64,000 nt of DNA, from the NCBI RefSeq assembly GCF_006345805.1, contig NC_042997.1:176700001-176764000 (forward strand), written 5' to 3'. This document shows, piece after piece, positions 1 to 64,000 of this stretch. The position numbers were made by a program, and so were the translations under genes. Positions within the stretch are counted from its first letter, which is position 1. The number at the start of each line of letters is the position of its first letter. The DNA is from Octopus sinensis (taxonomy: Eukaryota). The notes below the pieces were generated by a model that made no database searches, had not been told where the DNA came from, and saw only the letters and a list, made by a program, of their open reading frames with translations.

Positions 1-3
1 TCT

Positions 4-44
<41 letters not shown>

Positions 45-370
45 TATGATGGGCCTCTTTCAGTTTCTGTCTACAAAATCCACTCATAAGGCTTTGCTTG
101 GCCTGAGGCTATAGTAGAAGACACATGCCCAAGGTGCCACACAGTGGGACTAAACCCAGAACCCTGAGGTTGGGAAGCAAGCTTTTTACCACACAGCCGC
201 TCCTATATATATATATATATATATATATTAATAATAAAAGGGTAAAATTCATCAATCAAATGAATGAATTAATTAATCAATCAATTAATTAATAATTTCA
301 CCAAGTAGATTAGTACATTAAAATAACCTTTTTAGGTAAAATTATACAAATATTTTATAATTATAAACAT

Positions 371-512
371 AATTATAATTAGGGGTTCAGCTAATTGCTT
401 CACCACATACCGAATTTAGAAATAGGAGTTAAAAGTAGTAGAAAAGGAATTTTAACTCCTATTTCTAAATTCGGTATGTAGTGAAGCAATTAGCTGAAGC
501 CTAATTATAATT
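371..512. repeat. ~62-bp-arm inverted repeat ending in (TA)n
   Basis: AATTATAATTAGG..AGAAATAGGAGTTAAAA / TTTTAACTCCTATTTCT..CCTAATTATAATT. Confidence 0.85.
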
Positions 513-573
513 ATATATATATGTGTGTGTGTGTATCATCAATATTATACTGTTGAGTCTGGTTTTTGTTTAC

Positions 574-712
574 CTCTTGATCAATAACTCCACCTGCTGA
601 TGAATAAGAATCCTTTTTCTGTTCAAAAAGTACAAATTGTTTGGCAGCTTCTTGCTGTATTCCTTGTTTGTATAAAAAGATGGCATAATTCAAGCAAATG
701 GTGAGTTCATCT
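574..712 (-). CDS. BBS4: BBS4 exon 12 (DELTICLNYAIFLYKQG...IDQE); gene continues beyond window start
   Basis: Matches LNYAVLLYNQG; polypyrimidine tract + CCAG acceptor, GTAAAC donor; 139 nt. Confidence 0.92.
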
Positions 713-1139
713 CTGGAAGAGGAAAAAAGAGGAAAGGAATATAAATTTTTGTTGAATGTAATAATTATAGACATGCATCCTTAGGCTTACACATACATGT
801 ATGCACACTCTTATGCACATGTGTATACATATACTCATTAATGCACAAACAAATGCTCTAACTGATACATACATATATACATGTCTGTGCCAATGACATG
901 TAAAAGACACCCAGTATACACTGCGGAGTGGCCTGTGCTAGGAAGGACATCCAGCAGCAGAGTATATATACTCTTTTACTCTTTTACTGGTTTCAGTCAT
1001 TTGACTGTGGCCATGCTGGAGCACCGCCTTTAGTCAAGCAAATCGACCCCAGGACTTATTCTTTGTAAGCCTAGTACTTATTCTATCGGTCTCTTTTGCC
1101 GAACCGCTAAGTTACGGGGATGTAAACACACCAGCATAT

Positions 1140-1531
1140 ATGTATATTAAGCAAAAGGAGGCAGTCAGAATTTTGGATAATTCCTTATTAGCGCTTTCCT
1201 TCATTTAACCAAACTCTTCAAAATAAAAGCAAGATAATAAAACAGAAAGTTTCTTTGTCTTTTATATGAATCGAAGAGCAGATGATGTTTTATTTTGTTT
1301 AGAAGAGGAGAAATTTTGTTTTTGGAGAAGGGGAGAAAAAAAAAAAAAAAAACAAACAAAATTTCTCCTTCTAAGCAAAACAAAACAACACCCACTCTTT
1401 AATTCACATAAAAAGTGAAGTAACTTTCTGTTTTATTATCTTGATTTTATTTTGAAAAGTTTGGTTAAATGAACGAAAGTGTTAATAAAGAATTATCCGA
1501 AATTCTGAATGCCTCCTTTTTCAAAATATAC
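1140..1531. repeat. Diverged ~110-bp-arm inverted repeat
   Basis: 1140-1251 versus 1422-1531. Confidence 0.8.
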
Positions 1532-4500
1532 AATATCTGTACATTACTTCAAACAGTCTATACACACACACACACACACACACACACATTTTCTCACCTG
1601 ACTAAGCCATAATCTCACCTCTTAATATGTTTTAAACATGAGCAGTGTGATGTTGGTTGTAAACACTATAATAAATTCATAGCTGAAAGATACTAGGGCT
1701 ATTTTGCTGCAGACTGGAGCCTGGCAGCTCTCTGGCTTACCAATTCCAGTCAAATCATCTAACCCATGTCAGCAAGGAAAATGGATGCTAAATGGTGATG
1801 ATGATGATGATGATGATGTCAGACAAGTAGGCAGTGGGAACAAAATTATTTTTGAGGCTTCCAGCTTAATTAACTGGTAAGATAAACGATAGGAAATTTT
1901 CTGCCTCTTCACACCTGCACTTGGGGAGCAAGGGAGGGGACTTCCTCCTTGCTCCCCATCTGATTGTAGATTCAACACAACAATAGCATAATCTTTCACT
2001 ACAGTCACCATGTGCCATTTCATTTGTGTGTACCTTCCTGTACATGTATGCTGGTGTGAAAATGTGTGTGTTATGAATATCTATATGTGTATTTGTATTT
2101 ATGCATGAGCTTGCATCTGTTTCTTAAGTGCATGTGTGTCAGCTTTATCAGCAGATGTGTTTTCTTACACTATTAATTTGATAATTCAATTTCATGGGTG
2201 ATCTAGTGACACAGTATCTCAAATTATACCTAAAATATTCATTGAAAGGTCAATAGAAATGTGAGATAATGAATTTAAACATGAGTTATAAGCTTTGTAC
2301 CCAATGCCCAAAATTTGAAAGCATAACCCCCTCCAATCCTCACAGAAAATGCTGCAATATAAATATCCAAACTTTTATTTTGATTTTATCAGATTCACAC
2401 CTGCTGGTTGGATGAATTAATGAATAAATTACAATATCTGGTGTGCTACAATTGCCTACATTTAAGACAAGAACCATTTTAAGGCAAATAGAAGATAAGA
2501 GAAGGCATGATAGAATGGTTAAAAAGTTTGTTTTACAACCACATGGCTTTAGGTTCTGTTTCTTATTTCTTTATTGCCCACAAGGGGCTAAACATAGAGG
2601 AGACAAACAAGGACAGACAAAGAGATTAAGTCAATTACATCGACCCCAGTGCATAACTGGTACTTAATTTATCGACCCTGAAAGGATGAAAGGCAAAGAC
2701 GACCTCGGCGGAATTTTAACTCAGAACGTAACGGCAGACGAAAAACCGCTAAGCATTTTGCCTGGCATGCTAACGTTTCTGCCGGCTCGCCTGCTATGCA
2801 GGACCTTCAGCAAGGTAAGAGTCTTCTTTGTTTAGCGCATCCTTTTGGGCGATGCCTAAAATATGCTATATGGTTAATTCGTTAGCAATGAATAGCTACA
2901 ATGACACAGAGAGTTCACGATGACTTCAACAAAAGATTTATTGTAACACAGTGAAAATGTACACATACAAATGGAAGTTCAATTCAAACGAATTCATACA
3001 AGTGGAAACTCAATCCAAGCAATTGTGTACATTTTAAGAACAGTTAATGGTCAAGTTGTAAACAGTAACCCTAAGAACAATTGAATACCAGTTGCAATTC
3101 ACTTAAGAATTTGTTGAGTGCATGTTGCCAGACTTCAGGTCCACATGACAAACTAACACTAGAATAAGTCAAAGGAAAGGGTCAAACTCCAGTGTTTGAC
3201 CTGAGCCAAAAAAAAAAAAAATAGCGCAATAAGTGTAAAACATTTAGTGAACGAATATGAAAAAAAAAATGCATGCTGGTGAATGGAGGGCGGGGAAGAG
3301 GACTCGGAAAAGTCACACGATCCGAAAAATCCACGATAACAGAGTCCTCTCCCCCACTCCCCATTCGCTAATATGCATTTTTTCATATTCATTTACTACA
3401 TGTTGTTTTACACCTGTTGCACTTGAACCTCTCACTGCTTGACAACAGGTATTAGTTTGTCTTTTATCTTTTACCTGTTTTAGTCACTAGACTGTGGCCA
3501 TGCTGGGGCACTGCCTTGAATCTTTAGTCAAAGGAATTGAACCCCCCCCCCAGTACTTCTTTTTTAAAACCCAGTACTTATTCTATTGGTCTCCTCTGCC
3601 AAACCACTAAGTTACAGGGATGCAAACACACCAACACTGCTTGCCAAGTAGTGGTGGTGAGACAAACACATACACAAAAACACACACACACACACACATA
3701 CACAATGGGTTTCTTTCAGTTTCTGTTTACCAAATCCACTCAAAAGGCTTTGGTTGGCCTGAGGCAATAGTTGAAGACACTTGCCCAAGGTGCTATGCAG
3801 TGGGACTGAACCCGGAACCATGTGGTTGGGAAGCAAGCTGCTTACCACACAGTCATGCTGTGACTTAGTGGTCCAACAAAAGTAACCAATAGAATAAGTA
3901 CCAAACTTGAAAATAGAATAAGTACCGGCCTTGAAAGTCCTGGGGTCGATTTGTTTGGTTAAAACCCTTCAAGGTAGTGCCAAGCATAGCCACAGTCCAA
4001 TGACTGAAATAAGTGTAAGATAAAATATTGATTTCGAATTTTGGCACAAGGCCTGCAATTTCGAGGGAGGGGTAAGTTGATTACATCAACCTCAGTGCTC
4101 AACTGGTACTTATTTTATTGACCTCAAAAGATTGAAAGGCAAAGTTGACCTTGTGGAATTTTAACTCAGGACGTAAAGACAGACGAAATGCTGCTAAGCA
4201 TTTTGACCAGTGTGCTAATGGTTCTGCTAGCTCGCTGCCTTAAGTAAAAGATTAAATAATAAAAGGATGTTTTGTAGTTTTCATCTTCTGCTTGTAACTA
4301 ACAAACCACTAAAAAAACAAAACAAAAACAACAAAAATAACAAAAAATGTTTGTAGCATTAAAAGAAGTTTAAAAAAAAAACCTAAAGCAAAATACAAAG
4401 TTAACAAAAAGCATCATGAAATAACTGATGTTTCAAACATCAGGAGTCAAGATACCCAAAAGGCTGTAGAATTGCAAAGTAGAAAACCTAATAAAATCAA

Positions 4501-5544
4501 AGCAGCATGGGGGAAAATGGACATAAAAAGCTAAAGTAAAATAAAGTAAAAATGATAATAATAGACAACAACAACAACAACAACAACAATAACAAGCAGC
4601 ATCATTGACACTGCCACCACAACCACAGATAATTAACTTAGCTATGATTGGTGGTGGGGGGGATGCGCAGTGTTTTGTGGTGTGTAGTAATTTCTTTACA
4701 TCGAATTTTCAGTGTGACAAAATCAGAAGGGAATCAGATTCTGACTTAATCTGTAAAGGGTTGTTTGGGTATATACTCTCTTTACTCTTTTACTTGTTTC
4801 AGTCATTTGACTGCGGCCATGCTGGAGCACCGCCTTTTAGTCTAGCAAATCGACCCCAGAACTTATTCTTTGTAAGCCTAGTACTTATTCTATCGGTCCC
4901 TTTTTGCTGAACCGCTAAGTTGCGGGGACGTAAACACACCAGCATCGGTTGTCAAGCGATGTTGGGGGGGGGGGACAAACACAGACACACAAACATACAC
5001 ACACATAAACATATATATATATATATATATACATATATGTTTATTGAAATGGATAAATGAATTATCTTGTTACGGATTATTCAAATTATAACCGATACCT
5101 GGGTAGCAAAAATCACAACAGAAAAATCACGGTTGAGGTTACGACCTCCATTTCTTCCCTCACTAAATATATATACATATATATATATGATGGGTTTCTT
5201 TCAGTTTCTGTCTACCAAATCCACTCACAAGGATTTGGTTGGCCCGAGGCTATAGTAGAAGTGCCATGCAGTGGGACTGAACCCAGAACCATGTGGTTCA
5301 TAAGCAAGCTACTTATCACACATCCACTCCTACGCCTAGTAGTATAAATATACCCAAGAGTTTATATATGTATATATAAATCCAAAAATCAGAATAAGAA
5401 CATAACGGATGACAATAAAAACATACGGAGAAATAGACGATATGAAAACGGACAGGAAAAACCAGGACGGAACATTCATGACAAATCAAATGTTAGTTAC
5501 GATTCTGAACTCATAAAAATATATACAATAATGAAGTTACTTAC

Positions 5545-5614
5545 GGATCAAGCATAATGGCATGTTGATATGCTTTCTGTGCATTGTCAGCGTCATCAAG
5601 ATATGTTAAACAAA
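5545..5614 (-). CDS. BBS4: BBS4 exon 11 (ICLTYLDDADNAQKAYQHAIMLDP)
   Basis: Matches VALTNLEDIENAKRAY..A..LD; CTAG/GTAAGT; 70 nt; phases consistent. Confidence 0.92.
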
Positions 5615-5689
5615 CTAGCAAGAGAAGAAGCAGTGAGTTACGATGTGTCTTTTCAATTAATTAAGAACATTATGTATAAACGGTTTGCA

Positions 5690-6086
5690 AATATCAATGC
5701 TTGAGGAGACCTATTGAGTCAAGTACATCAACATCAAAAATCAATGGAAATTTTATTTGTGATAGCTGTACCAGTGGCACGTAAAAAGTACCATCCGAAC
5801 GGGGCCAATGCCAGTGCCGCCTTGACTGGCTTCCATGCCGGTGGCACATAAAAGGCACCAACCGATCGTGGCCATTGCCAGCCTCGCCGCTCACCTGTAC
5901 CGGTGGCATGTAAAAAGCACCCACTACACTCACGGAGTGGTTGGCGTTAGGAAAGCCATCCAGCTGTAGAAACACTGCCAGATCAGACTGGAGCCTGGTG
6001 CAGCCTTCTGGCTTCCCAGACCCCGGTCGAACTGTCCAACCCAAGCTAGCATGGAAAACGGATGTTAAACGATGATGATGATGATG
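5690..6086 (+). mobile_element. Non-autonomous retroelement ending CATGGAAAACGGA.GTTAAAC(GAT)n (also ~8340-8670 -, 12090-12365 +, 21125-21380 +, 24285-24600 -, 28090-28540 -)
   Basis: Repeated GGTGGCACGTAAAAGCACC subunits, GGAAGGGCATCCAGCTGTAGAAAC core and (GAT)n tail in several copies. Confidence 0.8.
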
Positions 6087-6667
6087 AATGGTATTGATTG
6101 GTTGATTAATTGTTTCTATATTTTAAAGTGGAATAATTTGGGCTGTTTATTTTTTTCATCACTTGAATGATAATTAATATCGGTTTCAAATTTTGGCACA
6201 AGGCCAGCAATTTTAGGGGGAGGGGTAGATGTTTACATTGATCCCAGTACTTGACTGGTATTTTATTTTATCAACCTCTAAAAGGATGAAAAGCAAAATT
6301 GCCCTTGGAACCATTTGAGCTGGGAACATAAAGAGCTAGAAGAAATGCTGCTAATGAATCTGTCATCTCACCACCTTCACTCTCTGAATAATAATAATAA
6401 TATTGGTTTCAAATTTTGGGTACAAGGCCAGCAATTTTGGGGGATGGGGGTAAGTCAATTACATCAACCTCAGTGTTTGACTGGAGTCATTCTTATCAAC
6501 CATGAAAGGAAGAAAGGCAAAGTCGACCTTGGAATTTGAACTCAGAACATAATATAATGAATGAAAAGCCACAAAACATTTTGTCAGGCATGCTAACAAT
6601 TCTGCCAGCTCACCACCTTAATAATAATAATAATAATGATAATGATGATGATGATGATGATGATGAC

Positions 6668-6698
<31 letters not shown>

Positions 6699-7067
6699 TT
6701 GGCTTCAAATTTTTGCACAAAGTCTTCAATTCCAGAGGAGAGGGTAAGTCAACTACATTGACCCCTAATGCTCAACTGATATATATTTTTATTAACTCCA
6801 GAAAGATGAAAGACAAAAGTCATCCTTGATGGAACTTTTCGTCTGTCTTTATGTTCTGAGTTCAAATTCCACCGCGGTCGACTTTATCTTCCATCCTTTC
6901 GGAGTCGATTGAAAAAGTAGCAGTAGAACATTGGAGTCAAAGCAGTCGACAAGTCCCCTTCCCTGAAATTTCAGGCCTTGTGCCTACTGAAGAATTATGC
7001 GACAAACAAAATGCCATTAAAGCATTTTGTCTGGTATGCTAAGGGTTCTGCCAGCCTGCTACCTTTG

Positions 7068-7894
7068 AATAATGGCATTACTCTTTTACTTGTTTCAGTC
7101 ATTTGACTGTGGCCATGCTGGAGCACTGCCTTTAGTCAAGCAAATCAACCTCAGGACTTATTCTTTGGAAGCCTAGTATTTATTCTATCGGTCTCTTTTG
7201 CCGAACTGTGAAGTTACGGGGATGTAAACACACCACCATCGGTTGTCAAGCGAGGTTGGGGGGGGGGGGACAAACACAGACACACAAACATATACACACA
7301 CACATACATACATATATATACATATATACAACAGGCTTCTTTCAGTTTCCGTCTACCAAATCCACTCACAAGGCTTTGATCAGCAGCGAGGCTATAGTAG
7401 AAGACACTTGCCCCTGGTGCCATGTAGTGGGAATGAACGCGGAACCATGTGGTTGGTAAGCAAGCTACTTACCACACAGCCACTCCTGTGCCATTGGTAA
7501 GCAAGCTACTTACCAACCACATGGTTCCGGGTTCATTCCCACTACATGGCACCAGGGGCAAGTGTCTTCTACTATAGCCTCGCTGCTGATCAAAGCCTTG
7601 TGAGTGGATTTGGTAGACGGAAACTGAAAGAAGCCTGTTGTATATATGTATATATATGTATGTGTGTGTGTATATGTTTGTGTGTCTGTGTTTGTCGCCC
7701 CCCCAACCTCGCTTGACAACCGATGGTGGTGTGTTTACATCCCCGTAACTTCACAGTTCGGCAAAAGAGACCGATAGAATAAATACTAGGCTTCCAAAGA
7801 ATAAGTCCTGGGGTCGATTTGCTCGACTAAAGGCAGTGCTCCAGCATGGCCACAGTCAAATGACTGAAACAAGTAAAAGAGTAATGCCATTATT
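7068..7894. repeat. ~390-bp-arm inverted duplication (fold-back) of a SINE A copy plus 10-bp flank
   Basis: Arms 7068-7460 / 7509-7894 share private variants (TGATCAGCAGCGAGG, CCCTGGTGCCATGTAGTGGGAATG). Confidence 0.9.
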
Positions 7895-10177
7895 ACTTAC
7901 CCAGCAAGTAAGATCTGAAATATTCATGAAATAAACCTTCTGCCTATTATCAGGAATTGTGCATATCTCTGATGCAATCTATCAACATACTTTCCTTTAA
8001 AATAGACTGATTTAATTTTTGTTGCCAAGGGTGGTATTGTTAGGATATGAATTGCTGGGCCTCCATCCAGGTAGTAATGTTATTAAGCTGTAACCAACAT
8101 TAATGACTTAATGTTTTAGCGATATTGTAATCAATTACAATAGCCAAACCAAATAAGAAGTTTCTCTGCATAAATGTTTCCACCATGGCACTGGGCATAA
8201 AAGTTTTGGGCCAGGGGTTAGTTGATTGAATCAACCTTGAAAATATGAAAGGCAAAGTTGAATTCAGCAGGATTTGAACTCAGTATGTAAAATACTACTA
8301 CAAGGAATTTGATCAACTTTATTGTACTGACCTGGAAAGTCCATCATTGTTTAACGTCCGTTTTCCGTGCTAGCACAGGTTGGACGGTTCGACCGGGGTC
8401 TGGGAAGCCAGGAGGGTGCACCAGGCTCCAGTTTGATCTGGCAATGTTTCTACAGCTGGTTGCCCTTCCTAACGCCAACCACTCCATAAGTGTAGTGGGT
8501 GCTTTTTACATGCCACCGGCACAAATGCCAGGGGAGGCTGGCAGCGGCCACGATTGGTTGGTGCTTTTTACGTGCCATCGGCACAGAAGCCAGTCAAGGT
8601 GGTGCTGGCATCGGCCATGTTCGGATGGTGCATTTTACATGCCACCGGCACAGGTATCACAACTACAATTTAGGTATCACAATTGACTGTGTCAGGGTTT
8701 GAACTCAGAATGTGCCAAAATTGGTTTCAAATTTTGGCACAAGGACAGCAAGTTCAGGTGAAAGGCAAAGTTAACCTTGGCAGAATTTGAACTCAGAATA
8801 TAAAGATGGACGGAATGTCACTAAGCATTTTGTCCAGCATGCTAATGATTCTGCTAGTTTGTTGCCTTAAGGCTTGAATAAATATCAGTTTCAAATTTTG
8901 GCACAGAGCCAGAAATGTTTAGGGGTGGGGAAATTCAATCACATTGACCCCAGTGTTCAACTGGTACTTATTTTATTGACCCCAAAAGGATGACAGGCAA
9001 AGTCAACCTTGCAGAATTTGAACTCAGAATGTAACAACAAATGAAATACAACTGAGCACACTAAAGATTCTGCCAGCTCACAGCCTTAAGGCTTGAATAA
9101 ATAATACTACAAGGAATTTTATCAACTTTATAGTACTGACCTGGAAGGTATGAAAGGCAAAGTTGACTTTGGCAGGATTTGAAATTAGACTATAAAAAAA
9201 CTCTAATCAATACCAGTTCACTATTCTCATAACTGTTTCTACTTCAGGTACAAGTCTAAGAAATTTGAGTGGAGGAGTGGTTATTTGATTACATTAATCC
9301 CAGTAATTTTATTTCATTTACCTTGAAAGGACAAAAGACAAAGTTGACCTAGATTAAGCGATATAATTAATTTTAATAACCACATCAAATAAAAAATATC
9401 TTCTTATAATGAAAACAATTAAAAGAAAAAATTCATGAAGGTTGTGAAGTTCTCAAGTAGTACAAAAATTATAGTTTCCATATTGAAAGTTGTCAACAGC
9501 ATAAGAGCACTTAAAAATACATTAACAGAAGATTGTTTTCTTTATTGTACCAAGACTCTTTAAGAAAGAAAAAAACAAATTGGCTGTTGGATCTACAATG
9601 GATATTTAATTTAACTAAACTTTTCTTGAAGAGAGCAGACAGTCGGGTATATAAGAATTTTACTTTTTAATGCTTGAATAACTGGGTAGCTATTTATGTT
9701 TTATTTTAGGTCAACTTAAAATAAACAAAAACAGTAATAACCCCAAATCTTTGATTATAGGTCAGCTCAATTAGAGTTAATTCAAGGCTGGGCTGCAGTA
9801 ACAACAGCACAACCCTCCCCCATTTAAGACTGAATTCCTAAGTTGTCACAGGTTAGATGTTGCTGTTGTCGTAGTATAGGACAAGGTCAACCCTAATTAA
9901 GCAGACCCATTGAATGTCCAAAAATCCATAGCTATGGATATGCTATACTTTGTAGTGTAAGATGAAGTATGAGGGAGATTTGGCTGTTGTTTCTCACAGA
10001 CTGTGCAATTATGTACAGGCTGTTTCCTTGCAGTGTGGTTGGCTAGATGTATAGAAGTTTGAAAGGTTGGATAATTTTTCCTAATAACAGTAATTAGAAT
10101 CTATTTTCTACAGCAGTGTTGCAGGAGATAAATAATGTGGCCACACAAAATATTTAGTAAACTAGTACCGTTTGTGT

Positions 10178-10490
10178 GGAGGCGCAATGACCCAGTGGTT
10201 AGGGCAGTGGACTAGCGGTCGGAAGATCGCGGTTTCGATTCCCAGACCGGGCGTTGTGTGTGTTTATTGAGCAAAAACACCTAAAGCTCCACGAGAGTCC
10301 AGCAGGGGGTGGTGGCGACCCCTGTTGTACTCTTTCGCCCCAACCATCTCTCACTCTTTCTTCCTGTTTCTTGAGTAATGCTGCAATGGACTGGCGTCCC
10401 GTCCAGCTGGTGGGAACACATACACCACAGAAACCAGGAAACCGGGCCCATGAGCTTGGCTAGGCTTGAAAAGGGCGCATAAATAATAAA
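10178..10490 (+). mobile_element. tRNA-derived SINE family C (also ~11370-11662 -, 31750-32000 -, 44225-44550 -)
   Basis: GGAGGCGCAATGACCCAGTGGTTAGGGCAG..GACT.GCGGTC..GGTTTCGATTCC tRNA-like head. Confidence 0.8.
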
Positions 10491-11844
10491 AAGTACCATT
10501 TGTACATCTAGGAAATGTCTGTATGCACAGAGCCATGAGTTTTTGACAACTACACTCCCTAATTAATCTTTTGCTTGTTTCAGTCATTGGAGAGTGGCCA
10601 AGTTGGGGTACCACCTGGAAATGTTTAGCCAAACAAATCAATACTAGCGTTTATCTTTTTTAAAATTTTTATCTCTTTTGCTGAACTGCTAAGTTATGGG
10701 AACAGAAACAAACCAACACTGGTTCTCTAGTGAAGGTCATGGTGGGGGACAAACACACAATCACACACACACACACACAGAGTAAGAAATCACTTAGTAT
10801 AAATGACTATGAAGAAGGAGAAATTAAGATGAAAGGAATGAATTTATTTTGAACTTGAAAGAGCTCAGGTCATAAGAAGGAGGAAAACAATGAGATGGAA
10901 GAGAATTTCAAAGATATGGTCAGTTTAAATGCTAAAGGGTAAAATTATGCAAATCGCTTAGACCATAAATGTGTTCTATTATTATGTATAAGTTTAAGTT
11001 TCTTGGCTGATGGAGATAAGGTTGGACAAGTGTTGTGCTGATGATGTCTGTTGGGGCAGAAACACATGTCTACAACTGTCCCCTTATTTCAAATTCCTTA
11101 GTGATATAGCAACTTTGGAAAATTCTAGATTCTTGAGATTATCTCTCTTTCTCATATGAAACAAGTCTTAACTGCAATTTGGTAATTATGACACATCTTC
11201 TAGAAGCAGAGATAATTTTAATAAATCAAGAATTTATGTTGTATGGCATTTGATATATCTGGACTTGACTCTGTTGTTTATATCCATGCCACTGGCCATT
11301 CTGAGCTATTTCTCTTGGTGCATTTTGTTTAAGACACATAACTCTGCTTGCTTTATTTAACTAACAACAGTTTGTTCCTTCTTGAGCCATGCCTGGCCCA
11401 TAAGGGCCGGTTTCCTTGGTGTATATGTTCCCCACTTGGATGGGACGCCGGTCCGTCGCAGGTGAGCTGCAAGGTGCAGGAGGAAAGAGTGAGAGAAAGT
11501 TGTGGCGAAAGAGTCAGCAGAAGTTCACCATTACCTTCTGCCAGAGCTGCATGGAGCTTAGGTGTTTCGCTCATAAACACACACATCGCCCGGTCTGAGA
11601 TTCGAACCCGTGATCCCTCGACCGCGAGTCCACTGCTCTAACCACTAGGCCATGTGCCTCCACAACTAACAGCAGGATCTTGTCTCATTAAGTATTTAAT
11701 TAGTTAGCAGTAGTAAAGAGTAGTTAGCTGTTGGAACAACTGCGAGAAAAATATCATTATTATCCACCTTAGCCAGATTAAAAATGAATTTTAAACAGTT
11801 GCTAAAAGAAGTAATTGTGAAGGAAATGAAGGAAATTCACTTAC

Positions 11845-12016
11845 TAGCTAACATCATAAATGCTTCAGGATCTTTTGGTTTGTACTTCAGCATAGTACTA
11901 AGAAAGTGGAATGCAGATGCATATTGTTGCATGTGGAGATGAACTAATCCCAGATTGTACAACACCTTTGTGTCAAATGGAGAAAGATAATTGGCTCTTT
12001 TTAAACAGCAAATTGC
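11845..12016 (-). CDS. BBS4: BBS4 exon 10 ([15 protein letters not shown]...[22 protein letters not shown]...FMMLA)
   Basis: Manual translation matches [15 protein letters not shown]...[12 protein letters not shown]; ACAG/GTAAGT; 172 nt. Confidence 0.97.
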
Positions 12017-15000
12017 CTGTAAGGGAACAAAAAGAAAAAATATATGAGGCTATGTATTTGATACTTGGTTGTTAATGGTATAAATTAAACATGTAAAAAG
12101 CATCCAGTCCACACTGTAAAGTGGTTGGCATTTGGAAGGGCATCCAGCTGTAAAAATCATGCCAAAATTGATCTGAACTGTGCTGGTGCCATGTAAAGAG
12201 CACTCAGTTCACTAGGAAGGGTGTTCAGTCATAAAAACTATGCCAAAACAGACACTGAAGCCTGATGCAGTCTTCTACCTAGGCAGCTCTTCTCAAACTG
12301 TCCAACCCATGCCAGCATGAAAAGCGGACATTAAACGATGATGATGATGATGATGATGACGATGACGAATTTCATCTACTGCTTATAAGCTGTTTCATTA
12401 AGTATCAATTTTGCATTTTTAACTTCAACCTCAAACAACTTGTGTCTGCTTTTAGTTTAATATTAAGACACAAATGTGGTTGTGTGGTTGAGATACTTAC
12501 TTCCCAACTATGTGGTCTTGGTTTCAGTCCCACTGTGTGGTACCTCGGGCGAATGTCTTCTATTACAGCCCCAGGTGGACCAAATACCTTATGAGTGGAT
12601 TTGGTAGATGGAAACTTTAAGAAGCCCACCCTGTGCGTGCATGCACGCATGCATGTGTGTGTGTGTTCATTTTTCATTCTTCCATGAGAAACATGTCTGA
12701 CCATGGGGAAATATTACCTTGCTTGGAAGTAGGGTTGGCAACAGAAGATCTACCCCAACAAATTCCATTTGACCCATGCAAGTATGGAAAATTGGTTGTT
12801 AAATAATGATTCAACTTCATAAGCATATTTCCAGATCATCATAAGCATATTTCCGGATATAATAGTTATAAGAAATACATATTCTTAAAAAGTCAGTTGA
12901 AGAAGTGTTGTGGTAATTTTGTTTTTTAATTAGTTTGACTTTTAGTTTAAGTAAGCATTACAGAGGTTATCTATATTTTACCTTCAGCTAAAAAAAAACA
13001 ACAAATTTTCTACCATCAAACAAATATCAATATTGCAAAGATAAAATAGACTTTTATTTTCTTAAGTGGTTGGGTAAGTGATATGGATGTAAATATTATA
13101 ATTCTTAATTTTAAAGACAGTGATATGAGGTTGCTTATTGACAAGAAGAATGCACTTAGAATATGTTAAGTGGTTTCAAGTAGTGCAGGAAATATAGTTG
13201 GCAGTGGAGGCTTAGGTCTCGTATCAAAGGTTAAATCTATTTCGATTATCATTCACAAGTTTTGTATTACAAGAAGAATTGTCTATAAAACAATATAAAG
13301 GAGGACAAAAAAAATATATGTTAAGCAGTTTGCTTTGCAGCTAATGCAAATCTAAGTGTAACATTTGTCACGTGGTTTGCTAATTGCTTGAGTTGAGCTG
13401 GTCAATTATGATACACTTTAAACGGGTTGTCATTGTTGAAGTGGACGGTATTATTATTGTAGCTGTAGAGTATGTGTGGAATGTTGTTGCTGGCTCGGTG
13501 AATAAAAACTGAAGCAAACTCAAGAACATTTAACTGTGGTATTCATTACTGGACATAATATGTTTGGTGTTGGCTATTTACAATTATCTTTTATTTTTTA
13601 TTTGTTTCAGCCATTAAGACTGTGGCCATTCTGGGGCACTGCCTTGAAGAATTTCTAGTCAAATGAATTGACCCCAGCACTTATTTCTTTTTTTAAAGTC
13701 TGGTACTTATTCTATTGGTCTCTTTTGCTGAACTGTTAAGTTATGAGAATGTAAGCACATGAACACTGGTTGTCAAGTGGTGGTGGGCGAGAAACATAGA
13801 AACAAGCACACACACACAATGGGCTTCTTTCAGTTTTCCTCTACCAAATCTACTCACAAGGCTTTGGTCAGCCCAAGGCTATAGTAAAAGACACCTGCCC
13901 AAGGTGCTACACAGTGGGACTGAACCCAGAATCATGTGGTTGGAAAGCAAGCTTCTTACCACACAGCCACACCTGAACAATATTAATAATTACCAACTGG
14001 GAGGAGAGAAAAATACCCATTCTGTGAATGCAGAAGGCTACCTGTGGAACATAATGTGGTGTATCTGAGTGCTTGGAGTTCATCATTATCCTCATCATTT
14101 AATGTCTGTCTTCCATTGACCAATAACTTGTAAATGAAATTTGGCAGATTGGAAATGAGCAGAAAACCATCTCTCTCTCTCACATGTGTGCATGTGCACA
14201 CACCCACCCACACACATCATGTCCATTTAATTTCATGCTCATATGAGTTGAACTGTGTGTATATATATGCGCATGTTTGTGTGTGTATATGTGTGATGCC
14301 TGTGTGTGTGTGTGCATGTGTATCTGTGTTTACATTTATGCACACACTATACTAGAAACTGGTATTCTTGTTTATGTTTTGTGTTGATATCCTGTATATT
14401 ACATACAGTAATAGAGATCAATAAATTAGTTACTGTAGTGATTGACCCTTAAGGTGCTGCTCCAGAATGTTCACAGTCTAATGATTCAAACTATGAAAAG
14501 AATATATGTGTGTGGGCATGCACACACACACACACACACACACAGAGCAATACCCTATGTTAAGGAAGCTCTGGTTATCAAATTTTGCACTTAAAGAAAT
14601 TGTAAAATATATTCTAAAACAATGAGCCAGGGTGCATTGAAACTATGGGATGCAGCATAGCAGATGTGAACAAGGTAGTGAGCTGGCAGAACCGTTAGCA
14701 CACCGGGCAAAATGCTTAGTGATATTTCGTCTACCGATATGTTTTGAGTTCAAATTCCGCCAAGGTCGACTTTGCCTTTCATCCTTTCGGGGTCGATTAA
14801 ATAAATACCAGTTATGCACTGGGGTCGATATAATCGACTTAATCCGTTTGTCTGTCCTTGTTTGTCTCCTCTGTGTTTAGCCCCTTGTGGGTAGTAAAGA
14901 AATAGGATGTGAACTATTTCGGTAAATGAACTTATTGAATGAATCAATGCAAGTATCACTGGACTGTGAGTGAATGAACAGACAACGAACTGTCAACAGC

Positions 15001-15331
15001 CAATATCAACCAGTTCAGTTTGAGAACAACTGCTGTCATGTGTTGTCATGGCATGCACAGATGAGATATTTCAGGTTGTGAGAGATCAGTGTGGCTAAAA
15101 CTCAAGGCAAATGTTCATGTAGCATTGTTTGATCTGGCATGGAAGAGTTGCATTGGTCTGGGAAAGATGCATTAGTCTGGGCAAGTTGCCCAAGCAGGTG
15201 ATGGAGATGAAGAAAAGAATAGAAGCCAAAGACAGATAAGGCAGCTTTGAATCCATGACAGAAAGAGATAATAAAATATGAATTTTTGATTCATAAATAA
15301 ATTAAAAAGAAAAAGTATGGTTACAAAAACT

Positions 15332-15740
15332 GGATCTTTTTGGTTTGAACGGCAGTTTTTAACATAATTTCTAGGTAACTAAAAAATTTTTAACTTCGTA
15401 TACTGGTAGAATGTGTTTATAAAACATCTTTTTCTCTTGGCTTTATCGAGAAAATTCTATAGTTTGTAAGATATTTGTTTTTTTTTTTTTCAATTTCTGC
15501 AATTTCAACCAATCAGTGACTTTTATTGAGGTAAATAACATTCTGTGCCGTATGAATATGTCCCCTGTTTAAGAAACAGATTGGGTTTATTTACATTTGT
15601 GAAGAAAAAAAGATACCCTTCTCCTAACCCTAACCCTAAAACAGATTGAAATGCAATAGATCGATACTAGGGTCATAATTATGGGTGGAAATTTCATATG
15701 ACACCGCTAGAAAAAACTGCCGTTCAAACCGAAAAGATCC
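15332..15740. mobile_element. Non-autonomous DNA transposon (MITE), Merlin-like
   Basis: ~29-bp TIR GGATCTTTT(T/C)GGTTTGAACGGCAGTTTTT; 8-bp TSD CAAAAACT. Superfamily inferred from GG termini plus 8-bp TSD. Confidence 0.85.
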
Positions 15741-15814
15741 CAAAAACTCTTTTGAAACAGGCTCTGCTGTATCAAACTTTGAAAATAAGCAAGAATAAAA
15801 TAGCTTATACTTAC

Positions 15815-16036
15815 AGCCACATATTTAGCTTTTCCAAAGAAACACATAGCAATGTTATTCCATAAAATGGCACTTTCAGGCATAGAACAAGCCACAATTC
15901 TGTATTTAGTGAGAGCAACATCAAAGTCCCCATGACTTTGCATCATACTTCCAGCTGCTAGAATAGCTTTTATGTGAGTTGGATCAAAGCTCATGGCATT
16001 ACCAAGGCTTTCACAGGCTTTTTGAAACTCCTTAAT
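15815..16036 (-). CDS. BBS4: BBS4 exon 9 ([14 protein letters not shown]...[24 protein letters not shown]...[10 protein letters not shown])
   Basis: Near-identical to the BBS4 core [24 protein letters not shown]; CCAG/GTAAGT; 222 nt. Confidence 0.97.
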
Positions 16037-16333
16037 CTGGATCAGATACAAAACAAACAAATATATACACAAACAATTATAGGAACTGACATAGTTATCA
16101 TCATCATCATCATTGTCGTCGTTGTCATCAGCAACAACATCCACTTTTCCACGCTTGCATGGATCAGATGGAATTTGCTGAGACAAATTTTCTACAACCA
16201 TGTCCTTCCTGTGCTTTCAAGCAAGATAGTATTTCCCCATGGCAGACCAGTTTTCCATGGAAGATTGAAAATAGCAACACTGCTTGTATGACAGGGTGCT
16301 CATCTACAACCATCACAAGATGTCAAGACATAA

Positions 16334-16390
<57 letters not shown>

Positions 16391-17460
16391 TATGATATGC
16401 TTCTTTCGGTTTTAATTTATCAAATTCATTCACAAGGCTTTGGTTGGACCTGGGCTATAATAGAATACACTTGTTGAAGGTGTCACACAGTGGGACTGAA
16501 CCCAAGACCTCATGGTTGGGAAGTAAGCTTCTTAACCACACAGCCACGTCTGCCCTCCTTCTTAGCCAAACAGTGGATCAAAAGTTTACCTTGCTACAAC
16601 CATGCATTTCTAGATTTGATCCTACTGCATGGTGTCATGACCAAACCTACTGTAATTCTAAGTTGACCAACACCTTGTGAGTGAAATTTCAAAGGTGGAA
16701 ACTGTGAAACCCCTGCCACATCATCATCATCATTCATTTTTTCCATGTTGGCATGGTCAGGAGCTCTTCCTGACATCAACCCTCACTTATTTCAAAGTAA
16801 TATACTATTCCCACCTTGGTTCTTCAAGCAATGAACAGCTCAATGTCTGGTCTTGTTTTTATGACAGATTGTAAAAGAAAAGACTTTGTCAATGCCACTC
16901 ACTAAGCATTGGTCTGCTAGAGACCATTGTAGAAGGCACTTGCCCACAGTACCATTCAGTGGTGTGTGTGTGTGTGTGTGTGTGTGTGCATATATACATT
17001 AGGCGGCAAGCTGGCAGTAGGTGGCGAGCAAGCAGAAACGTTAGCATGCCAGGTGAAATGCATAGCCGTATTTCGTCTGTTGTTACGGTCTGGGTTCAAA
17101 TTCTGCCGAGGTCGACTTTGCCTTTCATCCTTTCGGGGTCGATAAATTAAGTACCAGTTACACACTGGGGTCAATGTAATCGACTTAATCCCGTTGTCTG
17201 TCCATGTTTGTCCCCTCTGTGTTTAGCCCCTTGTGGGTAGTAAAGAAATTATATATACATATATGGTGTATTCCTGTGTATATATATATATATATATATG
17301 CATGGTGTGTATGTGTGTGCTTGCATGCATATGTATGAGGGTGAGTGTGAAAGTGAGTATGAGTGTAAGTGTGTGTGTGACATACACATAGTCATACATT
17401 GGCAGACACAAACACACACTCTCACTATTCAAATATATACAGAAAGATATGGTCACTAAC

Positions 17461-17515
17461 CTCCATATATAGTAATCCAAGAAAAGTAAGAAGTTCAGGA
17501 TTTTCTGGAAATATT
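17461..17515 (-). CDS. BBS4: BBS4 exon 8 (IFPENPELLTFLGLLYME)
   Basis: Matches FSPENTELLTTLGLLYLQ; AG/GTTAGT; 55 nt. Confidence 0.93.
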
Positions 17516-18742
17516 CTACGTAAATAAAAGAAATAACAAAATAAAAAACAAAAAAAAAACAACACGCATGAGGATTTTGATGAAAAAGACTATTTACATA
17601 AAAATGACAAATCAATACTGATCATGAATGTTGCAGTTATTTCACAGTGTATGGTTGTCTGGGAGAAACTGTGTTTCAAAGACAGTGTTGTAATAGTTTT
17701 GAGATCCTCCTCCTCCTCCTCCTCATCATCATCATCATCATCATCATCACCACCACCACTGCCACCATCATCATCATCCTTCTCTCTACCCTTCTTCCTC
17801 CCCATCATCACTATCTAGCATCAATTTCTATGCTGGCATGGATTGGCTGGATGAGAGAACTGAGCCAAGTCCCAGTGTCTGTTTTGGCAGTTTCTACAAC
17901 TGGATGTCCTTCCTAATGCCAACCACTTTTACAGGCTTGGAATATGCAGTGGAAACTGAAAGCATCTCTTGCAAAATATTCAATCATTCTCATGGCTTTC
18001 CAGCAGTACCCATCACTTGTATTCATTTTAATATACTGTTACCATATAAACTTCTGCATTACATCTGTTCCTTTTTCCAAGTTTTAGCTTAGAGGAACCT
18101 TGGATGTTATTGCTAAAAGGGCAAACAACCACATTGTGGCTCTTTCCCAATGGCTAGGATTGTCACTGGCTGGTTCACATTTAATTGCAAAAGCTGTGCA
18201 TGTTGGGGAAGTCAGTGGACACAAACTGAAGTCTTCATATGTCTAAACATTTTTTTAGTTTCAGAGTCTCAGACATGTTCATATGGTTAAGAAGTTTGTT
18301 TTGTACAACACCTTGAGCCAGTAACTTCTTTTATAGCTTCAGGTTGATCAAAGCCTTGAAATGTGGAAACAGAGTGAAAATGTGTTTCTATCCATGAAAG
18401 GTTGACATTAACTATTGTCCAGTTTACTAGTTTAACACTGCCATCTAGCCTTTGGTTACTTGTAGCAGAGTTTCCTCTGTTGCATGTATTTAGACCAGAT
18501 TTCCTGCCAGAGGCTAACTTCCTTCCTTTGCCGTAACTCTTTTACTTGTTTCAATCATTTTACTGCAGCCATGCTGGAGCACCGCCTTTAATCAAGCAAC
18601 TCGACTCTGGGATTTATTCTTTGTAAGCCCAGTACTTATTCTATCGGTCTCTTTTGCTGAACTGCTAAGTGACGGGGACATAAACACACCAGCATCGGTT
18701 GTCAAGCGATGTTGGATGGGACAAACACAGGCACACAAACAT

Positions 18743-18779
<37 letters not shown>

Positions 18780-19226
18780 TACGATGGGCTTCTTTCAGTT
18801 TCCGTTTACCAAATCCACTCACAAGGCTTTGGTCGGCCCGAGGCTATAGTAGAAGACACTTGCCCAAGGTGCCACGCAGTGGGACTGAACCCGGAACCAT
18901 GTGGTTGGTAAACAAGCTACTTACCACACAGCCACTCCTGCGCCTAACTAGTCATAATCTTCTCATGAGTCAGACAAAACTTACTGAGACAGTTTTTATA
19001 TAGCTGGATACTCTTCCAGTTACCAATCCTCAAGTGTTTTCAAATAATACACTATTTCCTCAAGCCCTTCAAACAGCTCAATGACTGGTCTTGTTTTCAT
19101 GGCATATAAACAGAGGCCTTCTGACAGACCATAAAAAATTTCTGACTCAACCATAAAACTATATAGAATTCAGATGAAATATATGGATGGTGAGTGAACA
19201 ATAAATAGTGCAAGGCTAGAACTTAC

Positions 19227-19354
19227 TCAACAGCTTTGATGAATACTTCAATGGCTCGTTCCACATTTCTTTCCAGCATGTATATTTTTCCCAACATGAT
19301 AAATGACACTTCATGATGCTTGTGAGTAATTGCAGTCTGGAGAAATTCTTTGGC
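19227..19354 (-). CDS. BBS4: BBS4 exon 7 (AKEFLQTAI...IMLGKIYML...AIEVFIKAVE)
   Basis: Matches IMLGKIHL...AIEVYKKAVE; TTTTAG/GTAAGT; 128 nt. Confidence 0.93.
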
Positions 19355-19522
19355 CTAAAATACAATAAAATGAAAACACTTTTCACGTCCATTTTTCCAT
19401 GCGTGCACAAGATTGTTTATTTGTTTTGAGTAATTAGCTTTCACAGTTGGATTGTCTTCCTACTGCTAAGTAGTTAAATATGAAGCAGGAATGAAGCTTT
19501 CCTTTTTCTTTTTCCTCAGCAG

Positions 19523-19562
19523 GAAGATTTAAAGGTCCCTGGTTCATCCCCGGGTTTCGGCA
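19523..19562 (+). pseudogene. tRNA-Phe(GAA) 3'-half fragment
   Basis: GAAGATTTAAAGGTCCCTGGTTCATCCCCGGGTTTCGGCA closely matches the 3' half of eukaryotic tRNA-Phe; the 5' half is absent. Confidence 0.8.
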
Positions 19563-19588
19563 TCCGGTGGCCGGTCTGCTTGTTTATA

Positions 19589-19990
19589 GGCGTAGGAGTG
19601 GCTGTGTGGTAAGTAGCTTGCTTACCAACCACATGGTTCTGGGTTCAGTCCCACTGCGTGGCACCTTGGGCAAGTGTCTTCTACTATAGCCTCGGGCTGA
19701 CCAAAGCCTTGTGAGTGGATTTGGTAGATGGAAACTGAAAGAAGCCTGTCGTATATATGTATGTGTGTGTATGTGTTTGTGTGTCTGTGTTTGTCTCCCT
19801 AGCATTGCTTGACAATCGATGTTGGTGTGTTTACATCCTCGTTACTTAGCGGTTCGGCAAAAGAGTCCGATAGAATAAGTACTGGGCTTACAAAGAATAA
19901 GTCCCGGGGTCGATTTGCTTGACTAAAGGCGGTGCTCCAGCATGGCCACAGTCAAATGACTGAAACAAGTAAAAGAGAAAAGAGAAAAGA
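19589..19990 (+). mobile_element. tRNA-derived SINE family A, full length (also ~18536-18946 -, 45128-45580 -, 56600-56982 +, 59167-59570 +, 3462-3862 -, 4776-5340 -, 13590-13975 -, 41758-42133 - and others)
   Basis: A box TGGCTGTGTGG, B box GGTTCAGTCCC, internal (TA)(TG) tract, (AGTAAAAG/AAAGAG)n tail; many near-identical copies. Confidence 0.9.
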
Positions 19991-20163
19991 GACATCTCTT
20001 TTTTGGATGTAATTTGTTATGATTGTTACAGTGTGCTAGAAAGCTTGCACAATAGTGATTTTTGATAGCCTTTCTCAGTGAAAAACCTACAAAATTTGGA
20101 GAAAGAGTAGTTGAAATAGCAGTGAAATCTCTCTCAAATCACAACTTATTTTTTTAATAAAAA

Positions 20164-20524
20164 CTAGCACAATGACCCGGTGTTGCTAGTGCATGCGTAT
20201 ACAGCTGCATGCATGTGCACATACACGCGAGTACTGTCCAAATTTCCGACCAATCACATACAGCTAGCTGGCATTCAATTGGCATATCAAGTTTTGGGCA
20301 TTTTGATTGGGTTTTGGATAAAAAATTCACAAAAAAGTCACTTCTATTGATTTTTTAATGGCTTTGCGGGGTGACTGGGGAAATGTAAAGATGTGCACGA
20401 CCACCCTTGGACGGTTTTGAGTGACCATAGAAAGTGCGAGCCCTCTAACTGAAAAATTGTGGATTTGTATAAAGGACATGCACACACACACAGACTGACA
20501 TTTTGCCGTTTATATATAGAGAGA
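20164..20524 (-). mobile_element. Short non-autonomous Helitron-like element
   Basis: 5' TCTCTCTATATATAAACGGC...CCGGGTCATTGTGCTAG 3', between A and T, no TSD. Confidence 0.55.
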
Positions 20525-20680
20525 TGCAGGACACATTGGCTAATGTAACCCTAGATACACAATGTATAAAAAAAACAAAACAAAGAGATGACCATGGCAA
20601 GAATGCCTCTGATAATAGATCTGTTTTATCATGGCTGAGCTGCAGCTAAACAATAACAACAATAACAATGAGATACTCAC

Positions 20681-20734
20681 CCTTTCGTAATCCTTTAGGT
20701 GCATGTAACATATCCCAACATTGTGTGCTATCTC
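20681..20734 (-). CDS. BBS4: BBS4 exon 6 (EIAHNVGICYMHLKDYER)
   Basis: TPR segment matching EISHNLGVCY; CCAG/GTGAGT; 54 nt. Confidence 0.93.
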
Positions 20735-21500
20735 CTGGTAAAATAAATATAATACATAAATATATATTTATGTATATATGATGCTGAAATATGTGGGTTA
20801 GATGGGTGATACACAAATTATGCACATAATCAAATTGGTAATACAGAAAAGTGTAATACTCAATGACAAGTGTAGAAAGAAATAAAGCAAGCAGAATCTG
20901 TGTTAGACGTATAATGTTAGAAGACTGAAACTAATGTAGTCACTGTTTCTCTTAAATAGTTGCAAGTTACTAGCTGCAGAGTGAGAAGGAAATGTCTGAG
21001 GAGAGATATTTTGTGTAGGAAGGACTGGAAGAAAAGGAATTTTGTGATCTGGGGATGGGGTAGACACAGTATGGAGTGATGAGAAGAGGAGAAGTGATGG
21101 GGAACAATTTTCCTTTTCTATCTTGACCTGTACCGGTGGCATGTGTAAAAGATTCGAGCGAGGTCATTGCCCGTACCACCTAACTGGCCCCGTGCTGGTG
21201 GCACGTAAAAGCACCCACTACACTCTCAGAGTGGTTAGCGTTAGGAAGGGCATCCAGCTGTAGAAACTCTGCCAAATCAAGATTGAAGCCTGGTGCAGCC
21301 ATCTGGTTCACCAGTCCTCAGTCAAATCGTCCAACCCATGCTAGCATGGAAAGCGGACATTAAATAATGATGATGATGATGCTTGTTTTATCATTAATCA
21401 CTCTAAGACAACCTACTTTAGAAATAAGGTAGACTAATAGCCTTATGATATTCAGTTTTGATTTATTGTAACAAGAAGGGAAGTTAATAAAATTGATTAC

Positions 21501-21573
21501 CCAATCCTTTTCACTGTATTTTGCAGCTTCTTGGTAAACACCTATCGCAGCTTTGTGTCGTGCCAACAAGAAT
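21501..21573 (-). CDS. BBS4: BBS4 exon 5 (FLLARHKAAIGVYQEAAKYSEKDW)
   Basis: Matches FLLGKHKAAIEVYNEAAK..KDW; AG/GT; 73 nt. Confidence 0.95.
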
Positions 21574-24500
21574 CTAAAAGTAAAACAGATATATGTCAGA
21601 TTTATGTTTCATACTTTTATCAAGTCACTTGATCAAAATATGATGAAACCCCCAGGTATAGTGCCTTATTTCTAATTAAATACTTCTTGTGCATGTATCT
21701 CACTAGGAAGAGAGTATTGCTAGTCTCTCTTCCTAATACAAAACTGAACTGCATCTCATCTGAGTTAATTCTTTTCTTGATGAGTTTAATTTTATTATCA
21801 TCATTTTACATTAGCTTTCTCAGCTTGCATAGGTAGGATGGTTCTCACAGTGTCTCACCTTTATCATGCCACTAATACTAGAGAGATTGTCTTTAGCAGG
21901 ATTAAACAATACTCTCTATCCTGTAAGTTGTTGTTCAGGGTTACTGTCCTCCTAGAGATATTGCAATGCATATATATCCACACCCATCACCAGATATTAT
22001 ATGAAAGCAACATAAGATACACAAGTATGATTTGAAGGCGATTTGATTGCTATTTCAAACATGTCTTTGTTTAGTCAATAAGCATTTCCCCCAATCACAT
22101 AAATACAGGAAAACATTCCTTGAGAGTCTTTTTTAGCTGTGCATCTAGTATAAAGTAATATTAATAATGCAAAATGAAAGCGGTGAGCTGACAGAATCAT
22201 TTGCACACCAGGAAAATGCTTAGCAGCATTTCTTTCATCTGTACATTCTGAGTCCAAATTCTTCCAATGTTAACTTTGTCTTTCATCTTTTCGGGGTCGA
22301 TAAAATAAATACCAGTTGAACACTGGAGGAGATTTGTCTATAATGAAACAAAACTTTTTACAAAGCAAATCTATATTGCTTAATTTAATCAGACTTGTAT
22401 CATCCATAATACTTCCCTTCACTGTTGACACACTACTGCCGAGAGCTTTTTTTTTTTTTTATCAATTTTTGAACAAGTCTTGAAATGTATTTTCAGACCT
22501 TGTGCACAGTTCTCATTGGGAAATTGTTGGTATATATCTTTTATTGTTTGAAATTGGTGACCTTTCTGAGTGGATTTCAACTTTAGGAACAAAAATAATC
22601 TGTAGAGGTAAATGTATAGAGATTAAGGTATCTCTGGAATGAGAGTCATCCACACTTTGCCAAAAAGGTCATGGACAAGGAGTCATGAGCAGGCAAGTTT
22701 CTATGGTGCAATATCCAAGTTTTGTTTGTCCATGCCTCAGGTCACTCTCTTTACACAGCCCCTCTCAAATACAAAGGACAGTAATAACTGCCTTTTCTTT
22801 GTGTATTCAATATCATAATTATACATCCATATCTTGTCAGAAAATTTTTTATCAACATTCAAACAAATAAATCCTGACTGTCCATAACACTCTTCTCTTT
22901 CTGCTTGCATGTCAGCAGAGGTGCAGCACAAACTTTACAGTAACACAATGCATTTTCCTATTTCTTTTTTCAAGTCACGTGGCATAAAGTTATACAGATG
23001 CCTACTTCTGAAACTTCATGGAAAGTCAAGCAATGGTTTTTACCAAATCAGATCAGAGCAAACACATTTACAATGTGATCATTGCTCTTTGTCATGAAAC
23101 ATTGTTCATATTTGGAATAACTGTCTGTGGATATTGTGCGTGTGTGTGTATCAATATCTACAGGCAACAATATATCTATACACACACACACTTATTTATA
23201 AATACACAGACACACACACATATATATCATCATCATTTAACATACTTATATATACACACACATAGATGTATACATACATAATACACACACATTACATACA
23301 TACACACACACACAGAGACAAATATACATACATATATTTGTATGTACATACACAAATGATTCATTCAAGAGTAGATCTGCATTTTTCTGACTATGTTCAT
23401 ATTTTAACATGCTTTGTACCAATATTTTAACACCTTGTAAAAGAAAGATGTCAACATTAAGTGAAGAGAAAAGTCTACAACAAAGAGTCAAAAGTGAGTT
23501 CTTGATTTGATTTGTAATTATGTATGACTATTTGCTGTAAGAAAAAAAAAGGTACACATAATTAGGTAGTATTAAACTAATATTTCTAGTTCTGAATAAG
23601 AAAAGCTATGGATAAAAATACATATTTTTATGTAATTTTGTAAATCAGTATATTTGCAGTATAATGTTATTAAATACAAAGAAACCTGTCTCTTTCATGT
23701 TACCAGAATAAATTATTGTTTTTGATAAAAAAAACAAAAGCCATGACTATGAAAAGGAAAAAGCAGAGAATAGTAGGTGTGTTACAATGTTTGTACTTTA
23801 CACATGTTGCTAAATAAAGAGGAAAACAAAAAAGGTCTTTCAAACTGGGTCACTGAATGCTTATGGTGTTCTCAAGAGAATAATAATAATTATTATTCAA
23901 GAGAATAATAATAAAAGATTTTTTCCATATGGGCCCAAGGTTACTTTCATAAATATTGGTCTCTGACAAGAGAACAAAGAGGTACACTTCAGATAGAAGA
24001 ATGGGAATGGTTGATTATATTGACCTACTATTTGGTTGGTATTCATTTTACCATCCCATAAAGGATGAAAGGTGAAGTTGACCTTTATTTGAGTTCAAAC
24101 TCAGAAGAACATAAAACGATACAATTAAATGCTGGAAGGTATTTGAGCCAATGTTTTACCAATTCTGTTAATCTATCATCCTTAATCTCATTAATTAATA
24201 TTGGTTTTAAATTTTGGCACAAGGCCAGTAATTTCAGAGGAGGCGTTAAGTCAGTTACATCCACTTCAGGGTTCAATCGTTCGTTCATCATTTAACGTCT
24301 GCTTTCCATGCTAGAATAGATTGCATGATTTGACTGAGGTCTGGCGATCCAGATGGCTCTACCAGACTCCAATCTGATCTAGCAGAGTTTCTACAGCTGA
24401 ATGCCCTTCCTAATGCCAACCACTCTGAGAGTGTAGTGGGTGCTTTTATGTACCACCGGCATGAGGGCCAGTCAGGCAGTACTGGCAATGGCCACACTCA

Positions 24501-25672
24501 AATGGTGCTTTTTATGTGCCACCTGCACAGGAGCCAGTCCAGCAGCACTGGCAACGACCTCACTCAAATGTTTTTTCAAGTGCCAGTAGGGCGATGCAGG
24601 TAATGATGGCGATGCAGGTAAAGTTCAACTGGTACTTATTTTGTTGCCCCTTGAAAGGATGAAAGGCAAAGGTGACCTTAGTGAAATTTGAACTCAGGAT
24701 GTAAAGACAGACAAAATGCTGCTGAGCATTTTGTCTAGCACGGTAACGATTCTGCCAGCTCACCACCTTATTTAATATTTCAAATTTTGGCACAATGCCA
24801 TCATGTTCAAGGGAGCGGGTAAGTTGATTACATCAACACCAGTGCTCAGCTGGTACTTATTTTATTGACCCTGAAAGGACGATAGGCAAAGTCTACCTTG
24901 GTGAAATTTGGACTCAGAATATAAACACAAATGAAATACTGCAAAGCATTTTGTCCAGCATGGTAATGATTGGGCTAGCTCACCACCTTCTTCTTTTTTT
25001 GTTTCTCTCTAGCTGATGCACCACTGTTAAAATGTAAGTCAACGATGCATCGACTGGGAAATGTACCCAGGCCGCCTGCATGGCAGGCAAGCATTCTACC
25101 ACTTATTACTTAATATTAAGACATCTTTTGGTATCTTTATCTTTTTATCTCTTACTTGTTTTAGCCTTTTGACTGTGGCCATACTGGAGCACTACCGTGA
25201 GCAGTTTTACTCAAGCAAATCGACCCCAGTACTTATTTTTTAAAAGTCTGGTACAAATTCTATTGGTCATGTTTGCCAAAACACAGTTATGGGGATGTAA
25301 ACAAACCAACACCATTTGTCAAACAATTGGTGGGGAACAAATACAAACACAAAAACATACACATACATTGTTTCACACACACACACACACATATATACAA
25401 GGGGCTTACACACAGTTTCCATCAACCAAATTCACTCACAAGGCATGGTTGGCCCAGAGTTATAGTAGAAGACATTTGCCCAAGGTACCACACAGTAGGA
25501 CTGAACCCCCAAACTGCACCTATGTATGTCAATTAAGAACAAAAAAAATTCATTTTCCTTTTGTGCAAATTGGAGAATACAACCCAAATATCTGGATTCT
25601 AGGTAGTAGATTAAGGCACATGGTAAATATTTTAACGTGTCATATTTAGAAATGTAATTCTGAAATACTCAC

Positions 25673-25784
25673 AAAGATCTTGCCACTTGTTTTAAATTGT
25701 CCGGACAATGAGGGTTTAGAAAAACACAGTTTTGGAATAAATCTAGGCTCTCTTGAATTTTTCCTTCTTGTCTGAGAATCAAAG
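25673..25784 (-). CDS. BBS4: BBS4 exon 4 ([20 protein letters not shown]...NLKQVARSL)
   Basis: Manual translation matches BBS4 EGNIQESLELFQ...[10 protein letters not shown]; AG/GTGAGT; 112 nt. Not in the ORF track. Confidence 0.95.
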
Positions 25785-26582
25785 CTAAAAATAATCATAA
25801 AAAGATTACATCAACATCATTGTCCCTACCACCACCACCACCACCTCCTCTCCACCACCATCATCACCATTATCATCATCAATTTTACATCAACTATTCA
25901 TGCTGGCATGTGTTAACCAGGTTGTTACAATCTGAGTCAGTTCTTATTTGGAGTTATTGCTCTCTTTGATGGGTAAAAATATTCCACTTTTTGGCATGGT
26001 TTCTTTGGCAGGATGCTCTTCCTATTAGCAATTTTGTTATAATGTGTACTAAGCAGATTTTAAGATGGTATCAACATTAGAGTGGCTGACATGCTTACTC
26101 TTTCACTCTTTTACTTGTTTCAGTCATTTGACTGTGGCCATGCTGGAACACCGCCTTTAGTTGAGCGAATCGCCCCCAGAAGTTATTCTTTGTAAGCCTA
26201 GTACTTATTCTATCGGTCTCTTTTGTCGAACTGCTAAGTTACGGGGGACGTAAACACACCAACATTAGTTGTCAAGCGGTGCTGGGGGGACAAGCACAGT
26301 CACACAAACACACACACACGCACACACATATATATAAATTTATATAAATAAGGATAAGATCGTTAATTTAAAATAAAATAACGAACCTATCAAGTGGTCA
26401 GCATGGAAAAATAACCTTCAAAGGTAATAATTATTAAAATCATAAATTAGGGTATCTACGAGATACCACCATGCTGAAAATAGCAGCCATGAACTGACTC
26501 TAAAACCACCTTAAGTTTTCATATAGCAACATGGAGAAAAGACAAAGAGACAAGATGAAACTAGTAAAAAATTTACTGGATA

Positions 26583-26624
26583 ATTCTAGATCCCGGATTT
26601 CTGACTTTGCCTTGTCAGTAGAAT
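26583..26624 (-). ncRNA. Hammerhead motif with G8A core mutation
   Basis: AUUCUA CUGACAA GGCAAAGUCA GAAAU CCGGG AUC UAGAAU. Confidence 0.6.
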
Positions 26625-26644
26625 ACACTCAGAAAGAAACATAA

Positions 26645-26689
<45 letters not shown>

Positions 26690-26857
26690 ACATACGAATA
26701 CTTACATATACGAATGTATACATACATATATATGCATGTACACATCAAGGCTAGTTCAAAATGCCTGTTAATTCCATGTGCTATATGGTAAAATATTACC
26801 GCAGTAAATACAGTGACGAAATAATATATATATGTATTTATGTTTCTTTCTGAGTGT

Positions 26858-26916
26858 ATTCTACTAACGAGGCAAAGCATTTCTAAATGCAAATCCAGAA
26901 ATCCGGGATCTAGAAT
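26858..26916 (+). ncRNA. Hammerhead motif with G5A core mutation
   Basis: AUUCUA CUAACGA GG..GCAUUU CU AAAUGC..CCA GAAAU CCGGG AUC UAGAAU; perfect stem I. Confidence 0.65.
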
Positions 26917-28623
26917 TATCCAGTAATTCTTTACTAGTTTCATTTTGTCTCTCTGTCTTTTCTCCATGTTGCTATATGAAAACTTAAGGTGGTTTTAGAG
27001 TTGGTTCATGGCTGCTATTTTCAGCATGGTGGTATCTCGTAGATACCCTAATTTATAATTTTAATAATTATTACCTTTGAAGGTTATTTTTCCATGCTGA
27101 TCACTTGATAGGTTCGTAATTTTATTTTAAATTAACGATCTCATCCTTATTTATATAAATATAAATTTATTTCATCACTGTATTTACTGCGGTGATGTTT
27201 TACCATATAGCACATGGAATTAGCGGGCATTTTGAACTAGCCTTGATGCATACGTGCATATATATGTATGTATACGTTCGTATATGTAAGTATTCGTATG
27301 TTGTATTTATATACATATATATATGTATTTATGTTTCTTTCTGAGTGTATTCTACTGATGAGCCACTCCTACACCTATACTTACCACACAGCCACACCTA
27401 TGCCTATTATATTTTATTTACAGGGTTTACTGGCTACAATATGTCATGGCGACAGTATTATTGAATTTGTCTTGCAAGATGAAAGAGTCATTACTACTCT
27501 TTGACATGATTAAGAGGGATGAATGGAAGGGAGAGGGGACTGAGAGTATGATGGGAAGGAGGGGGACAGTGGCGTGAGAGAGTATTACAGGAATCAGAAG
27601 TGGAAGAAGTACAATGTTGCAATCGGAGTGTGATGTGAACAACAGTGATAGTACAATGGATAGAAAGAGTCGAGTGGGGCAGTTATTAAAAAGAATAAAA
27701 TATTCATTTATAAGGTATGATAAATACAGTGACTTGCTCTCAGTCTATTATTTCTTCTGCAGTCGTCTCATTAGGAAGAGGGCATTAGTATTGTCTCTCC
27801 TTGGTTCACTAACAGACAGACAGACTGAAATTTTTTTTAACTGGAAAGCTATTTTTTACTTAAATTTTCTTTTTTCTGGTTAAAATTAAACCATCACCAT
27901 CTGATGTGATATTATGTTAATTAACCTTGTTATTAATGGATACATACTTTTCTTCTATCAAAATAGCTGAATAATATTCAGTACATGTACTGATATTTTT
28001 GTCCTCTTAGTTCCTGTTTATTGGGAACAAAAAAGCATCAACAATCAACATTATGCCCTTAATTAATGCCCCAATTCATATACAGACTTCATCATCATCA
28101 TCATCGTTTAACATCTGCTTTCCATGATTGCATGGGTTGGACGATTTGACTGAGGACTGGCGAACCAGATGGCTGCACCAGGCTCCAATCTTGATCTGAC
28201 AGAGTTTCTACAGCGATGCCCTTCCTAACGTCAACCACTCCAAGAGTGTAGTGGGTGCTTTTACGTGCCACCGGCATGAGGGCCAGTCAGGTGGTATTGG
28301 CAACGACCACGAAAAAATCGTTTTTTTTTTTTACGTGTCACCTGCACACCGGCACAAGTGCAAGTAAGGCGACGCTGGTAACGATCACACTCGAATGGTG
28401 CTGTTTACGTGCCACTGGCACGAACGCCAGTTAGCCGCTCTGGCAACGATTACACTCGGATGGTGCTCTTAGTGCTCCACTAACATGGATGCTAGTCATC
28501 GAATTTGATTTCGATTTCACTTGCCTCAACAGGTCTTCGCAAGCAATGTCCAATTAACTTGTGTCTATAAAACCCCAGAAATATACAAAACATAATAACC
28601 AACAATAGCAACAATATATTTAC

Positions 28624-28767
28624 CTTCTACAAAAACTGCAAATTCACATAATCCTCCTGTTTCAGTGAGTTGTTCTTTGTTTAAAACTTTACAAGTTTCA
28701 AAATCTTTTCTAATATAATGAAGGTGAATTAGCCAGTTGCGTGATTCAAGAGCTGGTAAATCAGGGG
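28624..28767 (-). CDS. BBS4: BBS4 exon 3 ([26 protein letters not shown]...CEFAVFVE)
   Basis: Matches the BBS4 motif [12 protein letters not shown]; TTTTCTAG acceptor, GTAAAT donor; 144 nt. Confidence 0.95.
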
Positions 28768-29869
28768 CTAGAAAATATTGCAGATATACATGTAACAAAC
28801 TTTGTACACTATATAACAAAGAAAGTACAATAAAAATAATAACACTTTATATTTGTTTGTTCATTTTTCATGTTAGTGTGGGTTTCAACTGGGAATTATT
28901 TGCAGTAAGATATTATGTCTGTATATGCTTCCTAGGTGCGGACATGGCTGTGTGGTTAGGGAGCTTGCTTCCTAGCTACATGGTTTCGGGTTCAGTCCCA
29001 CTGCGTGGCACTTTGGGCAGGTGTCTTCTGCTATAGCCCCGAACCGACCGAAGCTTTGTGATTGAATTCGGTAGGCGGAAGTTACTGCCGTGTGTGTATA
29101 TGTGCGTGTAGGCACTCAGTGCCTCTCCGAAAGAGAGAGAGAGGGGGGGGGGGGTTACCAGCACTTGTTTATCAAATAAGGAATTTTTTTTAGTCCAAAG
29201 GTTTCTGAAAGTATTGAGTGACTGATCATAATGTCAACAAGGAAAGTCAGCCTCACCATCAGTTCACTGAAGCAGTGACAATGTGGAATATCAATATTTC
29301 CACACATATGTTGTAATTCCTATTGATCAGATTACCTTACAAAGCATTGGTTGACCCAGGACCATTGTAAAAGGCATTTATGCAAAATGCAGTGTATGAG
29401 GACTAATCTTGAAACTATGTGGTTGCATAGTGAACTTCTTAACCACACACACACACACACACGTGTGCATTTTTCTCAATGAACAAGTAAATATGTTCTG
29501 TCTCTTCTTCCTTTCTTAGAATCAATCCTTTCTGTAAACTAAATTGCAACAGTATATGAGTCTCTGTTATTCCAATTCCCTGTGTTTTAAATCAATATAT
29601 AAATAACTAGAAAAGCACTTGATACATGCATACTGAAAATTGCCTGATTTCCCAAACCAACGCCGGCAAAAACAGAACATCCTTGGCGGGGTTAAAAAAA
29701 TAACACAGCCATATGATTAAAAAAAAAACCCCTTTAAAAACAGGAATCATCTGAAGCAGTTATAGTACATCAATGAAAACAGCAAGCTAGTTTCACAGTG
29801 GCGAAGGAAGGAGCAAAGCCCAAGATTTTTGAGTCAATCCCAATAGTCAAGGCTTGTCATGTCATCTCC

Positions 29870-30221
29870 GCAGACCTCCGCCAAGCAGCTCATTTTAAGA
29901 TAGATACACGAGCAAAATTACTAATAGAGAAACGAAAATAAACTTTGAAAACAGCAACGCCACCATAGGTTAAGTGGAAACGATGAATGTATTTTCAAGG
30001 GAGATAATCAAAGAATGTAACATTGAAATACTTCATGTAAAGTAAACAAATGAAAAATCCTTCAAGAATCCATAAAAATTCATGGATCACAACCAAAATT
30101 TCATCATCTGTTCCTTGTGTCATTACCAACTTTGTCATTCTCAACTTTCTGAGTTATTTTGCACACAGGCGGGCAAACCAACGCTGATGGAAACATAACC
30201 TCCTTCCTTGGCAGAGGTAAA
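29870..30221. mobile_element. Helentron-associated (HINE/DINE-like) element
   Basis: Subterminal inverted motif ACCTCCGCCAAG (29874) / CTTGGCAGAGGT (30207), ending AACATAACCTCCTTCCTTGGCAGAGGTAA. Confidence 0.45.
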
Positions 30222-30247
30222 TATAATATACAGTAAAATATATATTT

Positions 30248-30308
<61 letters not shown>

Positions 30309-31399
30309 GATATAGAAGATGTATATTATATATTCATCATCATCATCATCATCAATATTAATAAATAAAAAATTGGATTCAGTTTTAAGCCTCAACAAAA
30401 TCAGAACTTCTGGTCTATTTTTTGATACCTATTATTTGCTAACCAAAGATAGGGGAAAACAAAGAATTTTTCTAAGCAATATCATATATTCAATAAAGTT
30501 GGCAGACTGTATAAAATGAGGCTATGGGCTAGATTTGGAGCATGGGTCATAGTTTGCCAATCTTTGGTGTAGCAGATTCGGTATACTTCAGTATGTTAGT
30601 GGTACTTAATTTATTAAACTCAGAAGAGAAAAGACAAAGTTGACTCTGGTAATTATTGAAATTCAGAATAATTAAACAATGATACTGCAGAAAAGATTAA
30701 TGCAATCAACGTTATTTTATTTGAAAAATTCAATATCAAAACACAAAACAAAACCCCACAAAACTTCAGTAGTTGTTTCACTTCTCCTTTGCATCATAGA
30801 AGGAATAGTTTTATATTGTTTTACAGCTGACTATACTTCTTGAAGTGGCAAATTGTCAGAGTCATTAGAGCAATGGATAGAATACTTTGTAGTATTTGTT
30901 TCAACCCTCTGAACTCTGAGTTCAGATCCCATTGAGGTCAGCTTTAACTTTCACCATTTTAGGGTTAATAAGAAAAGTATCCAATCCAGGGTGGTGGATT
31001 AAGCAAAATGTTAGAGGGTTGGGTAAGATGCTTTGCAATATCTCTTCCAGCTCCTTGAGTTCTGACAACAAGGCCCAATGCCTGCAATGAAATTGGTTTC
31101 ATGCTGCATTGGCCCCAGTTGGCAGCCTGCATAAACACTAGAGGCAAGAAGATGAGTGACTTGCATGCATGGTCCAGTTTACCTAAAAAATGAACAAAAG
31201 AAAAAAACCCTGCCTAGGCCTGCACATACCTGCAGTTGCACAGGTACATGCAGATCATGCATCTGCACAAGTATGTTCTGATGCATGACCAGCCTTCACC
31301 AACAGGACCCTTTTCCTATCACTAAACATACAACCAAGAAATATGAGGTTATTCAAAATAATATAAGAAATTTGTGTATAAATGAGTGGTATAACTGAC

Positions 31400-31508
31400 G
31401 TTTTTTTTGTTTTGCTGCTGGTCGATGGGCTTGTGATGTATTTGATGATACTGAATCAGTTAGTGAACTAGATGATGCATTCACTACTGGTGTAGAGGTA
31501 CCATTTTG
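31400..31508 (-). CDS. BBS4: BBS4 exon 2 (QNGTSTPVV...RPAAKQKK)
   Basis: Acceptor TTTATATCTACAG, donor GTCAGT; 109 nt, phase 0 to 1. Ends KQKK-P, like human RQKKAP. Confidence 0.8.
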
Positions 31509-32919
31509 CTGTAGATATAAATAAAATAAATCAGACATTATATAAAACAGTATTGTTTGTTTATTATATTAAAAAAAAAAAGAAAAGAAAAAAAGAAAAT
31601 TCAGCTTTTACACTCTTCAGTTACTGTTTAGCTTCCTATCAGCTATGATTAGTTAAACCCACAATTAAAGGCATTCCATTTGCAAACATTCCATTGTATT
31701 TACCTAGGATTATCAATGTGTCAGTTCATTTTTAAGATGATATTAATAAAATAAATGCGCCCTTTTAAAGCCTAGCCAGGCTCATGGGCCCAGTTTCCCA
31801 GTTTCTATGGTGTATGTGTTCCCCAGCTGGACGGGACGCCAGTCCATCGAAGTGTTACTCATTTTTGCCAGCTGAGTGGATTGGAGCAACGTGAAATGAA
31901 GTGTTTTGCTCAAGAACACAACGCGTCACCCAGTCCTGGAATCGAAACCAAATCTTATGATCATGGTGCTGACACCCTAACCACTAAGCCACGTGCCTCC
32001 ACATTTAAAGATGAAAGGGTGTGATTAATGTGAGATTTGGTTGCTATATCTAGCATACATACATGCATGCAAATATGTATGTGTGTGTGTTAAAGTTTTT
32101 GTTTCCAACATTCACTGCTTGACAACTGGTGTTGGTTTGTTTATATAACCCATAACTTAACAGATGCAATAAGTACTGGGGTCAAATCCTTCGACTAGAA
32201 CCTTTTATGACAGTGCCCTGGCATAGCTGCAGTCCAATGATTGAAACCAGTAAAAGACAAAAAATAATGACCCTAAAACGCCTAGGGAAGGGGAAACGGG
32301 AAATCTTGACATTCATATTTAGCTATGGCTTTCCTAATACGTAATTTAAAATGATGGTAATCTCAGTCACCTTAATTTACATATTAAGAGAAGTGATTGA
32401 ACAACTGTTGTACTTAAAAAAAAACTACTTTATAAATATAGTTGGATGGTTATACAAATTTGTGTATTAACTTGTAGTATTAGACACCCCAACTCCAATT
32501 TCTTCTCTACTGCCAGAAAATTGTAATAATGTTTAAAATGAAGATGCTGTTAATGATGAAGATGATGATGATGATATATCTATTAAATTTTATTTAGGCC
32601 GGAAAAATAAAAATTAAAACCGACTCTGACAGAGTTTAAACCCCAAAAATAAGAACAATAACAATAATATTCATTTCGATTAACATAAATATAATAGTAT
32701 ATTGCAGTTAATGTGCTGTGGAAAGTATAAACAACGAATTAGTTATCGTTGTCAAGGAGGTTCACGAAATTATATAAACAGAAATCATTCTAATGGCTTC
32801 TTGAAAAACAATTACAAAGCATTCCTGAATATTATCAAATCTATTTCTGTGATAAAATATGTAAATATTAACTCTAATATCATGCTGGATTTAATATTGA
32901 AACATATTCACAAACTTAC

Positions 32920-32949
32920 ACTTAACTTTTTAGCACCGACGTCTGCCAT
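32920..32949 (-). CDS. BBS4: BBS4 coding exon 1 (MADVGAKKLS)
   Basis: ATG GCA GAC...TTA AGT followed by donor GTAAGT. Phase 0 matches the next exon. CCAAT box ~45 nt upstream. Short phase-0 first exon as in vertebrate BBS4 (from memory). No protein homology supports this exon itself. Confidence 0.7.
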
Positions 32950-32959
32950 ATTTAAACAG

Positions 32960-33035
32960 TGGTTGCCAGCGGTGTTAGATACACGCCATTCTATTGGCTA
33001 ATATTAATCTGTTTAGAGTTATTGTCCATGGGGAC
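32960..33035 (-). promoter_or_regulatory. Putative BBS4 proximal promoter: CCAAT box and imperfect RFX X-box-like sites
   Basis: TAGCCAATAG (CCAAT at 32993-32997). GGCAAC half-site at 32962-32967. GTCCCCATGGACAA at 33022-33035 resembles the X-box GTNNCCATGGNAAC. Confidence 0.4.
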
Positions 33036-33845
33036 TTATGAGATAATCCCCTCCGTGTATTTGTTGTTAGCCTCATGCCAGCCTAGTTCTGGCAGACCTA
33101 TAATGGAAGCTATTCCAACCGTGACCACCTGCCTACTTTTCCAGACATAATATATCTAGAATCACATTATTTACAGTGTCTGTTTCATTTTCCTTTAAGC
33201 GAGTTGTGACTACGAGAGAGATTTGGCTGTTATTTCTAGCAGGCCAAGAGTAAGTGACTGCGTATAGGTTCCTTATATATTGATAGCTAAGGGTTTAAAC
33301 TAGTGGTTCTCAGCCTTTTTAATGTCCAGACCAGATCTAAAACCTGGATTTTTTTAGGTGCCGCACAGAAACATGGACTAATTCTAACTGGGAGCTGGAT
33401 GAAGCTCTATTACAGTAACGAGAGCTGGGTTTGTCAGTTCTTGTTACAGTTGAGGATTGACGGAAGCATAGAGTATGAGATAATCTACTTTCAGGTACCA
33501 CTTTCAACCCCCTCCTTGATCAATTTGATCAATTTTCAAGGTGTCGCCTACTTTCAGCTTGAGCAAAATTCTCGGGATTGGTCCCCTGCCTTTGGCCATC
33601 GCACTCAGAGTGGGTGCTGACGTCTGCAGGAGACTGAGATGCTGCTGTTGTATGCCCCTCGACCCCATAGGACTTCGCGGTCTATCTTGCTGCCTAAATG
33701 CTGGTCGCTTCACTCGTCACACCGAACTAAACCTAATCATTAAGCAGGCCCTAACGTGGATTAATATCACCTTAGTTCTGAAGCCAGATGTGTGGGAAAG
33801 AGACCAGATGGTTTTACCCTCTGTCTCTGGGTTAGAAGTAGGTGC

Positions 33846-34261
33846 GGATCTTTTCGGTTTGAACGGCAGTTTTTTCTAGCGGTGTCATATGAAATTGTCA
33901 CCCATAATTATGACCCTAGTATCGATCTATTGCATTTCAATCTGTGTTAGGGTTAGGGGTGGGGGGAAGGGTATCTTTTTTTTCTTCACAAATGTAAATA
34001 AACCCAATCTGTTTCTTAAACGAGGGACATATTCATACGGTACAGAATGTTTTTTTCACCTCAATGGACGTCACTGATTGGTTGAAATTGCAGAAATTGA
34101 AGAAAAAACAACAACAAATATCTTACAAGCTATAGAATTTTCTCAATAAAGCCAAGAGAAAAAGATGTTTTATAAACACATTCTACCAGTATACGAAGTT
34201 TTAAATTTTTTAGTTACCTAGAAAAAAATGTTAAAAACTGCCGTTCAAACCGAAAAGATCC
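33846..34261. mobile_element. Second copy of the same MITE (opposite orientation)
   Basis: Same TIRs; 8-bp TSD GTAGGTGC; interrupts the CRE-like remnant. Confidence 0.85.
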
Positions 34262-34651
34262 GTAGGTGCTTCATTTGGGACACCACAGTCTGTGACTCTT
34301 TTACTCCCCCCCACAACCTAGATGCTGCAGTAAATGGGAGGGTCACTGCTTTCGTAGCCGAAAGGAACAAAACCTTGAAGTATCGAGACCTGACAATGAA
34401 CTATCTCTTCCAACCTATGGTGTTTGAGACGTTCATCGTTAGGAGCTCGTTCATCAATGTGTCAGGTGATACATCCTTCAAAACTTCCACGCTTCTTGAG
34501 ATTCGCCAACACTACACCTGATTTTCTCCCCTCCATACACACGCAAGCATGTATCTGACTCATACACTGTTCACTTCCAAGACATTTGTACATTACTGCA
34601 TATGCTTTATACGCACTTTTGCCAAGTTGTGGTGCACCTGAGCACTGTATA

Positions 34652-34679
34652 CATCATCATCATCATCACCACCACCACC

Positions 34680-34756
<77 letters not shown>

Positions 34757-34786
34757 TATTATCATTATTATTATTATTATTATTAT
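34652..34786. repeat. Compound microsatellite (CAT)n(CAC)n(CAT)n(TAT)n
   Basis: Direct reading; source of spurious poly-H/D/M ORFs. Confidence 0.95.
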
Positions 34787-35739
34787 ACACGTGAAGATAC
34801 TTGGCTTTTCCAACGCCTTAGCCCCACCGTCGCCCGTGGTAATATTGTGAACGTGCTGGTTTGGTTCAGTAGGTTCTGCTGAACCTTGTGGTGCGCGACC
34901 AGTTGAAGCACTTAGTGCTGCATTGTTTTCTTCTCTTTCTTCCCCACAAATGGTTTCAATACAGTTTTAGCGGAGAGATCTAGAAGAATTTGAAGAAAGT
35001 TCTCCGGTTATTTTCTTTCATGTAAATAAATGTCAATTAACAAAAACAAAACAAAACAAAACAAACAAACAAGCAAACAAAAAACATTAGTAAATCAAAG
35101 AAAAATTTATATTTACAGAGGGAAAATCGTTGAGGGTCGCCGGAAGGCTACTTGAGGACCGCATGCAACCCTGGGAACTGCTGATTTAGATAGTAAAACG
35201 TTGAACTAGTTTTGTCATTGTAACCTCTTCAATGTTGACTTAGTCGATATTCATCATAAAAGTAGCAAGTTGGCAGGATTGTTTGAGCGTTGGTTAGAGT
35301 GTTTTGCGGTATTTGTTCCGGCTCTCTGCACTCTGAGTTCCAATCTCGCTGAGGTCAATTTTGCCTTTTATCTTTTCGGGGGTCGATAAATAAAGAATCA
35401 TTCCAGTACTTGTGTCAGTAGTATCTTAAAACATGGACGCACTTTTGGAACTAACTTACTTTATTATATGAAATATTATCTAATTCTCTGACTATGGTTA
35501 TGTAGTGGATCTTGCAGGCATAATGTAGATTCGATCCTAGATAGCCAAATTTAAATTAACACTTTAACTGCACATTTCTCATGGTAAAACAATAGTTTTT
35601 CTGTGATAGCAGTTTATATTTGCCCAGCGCCTTAGTTTAGCAAAATAATGTCTTCGCCACTTGACCCTTCTAACCTCTTCTATTTCACCAAAAGCTAGAA
35701 TTATGATAACAAGTACCACCAACGAAATCCATTGGTCTC

Positions 35740-36600
35740 AACGATATGTCTATCCTTCTGGATAGTTATAAAAACAAGAACCCCCGAGTAAGTGACGGTC
35801 ATAACACAGACTTGGTCTGGGAGTTCGCTATCCTTGCTAGGGAGAGCGAAGGTTGCCCAGGTGTTTATAGCATCTGTGATAACCTACCACCTAACCGTTG
35901 TGCCTTTCCCCGGTTTGTGGCCGAACAAGTTGGAACGGATCTTTTTCTGCTTTTTGTGGGAGGGGAAACCACCACTTGTGAGGCGCTCCATCTGCTGCCA
36001 GAAACCGCTAAAGGGTGGGTTAGGGATGCCTTAGCTGATGATGTGCATGTACGCGCTGAGGCTGAGACACCTCTGGCTCTATCTGGATGGTGAACGGGTG
36101 TGGTCACCGCATGTCAAGTTCTTCCTGACACATTTGACGTCCCTGCGAGAGGTAGGAGCATGGTTCACGTGGAGACCAAAAATGAGTGTATGGCAGAGGG
36201 AGTGCTGAAATGCACTCACTCTGTTCTCCCGGGCGAGCAATGCCGGCAGCGGGGTTTCCTACTGCGGATTTCTATAGCGGATTGGTAGAGCATATGTCCG
36301 ACGACGCCCTGGGGGAGACTCTAGGCTTCGATGAGGAACAGCTTGTCAACCTGTTCGGAAGAACATTCGGGGCGAGGTATCTGGACAACTTCCAGAAATC
36401 ACTGGCCTGGTTGTGCTACCGATCACCCTTGCTAGTTCAAGAGAGGTTGTCAAGGCATGGTGCCAGTGTTCCGCCCACGTGCCCGAGGTGCGGGCGTGTC
36501 AGTGAAACTGTCACGCACGCCTTTATACATCTGGTGTCAGATGCGGAAAGAGTACGGGTATCGATTGAGTCTATCATTAAGATTGTGCAGCCTCCCATAT
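35740..36600 (+). mobile_element. Decayed L1/Tx1-like ORF2 fragment (post-RT region + zf-RVT)
   Basis: SLSLLGRAKV..FIAS.I.Y...FLWEGK...KGGLGMP and CPRCGRVSETVTHAF. Confidence 0.8.
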
Positions 36601-37747
36601 ATAGCCTTCAATTCTTGGGGCAGGGGAAACAACAGAAAATGTTGTCGTTCATATTTATTCATTTTATCAAATAAATCACACACCTACGTACATATTTCAT
36701 ATACACATACAGACATTATTATTATAGATAGGGTGGTGGTTTGGCAGGATGGTTGCATTGTCAAACAAAATGCTTCGCGGTATTTCATTTCTACGTTCTG
36801 GGTTCAAATCACAACAAGAGGTCGATAAAATAAAATATGAGTCAAGTACTGAAGATCAATATAATCGATTAACCTCCCTAAGAAACCTCTATGTGTGTGT
36901 GTGTGTGTGTTTCCCGCCACCGCTTGGCAACCGGTGTCGACTTGTTTACGCTCAGGTAAGATAGCAGTTCGGCAAATGAACCGATACAATAAATACAAGA
37001 CTTTAAAAAAGGACTGGAGTCGTTCTGTTTGACTAAATCCTTCTAGGCGGTGTCTCAGCTTGGCCGCACTCAAATGACTGCAACAAGTAAAGAATAAAAG
37101 GCAAAGGAACAAAGTTCCAAGTCATATTGCTGAAGTTCTATTAAAAGATATAAAAAGGGACGCAACTACATAACTTGAAAAGTTACTTCCCTTGAATATA
37201 GCATACAGTATGTTTGTTTTTATCAGTAAACCAACTCATCTCTACTCTGACTAATATTACACGCTTGTAAGTACCAGCTGATCATTGGGATCGATATAAT
37301 TGGCTTATCCCCACCCCTCCCCAAAACTGCTGGCCTTGTGCAAAAAAATTGAAACCATCATTACTCACTAGAATACATTTCTTCGAAGAAGCATTTGCGT
37401 GAAACAACTGTCCTCTCCTTTTTACGAATTTCATTAACTGTAATTTTTCTTTGGCTGATGAAAAGCATCATTATTTTCCTCTGTCACCAATGTTTATGGT
37501 TTTCTGTTACTAAAAGCAAATGGACCGATCTTTCGCTGGTTTCTCGATAAGTATCGTAATTGTTCGATCAATGAAACTACTTACTCATTGAATTATAATA
37601 TACGTGGTTGAGGATTTCGCATACATTTGTACCATTTTACGTAAATCTTAAATAGAATTAATGACAAAGCCGAGCCTTTAATTACAAGCACAAGACAACT
37701 CGCAACACACACACGCTCGCACATTCACAGTTATTTCTCCCCCCCTC

Positions 37748-37846
<99 letters not shown>

Positions 37847-37867
37847 GTCTGTCTGTCTGTCTGTCTA
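37748..37867. repeat. (TATC)n(TGTC)n microsatellite
   Basis: Direct reading. Confidence 0.95.
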
Positions 37868-38088
37868 TTACTCTTATACAAGAATGTTCTTGACAGTGAC
37901 TTCGAAGTATCGGGCATCGTCGGGCTACAAAAATGTAGAGTTACCCATCGGATTAGTGTGAAATTGTTATTATAACTGAACATAAAAACAAATGTATATA
38001 TATATATGTTTTTACAAAAAAAATTTATCCGGAGAAGAAGCTCACACTACGAAGTAGAGCAGTCTATATTTTTTCCTGGTGAAGTTTA

Positions 38089-38150
38089 TGGGGTTACCCG
38101 GGTTTCCCGTCCATAAAGGGTTTAACTTTATGGCGTATCGTCAGACCCCA
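38089..38150 (-). ncRNA. Type I hammerhead ribozyme with extra nucleotide after A9
   Basis: UGGGGU CUGACGA U ACG CCAUAAAG..CUUUAUGG A CGG GAA ACCCGGGU A ACCCCA; perfect 6-bp stem I; palindromic stem III; GUA site. Confidence 0.8.
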
Positions 38151-38235
38151 AGACCTGTTGGCCTATGACCTCTTTAAAAGTATTTTAAAGAGGTCATAGG
38201 CCAGAGTAACCCCATAAATTAGCTTTCACCAGGAA

Positions 38236-38282
<47 letters not shown>

Positions 38283-38480
38283 CAGTGAGACGGATGACCA
38301 CTATGTGGACAACCCTTATGCTAGAAGTAGATCCGCTATGGTCTTACCACTAAGAAATGTTCTCAAGAAAAATCTAGCAAAAATTTTTTTTCTTGAGAAC
38401 ATTTCTTAGTGGTAAGACCATAGCGGATCTACTTCTAGCATAAGGGTTGTCCACATAGTTGTCAAACCGCTCATTTGTAT
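38283..38480. repeat. Near-perfect ~90-bp-arm inverted repeat next to (TA)n
   Basis: ACTATGTGGACAACCC...TCTCAAGAAAA / TTTTCTTGAGA...GGGTTGTCCACATAGT. Confidence 0.9.
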
Positions 38481-38911
38481 ATAATACAGTTTACTGAACC
38501 TTCAGATTTTGTATGCTAGACCACTGGTGTTAAATTGATGTTAATTTAATTAAATTAATATCCAATTTCTCCCCTCATTATATATATGTACAGGTTAAAT
38601 AAAGTGAGACAATAAAGCTAAGGCAGTGTGAATTTTTTAGGACATTTTATAAAGAGAAGGGTAGTCTTACACCTGTTCAAGATATAAAATATATTCCCTC
38701 ACCAGAGACGATATGAGAGAGTTAAATAGAAGGAAATAGTAGAATTCAAAATAAGAAGTTATTTTGGAAAGCGAGGGATATAGGAAGTATAAAGGGAAAT
38801 ATAAGAATAATATATAGACATATATAGTCAGTAAATCATAAATCCGAAATAGACGCACACTCTTTTATAGAGCAGTAGAGTAATTAGATAAGGATAATTA
38901 TGGCCGGTCTA

Positions 38912-38973
38912 TGGAGTTACCCAGGGTTTCACGTCTATATAGCGCTTAGTTTTACAGCGTTTCTTCAGATCCT
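38912..38973 (-). ncRNA. Type I hammerhead ribozyme, diverged paralogue of 38089-38150
   Basis: GGAU CUGAAGA A ACG CUGUA..UAUAG A CGU GAAAC CCUGG GUA ACUCC. Confidence 0.7.
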
Positions 38974-39050
38974 AATATTGTATATATATATCTCTCTACA
39001 TACATACATACATACATACATACATACATACATACATACATACATACACA

Positions 39051-39114
<64 letters not shown>

Positions 39115-39417
39115 GTATGTATAAGAAATATATATAAAAATACAAAATGGGACAAGAACGCAAAACATTCAAATAGACGATACGGTGTAACGTACACCTT
39201 GTTCTCTTCTATGTATGTATATATATATATATATAGGGGAAGAATTAACAAAAAAACAAAAGACGAAAATAGGTGGTGTAGAAAACAAACAGATGTATTA
39301 GTGTATTAGTATAACGCTCGGGAATTGAAAAAGTCTTTAACGTTTCGAGCCTACGCTCTTCCACAGAAAGGGGCACAGAAAGAAACAAGGAGAGAAAAAA
39401 TGTGTGTAGTGGCTAGC

Positions 39418-39466
<49 letters not shown>

Positions 39467-40085
39467 ATATATATATTTATATGTATATATAAGCATGCTT
39501 CATGATACCGAATCAAGATTGCATACTTTCACTTGGAAGCTTCAAAATAAAGGTGAAAAATATTCACAGCAATATGTGTGTGAGAGAATAAAAAAAAATT
39601 TTTTAATTGAAAAGAAAGAAAAAAAATCGGTATTTCAAAGAACTCATCCTTCGTCCCCTCCAAATCTGGGATTTTTACGAAGGAGGGAGATGCAAGGGAG
39701 GTTATTGTGTTCTTTTCGCTTCCCCTGTACAGAATCATAACTAGAGGAAGTGTAATGCCCTAATGGGGAATTGAAAACTCACAACGGCCTAGACTTTATG
39801 ACAGAATAAAAACAGCAACCATAAAAATCTAGCGAAGGTCTGATACATCTGAATAGTTGTCATCTCTGTCGCCGTCGCTATCTTATAATAGTAACCATAG
39901 TTACATTAGCAGCAGTTTTGAGTTGATTGTCCACGCCCACATACTTGACACACAAACAGTAGCAGGAGAACAACTACATGGATCCGCCTTCTTGTGGTAA
40001 CGCGCGATCATAGGAGATAAGATTGTACTAAAGCTAAATAACAACCCATATTTTGTGCTACAACAAAGTACCACGTTGAGTGAGT

Positions 40086-40147
<62 letters not shown>

Positions 40148-40499
40148 AGTTCACTGATGTAACGGTTGAGATACGGTACAATTGACAAATGTTTCCCCGG
40201 CTGTTCCTTGATTCCAACCGGCGAAGTCAATACAAGCAGAGCTGTCTTGATGCATCGGCACACTGAGCAGTTACTTGAGGACTACACAAACTCAGGCCCA
40301 ACATTTATCTATGTATACTGTGATTTTTATATAGGGGTCCCTGTGCGTTGCCTTGCTCGGGAAGGAGGTCTATAATCCTGTTAAGACGGGCCTGCGACAA
40401 AGTTGTGAGAAGTAGCAGCAAAACAACAGTATCAGGAAAGGGATGCGCAACGGCCCAGTGGTTAGGGCAGCAGACTCGCGGTCGTAAGATGATACTGAT

Positions 40500-41250
40500 G
40501 CTGCACATGCTGCCCATATTGAGTTCAGGGTGTTTTGAAGTATAGTGTTCACATCTCCAGAGTCGTAAAATTCCTGCCAGTTTGGGCGTTGTAGCTCGGA
40601 ACAGCAAGAGTTCCACTCTGCTTTATTCCAGTCAAAGCGAGCAGTTTGGAGATGGCTGTGGTTTTTGTTACTGCCCATAAGGGACAGATTGGCAATGATC
40701 ATAGTTGCCTAAAGGTTCCTCAGTAGCAACACTAATAACTGTTTTAGGAGTAGTGGTAAAGAGTAAATCCAAAGTTTTGTCACCCCTTGTTGGGCAGTCG
40801 ACCACTTGGAACCAGTTCGAGTCCAGCACTAGCTCAATGAAATCATTGGCCCTTTGCGGCCAACGAAAGGTTTCCCAATCAATCTCAGAGTGATTGAAGT
40901 CAACTGCAATAAAAACATAAGTGGATGTTTTCCTGGCGGCACTTCTGAGGATATCACAAAGATGTGTGTCCTGATGGTTATTTGGGGGGCGGTAAACAAC
41001 TCCAAGTAGAAAATTGGTTCAAATCAACGCAAGGAATTACTGAAAACTTTGAACGAATGCAGACCATCACACCACCACCACTACGATTATTGCGGCCTTT
41101 GCGAAACAAGTTGTAGCTAGCTATGCTGAAAACCGCATCACAGAGTAAGGAATGTACCCATGTTTCCGAGATTCCGGCGCGAATACCAAGCAATACATGT
41201 TGTTTCCAAATTTCTGGCCGAGTGAATTGCGCCAGGGTGCTGTTTTTCTC
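40500..41250 (-). mobile_element. Decayed CR1/L2-like APE endonuclease fragment
   Basis: GISETW, YNLFRKGR..RSGGGVMV, GVVYRPP, DFNH..IDW, PTRGDKTLDLLFT. Confidence 0.75.
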
Positions 41251-41705
41251 AAAGACGGTGCCCAACTGACCCTATTATACTGTGTAGTCGACAAGACCAA
41301 AACCAAACACAGCGCACGCGCGAAATCGGAAATATAAGATTACAATTTATCCATCGCACCCTGCATACAGCTTAAATATTTCATATAAAACTGCATCATC
41401 AGAGTGTAGTAAGGGCAACAACTTTCTGGACACCTATCAACACCGTTATTATTACTGCTACAAATTAGTTGTGATATCACTGATCTAAAGTGGTGACTCA
41501 TTTAATAGCTATTTTATTTCAGATTGGTGACTCATGCAGTATCGATATTTTATTTCTTGTTAAAGCGGCGTGCTGGAAGAGTCCTTCACATACCGGACAA
41601 TGTGCTTAGCGACACTTCTCCTGGCTTTAACATATTGCGTTCAGTTTCTGTAGCGGTCGAACTTTTTCTTCCATGGTCAACAAATTGTGAAATATGTAAA
41701 TTCAT

Positions 41706-41753
<48 letters not shown>

Positions 41754-42391
41754 TCTTTAACTTGTTTCAGTCATCAGACTGCGGCATGCTGGGGCACTAT
41801 CTTGAAGAATCCTAGTCGAATGAATTGACTCCAGTTCTTATAAAAAAAAATTTAAAGCTTGGTACTTATTCTATCGGTTACTTTTTACCGAACTGCTAAG
41901 TTATGGGGACGTAAACACACCAACAGCGGTTGTCAAGTGGTGGAGTACACACACACACATGCACACGCACAGACATACGGAGGGCTTCTATTAGTTTGCG
42001 TCAAGCAAATCCTCTGACAAGGCTTTGGTCGGGTCGAAGCTATAGTTGAAGACACTTGTCCAAGGTGCCACGCAGTGAGACTGAACCCGGAACCATGTGG
42101 TCGGGAAGCAAACTTTTTACCACATAGCCACTTCTAATATATTTATATATACATACATAAATTTATTTATATATACATATATACATATACAGTGCGTGTC
42201 CGAGTTTGGGCATTCGGAGTTACAAACGATAAGAAAAACATAAAATAAAATTTCTGCATGTTTTAAAGTTTGTTCGTTATGAGGATAACTCAGAATTGTG
42301 AAGATTCAGCTTAAAATGAATGAATATATATATATATATATATATATGAATAAATGAAAGAATTGAGTCGAACGAAGATGTTAACAAAATT

Positions 42392-42485
42392 CCTTTACTC
42401 TCGACACATGTTTCGAAGACGGCATACTTTTATTCCGAAGGAATAAAGGGTGCATTATGCAATCTTCTCATCAGGAAAGATAAGG
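42392..42485 (-). ncRNA. Type I hammerhead ribozyme (inverted copy of 42857-42950)
   Basis: Reverse complement of the 42857-42950 motif within the fold-back arm. Confidence 0.85.
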
Positions 42486-42856
42486 AGCCTCACTCAGCCA
42501 CAAGACGAACAAAAAATTTTGATGATTGCCTACATGGTGACCACAGTGATAATGAGTGTTTTTTAAAAAAAATCCATTATAAAATCCGTTATACACACAC
42601 AGACACAAATGCAGTTATATACACACATTCATACACACACATAAACACTTGCACTCATTAACACAAGCACACACCTGCACATCCCCATACGTACGGCATA
42701 CATATTGTCCCCTACCTATTTTTACTACTTCCTCCTTCTACCCAATTTTGACGTCAATGATTATAACGGATTTTAAAAAAAAACACTCATTATCACTGTG
42801 GTCACCATGTAGGCAATCATCAAAATTTTTTGTTCGTCTTGTGGCTGAGTGAGGCT

Positions 42857-42950
42857 CCTTATCTTTCCTGATGAGAAGATTGCATAATGCACCCTTTATT
42901 CCTTCGGAATAAAAGTATGCCGTCTTCGAAACATGTGTCGAGAGTAAAGG
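42857..42950 (+). ncRNA. Type I hammerhead ribozyme, long stem II
   Basis: CCUUAUCUUUC CUGAUGA GAAGA..UCUUC GAAAC AUGU GUC GAGAGUAAAGG; palindromic ACAUGU in stem III; GUC site at 42937-42939. Confidence 0.85.
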
Positions 42951-43630
42951 AATTTTGTTAACATCTTCGTTCGACTCAATTCTTTCATTTATTCATATAT
43001 ATAAAAAACACACAAATTTCCACACAAGAACCCGGAGTTTCTACCCTTGACAGGTCGCTTCAACCGTGTTTTCTGACGTGAATTTGCTACCCAGGTATCG
43101 GTTAAACGAATTTCCCATGCTAGGATAATTCATTCACCTACTTATATATATATATGATTGTGTATAGAGGGATATATATTATTCAAAGAAATTCCAAGTC
43201 TGTTTTGTATGTTTTATTTATATTCTTTATAATATTAATGTAGAATATAGAATATATAGTATAAATAATATATATATATATATATATATGAATAAATGAA
43301 AGAATGGAGTTGAACGAAGATGTTAACAAAATTCCTTTACTCTCGACATATGTCTCGAATGAAAACATGCTGTCTTCGTTTTCCAAAGGAATGAAAACAT
43401 GCTTTTCTTCGAAACATATGTCGAGAGTAAAGGAATTTTGTTAACATCTTCGTTCGACTCCATTCTTTCATTTATTCATATACAATATACAAATTTCTGT
43501 ACATGAACCCGGATTTTCTACCCTTGACAGGTCGCTTCAACCGTGTTTCTGACGTGAATTTGCTACCCAGGTTTCGATTAAACGAATTTTCCATGCTGAC
43601 GATAAACATAGGATAATTCATTCACCTACT

Positions 43631-43672
<42 letters not shown>

Positions 43673-43764
43673 TAAAATGAAATGAAGTATTGATTGTCTT
43701 ATTGAATAGATGAAATATTGAATATAAAATATTAAGGGACTAGTATACTTTCTTGCATTATATA

Positions 43765-43996
43765 TTTCTTTACTGCCCACAAGGGGCTAAACATAGAGGG
43801 GACAAACAAGGACAGACAAAGGGATTAAGTCGATTACATCGACCCCAGTGCGAAACTGGTACTTTATTTATCGACCCAGAAAGGATGAAAGGTAAAGTCG
43901 ACCTCGGCGGAATTTGAACTCAGAACGTAACGACAGACGAAATACCACTAAGCATTTCGCCCGGCGCGCTAACGTTTCTGCCAGCTCGCCGCCTTA
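43765..43996 (-). mobile_element. tRNA-derived SINE family B (also ~14675-14907 +, 17010-17248 +, 2559-2795 -, 60080-60306 -, many degenerate copies)
   Basis: Head GGCGGCGAGCTGGCAGAA, B box GAGTTCAAATTCC, core GAGGTCGACTTT.CCTTTCATCCTTTCGGGGTCGATAAA..AAGTACCAG. Confidence 0.9.
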
Positions 43997-44009
43997 AAAA
44001 AAAAAGAAA
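43996..44009 (-). terminator. Pol III T-tract terminator of the 5S gene
   Basis: TTTCTTTTTTTTTT directly 3' of the 5S sequence on the - strand. Confidence 0.8.
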
Positions 44010-44128
44010 TGCTTACAGCACCTAGGTTTCCCAAGCGGTCACCCATCTAAGTACTAACTAGGCTCGATGTTGCTTAACTTCGGTGATCGGACGAGAACCG
44101 GTGCTTTCAACGTGATATGGCCGTAAGC
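44010..44128 (-). rRNA. 5S rRNA: 5S rRNA gene (solitary, full-length 119 nt)
   Basis: GCTTACGGCCATATCACGTTGAAAGCACCGGTTCTCGTCCGATCACCGAAGTTAAGC...GGGAAACCTAGGTGCTGTAAGCA; terminal helix GCTTACGGC/GCTGTAAGC intact. Confidence 0.95.
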
Positions 44129-44181
44129 ATTATAGCAGTCTTCAAGGTCCCAGGTTGTGACAGGAGTGTTTCAACTGTGGT

Positions 44182-44215
<34 letters not shown>

Positions 44216-44631
44216 ATATATAAACTGTGCTTCCCACCCTTAACTAGCACTCCGTCGGTTAAGACGACGAGTGTTCCAGCTGATCCGATCAACTGAAAAA
44301 CTTGCTCGAAAAATTAAGGTCATATGACTGATCACTCCACAAACACTTGTACCCTTAAAGTAGTTCCCAGGGCGAATCAGCGTGACACAAAATGTGACAG
44401 GGCTGGCCCTTTGAATTACAAGTACAACTAATTTTTTGCCAGCTGAATGGACGGGAGCAACGGGAAATAAAGTGACTTGCTTGAGGGCCTAACGCCGCAC
44501 CAGGAATCAAACTCACGACTTTACTATCGTGAGCCTAACCATTAAGCCACATTCTTTCACATACGCGCGTGCGCACATACACACATACACGCATGCACAC
44601 ACGCATGTACGCACGCATATACATACATACA

Positions 44632-44686
<55 letters not shown>

Positions 44687-44791
44687 GTACATGCGAGCAG
44701 ATAGGCGCAAAATAAACTGGAGAAAATAGCACTCGAATACCAATTGTAGAGTACAATATTAGGTTTTATGGAAGCTGAAAAACTTCACCAA

Positions 44792-44829
44792 CTGTTACTC
44801 AGAGTTTCACGAAAACGATCATCAGACAG
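44792..44829 (-). ncRNA. Minimal type I hammerhead ribozyme in inverted Penelope pseudo-LTR
   Basis: CUGU CUGAUGA UCG UUUU CGU GAAAC UCUGA GUA ACAG; same stem III as the 47181 copy; first stem II pair mismatched. Confidence 0.7.
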
Positions 44830-45382
44830 AAATAAACTATTGGAAGAACGTGGTGCTTTATAAATATTTATAAATAAAACAGCGATAATTATTTAAATAA
44901 CTTATCAAATAAGCATTTAAAGCTGATTGGAGAGGGATTATTCACTTTGAAAATGTTTGGAATTTGTTGGATAAAACGATTTAGCGGTAAAAATAACTCC
45001 AGATCTCGCAAGGGTAGCCTTAGAAAGGTATTGTGGTTCAACATTAATTTAGTATGCATGTCAAGACTAATGTAGATAAACATTTTAAAGTTTAGTACCG
45101 GGATATTTTCCCAGAAGGCATAATATATTACTCTTTTACTCTTTTACTTGTTTCAGTCATTTGACTCTGGCCATGCTGGAGCACCGCCTTTAGTCGAGCA
45201 AATCGACCCCAGGACTTATTCTTTGTAAGCCTAGTATTTATTCTATCAGTCACTTTTGCCGAACCGCTAAGTTACGGGAGACGTAAACACGCCAGCATTG
45301 GTTGTCAAGCGATGTTGGGGGGACAAACACAGACAAACAATCATATGCACACGCACATACATACATACACACACACACACAC

Positions 45383-45415
<33 letters not shown>

Positions 45416-47180
45416 GACAGGCTTCTTTCAGTTTCCGTCTGCCAAATCCACTCACAAGGCTTTGGTCGGCCCGAGGCTATAGTAGAAGACACTTGTCCAA
45501 GGTGCCACGCAGTGGGGCTGAACCCAGAACCATGTGGTTGGTAAGCAAGCTACTTACCACACAGCCACTCCTACGCCTATATTATAGATTATTTAATAGA
45601 AGAACCCTGAAAATCAGCTTCGCTTCGCTTGTTAACCAGCATTATATGAGTAAACATGATACTTGAAATGAAAATGATGACAACTCTAAGGGCAACTGTA
45701 AAGACTCTAGTAACTGTCCGCTTAATAGCAATTGTCCAATAAAAGGAGTTGTATACCGGAGTTGTATAAGTCCATGCCGATAATAGTCCTACATGTAAAA
45801 TTTACACCGGTGTCACGGAAAACAGTTTCAATATGAGGTTTTACCTATATAAAATTCCTTTCAATATCCAGACAACAGGCCCTCAACGTGTTTATCCAAA
45901 CATGTATGGTAATTAAAGGAAACTGGTTTTCCCCCTTGCAAAACACACTGGTAAATCTTGGAAAGAACAAGCCCACACATGTATGGATGGATCCTGCAGC
46001 CATCCTATGAAATGTTTGTTATACTTAAACGAGGAATATTTTATTGTTTCAGGACAATTCGATCTTGAATCGAAAATCTGAACTATGGAACAAGTCGTTG
46101 ACATTCTTCGAAGTTTTTGATTTCGAAGCCTTCACCACAGATCGATTAATGTATATACATCCATTACGCACTATCGCATGTGTTTTACAGCTTTTTGTTA
46201 TAATTTCGAATTTGTTGGATGTATTTTTTTATGTTTTTGAACTGACATTGTTGCATCCAATTTTTATACGATTCTTTTTTCAGTTTTAACATTTACCTTT
46301 AGCTTTTTATATAACCTTTCATTGACAAGGTTATAGTTTATAAATATGTTTATTACATTTTATTTTAATTTATTACTTTGTTACTCTTTTTTAAAACTAT
46401 CACTCCAGCTTTGAATTAATTTGACTGATTTTATCAACATATCCCCAAACGCTATTTCTATATCCTTATATATTTCGAAGTTGGATTTTGTTCGATATAT
46501 TTTCAATGTCTCTTTTTTTTCTAACCCAGAGCTTGCTTTTTGTTTCTGTCACATCCTACAAATAGAGTGCAAAGGAAACCTACCATCAAGTCTATCTAAT
46601 TTCCCTGTCAAATGTGTCCTTTCTAATCGCTGCTACCACACACACACACACACACACACACACTCGTGTATTTCTCTTTTATCCATAGTTTATACATGCC
46701 TTCAGTTTTAACTGATAGTATTTTTAAAACTTAGCTATCATCTTTTCTCTCTCGCTTTTCTCCCTCTTTTTCACTTTTTCTCTTTCTTCCCTGCATGCTC
46801 TAACCCACCACTCCTCATTTGATTATTCATTTATAATTTACTTGTATTTCGTGACACTCATTCATCTTTGTCTGAATTTATATATTTTTTACAACATATT
46901 TTCCATAAACTCTTGATTTCTATCGACATTTTTTTCACCCTCACTGCAATTATTATGACTAATATCATGTATATATATGCGAATTATTTCTTCGAGTTTA
47001 AATTCGACTTTGACTAGTTTTCAATGTTTATTTATTTTTTTTGATTACAAATTCCTGAAACTTTGAAAAGTCATGATCCCTATCCAATCAGCTTTAAATG
47101 GTTATTTGATGAATTAATAAATAATTGCCACTATTACATCTATATAAATTTATAAGCCATCGTATTGTTCCAAAAGCTCA

Positions 47181-47226
47181 ACCTTGTCTGATGATTGTTT
47201 ACAAGAAACTCTGAGTAATAGTCGGT
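47181..47226 (+). ncRNA. Minimal type I hammerhead ribozyme in Penelope 3' pseudo-LTR
   Basis: ACCUUGU CUGAUGA UUG UUUA CAA GAAAC UCUGA GUA AUAG UCGGU. Confidence 0.75.
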
Positions 47227-47286
47227 GCAGATTTTCAGTGTCAATAAAACACCACACACACACACACACACACACACACAATTTAT

Positions 47287-48028
47287 TGTCACTAAAAGTG
47301 ACCAAGGGTGCAGCGAGCACCCTTGGTTTGCTAGAAATAAGAGTCATAGATACTTTAGCCACATAAAGCATATGTTCTATTTGAACTGACAAGGCGAGAC
47401 AACCTCTCCACCGGAAGCAAGTTGCATTAGATTAGCATGCTAATTTCGTATGTAATTTAATACTCATCAGTAATACTTACTCCATTGTGGGTAGTAAAGC
47501 CGAACTTTCATCTCTTAGTATTATAGAAAATACCATAGGAATCAGCGGGTGAGTCTGCAAAAAAGCAATGTGAAAATTATAAAATAATTAAGGTGGTTAG
47601 ACACAATTTAAAGGCTGCTCCCTTCATCACTGGTCCCTTTTAGGGACGGTGAATTATTTCTTCTTTTGGTTTTAAATTGCATCTAGCCACCTTAATTATT
47701 TTATAATTTTCACATTTCCTTTTGGCGGACTCAGCCACTGATTCCTATGGTATTTTCTATAATACTGACAGGCGAAAATTCAATTTCATCTGCAATGGGG
47801 TAAGCATTACCGATGAGTTTTAATTTCTATACGAAATTACCATACCAAACTAATGCACCTCGCTTGCGGTGGGGAAGTTGTCACCTTGTCAATTCAAATA
47901 GAAATGCTTTCTGTGGCTAAAGAGTATGTGACTCTTATTTCTAGCAATGCTGGTACTCGCTGCACCCTTGGTCACTTTTAGTGACTGAATTATTTCCATT
48001 TTTTGATTTTAATTTGTATCTAGCCACC

Positions 48029-48035
<7 letters not shown>
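47287..48035. mobile_element. HHR-bearing non-coding fold-back element, ~336-nt monomer
   Basis: 47287-47600 is a diverged inversion of 47685-47987; GAATTATTTC..TCTAGCCACCTTAATTAT recurs at 47651 and 47987; flanked by (CA)n and (TA)n. Confidence 0.75.
47424..47476 (-). ncRNA. Type I hammerhead ribozyme, canonical core
   Basis: GUAUUA CUGAUGA GUAU..AUAC GAA AUUAGCAUGCUAAU C UAAUGC. Stems I, II and III all pair; AUC cleavage triplet; stem III is a 14-nt palindrome. Confidence 0.85.
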
Positions 48036-48098
<63 letters not shown>

Positions 48099-48209
48099 TA
48101 TTTAATCATATAGGGTGGCAAAAAATTCTGTAGAATTTTTGCCACCACGCGGCCTAGTGGGCTAGTGGAAAAAATTAAATAGTCATAGACCATTTATAAG
48201 TTCAACATC

Positions 48210-48490
48210 ACAATCAAGGAACGGCCATAATAGGCCATTCACCCACTAGAAATAACAGCCAAAGCTTCAACCGCAAAATAACATTAATTCCGCAAACCAG
48301 GAGAAAATTAAAAAAAATAAAAAAAAAAATAAAAAAAAAATTTAAAAATTAAAAAACTTAAAAAAATTACAGGGTAATTGTTTTTTTAATTTCTCCTGGT
48401 TTGCGGAATTTATGTTATTTTGCGGTTGAAGCTTTGGCTGTTATTTCTATGGGTTGAATGGCCTATTATGGTTGGCCGTTTGTTGATTTT
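48210..48490. repeat. ~100-bp-arm inverted repeat between (TA)n tracts
   Basis: ACGGCC..TAGAAATAACAGCCAAAGCTTCAACCGC..CCAGGAGAAA versus its reverse complement at 48385-48490. Confidence 0.85.
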
Positions 48491-48492
48491 AT

Positions 48493-48531
<39 letters not shown>

Positions 48532-49980
48532 CAAAATGGGACAAAAACGCAGAACATCCGGACAACTAGGTGAAACAAAAAGGGACAACGAAACATACTG
48601 ATAGACGATACAACCCCCCCCCAAACAAAACAAGGAAGGGTCATTCGAAGCTTTCTATCCTCAGTCAAGAACCGGATCATCCTCGCAATTTCGGCTGATT
48701 AATCTTGAGATTGCTCCAATCTGGCCAGCCCAAAGGAAAAACTAAGCTAAGAGCATTAGATTCCTTGGAAGAAAGCATCGAATGTATACAAAAACTAGGA
48801 TGGAAAAACAAATAATGTTACAAAAATATAAATACAATAAATACAAATATAAAAACAATAAAAATAATAAAAATAATAACAGGACATAACAACAGGTGTC
48901 TTTCGACTGGGGACGAATTGAATTAAGCTGGCGCGTGTAGAAATGAAATCTTACAGCAGAGATACAAAGACTTCAAAAGCACAGAGAAGAATATCGATGT
49001 TGCACGGACGACGGTCAGATCCAGAGAGAGCGAGCAGTAGACCGATCGGTCACGTGGGAAGAGAAGAGAGAGAAAAATAGAAGCAGAGGAACAAAAGAAT
49101 TAAGGAGGGAGAAGAGAAGAGAGAGAGAGAGTTGTAGAAGCAGATGGACAGAAGAATTAAGGAGGGGTGTGAGAAAAAATGACAGGGACATGTCCCTAGA
49201 CAAACTAAAAACACTGACGCAAAGAATAGCTTCTCCAGACTTGTGGTAGATGCATCAAATATCATCCAGAAGGCTGTTCTTTTTCTGTTAAGGAACCGGA
49301 GATAACTAAATACTTCATCAATAAAAGAGGTAAAGAAGCCTCTAAATATCCAACTTGTAATGCAAAATGAATGTCGATCGTGTCAGTGTAATAGATATCA
49401 CCTATACCGTTAGCAATTGTTCAAAAATGCCCGCTAGGTACAGCATTGTTAAGAGACATAAAATGGTTGCTGAAACCATTTAGAATGCAAGGTTTGTTCT
49501 GATAGCCAAACCGAAGCACACCAGAATTAAAATGTATCTACACATTTAATATGAGGAATATTGGCCGAACATTCCAATAAAAGTAGCAAATCGATGCAAA
49601 TACAAAGGGCCTAATATTATTTCGTCGGACTGGAAAACGTCATACATTACTACAAAGGTCAGCTACCCACTGAATGTCTCATCTAAATCAGAGAAAAGAT
49701 GAATATCTATTGAGAACTAAGGAGAAAATTATATTCAGACAAAGTATTTTTGCCTGTACTGAGGGTCTATAAGAGCCGAGTTCATCTGATATATCGGTCT
49801 GGAAACCAGAGAACCAAGAAAAAAAAAAATCACTCAATAGCTGACAAGGTATGAAACCAGACATGTTACATATGACAAAAAAGTCTTGGAGTCGTGCATA
49901 TCTGCCTGTCTGTCTACATGTTTGTTTTTCTATTCATCTTTCTATTGTCCCGTTTGCCTATCTATCTATCTATCTATCTT

Positions 49981-50011
<31 letters not shown>

Positions 50012-50149
50012 GTCTGTCTGTCTGTCTCTGTTTGCTTGCTAAGTTCTAACTGCGATCTTTCGAAGCAAAACAGCTAGTATTAATATATGTGTGTGTGATT
50101 GGATGTGATTGTGCGTGTGTGTGTGAGTGTGTGTATGTGTTGTGTTGTG

Positions 50150-50197
<48 letters not shown>

Positions 50198-51753
50198 AGT
50201 ACATGTGTGTGTGTATAAACATACAAACACACATAAACACGTAGACACGCATGTATACACACACAAACACACACACGCACAACCACACACACACACACAT
50301 ATACACAAACACCATAAGTCCTTTACCTCCCTGTACCGATTGGTTGTGAAACTTACCCATATACTTAAACTGTAGTTATGTCTCTTTCTCTCTCTCGCTC
50401 GCTAGTGCATGCGTGGAAACGTGTCATACTTTTCGGCATCCATGGACTTTTTTTTACTAAATTCCAAAATCTACTTATCAATTTTGGTGTTTCTCTTCTG
50501 ATTCCAACAGATATTAACCGCCACCTTGCTCCTTCTGTATGTATAAGACAACAAGAAGAAAATGCTTTGAGAACTTTATCATAGATAAAAGAAAGTATTT
50601 ACATTTTTATTAAAATATGCTACCGGTTTCAATCGCTTAAAAGGAAGATTTACTGATGCTTCAATAATATGAAAACGTTCATATGATTTACTTACAAAAA
50701 CATTTGTACATGTTAAGTAAGATTATATTGAAGATATAGAGTATCATGGAAGTATATAAGAGGTAGGGGTACTGAAAAATGTTGAAGAATCCAGATCTGA
50801 AGATTGGGAGTATGTCGACCCGAGTAAGTACTGAAACTAGATACCTCGTATCTAATCAATACCGACATACTTTCATGAAACACGTGTACTCTTATAAACG
50901 GAAAATACAGGATTCTGAATAGATATAGTTTGTATAGGATTTAATTTTTAAAATTTTATGGAGTGGTCGGATATAAAATCTTTCAGTGTTGTTGATTGAA
51001 GTTGAAGGTGGTTCTGTCTCGAATTATTTTTAGATTATAGAATTAAACATTGATAGATGTTTCATTTTAGTATATATAAGTGAAATGTTTTTCTGTGTCC
51101 TCAGAAGTAATATACCCTAATAATTATAATATAAATATATATATATTATATATATATATATATATATTATTATTATATTTCTTTATATATGTTAATATAA
51201 TATATATATGATATATTAAGGTATGTAGCAAAATACAACATGGACAAGAACGTATAAACTCTTAGAAGACGATACAATAAAAACGGACAGGACATTCGAA
51301 ACCCTCAGTCTTCAGTCAAGAAACCGGATCATCGTAGTAATTTCGGCTGATTAATCTTGAGATTACCAGATCACGGCCAGCCCTCCAAGAAAAACTAAGC
51401 AACGAGCATTAGAAAAAACTAAGCTGGGAGGTAGATTCCTGGAGAAGGATCGAATGCATACGGACACCAGGACAGCAAAGGGACGAATATAAAAAAACAA
51501 AAAAATAATGGAATACAGAAACATGAAATACAGAAGCATTAACGGTGAAAACAACAACAAGTGTCTTACGACTGATAACAAGCAAACAAATTTTTTTCTC
51601 TGGCGCAAGGAAAGGAGCCTTATCGGCGATTGCTATAGCGGCGGACGAAAAACAACGATGTTAACACGACGCTGGTCAGAAGCTGAAGGCAGATTTCGGC
51701 CAGCAGTCACGTAACAGAGAGAGAGAAAAAAAAAAAGAAAGAGAAGCAGCGGA

Positions 51754-51786
<33 letters not shown>

Positions 51787-53104
51787 GGACAACAAACGCA
51801 ACAAAGAGAGAGAAGAGAGAGAAAGAAGAATCAGAGAGGAGAAGGGATGGGTGTCGAAGATTGACCTGTGAGTGCAGAGCGAGACAAAGAATTAGGAGGG
51901 TAGTGGAAGATTAGACCAAAGAATCAGAGGAAAGAGAAGAGAAAAGAGGATGAGTAGAGAGAGAGGGGACAGATCAAGTAAAAGAGAGAGAGAGAGAGAG
52001 ACAAACAAAGAGTCGTACCAGTTATTAAGAATATGTGCTCACATTAATGTTAAGAGGGTACGTGGCGCCTGGAATATATGTTAAGGTATGTAGAAAAATA
52101 CAACATGGACAAGAACGTATAACTCTTAGAAGACGATACAATAAACACGGACAGGACATTCGAAACCCTCAGTCTTCAGTCAAGAACCGGATCATCGTAG
52201 TAATTTCGGCTGATTATATATATATATGTATGTATGTATGTATGTATATTACATCTGAATATTATGTATGAGCATCAATAGATATCAATGTAGATGTGTG
52301 TGCATCTGTGTACACACATACATACACACACACAAACACACACATGTACGCGCACGTATGTGTACATCAGCCATTGTATGTTTACCTCTTGTTATACATA
52401 CAAACCTTCCTTTGTCTCGCTATTCCTCCCGCTATCTATTACAACTCTACTTAAGCCGTAACCCTCACCTTTCTCTCGCCTTCCAACACTTAATTCCTAT
52501 TTCTGCAACCTCATATATCTGCTCAAAAAATTAAATTTCTAAAGTAAACAGTACCTTTCTTCACAAAAGAGCTTATCCACTTAAAAACCCACCTGTCTAT
52601 ATAGAAAAATATCGACTATATATAGAATTCTCCATACATTATTAATATCACTCGTACAAACCAAATTCAATGCTAGTTCAATTGATTCATGGTTGCACCA
52701 ATTCACACGAAACATCTCAAACTGACAGTTTACTCTCTCCAATTTATTCTAATTAATTATTCTTTTAAATCCCCAAAGTAGACACTCACCTCCACAAATG
52801 GTAATCAGTCTCCCAGTTCATACTCTCAGATGTTCAAATTGAAAATTATCATTTAATAAAAGCATATAATGATAAAAAAAAACTCACTCAATAAATAAAG
52901 TACATCACATTTCGAGTCAAATGCAGCCTCCATAGTAAAAAAAAAACAAAACAAAAAACAAAGCAAAAAACAAACAAAAGTCTCACAATCAAAATAACTT
53001 TTGATGAAATTTCTAGTTACTCTGTGAATTTCAAGTAGCTGTAGAAAAAAATCTTTACTTTACATATTTATCGAGTTCTTATTTTGTTTGAGGTATTCTC
53101 TCTG

Positions 53105-53107
<3 letters not shown>

Positions 53108-53176
<69 letters not shown>

Positions 53177-53238
53177 CAGCACGTATTTATGTACATAGTC
53201 TTGCATATGTTATTTAAAAAAAATAACTGGAAAGTAAT

Positions 53239-53271
<33 letters not shown>

Positions 53272-53286
53272 AAGCAGAGAGTGTGT

Positions 53287-53325
<39 letters not shown>

Positions 53326-53408
53326 AAGAGAGAGAGAAAGAGGGAGATAGATAGAGAGAGATAGAGAGAGAGGGAGATAGATAGATAGGTAGATAGAGAG
53401 ATAGATAG

Positions 53409-53458
<50 letters not shown>

Positions 53459-53482
53459 AGAGAGAAAGAGAGAGAGAGAGAA
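53108..53482. repeat. (CA)n, (TG)n, (AG)n/(ATAG)n microsatellite cluster
   Basis: Direct reading. Confidence 0.9.
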
Positions 53483-54039
53483 AGGAGGAGAAGGACGAAA
53501 TATTCAATCAAAAGACAAATTATATTCTGGTGATGTCCTATAGTGAAGAGAAAACTGTTGCTAACATCCTTTGTCATAAAGATGTCAATTATGTTAAAAA
53601 AAAAACGTTCTACTGAAATATCATTAAACATAAAAATAATACAAATAATTTTTATTTCACGAAACAAAAGTTGACCACTTAAATAAATTAAAGACGATAA
53701 AAAATTTTGATCTCTTACCAATGAGTAAACTTTTTTTACAAAAAAAAAAAAACATTTATATATTTTGCTTTTACTTTGCATGAACAAACCTATTTGAAAT
53801 CCAATTCCTACTCTAGAGTTCATTGCATGTCTTTCTCTAGGGATTTTCTAAACTACAAGAACACGTATTTTGGGAAAGGGAATAGTCAATATACATCAAA
53901 ACCGGTACTTACTGGTACTTTATTTGATATTTTTTAAAGGCTTAAATCATCAGAAAAATGGTGGGGAAGGGAGAACGACCTTTTTTCCTGCAGGGTCCAT
54001 AAGAATGTTGGTGAAATTAGAGGAAGAAGTGTTTTTAAT

Positions 54040-54690
54040 AATAATAATGAAATTATTGTATACAGTGCTCAGGTGCACCACAACTTGTCAAACGTGCGTA
54101 TAAAGCATATGCAGTAATGTACAAATGTCTGGAAAGTGAACAGTGTATGAGTCGGATTCATGCTTGCGTATGTATGGAGAGGAGAAAATCAGGTGTAGTG
54201 TTGGCGAATCTCAGGAAGCATGGAAGTTTTGAAGGATGCAGTGCTTCGACAACTTACAACTGATGCTGGCAGTTTGTTTCCATACTTCAGTAACTCTTAG
54301 CGTGAAAAAATGCTTCTGAAAGTCATGGGAGCTGTGCTGTTTTCTGAGTTTGTAAACATGTTCACGGGTGTTAGACAGGTGGAGTTTGAAAAGGTGTTCA
54401 GAGTTATTGTTTGTAAGATGGTTAATAATTTTATGGGTGTCTGCCAAGTCAGCTGCCAGACGTCGGAGTTTCAATGTGTCCACACCCAGGGAAGTAAGGC
54501 GTTCAGAAAATGGCAAATGCCTGATGGAGGGTATTCTCTTGGTTGCACGTCGCTGAACGGCTTCCAGACGATTAATATCCTGGGCAAGATAAGGGTTCCA
54601 GACCGGTGATGCGAATTCCAGGTGAGGCCGCATCATAGCTATATAAAGCCTCAGATAGATAGCCGGAGAGCGGCTCACAAAGGACTTTCA
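54040..54690 (-). mobile_element. CR1-like LINE 3' end (RT C-terminus + 3' UTR + (TTA)n tail)
   Basis: LYIAMMRPHLEFASPVWNPYLAQDINRLEAVQRRATK..; a homologous 3' UTR is at 34430-34790 (+). Confidence 0.85.
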
Positions 54691-55498
54691 GATCAGCGAG
54701 TAGGTTGTAATGCTTAAAATTTTGAAGGGTTATAACAGAGTTGCATAGGCAGTCAAAGATAAGGTGGCAGAGTTAAAGAGGGCGACGGATTAAGTCTGTT
54801 AATCAAACATAGGTACAATCCCTTTGATGTTTTCTACACTGTTTCTGTCCAACCAAATTAATTACAAGCTTTTGGGTCTGTGTAAAGCTATGATGGAAGA
54901 TTCTTGCGAAATTGTTGCGCAGTAGGATAGAAGCCAGAACCACGTGATTGCGATTTGAGCTTCTTAACTACATGTCCATGTCTGAACAGGACGAAAGGGA
55001 AGTTCGACTGGTGTGAAATTTGTACTTAGAACGTAAAAGAACACAAATCAGTACCGCTAAACATTTTGTCCGAAAATCCACCCCCACTAAGGTGCTAACA
55101 ATGAAATAATGGGTTGTCAGATAAATTCGTTTGCTTTTTTCCCCTCCATCATAATATAATCCTTTCCAATATTATTTGAATTAATACGCAAAGTATTTTT
55201 ATGGTAGTGTTATATGCTTTTGAAATTTGAATAATTTTTACCTGTTTTCAGACGTACGACGATGAAAAATAGAAAAAAAGGAAAACAAAAAAAAATATAT
55301 GTAATAGCACAACAGATCAGAGGTTTTATACTCGTTTGGCTCTGTGGGTTACATTGAAACATAAACCAGATTTCACGGGCCGGATAAAGATAGTTATTCC
55401 TAAAAACCATTTTCAATGTAGACCAAAGTAAATGGATTAAGGCGTCCAGTATATATAACAACTCTGACTGCATGCTAGCAATATATATATATATATAT

Positions 55499-55569
<71 letters not shown>

Positions 55570-55590
55570 CAACAAGGATATCCAAGGTAG

Positions 55591-55678
55591 CGTAGTACAA
55601 TCATTTCATGCTACTTCATTTTATTAAACACTATAAGTATTGCATCAGTTTTAAATTGTCGAGCAATCTTCAGCCACA
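55591..55678 (-). ncRNA. Hammerhead candidate with long stem II loop
   Basis: UGUGG CUGAAGA UUGCU..AGCAU GAAAU GAUU GUA CUACG; lies ~25 nt from (TA)n 55481-55566. Confidence 0.5.
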
Positions 55679-57229
55679 TTTAGAATTTTTTAATTAAATG
55701 GACAATGTACATTTTTATACTTATTTCATTTGCCAACATTACAAAGAGGGTAGATATATAGACAGAGAGGTTAATTTCATCATTAAGAACATGGTATTAG
55801 AATGTCCTTCTCCATCTGTAGATTTTTTATCACTGAGTTCACTTTGTTATTTAGATCTATCAGATATATATATAACAAAGTGGAGTTGTAAGGTACCGCA
55901 CGAGTAGAATTATATATGAAAGAAGGTTTGAAAATGCAATTTTAAAACATGTTTATTCACTTTACCGGTTTCACTTTTTAAGAAAAAGATTGTCAAAAGT
56001 AACATGTAAAATCTTTGTTGTGCTAGGTACTGGTTGTCACAAAATATTACAATACATATATACATTCTTTGATAATAATAAGAACATGTTAAAAACAGTT
56101 TACAAGGGAAAATCTTGGGAAAATATAAAAAAATTTAACAAGTTCATTAAAATATTGGGCACAAAAGATTACAATATATATATACATTCTTAAGAAAATG
56201 CTAAAATCAGGTTACAGAAAGAATTATTAAAAAGTTCAGAGGAATATTGGTATTGTATCTATATACACAGAAAATTATAAGTTCAAAAAGGTCACATTTT
56301 GGTGGTATATATATATGTACAATGAGGGAGATATATTTAGTTTGAACTGACCTGATTCACCATATTATCGTAAAAGACTATTTTCTATTTCAAGGGACAG
56401 TGTAGGTGTGTTTGGGTGGGGGGAAGGAAGAGTAATGTGGAGAGCTTGTTTTAAGGCAGCTCTCGCCAGCAACAGTCATTAAAAAATAACTATTATACAA
56501 TATAGAGACATCGGTGTTACCTGATATTATATCATTGCCAATGTTTTGTTATGCAATGATGTCAACTAGTTATTTGTAAACGATTGCAGGGATTGGACTA
56601 GCGCAGAAGTGGCTGTGTGGTAAGTAGCTTGCTTACCAACCACATGGTTCCGGGTTTAGTCCCACTGCGTGGCACTTTGGGCACTCGGGCCGACCAAAGC
56701 CTTGTGAGTGGATTTGGTAGACGGAAACTGAAAGAAGCCCGTCGTATATATGTATATATATGTATGTGTGTATATATGTTTGTGTGTCTGTATTTGTCCC
56801 TCTAGCATTGCTTGACAACCGATGCTGGTGTGTTTACGTCCCCGTCACTTAGCGGTTCGGCAAAAGAGACCGATAAAATAAGTACTAGGCTTACAAAGAA
56901 TAAGTTCTGGGGTCGATTTGATCGACTAAAGGTGGTGCTCCAGCATGGCCGCAGTCAAATGACTGAAAGAAGTAAAAGAGAGTTGTTTGAAAATCCGGCC
57001 TTTTTCATATTGTCAAAACGACGCTGAATATTGCATTAAGTATACTAATGTCTACGGACTGATCAGCCACTGTCACTATAATACAATAAGTAGTTTCATT
57101 GCTGTTTAGCCCCAGTTGAGCACCAACTAAATAAATTTATGACCAAAGACGACAGTTCCAGCTTTCAGACACAGTGAACTTAGGATCGCATTATCCAGTG
57201 TTTCCGTAGGATAAATGATGATGCGTCAC

Positions 57230-57700
57230 AAAAAGTGGCTACAGTTGAGAAAAGCGAAGTAGAACAAGTAGAAAACTACATGTATTTAGGACAAAAGATA
57301 GATGTGAAAGAAAAAGGCCAAAAGAAATAAATAAAGGGAAGATTAATGTTAGGCTGGGTTTCTTTCAACAAGCACTACAGTGTTAAGAAATCAAACCGAC
57401 AAGTTCACCTTAAAAGAAAAAAATTCTAAACTAATGCATAACACCAGCAGTCTTTACAGATCAGAAACGTGGACCCTAACAACAGCAATGGAGAGAAAAC
57501 TGGCAGTGTACCAACACGAAATGTGCGATCAATGTTTAGCATAACATTAGAGACAAAAAGACAAACAAACGGGTAAGAAAACTAACGAAAGTAGACGATG
57601 TTCTTACAAATGTAAAACGGAGAAACTGGATGTGGGTTGGACTCATCAACAAAAGGAGAGACAACCATTGGGAAAAAATCATCACGGAATAGCGATCGAT
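57230..57700 (+). mobile_element. Decayed RTE-like RT C-terminal fragment
   Basis: VEQVENYMYLG, IKGRLMLGW.SF, SETWTLT..MERKLAV, WMWVG. Confidence 0.7.
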
Positions 57701-59720
57701 GACGCGCCAAAGAAGCATTATTATTGATTGTTGTGGTTGTTGAAAGTTCTTTCTGCTTTCCATAACAAGCAGATACCTTATGTAACACTCAATTCTGTTT
57801 TTTTTTTGTTTTTAATTTCATTCTACGCAATAGCTTTCAAAATAAATAATAGTTCGAAGAAAAAATAATTCTTGAGGAGAGAGAAAGAGAAAAACTAGAA
57901 AACTTTCTACTAATAAAAATGTTGCATAAAGTAAAGCAATAACTTATACGTTTTACTCGATATTTTGTTCGTTTTCTTTTTACTATTTTAACTTTAAATG
58001 CAGCTGAGATTTAGTTTTGGCTTTTCAAGTTGGTAAATATCAGTAATATTCTCATGTTCAGTTAATAACTACAGTGTTTTCGGTGGTTGAATAAAAAAAA
58101 AATCAGAAACGGATATAAGCCTGGTTAGAAACAAATACCGCTGAGCCAGGTCTTGATTTAAACAAGCTGGAGCCATGAGCCAGGGATTGGGTAACAACAT
58201 GTGAATTACATTCAAATGGGGTAGAATAAAAATAAAACCAGTTGGTGGTAGTGCATACTGTCGGTTGGGTTATACATCCCTTTCTCTGTAACATTGTTGA
58301 CGTACCTGTCGAACTTTGAATAATTTACAGAGCACCTCTTGTACTCAGCATCAATAGTAAAGCACTAATGGAATTTAAGAACAAAGCTGTTTTATTTTCG
58401 GTCGTCAAAAAGTACAAAGGTCTTCAAAAATGCACATGTAGAAGCGACAAAAATGCTGTTGCTTTTTGAAACAGCCTACTTTTGTTAAAATAAAAAAAAA
58501 AAAAGATTTTCTGCACTTGAGAAATTGAACACAAAGACCAGAAAATCAGTTGACTCCTGCAACTAGCATCCAATTTACTTTGATATCAACAAACCCTGAA
58601 GTTTGATGTTATATTAAAAACGAAATAGTATCATTTTCCTAAAATCTAAATGACATTCTTCAGCTTTTTACGTAATTAATTTTATGTGCTATTTGTATGT
58701 CAACATCTTTGACTTTTTCCTTCGATACTCATGCTTGTGAACTGGAAAATTGATCCATAGTTATCCTTTTTAGCTTGGAAATTGATCCATATTAATTTTT
58801 GTGAAATAATAAATTGATCCATAATAATTCTTGTCAACTATTTTGTTTTTCCATTAATAATGCTTTTAAATATAATTAAAAAATTCAAGAAATAAAATCA
58901 GTTGAGCTTTGAAGACACATAAGTTACTCTGACATTAAAAACATCCTGATTTTGATGTTATATCAAAAAACATGAAGCATCATTATTTTTCTCAAACCTG
59001 AAGTGAAAAAGTTTTGAGTAAAATTCTTTCGTTCTTCAATTATTTTTTACATAAATTTTGTTCTTGTACTATTCATAATGTTACATTTCTTTATTTCTTG
59101 GTCCAATTGATATCTTTTTGAATATGCAGTTATATGAAACAATTTCAAGAGTAAACATGTTTTATGAGTAGGAGTAGCCGTGTGGTAACTAGCTTGCTTA
59201 CCAACCACATGGTTCCGGGTTCAGTCCCACTGCGCGGCACCTTGGGCAAGTGTCTTCTACTATATCCTCGGGCCGGCCAAAGCCTTGTGAGTGGATATGA
59301 TAGACGGAAACTGAAAGAAGCCCGTCGTATATATGTATATTTATATATGCGTGTGTTTATGTGCCTGTGTTTGTTCCCCCCCAACATCGCTTGACAACCG
59401 ATACTAGTGTGTTTACGTCCCCGTAACGTAGCGGTTTGGCAAAAGAGACTGATAGAATAAGTACTAGGGTTACAAAGAATAAGTCCTGGGGTCGATTTGC
59501 TCGACTAAAGGCGGTGCCCCAGCATGGCCACAGTCAAATGACTGAAATAAGTAAAAGAGTAAAAGAGTAATATGTTTTTCCGTCTTAGAAGTCTGAAGGG
59601 TACTTTAATATCGAATGGGTTTTTGGATAATAGCTAAGGAAGATTTTTTTCCTCTTTGAGCTATGGAATTCTGTAGGGACCCTAATTAACAATTATCTGT
59701 AGAGAATGAATAGATTTGTC

Positions 59721-59768
59721 GCTTGTCACTGACGATCTAAGTAATAGCATCCGAAACGTTTCTGAAGC
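59721..59768 (+). ncRNA. Hammerhead candidate with damaged stem II
   Basis: GCUUGUCA CUGACGA ..UAGCAUCC GAAACGUUUC UGAAGC; palindrome AAACGUUU. Confidence 0.4.
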
Positions 59769-62229
59769 ATATGTCTGAGCAAGGTTTTTCTGGCTGGGTA
59801 TTAGTTACACATGCATGCAAGTCTCTTCTCTCTACGCCACTAAGGATATCTTGGAGAAAGGTGAGGACAATATAGTTCACCACAAGTGTCGCCGCGGGCG
59901 TTGCTGTCATGGTTCAAAGAGTTGGTGGGAAGAGATATTGAAAAGTATTCCATTCATCGCTGTAAACAATTCCACCAGTCGTTCGCTCTGGATTGGTTTT
60001 ATCTATTCATTGACTAGGAAAAGATAGAAATTGAATTCGGTAGGACTTGATCTGAGGACGAAGAAAGTCGGAGCAAATACTTATTTCTTTACTACCCACA
60101 AGGGGCTAAACACAGAGGAGACAGACAAGGACAGACAAATGGATTAAGTCGATTACCAGTGCGTAACTGGTACTTATTTAATCGACCCCGAAAGGATGAA
60201 AGGCAAAGTCGACCTCGGCGGAATTTGAACTCAGAACGTAGCGGCAGACGAAATACTGCTAAGCATTTCGTCCGGCGTGCTAACGTTTCTACCAGCTTGC
60301 CGCCTTCAGTCGGAGCAAATTCCGTAAAGCAAATCTAACTGTCGCTCTGATAACTCTGCTACTTCATCGCATTTAACAATTAGAATGCTATCCTGATATT
60401 GGTTTCTGATTTCGGCATAAGATCAGTAATTTTTAAGGAAAGGATTCAGCGATTTCACTAACACCAGTACTTGACTAGTACTTTATATTATTGACCTCTA
60501 AAGGATGAAAGACAAAGTTGACCTCAGTAAGATTGGAACTCAGAGCGTAAAGAACTGAAACAAATACCGCAAAGCACTTTTCCGACATTTTAACGATTCT
60601 GCCAACTCATTCAATGTCTCCTGGATACACAACACATCCTTTTGAGCGGGGTGGAAACGAGTATAATGTTAATGTTTTAACTATCAAAATATACCTTTCA
60701 CTATTAGATTTCAAGTTATTCATCAGTCGAAAAATAATACTGGAAAGTCGTTGCACTCAGTCATAAAATTACCGAATGTATTTAATTCTTAAGAGACTTT
60801 TGTAAACTTGTAATTGTCTGAGAATGAAATGTAATTTTCAAACATTATTAACTGATAAAAAAATTCGTAAAAGATAAGAACTATTTATATAAATTTCTAA
60901 AATTATTAATTGGATGTAGAAGTTTAAAAAATTTTAAATAAGAGCAAATATCACGTAAATATAATAAACAATACAATCATAGGTAAAACAAAAGAGACTA
61001 ATGTCGAATGTCTGTAAGAAAACAAAAAGAAAGGTAATATTTGATATTTAAGCATAATTTTAAAATAACGAAATCCTACAAAACCTGTGTAAATAATGAT
61101 CTATTTCCAATAATTGCGTCTAATTTGTTAATTGTTGATAATTAGATTAAGTGAGTTAAGCCATCATTCCAATATATTCTAGTAAAATTATATCCAATGA
61201 ACAAAAAGGCGAGATTTTGAGCGACCTGTTTCAGATTGTGAGACCGTATAGCTTGTTTAGATTCTGCCTAAATCCAGTCCTGCATAGTATATATTGTAAT
61301 TATAATTCTATTTTGTTTAATCTCAATTCTGTTAATTTCACTTTTGTTTGAGACGAGTTTGATATTGTTTTTATTGCAAATGCATTGAGCTGAGTCGTTA
61401 TTTTACCTTGGCTTAGATCTGGTTGAAGTGATTTATGACCAAAAGTATTTCAACTGTAATCATCTCGTCTTTTTTTCTTGAACAATCTAGTTACATATCC
61501 AGTTACATTATTAATCTTGTGATAAAAACTAATGGGGCTATGAAATTATTGTGAACTTAAATGAGACTTATCAAGAGTGCATATGACTGTTTGTTATTCG
61601 AAAGAAAGAACGAAAGTTCCAGATTGATAAAAATAACCAGTATTTTTTTCCTGTGTACTGCACAGGTTACATATTTAGCTGCAGCTTATATAAGCTCCTA
61701 TATCTTTAAACAATTCTGCAGCTGATGTTGCTGTTGATAGTTTATCAGAAATAACTCCAAAGCCTTATAGTATTTCGCTTATTGGTGTTTCTGAAAGAAG
61801 ACGTATGATTAAAAAACCTAATTTTGAATGTTCCTTCTATTATACCAATAAAGCACATTCGGATGGTCCCAAGGTTCGGGTTTGTTAATTTAACATCCAC
61901 CTTATTTATAATGGGCTCGGTAATATGCTCTGATGTTCCTGTATGAATAATCGGCCTCAGTGTTTATGGGATATAATTTGCTTCACATGAACAGTGCAGC
62001 TAAAATTTATCTTTGGGTTATGCTTGTTGCAAAGTTTCCCATATCTGTAGCTAGTGGGGAAGTGTTTAACTGTTAAATTTAGGGAGGTTTTGTTACTTTA
62101 CGCAACACTTACCGTGTACCGGGGTTGGGAATTTTTCAGTAGAACATACTGCATTATAGACTATAATATTTTGATTGCGTTGATATATGCAATCTTATAG
62201 GATTATATATTTTAGATACCATAGGTAAA

Positions 62230-62900
62230 AGTTCACCTGAATAGAACTCGGCCTGTGCGGAGATGAAGGAATAATACAGATATACAAAGCTAAGGAAGGA
62301 AATTATCCAAGTATTCAAATCCTTCAGTGTTAAAATCACTATAAAGACAAATTTAATATCATAATTTACTGGATGTTGCTCTAGATTTATGCACTATCTG
62401 ATAGAAACCGTTTAGACAGTGAAATGAAATGTTTATATAAAACACAGTTTCATATCACTTAAAAATAGTATTTAAAATCCTAATCAACATAAGGATTTCG
62501 AATCTGTCCTTTAATAAAAAGATCTTTGATATAGCAATTCTTTACTACAACGACACCATAAAAGTAAGTAGATTCAAAGATAAAATTAGTTACATACCTA
62601 CAATCTCGATCTATCACGAAAAAGAAAAGATGTCACAATATCATTTGGTTTACATTACATACTCACTAAACGTTAAGACAAACGGAGCGAAACCTCCCCA
62701 AGTTTAACAGATTTTGGAAACTGTTTAAGAAACATAACCTTTAGGTAAGTTTGAACTACATCGTTAACATGAAACAAATTATATTCCATAAGCCAAACGC
62801 AACCACTGAGGCCGGTTATTCATGTAGAAACAATATATGTTTGCTGAACGGATCATGTGATACAGATGTCATTGCACATAAGGTGAAATGAACAGACTCA
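62230..62900 (+). mobile_element. Decayed Penelope-like RT C-terminus/linker
   Basis: GLCGDEG (like GLYRDDG), KEIIQVFKSF.VKITIKTNL..NLLDVALDL, RISNLS, NIIWF..PYSLNVKTN, CRNNICLLNGSC; many stops. Confidence 0.75.
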
Positions 62901-64000
62901 AACATCGAAGTCACCATGAGGTTGGAGAAGAGGAGCCTGCCACAGAAAGAGTATGTGAAACGTTGGAAGGATATGATGAGAAAGGTGGGTGTTAGTAACC
63001 CAGCTTAATCATCAAAGAAAGGAAAAATTAGTTGCTGGGCCTTATAGGCTGCCGGGTTCAAAATCCGGAACCTGCACTTCTCCCCCTTTTCATTTTAACA
63101 TATGTTATGTTTTCTAATGTTATTAAAAAAAAAAAAACGCACTAAAGTTCTCGTTATAAAGGCAAAAGTAAGCCAAGTTTTCGTTTATGTCATATTATGA
63201 CTAAATTTTTAAGTTTCATTCGAACTCTCATAACATTCTTTGTAATTGTTTGTCTTGTTATGTCCAAATCTATGTAAAATAGTATGATTATAATAAAGAT
63301 TTTATCGAAGCTACCATGAAGTGCTATGATAAAAAGGACCTTCAAATATGATAATACCTCTTTTTTCTGGAGTATATAAGGTTTTTGAGTTATATCTTAT
63401 ATTTAAAAGAAAACTATTCCAAAAGAAAAAAAATCTTCGAATAATAATATCGACATACGATCGTTGAAATATCGAGGCCATACATAAACAGCAGTGAAAG
63501 ATGTAACCTATGCACTGGAGAGGCTGGTTCTGAAAAACCTGCCGAAACCAGGCATTTATTAAACACCAAAATCGGAGATATTTGTATATGTAAACATGCT
63601 TGTAGTTTATATTAAGTAACTTGATACAGTTGCTCTGAATGAGAGATTGAATTCATATAGGTGTGGGCAGGGAGTACATGGATATAAAATTTTCAAGTGC
63701 TATCCTTTCATTTACTTTTTTCTTTCTTTCGTTCATTTTTCATGTTTTAAATTTTCTTCTTATCTTTTATTCAAACTGGTACTTTTTTCTTTCTTTCTTT
63801 CTTTTAGTCAAAAGAACGAATGGACCAAATAAACCATATATATTCTTGAAAAAAAAAACAACAACAAAAAGCAAAAACAAAAACAATAAACAAAACTAAT
63901 TGAAATTTGCTGCACATCAACAAGTCCATCATCAATGGAATTAACTCTTTAGTTTGCTCACAGGTTATCTTCATTCAAATTTAGACAATTTTTTTTAAAG

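What the first reader, a model, noticed from the sequence alone, without database searches (positions are those of the whole stretch)
38075..38975. Tandem pair of variant hammerheads with an extra nucleotide between A9 and stem II
Two diverged same-strand HHRs lie with their GUA sites 823 nt apart (38095 and 38918). Both show CUGANGA-N-ACG...A-CG(G/U)-GAAAC. An extra residue after A9 is known in a few natural hammerheads such as the CChMVd (+) viroid ribozyme. Structure-preserving differences (stem II CCAUAAAG/CUUUAUGG versus CUGUA/UAUAG) argue for conserved folding. Two further fold-backs (38075-38233 and 38283-38480) overlap or lie between them.
Basis: partly seen in the sequence, partly recalled or inferred. 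Interest (0 to 1): 0.7.

Follow-up and report, generated by a model that had tools for sequence, protein, structure and literature searches.

The report
Stacked dead Penelope hammerhead ribozyme ends
The two self-cutting-RNA motifs are real, but they are leftover tail ends of an old jumping-gene family in an octopus genome, likely dropped independently into the same TA-repeat patch and predicted not to cut as they now sit; their "extra" base is a known trait of this class.

Summary
Both hammerhead cores are there (minus strand, GUA sites 38095 and 38918). The exact motif occurs 198 times in the genome (control 1). It is the 3' ribozyme of a Hydra-clade Penelope-like retroelement, a sister of published Hydra-1_Obim: GIY-YIG and RT remnants with Hydra motifs lie upstream in longer copies, and none examined was intact. 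The two copies belong to different subfamilies (72-77% alike). Fragments of two other hammerhead-bearing repeat families lie between them, so this is a stack of insertions, not a tandem unit. The fold-backs are the 5'-inverted arms typical of these elements. A nucleotide between A9 and stem II is a published trait of Penelope hammerheads and appears in Hydra-1_Obim. Here the constant base is the next A, and no copy has G10.1-C11.1. Family-level folding is supported (core more conserved than flanks; C-G/U-A swaps across a 1-nt loop III, fitting dimer cleavage), but on few lineage events. Copy B's CUGUA/UAUAG is mostly private decay. Neither copy is predicted to fold in context. The scan noted Hydra-type hammerheads elsewhere in this genome, but no look-alike of this family.

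The parts
38009..38179 (-). Insertion A, main arm: 5'-truncated 3' end of the Hydra-clade Penelope-like family, ending at the distal (long) terminus before (TA)n
38089..38150 (-). Hammerhead copy A (C3 38144, GUA ending 38095); core intact, stem I 6/6 and stem II 10/10 pairs, stem III strand ACCCGGGU with a private 1-nt deletion
38181..38233 (+). Insertion A, inverted arm: same element in the opposite direction with the ribozyme core deleted, ending at the proximal (short) terminus; pairs with and hides copy A's cut strand
   Evidence: (joint 38081-38156 in two DNA-like runs)
38235..38282 (.). (TA)n tract, likely target site
38286..38580 (+). Repeat Y: 3' part (38387-38580) of an unrelated high-copy unit of about 537 nt, with an inverted arm (38286-38372) that makes the 87-bp hairpin; other copies carry a long-stem-II hammerhead upstream of the part kept here
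38579..38825 (-). Repeat X: 3' end of another high-copy hammerhead-bearing family; its core here is broken (CUGGUGA...GAAC) at 38668-38705
38810..38976 (-). Insertion B: 3' end of a second subfamily of the same Hydra-clade family, cut off about 9 nt upstream of the core
38912..38974 (-). Hammerhead copy B (C3 38968, GUA ending 38918); core intact, stem I 4/6 and stem II 8/10 pairs

Best explanation
The two motifs are the 3'-end hammerheads of two subfamilies of an old Hydra-clade Penelope-like retrotransposon, likely inserted independently as short truncated copies into one TA-rich hotspot, and predicted not to fold into active ribozymes where they now sit. Shown: family membership, copy number, position about 100-200 nt behind the GIY-YIG frame in longer copies, subfamily split, intervening foreign fragments, inverted arms. 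Inferred: in the ancestral active element two copies of the ribozyme in a partial-tandem transcript paired through the palindromic stem III (ACCYARGGU, one central A·A) and cut after GUA, probably with protein help, to process the element's RNA; target-primed reverse transcription from two start sites gave the long and short 3' ends and the 5'-inverted arms.
For: 198 motif matches, control 1. Of 85 loci chosen by the endonuclease alone, 76 have the ribozyme region downstream and 68 cover it fully. Hydra motifs seen: CxCX5C linker, RWK, YRDD, CxxC..E..N..CxH (definitions). RT stretch 38 of 46 residues identical to Hydra-1_Obim by eye. A vs B identity 0.77 equals the family mean of 0.77; A is 0.94 to dispersed copies; B is 0.84-0.86 to its four nearest among 29. 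Inverted upstream arm in 9 of 25 insertions; in 6 of 6 where both arms could be classed, one is long and one short, as in insertion A. Core columns differ from the majority in 40 of 739 cells against 298 of 2603 in flanks (column test p=0.0004). Pair across loop III: C-G 27, U-A 26 of 70; stem I pair A-U 40, G-C 13. P(stem I) for A falls from 0.99 alone to 0 with its inverted arm; for B it is 0 in all four contexts.
Against: No cleavage or expression data. Covariation rests on few events: 3 changes each for the two best pairs on a weakly supported tree, and the independent-pairs test had 3 supported pairs and could not reach significance. Pairs with a two-sided change (15) do not exceed shuffles (322/500), and the U-A cells at the two CG pairs of stem II look like CpG decay. 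Pfam hits are below curated cut-offs (GIY-YIG E 0.006; RVT_1 E 0.003). No clean pLTR-ORF-pLTR copy was seen. Close same-strand pairs occur 3 times among the first 100 listed matches, more than uniform scatter would give; I put this down to shared TA targets but did not test it. Copy A is among the better-preserved copies, and equilibrium folding ignores cotranscriptional folding and proteins.
Confidence: 0.88

Rival explanations
1. A and B are the two ribozymes of one tandem non-coding unit (a retrozyme of about 823 nt) that self-cleaves as a dimer and circularises.
For: Same strand, 823 nt apart, within the 600-1000 nt size given for plant retrozyme circles (abstract of PMC5680766); both cores intact; stem III strands can form a duplex (-12.0 kcal/mol).
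Against: The spacer is made of two unrelated high-copy families in opposite directions plus (TA)n; none of the other loci searched matched A, X and B together; A and B are as far apart as random family members; the family is protein-coding upstream.
Confidence: 0.03
2. The insertions are independent but have been co-opted: copy A's catalytic half cuts copy B's GUA strand (or A cuts alone in trans) in a transcript that runs into the BBS4 gene, whose start codon lies 2.9 kb downstream on the same strand.
For: A core plus B cut strand gives 6 of 6 stem I and 4 of 4 stem III pairs; same strand as BBS4, ATG at 35164; A's core-deleted inverted arm is seen at single-copy depth in runs of two organisms.
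Against: Forming it costs about 24 kcal/mol in the 1-kb context, monomers 19-23; B carries private pair-breaking changes; only 28 of 68 family copies keep a full core, as expected for decay; it is not known that the region is transcribed with BBS4.
Confidence: 0.04
3. The family's motif was already a non-cleaving relic or a protein-binding structure, because it lacks the G10.1-C11.1 pair and carries two bulges near the core.
For: 0 of 68 copies have G10.1-C11.1; Penelope hammerheads cut weakly in vitro; in the Anolis element cleavage needed protein and was dispensable for insertion.
Against: Core bases are about twice as conserved as flanks; stem III palindrome kept through double changes; 14 of 25 published Hydra families also have U·U at this junction (counted by eye).
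Confidence: 0.15

Closest known systems
Hydra-clade Penelope-like elements, nearest Hydra-1_Obim of Octopus bimaculoides (Craig et al. 2021, PMC8557442; read: passages, section 11, File S1 Hydra sheet, File S2 table, alignment passages)
   Same: C-terminal GIY-YIG, CxCX5C linker, RWK, CxxC/CxH around E and N, (TA)n targets, 5' truncation with inverted arms, 3' hammerhead with palindromic stem III and 1-nt loop (16 of 25 families). Hydra-1_Obim's own ribozyme reads CUGAAGA-G then A-U, i.e. the same extra-base pattern as copy B.
   Different: Different ribozyme sequence; longer stem II (about 11 pairs) with two A bulges; 11.1 varies U/G/A between subfamilies; a 345-908-nt low-complexity stretch between the two GIY-YIG strands in 9 of 9 copies with both motifs, against about 30 residues in Hydra-1_Obim.
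Minimal type I hammerheads of metazoan Penelope-like elements (Cervera and de la Pena 2014, PMC4209133; read: main text, parts 1-3 of 4, no supplement)
   Same: [quoted passage not shown]
   Different: That paper names G10.1-C11.1 as highly conserved; it is absent here (0 of 68).
CChMVd (+) hammerhead with extra A10 (as summarised in PMC3705267; read: passages)
   Same: An unpaired base at the core/stem II junction.
   Different: CChMVd has A10 between A9 and G10.1 in a viroid ribozyme with loop-loop contacts; here the base after A9 is U in 57 of 67, the constant base is the next A (65 of 67), and stem III needs a partner copy.
Metazoan non-LTR retrozymes (bioRxiv 10.64898/2026.07.22.740005; read: part 1 of 5)
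   Same: Type I hammerheads, link to Penelope-like elements.
   Different: Retrozymes are tandem non-coding units; A and B are not units of one array. Repeat Y, between them, may be such an element.

Membership tests
Type I hammerhead ribozyme | Core CUGANGA...GAAA and NUH | tested here: met
   Both copies intact; 28 of 68 endonuclease-chosen copies intact
Type I hammerhead ribozyme | Helices I, II, III supported by comparison | tested here: met
   82.6% of cells paired against 28-45% for slid controls; covariation score 0.177, 0/500 shuffles; few independent events
Type I hammerhead ribozyme | G10.1-C11.1 closing pair (usual, not universal) | tested here: not met
   0 of 68; also absent in most published Hydra motifs
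Type I hammerhead ribozyme | Self-cleavage at the GUA | not testable with these tools
   Only folding predictions; contigs cannot show RNA ends
Hydra-clade Penelope-like element | RT followed by C-terminal GIY-YIG, ribozyme behind it | tested here: met
   L096 and L103 show RT, linker, EN and ribozyme in order; weak Pfam hits; homologues of the thumb region carry PF26215
Hydra-clade Penelope-like element | CxCX5C linker; CxxC and CxH flanking E and N | tested here: met
   CSCRDRNRC, CKLC...E...N...CLH
Hydra-clade Penelope-like element | RWK motif | tested here: met
   MRWKAFY in one locus, L058/L098
Hydra-clade Penelope-like element | DKT motif; placement in an RT tree | not tested
   No tree with published Hydra proteins was built; comparison by eye only
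Hydra-clade Penelope-like element | Insertion into (TA)n, 5' truncation, inverted arms, two 3' termini | tested here: met
Hydra-clade Penelope-like element | Full-length copy flanked by pLTRs with an open frame | tested here: inconclusive
   The 12 best RT-thumb hits after the query's own have open frames of at most about 400 aa; frames up to 717 aa belong to hits about 52% identical, likely another family. L103's two ribozymes are separated by foreign repeats
Non-LTR retrozyme (tandem non-coding unit) | Head-to-tail copies of one unit, each with a hammerhead | tested here: not met
   Spacer is foreign repeats; no array found by TRF
CChMVd-type extra-A10 hammerhead | Extra base between A9 and a G10.1-C11.1 pair | tested here: not met

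The most novel reading that the evidence does not exclude
Two dead retrotransposon ends have by accident built a split ribozyme upstream of BBS4: copy A's inverted arm hides A's own cut strand, leaving its catalytic half free to pair (10 of 10 pairs) with copy B's GUA strand 770 nt away and cut a BBS4 leader transcript. A milder and likelier novelty (about 0.4): this family defines a hammerhead sub-type with a free N10.1·N11.1 junction and two conserved A bulges in stem II, with natural compensation across a 1-nt loop as comparative support for obligate dimers.
Probability: 0.03. Interest if true: 0.65.

Novelty: new member of a known kind. Interest (0 to 1): 0.22.

Why it matters
Modest. It shows that a 'variant tandem hammerhead' in this genome is explained by stacked Penelope-like insertions and a published junction feature. 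The useful by-products are a Hydra family that differs from the one listed for octopus, a natural set of subfamily variants at the 10.1/11.1 junction for testing what the extra base does, and a C-G/U-A swap across a 1-nt loop that fits dimer cleavage. Rfam misses these motifs entirely.

Tried and rejected
Rfam: no hammerhead family hit; miRNA hits on the 87-bp hairpin are below gathering score and reflect a perfect inverted repeat. Long ORF inside 37860-39000: none of coding character. L103 as a full pLTR-ORF-pLTR copy: rejected, its upstream ribozyme is followed by microsatellite and other repeats. Independent-pairs test on the tree: too few supported pairs. Expression: no RNA holder listed; contigs of runs guessed to be RNA touch the repeats but cannot be assigned to this locus. 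Whether the BBS4 transcript reaches the ribozymes stayed open; no reads were laid on the wider region. X20 record 32 spans 38781-38976 with 11 differences, too little on the X side to count as bridging. Repeat X: no clear coding frame in six translations of two loci, so its parent is unassigned. In one search two lines (first context of A, stem III strand of B) had indexing slips; corrected. Lunse et al. on Penelope hammerhead dimers is not held; only its title was seen. Literature searches for this family or variant; only PMC8557442 held Penelope-like, hammerhead and octopus together. Supplements of PMC4209133 and of the bioRxiv preprint were not read and may show similar bulged variants.

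Full report
Observation. On the minus strand copy A has C3 at 38144 and its GUA ending at 38095; copy B has C3 at 38968 and its GUA ending at 38918, 823 nt away. The motif matches twice in the window and never in 100 dinucleotide shuffles. Rfam finds no hammerhead, only a 5S rRNA at 44010-44128. Both fold-backs are real.

Host. A window exon matches BBS4 with a 100% hit labelled Octopus sinensis. Twelve BBS4 coding segments map on the minus strand from 35164 down to about 571. The ribozymes lie 2.9-3.8 kb upstream of that start codon on the same strand. Whether they are transcribed with it is unknown.

The family. The pattern CTGANGANACG-N10-40-ACGKGAAAC has 198 matches in the 2.72-Gb genome against 1 for the control; a second pattern gives 135 against 0. 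Most of the 30 fetched copies are short and end in (TA)n or other microsatellites. Three extend upstream into a GIY-YIG frame. Searching with that protein gave 150 scored matches. I took 85 of them (the top 25 and 60 more chosen for reaching the C-terminus); 76 have the ribozyme region downstream, 68 fully; 9 without a hit and 8 partial ones were dropped. Longer copies show RT motifs, a CxCX5C linker, RWK, and CxxC and CxH around the endonuclease E and N. These are the marks of the Hydra clade (PMC8557442 section 11). A 46-residue RT stretch is 38 of 46 identical, by eye, to Hydra-1_Obim, whose ribozyme sequence is different. All close copies examined are broken; open frames up to 717 aa belong to hits about 52% identical, likely a younger family.

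Not a tandem pair. A and B are 0.77 identical over the ribozyme, the same as the family mean; A is 0.94 identical to dispersed copies, B 0.84-0.86 to its nearest four. Their diagnostic bases match two separate starred clades of a tree built from upstream sequence, in which the window copies themselves were not included. The spacer holds, in order from A: A's own inverted arm (38181-38233), a (TA)n tract, repeat Y with its inverted arm, and repeat X. X is a high-copy family with its own hammerhead, broken in this copy. Y is another high-copy family with a unit of about 537 nt in one tandem locus and a long-stem hammerhead upstream of the part kept here. Penelope-like elements are reported to insert into or next to earlier copies (PMC6765202 passage). 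Against full independence: 3 close same-strand pairs appear among the first 100 listed matches.

The fold-backs. Inverted 5'-truncated arms are typical of these elements (PMC8557442 passage). Of 25 insertions (30 loci less the two window copies and three overlapping loci), 9 have one; in all 6 where both arms could be classed, one ends at the long and one at the short terminus. Insertion A follows this rule. The core-deleted arm of A appears as a joint at single-copy depth in contigs of two organisms, so it is unlikely to be an assembly error.

The extra base. [quoted passage not shown] In the Hydra table 14 of 25 families read CUGANGA-U...U-GAA, 16 of 25 have a 1-nt loop III, and Hydra-1_Obim has an extra G before an A-U pair (counted by eye). 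In this family the base after A9 is U 57, A 5, C 3, G 2; the next base is A in 65 of 67; position 11.1 is U 28, G 27, A 11, C 2; none has G10.1-C11.1. The constant A can pair with 11.1 in only 29 copies, the base after A9 in 42.

Conserved folding. On 70 aligned sequences 82.6% of cells pair, against 28-45% for slid controls; cells with two-sided change 74 against 44.9 in shuffles; but pairs with two-sided change (15) do not exceed shuffles. The clearest swaps are C-G 27 / U-A 26 across the 1-nt loop III, A-U 40 / G-C 13 in stem I, and A-U 49 / G-C 4 in stem II. A pair closing a 1-nt loop cannot form within one strand (established RNA geometry, recalled), so this fits a dimer. Each swap needs only 3, 3 and 1 changes on the tree, and the independent-pairs test was uninformative. 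Core bases differ less than flanks (40/739 against 298/2603, with variable flank columns left out); hits were found with a profile seeded on intact cores, which may add some bias.

Activity of these two copies. Alone, A forms stem I with P about 0.99; with its inverted arm P is 0. B never forms stem I in four contexts. In the 1-kb context the active pairings cost 19-34 kcal/mol. A's catalytic half with B's cut strand pairs 10 of 10 but costs 24 kcal/mol. These are equilibrium predictions. Penelope hammerheads cut weakly as dimers, and the Anolis one needed protein and was dispensable for insertion in vitro.

Verdict. Real motifs, ordinary origin: decayed 3' ends of a Hydra-clade Penelope-like family stacked with two other ribozyme-bearing repeats. 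The family seems not to be the one published for octopus, within the searches made, and its double-bulged stem II is a small variation on a known kind. The scan has many notes on Hydra-type hammerheads in this genome but no look-alike of this sequence. Interest 0.22.

Noticed in passing
L053:6334-7161; L055-L079: The family's GIY-YIG domain is split by a 345-908-nt N/S/T-rich stretch between its two motif strands (9 of 25 copies had both motifs; in frame without stops in L061 and L053, frameshifted in most), against about 30 residues in Hydra-1_Obim.
   Followed up: partly
window 11028-11080 (+), 47178-47228 (+), 44786-44835 (-): Three more minimal hammerhead cores with palindromic stem III and 4-6 stem I pairs, of other families; the first lies in a BBS4 intron, antisense.
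   Followed up: no
window 42393-42484 (-) and 42858-42950 (+): Two identical long-stem-II hammerheads back to back, about 390 nt apart: a young two-armed insertion.
   Followed up: no
window 38286-38580; L089, L095: Repeat Y looks like a non-coding unit of about 537 nt, tandem in some loci, with a 47-nt stem II hammerhead; possibly a retrozyme.
   Followed up: partly
window 38579-38825; L032-L050: Repeat X: 5107 first-look candidates, compact hammerhead with a U·U or U·C junction, often in inverted pairs; coding parent not identified.
   Followed up: partly
G000 C24:28374128, C3:133912498, C5:61735949, C10162:53273: Hits about 52% identical to this family's RT thumb, many with identical scores and open frames up to 717 aa: likely a younger Hydra family.
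   Followed up: no
window 571-35164 (-): BBS4 gene, 12 coding segments mapped.
   Followed up: partly
window 44010-44128 (-): Single 5S rRNA gene, 113.8 bits.
   Followed up: no
A1 columns 12-32 with 92-107: Family stem I can extend to about 15 pairs with a 4-nt AACA bulge, a candidate for tertiary contact with loop II; outer helix only 69% paired.
   Followed up: partly
L017/L018 (G000 C1:183311735-183311970): A second locus where two subfamilies sit 193 nt apart on one strand, the second apparently inserted in the first one's (TA)n tail.
   Followed up: partly

What the first reader, a model, noticed from the sequence alone, without database searches (positions are those of the whole stretch)
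42320..43640. Young fold-back with two identical intact hammerheads on opposite strands
Arms 42345-42590 and 42760-43000 are nearly identical, so the event is recent. Each carries a full HHR with an extended branched stem II (internal UUUAUUCC UUCG GAAUAAA hairpin) and a GUC site. A second partial tandem copy (GAAACAUAUGUC at ~43411-43422) and another inverted fragment follow. A transcript through both arms would form ~250 bp of dsRNA that sequesters its own ribozyme, a possible built-in off switch or ADAR/siRNA substrate (inference). A 3' piece of the same family lies inside a SINE at 5050-5150.
Basis: partly seen in the sequence, partly recalled or inferred. Interest (0 to 1): 0.75.

Follow-up and report, generated by a model that had tools for sequence, protein, structure and literature searches.

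The report
Ordinary head-to-head Penelope retrotransposon insertion
The fold-back is a truncated copy of an abundant octopus Penelope-type jumping gene laid down as two back-to-back arms, a layout already described for these elements and repeated at many other sites in this genome, so the two opposite-strand hammerhead motifs are likely a by-product of how the element copies itself and not a built-in off switch.

Summary
The inverted repeat and both hammerhead (HHR) motifs are real: arms 42339-42571/42771-43003, 99% complementary, 222 nt exactly identical. They are the end repeat (pLTR) of a coding Penelope-like element (RT plus C-terminal GIY-YIG), closest to the Hydra clade. The 'spacer' is element body. 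The layout is the family's rule: 29 of 55 other sites have a head-to-head arm, 27 of the 29 ending at one fixed site; 16 of 55 span the HHR in both arms; ends abut (TA)n. The HHR core pattern has 971 exact matches genome-wide. Inverted pLTRs and opposite-strand HHR pairs are in print (PMC8557442, PMC4209133). The second unit is a separate insertion lacking CUGAUGA, not a tandem copy. Helix III is only 2 bp, so the motif likely needs a same-strand partner. Read-through RNA is predicted to block it, but no transcript is shown and the site lies 7 kb upstream of BBS4's start codon. Twists: a 140-nt tail, and (TA)n targeting without the CxCX5C linker. This scan found the same layout on other DNA of this genome.

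The parts
42324..42346 (.). (TA)n run at the left end of insertion 1, likely the target
   Evidence: sequence; 27 of 27 short ends at other sites abut (TA)n
42343..42582 (-). inverted, 5'-truncated pLTR arm of insertion 1, ending at the family's fixed 'short end'
42398..42479 (-). type I hammerhead motif in the inverted arm (predicted cut 3' of 42403)
   Evidence: mirror of 42863-42944
42572..42594 (.). junction of the two arms, with a short duplicated 12-mer and TA/CA microhomology
   Evidence: sequence; mechanism inferred
42593..42770 (+).
   Evidence: shared with other copies; begins about 240 nt after the ORF stop as placed in L038
42771..43003 (+). forward pLTR arm up to the short end
42863..42944 (+). 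type I hammerhead motif: 5-bp core stem I, long stem II, 2-bp near-palindromic helix III, GUC at 42937-42939
   Evidence: activity untested
43004..43146 (+). 140-nt tail, present on the forward arm only; in longer copies it continues for about 55 nt to the ORF start codon
   Evidence: 10 of 12 ORF starts are directly preceded by it
43143..43155 (.). (TA)n run at the right end of insertion 1
   Evidence: sequence; 51 of 55 long ends at other sites abut (TA)n
43281..43359 (-). inverted short-end arm of insertion 2 (3' half of HHR only)
43360..43405 (.). scrambled junction of insertion 2 made of forward and reverse pieces of stem II
   Evidence: sequence compared with subfamily HHR rows; template switching inferred
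43393..43634 (+). forward arm plus tail of insertion 2, another subfamily (12-nt insert in the tail), no CUGAUGA; followed by (TA)n to 43669
5036..5150 (-). diverged tail fragment of a related family inside the TA run of a SINE
   Evidence: SINE halves 4782-5033 and 5167-5304 match contiguous parts of another SINE copy

Best explanation
The region holds two 5'-truncated, non-coding copies of the end of an abundant endonuclease-bearing Penelope-like retroelement, each laid down head-to-head between (TA)n runs, likely in one insertion event each. Shown: the parent has one ORF (RT, Asn-rich linker, C-terminal GIY-YIG), then a 3' UTR and pLTR with the HHR; copies end at one of two fixed points 140 nt apart; the inverted arm nearly always ends at the short point when the forward arm ends at the long one. 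Inferred, from the in vitro work on the anole element PAc: the element's endonuclease nicks both strands of AT-rich DNA, reverse transcription starts at two internal sites of a tandem-unit RNA (one from each nicked strand), both cDNAs stop early and are joined at their 5' ends by microhomology or template switching, which gives a palindrome with outward-pointing HHRs. The HHR likely serves to process the parent's tandem RNA, as a dimer or with protein help; in this truncated copy it is likely a passenger. Any read-through RNA would form dsRNA that blocks the HHR and could be edited or diced, as a side effect.
For: Upstream body and ORF in longer copies: RT motifs and GIY-YIG domain (Pfam GIY-YIG E 0.005 and 0.013, below its cut-off, 2 of 4 proteins; 33-39% identity to full-length 718-722 aa RT-EN proteins). 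971 exact matches to the HHR core pattern, 0 for the reversed control; among the 100 listed, 11 pairs lie within 3 kb and all 11 are minus-then-plus (my count, this locus included). Of 55 other sites: 27 inverted arm at the short end, 1 at the long end, 1 elsewhere, 26 none within the fetched flank; 16 span the HHR in both arms; 51 of 55 long ends and 27 of 27 short ends abut (TA)n. PMC8557442 (passages): inverted 5'-truncated copy and a tail at one end are typical of PLEs. PMC4209133 (parts 1-2 of 4): dual HHRs 100-700 bp apart on opposite strands, short palindromic helix III, no cleavage by a single minimal motif. PMC11167929 (parts 1-2 of 4): both strands nicked at AT-rich DNA, two RT start sites bounding the tail, HHR protein-assisted and not needed for insertion in vitro.
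Against: The two-strand priming model is taken from another clade; PMC3846280 (Discussion) proposes self-priming on an antisense template instead. The tail here is 140 nt against 30-40 bp in print. 26 of 55 sites show no inverted arm in the fetched flank. The 55 sites are best hits to queries that include the long end, not a random sample. No stop-free full-length ORF of this family among 150 scored of 17,637 candidates (longest frame 787 aa). No covariation support for the HHR fold among 20 copies, which are 94% alike.
Confidence: 0.9

Rival explanations
1. The antisense arm is a selected off switch or a host-used dsRNA (ADAR or siRNA substrate), perhaps acting on the nearby BBS4 gene.
For: Folding predicts complete sequestration of the HHR in read-through RNA of either strand. 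The arms are more alike than at most other sites (0 of 222 in the core, against mostly 1-7% mismatch elsewhere). BBS4 starts 7.2 kb away on the - strand, so an upstream 5' UTR intron is not excluded.
Against: The same layout recurs with random truncation points at 29 of 55 sites, and in 13 of those 29 at least one arm is cut inside the HHR; insertion 2 here has no complete HHR at all. No BBS4 coding exon lies beyond 35164. The HHR's helix III hardly forms even without the antisense arm.
Confidence: 0.05
2. The palindrome at this locus is an assembly artefact (fold-back long read or mis-join of repeat copies).
For: No listed contig of four runs spans the junction or the whole stretch; perfect arm identity could come from polishing.
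Against: The arms end at two different family-specific points, flanks are not palindromic, 170 nt of body are present once, and the same asymmetry recurs at 27 other sites whose arms mostly differ by 1-7%.
Confidence: 0.03
3. It is a non-autonomous retrozyme (tandem HHR repeat with a circular RNA stage) rather than a truncated coding element.
For: The window copy encodes no protein and carries a type I HHR, as non-LTR retrozymes do (bioRxiv 10.64898/2026.07.22.740005, part 1 of 5).
Against: No head-to-tail HHR units here; 5' ends vary freely and run into the RT-EN ORF in longer copies; unit 2 is a separate subfamily.
Confidence: 0.02

Closest known systems
Hydra clade of C-terminal EN+ Penelope-like elements (Craig et al. 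2021, PMC8557442; includes Hydra-1_Obim of Octopus bimaculoides in File S1)
   Same: [quoted passage not shown]
   Different: CxCX5C linker absent, an Asn-rich stretch in its place; RWL for RWK; ORF about 856 codons against 709 aa; HHR sequence differs from the Hydra-1_oBim row of File S2; both pLTR ends and a 140-nt tail are defined here
PLE-associated type I hammerheads with short palindromic helix III (Cervera and de la Pena 2014, PMC4209133)
   Same: conserved core, long helix II, 5-bp core helix I, 2-bp helix III with near-palindromic loop; pairs on opposite strands 100-700 bp apart
   Different: stem II is longer (53 nt between CUGAUGA and GAAA); no extra base between A9 and G10.1
Adineta vaga Penelope elements (PMC3846280)
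   Same: head-to-head inverted pLTRs, tail on one arm only, Asn-rich inserts in the ORF, one of them between RT and EN
   Different: 31-bp tail and 8-10 bp target duplications there; here 140 nt and microsatellite targets that hide any duplication
PAc, Poseidon element of Anolis carolinensis (PMC11167929)
   Same: two fixed ends bounding a tail, AT-rich targets, HHR in the pLTR
   Different: there the HHR and RT starts overlap the ORF start; here the HHR and both ends lie upstream of the start codon (long end about 55 nt before it)

Membership tests
EN+ Penelope-like element | single ORF with RT and GIY-YIG endonuclease | tested here: met
   in longer copies L031, L034, L036, L038, all with frameshifts or truncation; the window copy holds none of the ORF
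EN+ Penelope-like element | pLTRs from partial tandem arrangement, direct or inverted | tested here: met
   L031: pLTR, ORF, pLTR plus inverted arm; 29 of 55 sites with inverted arm
EN+ Penelope-like element | tail on one end of the insertion | tested here: met
   present, but 140 nt instead of 30-40 bp
EN+ Penelope-like element | type I HHR motif in the pLTR | tested here: met
   core CUGAUGA in 77 of 91 rows (rows include repeated fetches of one locus)
EN+ Penelope-like element | variable 5' truncation | tested here: met
Hydra clade | DKG motif changed to DKT | tested here: met
   DKTGNIY in L031, one copy seen
Hydra clade | N-terminal RWK motif | tested here: not met
   RW kept in 11 of 12 ORF starts but followed by L (10) or F (1)
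Hydra clade | CxCX5C linker before GIY-YIG | tested here: not met
   absent in 3 of 3 aligned copies, present in 4 of 4 outside homologues
Hydra clade | CxxC and CxH flanking the conserved E and N | tested here: met
   invariant C497, C500, E503, N513, C522, H524
Hydra clade | CCHH motif absent | tested here: inconclusive
   only one Cys inside the GIY-YIG core, judged by eye; no canonical PLE was aligned
Hydra clade | (TA)n insertion preference | tested here: met
   51 of 55 long ends, 27 of 27 short ends
Hydra clade | RT phylogeny groups with Hydra references | not tested
   no labelled reference proteins were available as stored sequences; likeness judged by eye from the supplement
Type I hammerhead ribozyme | conserved core and stems I-III | tested here: met
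   active fold costs 2 kcal/mol over the MFE of the 100-nt motif; no covariation signal
Type I hammerhead ribozyme | self-cleavage | not testable with these tools
   needs an in vitro assay; monomer helix III probability 0.01-0.04, helix III duplex of two copies -6.0 kcal/mol
Non-LTR retrozyme | head-to-tail units each with a full HHR, no coding parent | tested here: not met

The most novel reading that the evidence does not exclude
This octopus family is a Hydra-like Penelope lineage that has lost the cysteine linker proposed to recognise (TA)n yet still lands in (TA)n at both ends, and its two reverse-transcription start sites are 140 nt apart and assigned asymmetrically (short end on the inverted arm in 27 of 29 pairs). 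It would be a natural counter-example to the linker-targeting idea and a clean genomic read-out of how Penelope elements build their head-to-head insertions.
Probability: 0.55. Interest if true: 0.45.

Novelty: new member of a known kind. Interest (0 to 1): 0.25.

Why it matters
The fold-back itself is ordinary for Penelope-like elements. Its use is as a record of an unresolved step, how these elements make inverted ends: two fixed ends, a strict asymmetry and many copies give testable predictions for an in vitro system. The missing CxCX5C linker tests the proposed link between that motif and (TA)n targeting. If such palindromes are transcribed, this family supplies many perfect dsRNA hairpins in an animal group known (recalled, not from a call) for heavy A-to-I editing, but nothing singles out this locus.

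Tried and rejected
Rfam scan of the window: no hammerhead family among 55 matches. Sequencing runs: no RNA holder listed. Covariation on 20 HHR copies: not above shuffles (248 to 481 of 500 shuffles reach the observed values); copies too alike. Pfam gave no RT family for the element or for 6 homologues. My first guess of the Neptune clade (recalled motifs) was dropped after reading the Hydra section; notebook entry 2 says 'CCHH kept', which is wrong: the motif is the Hydra-type CxxC/CxH. Search for a sibling carrying the window's rare variants: 23-mer around 42850 only in the two arms (common allele 8 places), 30-mer around 42978 in 3 other places, 22-mer around 42760 in 3 other places, 24-mer around 43114 only here (the laid contigs read the other letter, so it may be an error). 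No source copy found. Dropped before the count: this locus and repeated fetches or segmental duplicates (L001, L011, L031, L032, L041, L051, L068, L069); long fetches replaced short ones for 7 sites. Paper searches found no paper on this family; one search found only PMC8557442 for Hydra, linker and microsatellite; subscription journals and Repbase were not searched, and I saw only search hits in that paper's supplement.

Full report
Observation. The inverted repeat is there: arms 42339-42571 and 42771-43003, 233 nt, 99% complementary. The 222 nt from 42778 are exactly identical, and the few differences lie next to the junction. Each arm carries the same type I hammerhead motif: on the + strand stem I 42863-42867 with 42940-42944, CUGAUGA at 42868, GAAA at 42928, GUC at 42937-42939; on the - strand CUGAUGA at 42474. 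Stem II folds as one long unbranched hairpin with a 3-nt tip, not a branched stem with a UUCG tetraloop, and the tip reads UUU in the second subfamily. Helix III is 2 bp; its pairing probability in monomer folds is 0.01-0.04, while two copies of the near-palindromic helix III stretch pair at -6.0 kcal/mol. Rfam listed no hammerhead among 55 matches, and 20 copies show no covariation above shuffles, so the fold rests on motif match and energy, not on comparative proof.

What it belongs to. A search of the own genome with 42760-43140 gave 50 matches from 40 scored of 2,833 candidates, full-length ones at 89-97% identity. The HHR core pattern has 971 exact matches and the reversed control 0. The 170 nt between the arms is shared by other copies, so it is element body, and some copies run on for more than 1.5 kb upstream. 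[quoted passage not shown] L031 gives the whole plan: inverted arm, pLTR with HHR, tail, about 55 nt, start codon, about 856 codons with frameshifts, 3' UTR, pLTR, short end, (TA)n. Ten of 12 ORF starts are directly preceded by the tail. The window copy is the last 550 nt of such a tandem RNA and holds no coding sequence. The host is an octopus: a window exon is 100% identical to a BBS4 protein that NCBI labels Octopus sinensis.

The fold-back is the family's rule. Of 55 other insertion sites (best hits, duplicates removed, so not a random sample), 29 have a head-to-head arm within the fetched flank; 27 of the 29 end at the same short point (window 43003) while the forward arm ends 140 nt further on; 16 of 55 span the HHR in both arms; 51 of 55 long ends and 27 of 27 short ends abut (TA)n. 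Among the 100 listed pattern matches, 11 pairs lie within 3 kb and all are minus-then-plus (my count). The second unit in the window repeats the layout in miniature: inverted arm 43281-43359, a scrambled junction, forward arm and tail 43393-43634. It is 85% identical to the first, has its own set of 95-97% relatives and lacks CUGAUGA, so it is a separate insertion. The fragment near 5040-5145 is a diverged tail lying between two SINE halves at their TA run, which suggests that the TA runs exist before insertion.

What is in print. PMC8557442 (passages, section 11, supplement search hits) describes inverted 5'-truncated copies and a 30-40 bp tail at one end as typical of PLEs, and defines the Hydra clade, with an Octopus bimaculoides member. 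PMC4209133 (parts 1-2 of 4) reports dual HHRs 100-700 bp apart on opposite strands, short palindromic helix III and no cleavage by a single minimal motif. PMC11167929 (parts 1-2 of 4) shows for the anole element nicking of both strands at AT-rich DNA, two internal RT starts bounding the tail, and a protein-assisted HHR that is not needed for insertion in vitro. PMC3846280 (passages and Discussion) shows head-to-head pLTRs and Asn-rich inserts and proposes self-priming on an antisense template. bioRxiv 10.64898/2026.07.22.740005 (part 1 of 5) defines non-LTR retrozymes as tandem HHR repeats, which this is not.

Mechanism. Shown: two fixed ends, asymmetry, free 5' truncation, (TA)n flanks, coding parent. 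Inferred: the element's enzyme nicks both strands of a (TA)n run, primes one cDNA from each strand at the two internal start sites, both stop early, and their 5' ends are joined by microhomology or template switching. The HHR likely processes the parent's tandem RNA as a dimer or with protein help. Two HHRs on opposite strands never share an RNA in sense orientation, so they cannot help each other. BBS4 coding exons lie at 35164 and below on the - strand, so the site is 7.2 kb upstream of the start codon; an untranslated upstream exon is not excluded, and a coarse ORF screen (110 aa or more) showed no other clear host gene, though small exons would be missed.

Age. Arms at other sites mostly differ by 1-7%, so 0 of 222 is at the young end. 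The forward copy has 6 letters that are rare among 82 other alignments, 4 outside and 2 inside the arm overlap, the latter shared by both arms; one 23-mer occurs only in these two arms. If the 4 outside arose after insertion, about 5.5 arm differences would be expected (P of none 0.004). So either the insertion is young and its source copy was not found (no stop-free full ORF among 150 scored of 17,637 candidates), or the arms were homogenised by conversion or polishing. Contigs could not decide.

Membership and novelty. It meets the tested features of an EN+ Penelope-like element. It works like the Hydra clade (DKT, CxxC/CxH, (TA)n, HHR) but is not filed there: the CxCX5C linker is absent in 3 of 3 aligned copies and present in 4 of 4 outside homologues, RWK reads RWL or RWF, and no tree was built. 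The loss of the linker with (TA)n targeting kept, and the 140-nt tail, are the only features I did not find in print. Earlier notes of this scan report the same two-end, head-to-head layout for other families in this genome; none matched this sequence. Verdict: real, ordinary, new member of a known kind; interest 0.25.

Noticed in passing
window 35164-571, - strand: BBS4 gene: 11 exon matches to P0012, start codon at 35164, continuing beyond the window's left end.
   Followed up: partly
window 44010-44128, - strand: Full-length 5S rRNA match, 113.8 bits, followed by a T run on its own strand.
   Followed up: no
window 44763-44967 and 47047-47250: Another pair of opposite-strand, outward-pointing HHR-like motifs (44825 on -, 47188 on +) in 77% identical inverted arms 2.1 kb apart; likely another Penelope-like family.
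   Followed up: no
window 38100-39000: Inverted repeat 38273-38483 with HHR-like motifs on the - strand at 38144 and 38968.
   Followed up: no
window 11030-11075, 50797, 59729: Further short HHR-like motifs, the one at 11038 with a palindrome-like helix III; chance matches not excluded.
   Followed up: no
window 7068-7894, 26328-27170, 47288-47985, 48212-48488, 1136-1536: Other long palindromes (78-94%), the first at least partly made of inverted SINE copies.
   Followed up: no
G000:C1:120016281, C19:5791202, C7:70356724, C4:144780749, C12623:46336, C10818:21211: Related families (68-71% identical at the N-terminus) with open frames of 899-908 aa, possibly intact elements.
   Followed up: no
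L031:1930-9720: Cluster of a near-complete element, its inverted arm with the long end, and an older subfamily copy with its own inversion directly beside it.
   Followed up: partly
L039:6158-7635: Inversion inside the ORF (403 nt arms, 98.5%) rather than at the pLTR.
   Followed up: no
P0001, P0010: NCBI proteins named GATA zinc finger-like (Argonauta) and myb-like protein I (Octopus) are pieces of related Penelope-like ORFs.
   Followed up: partly
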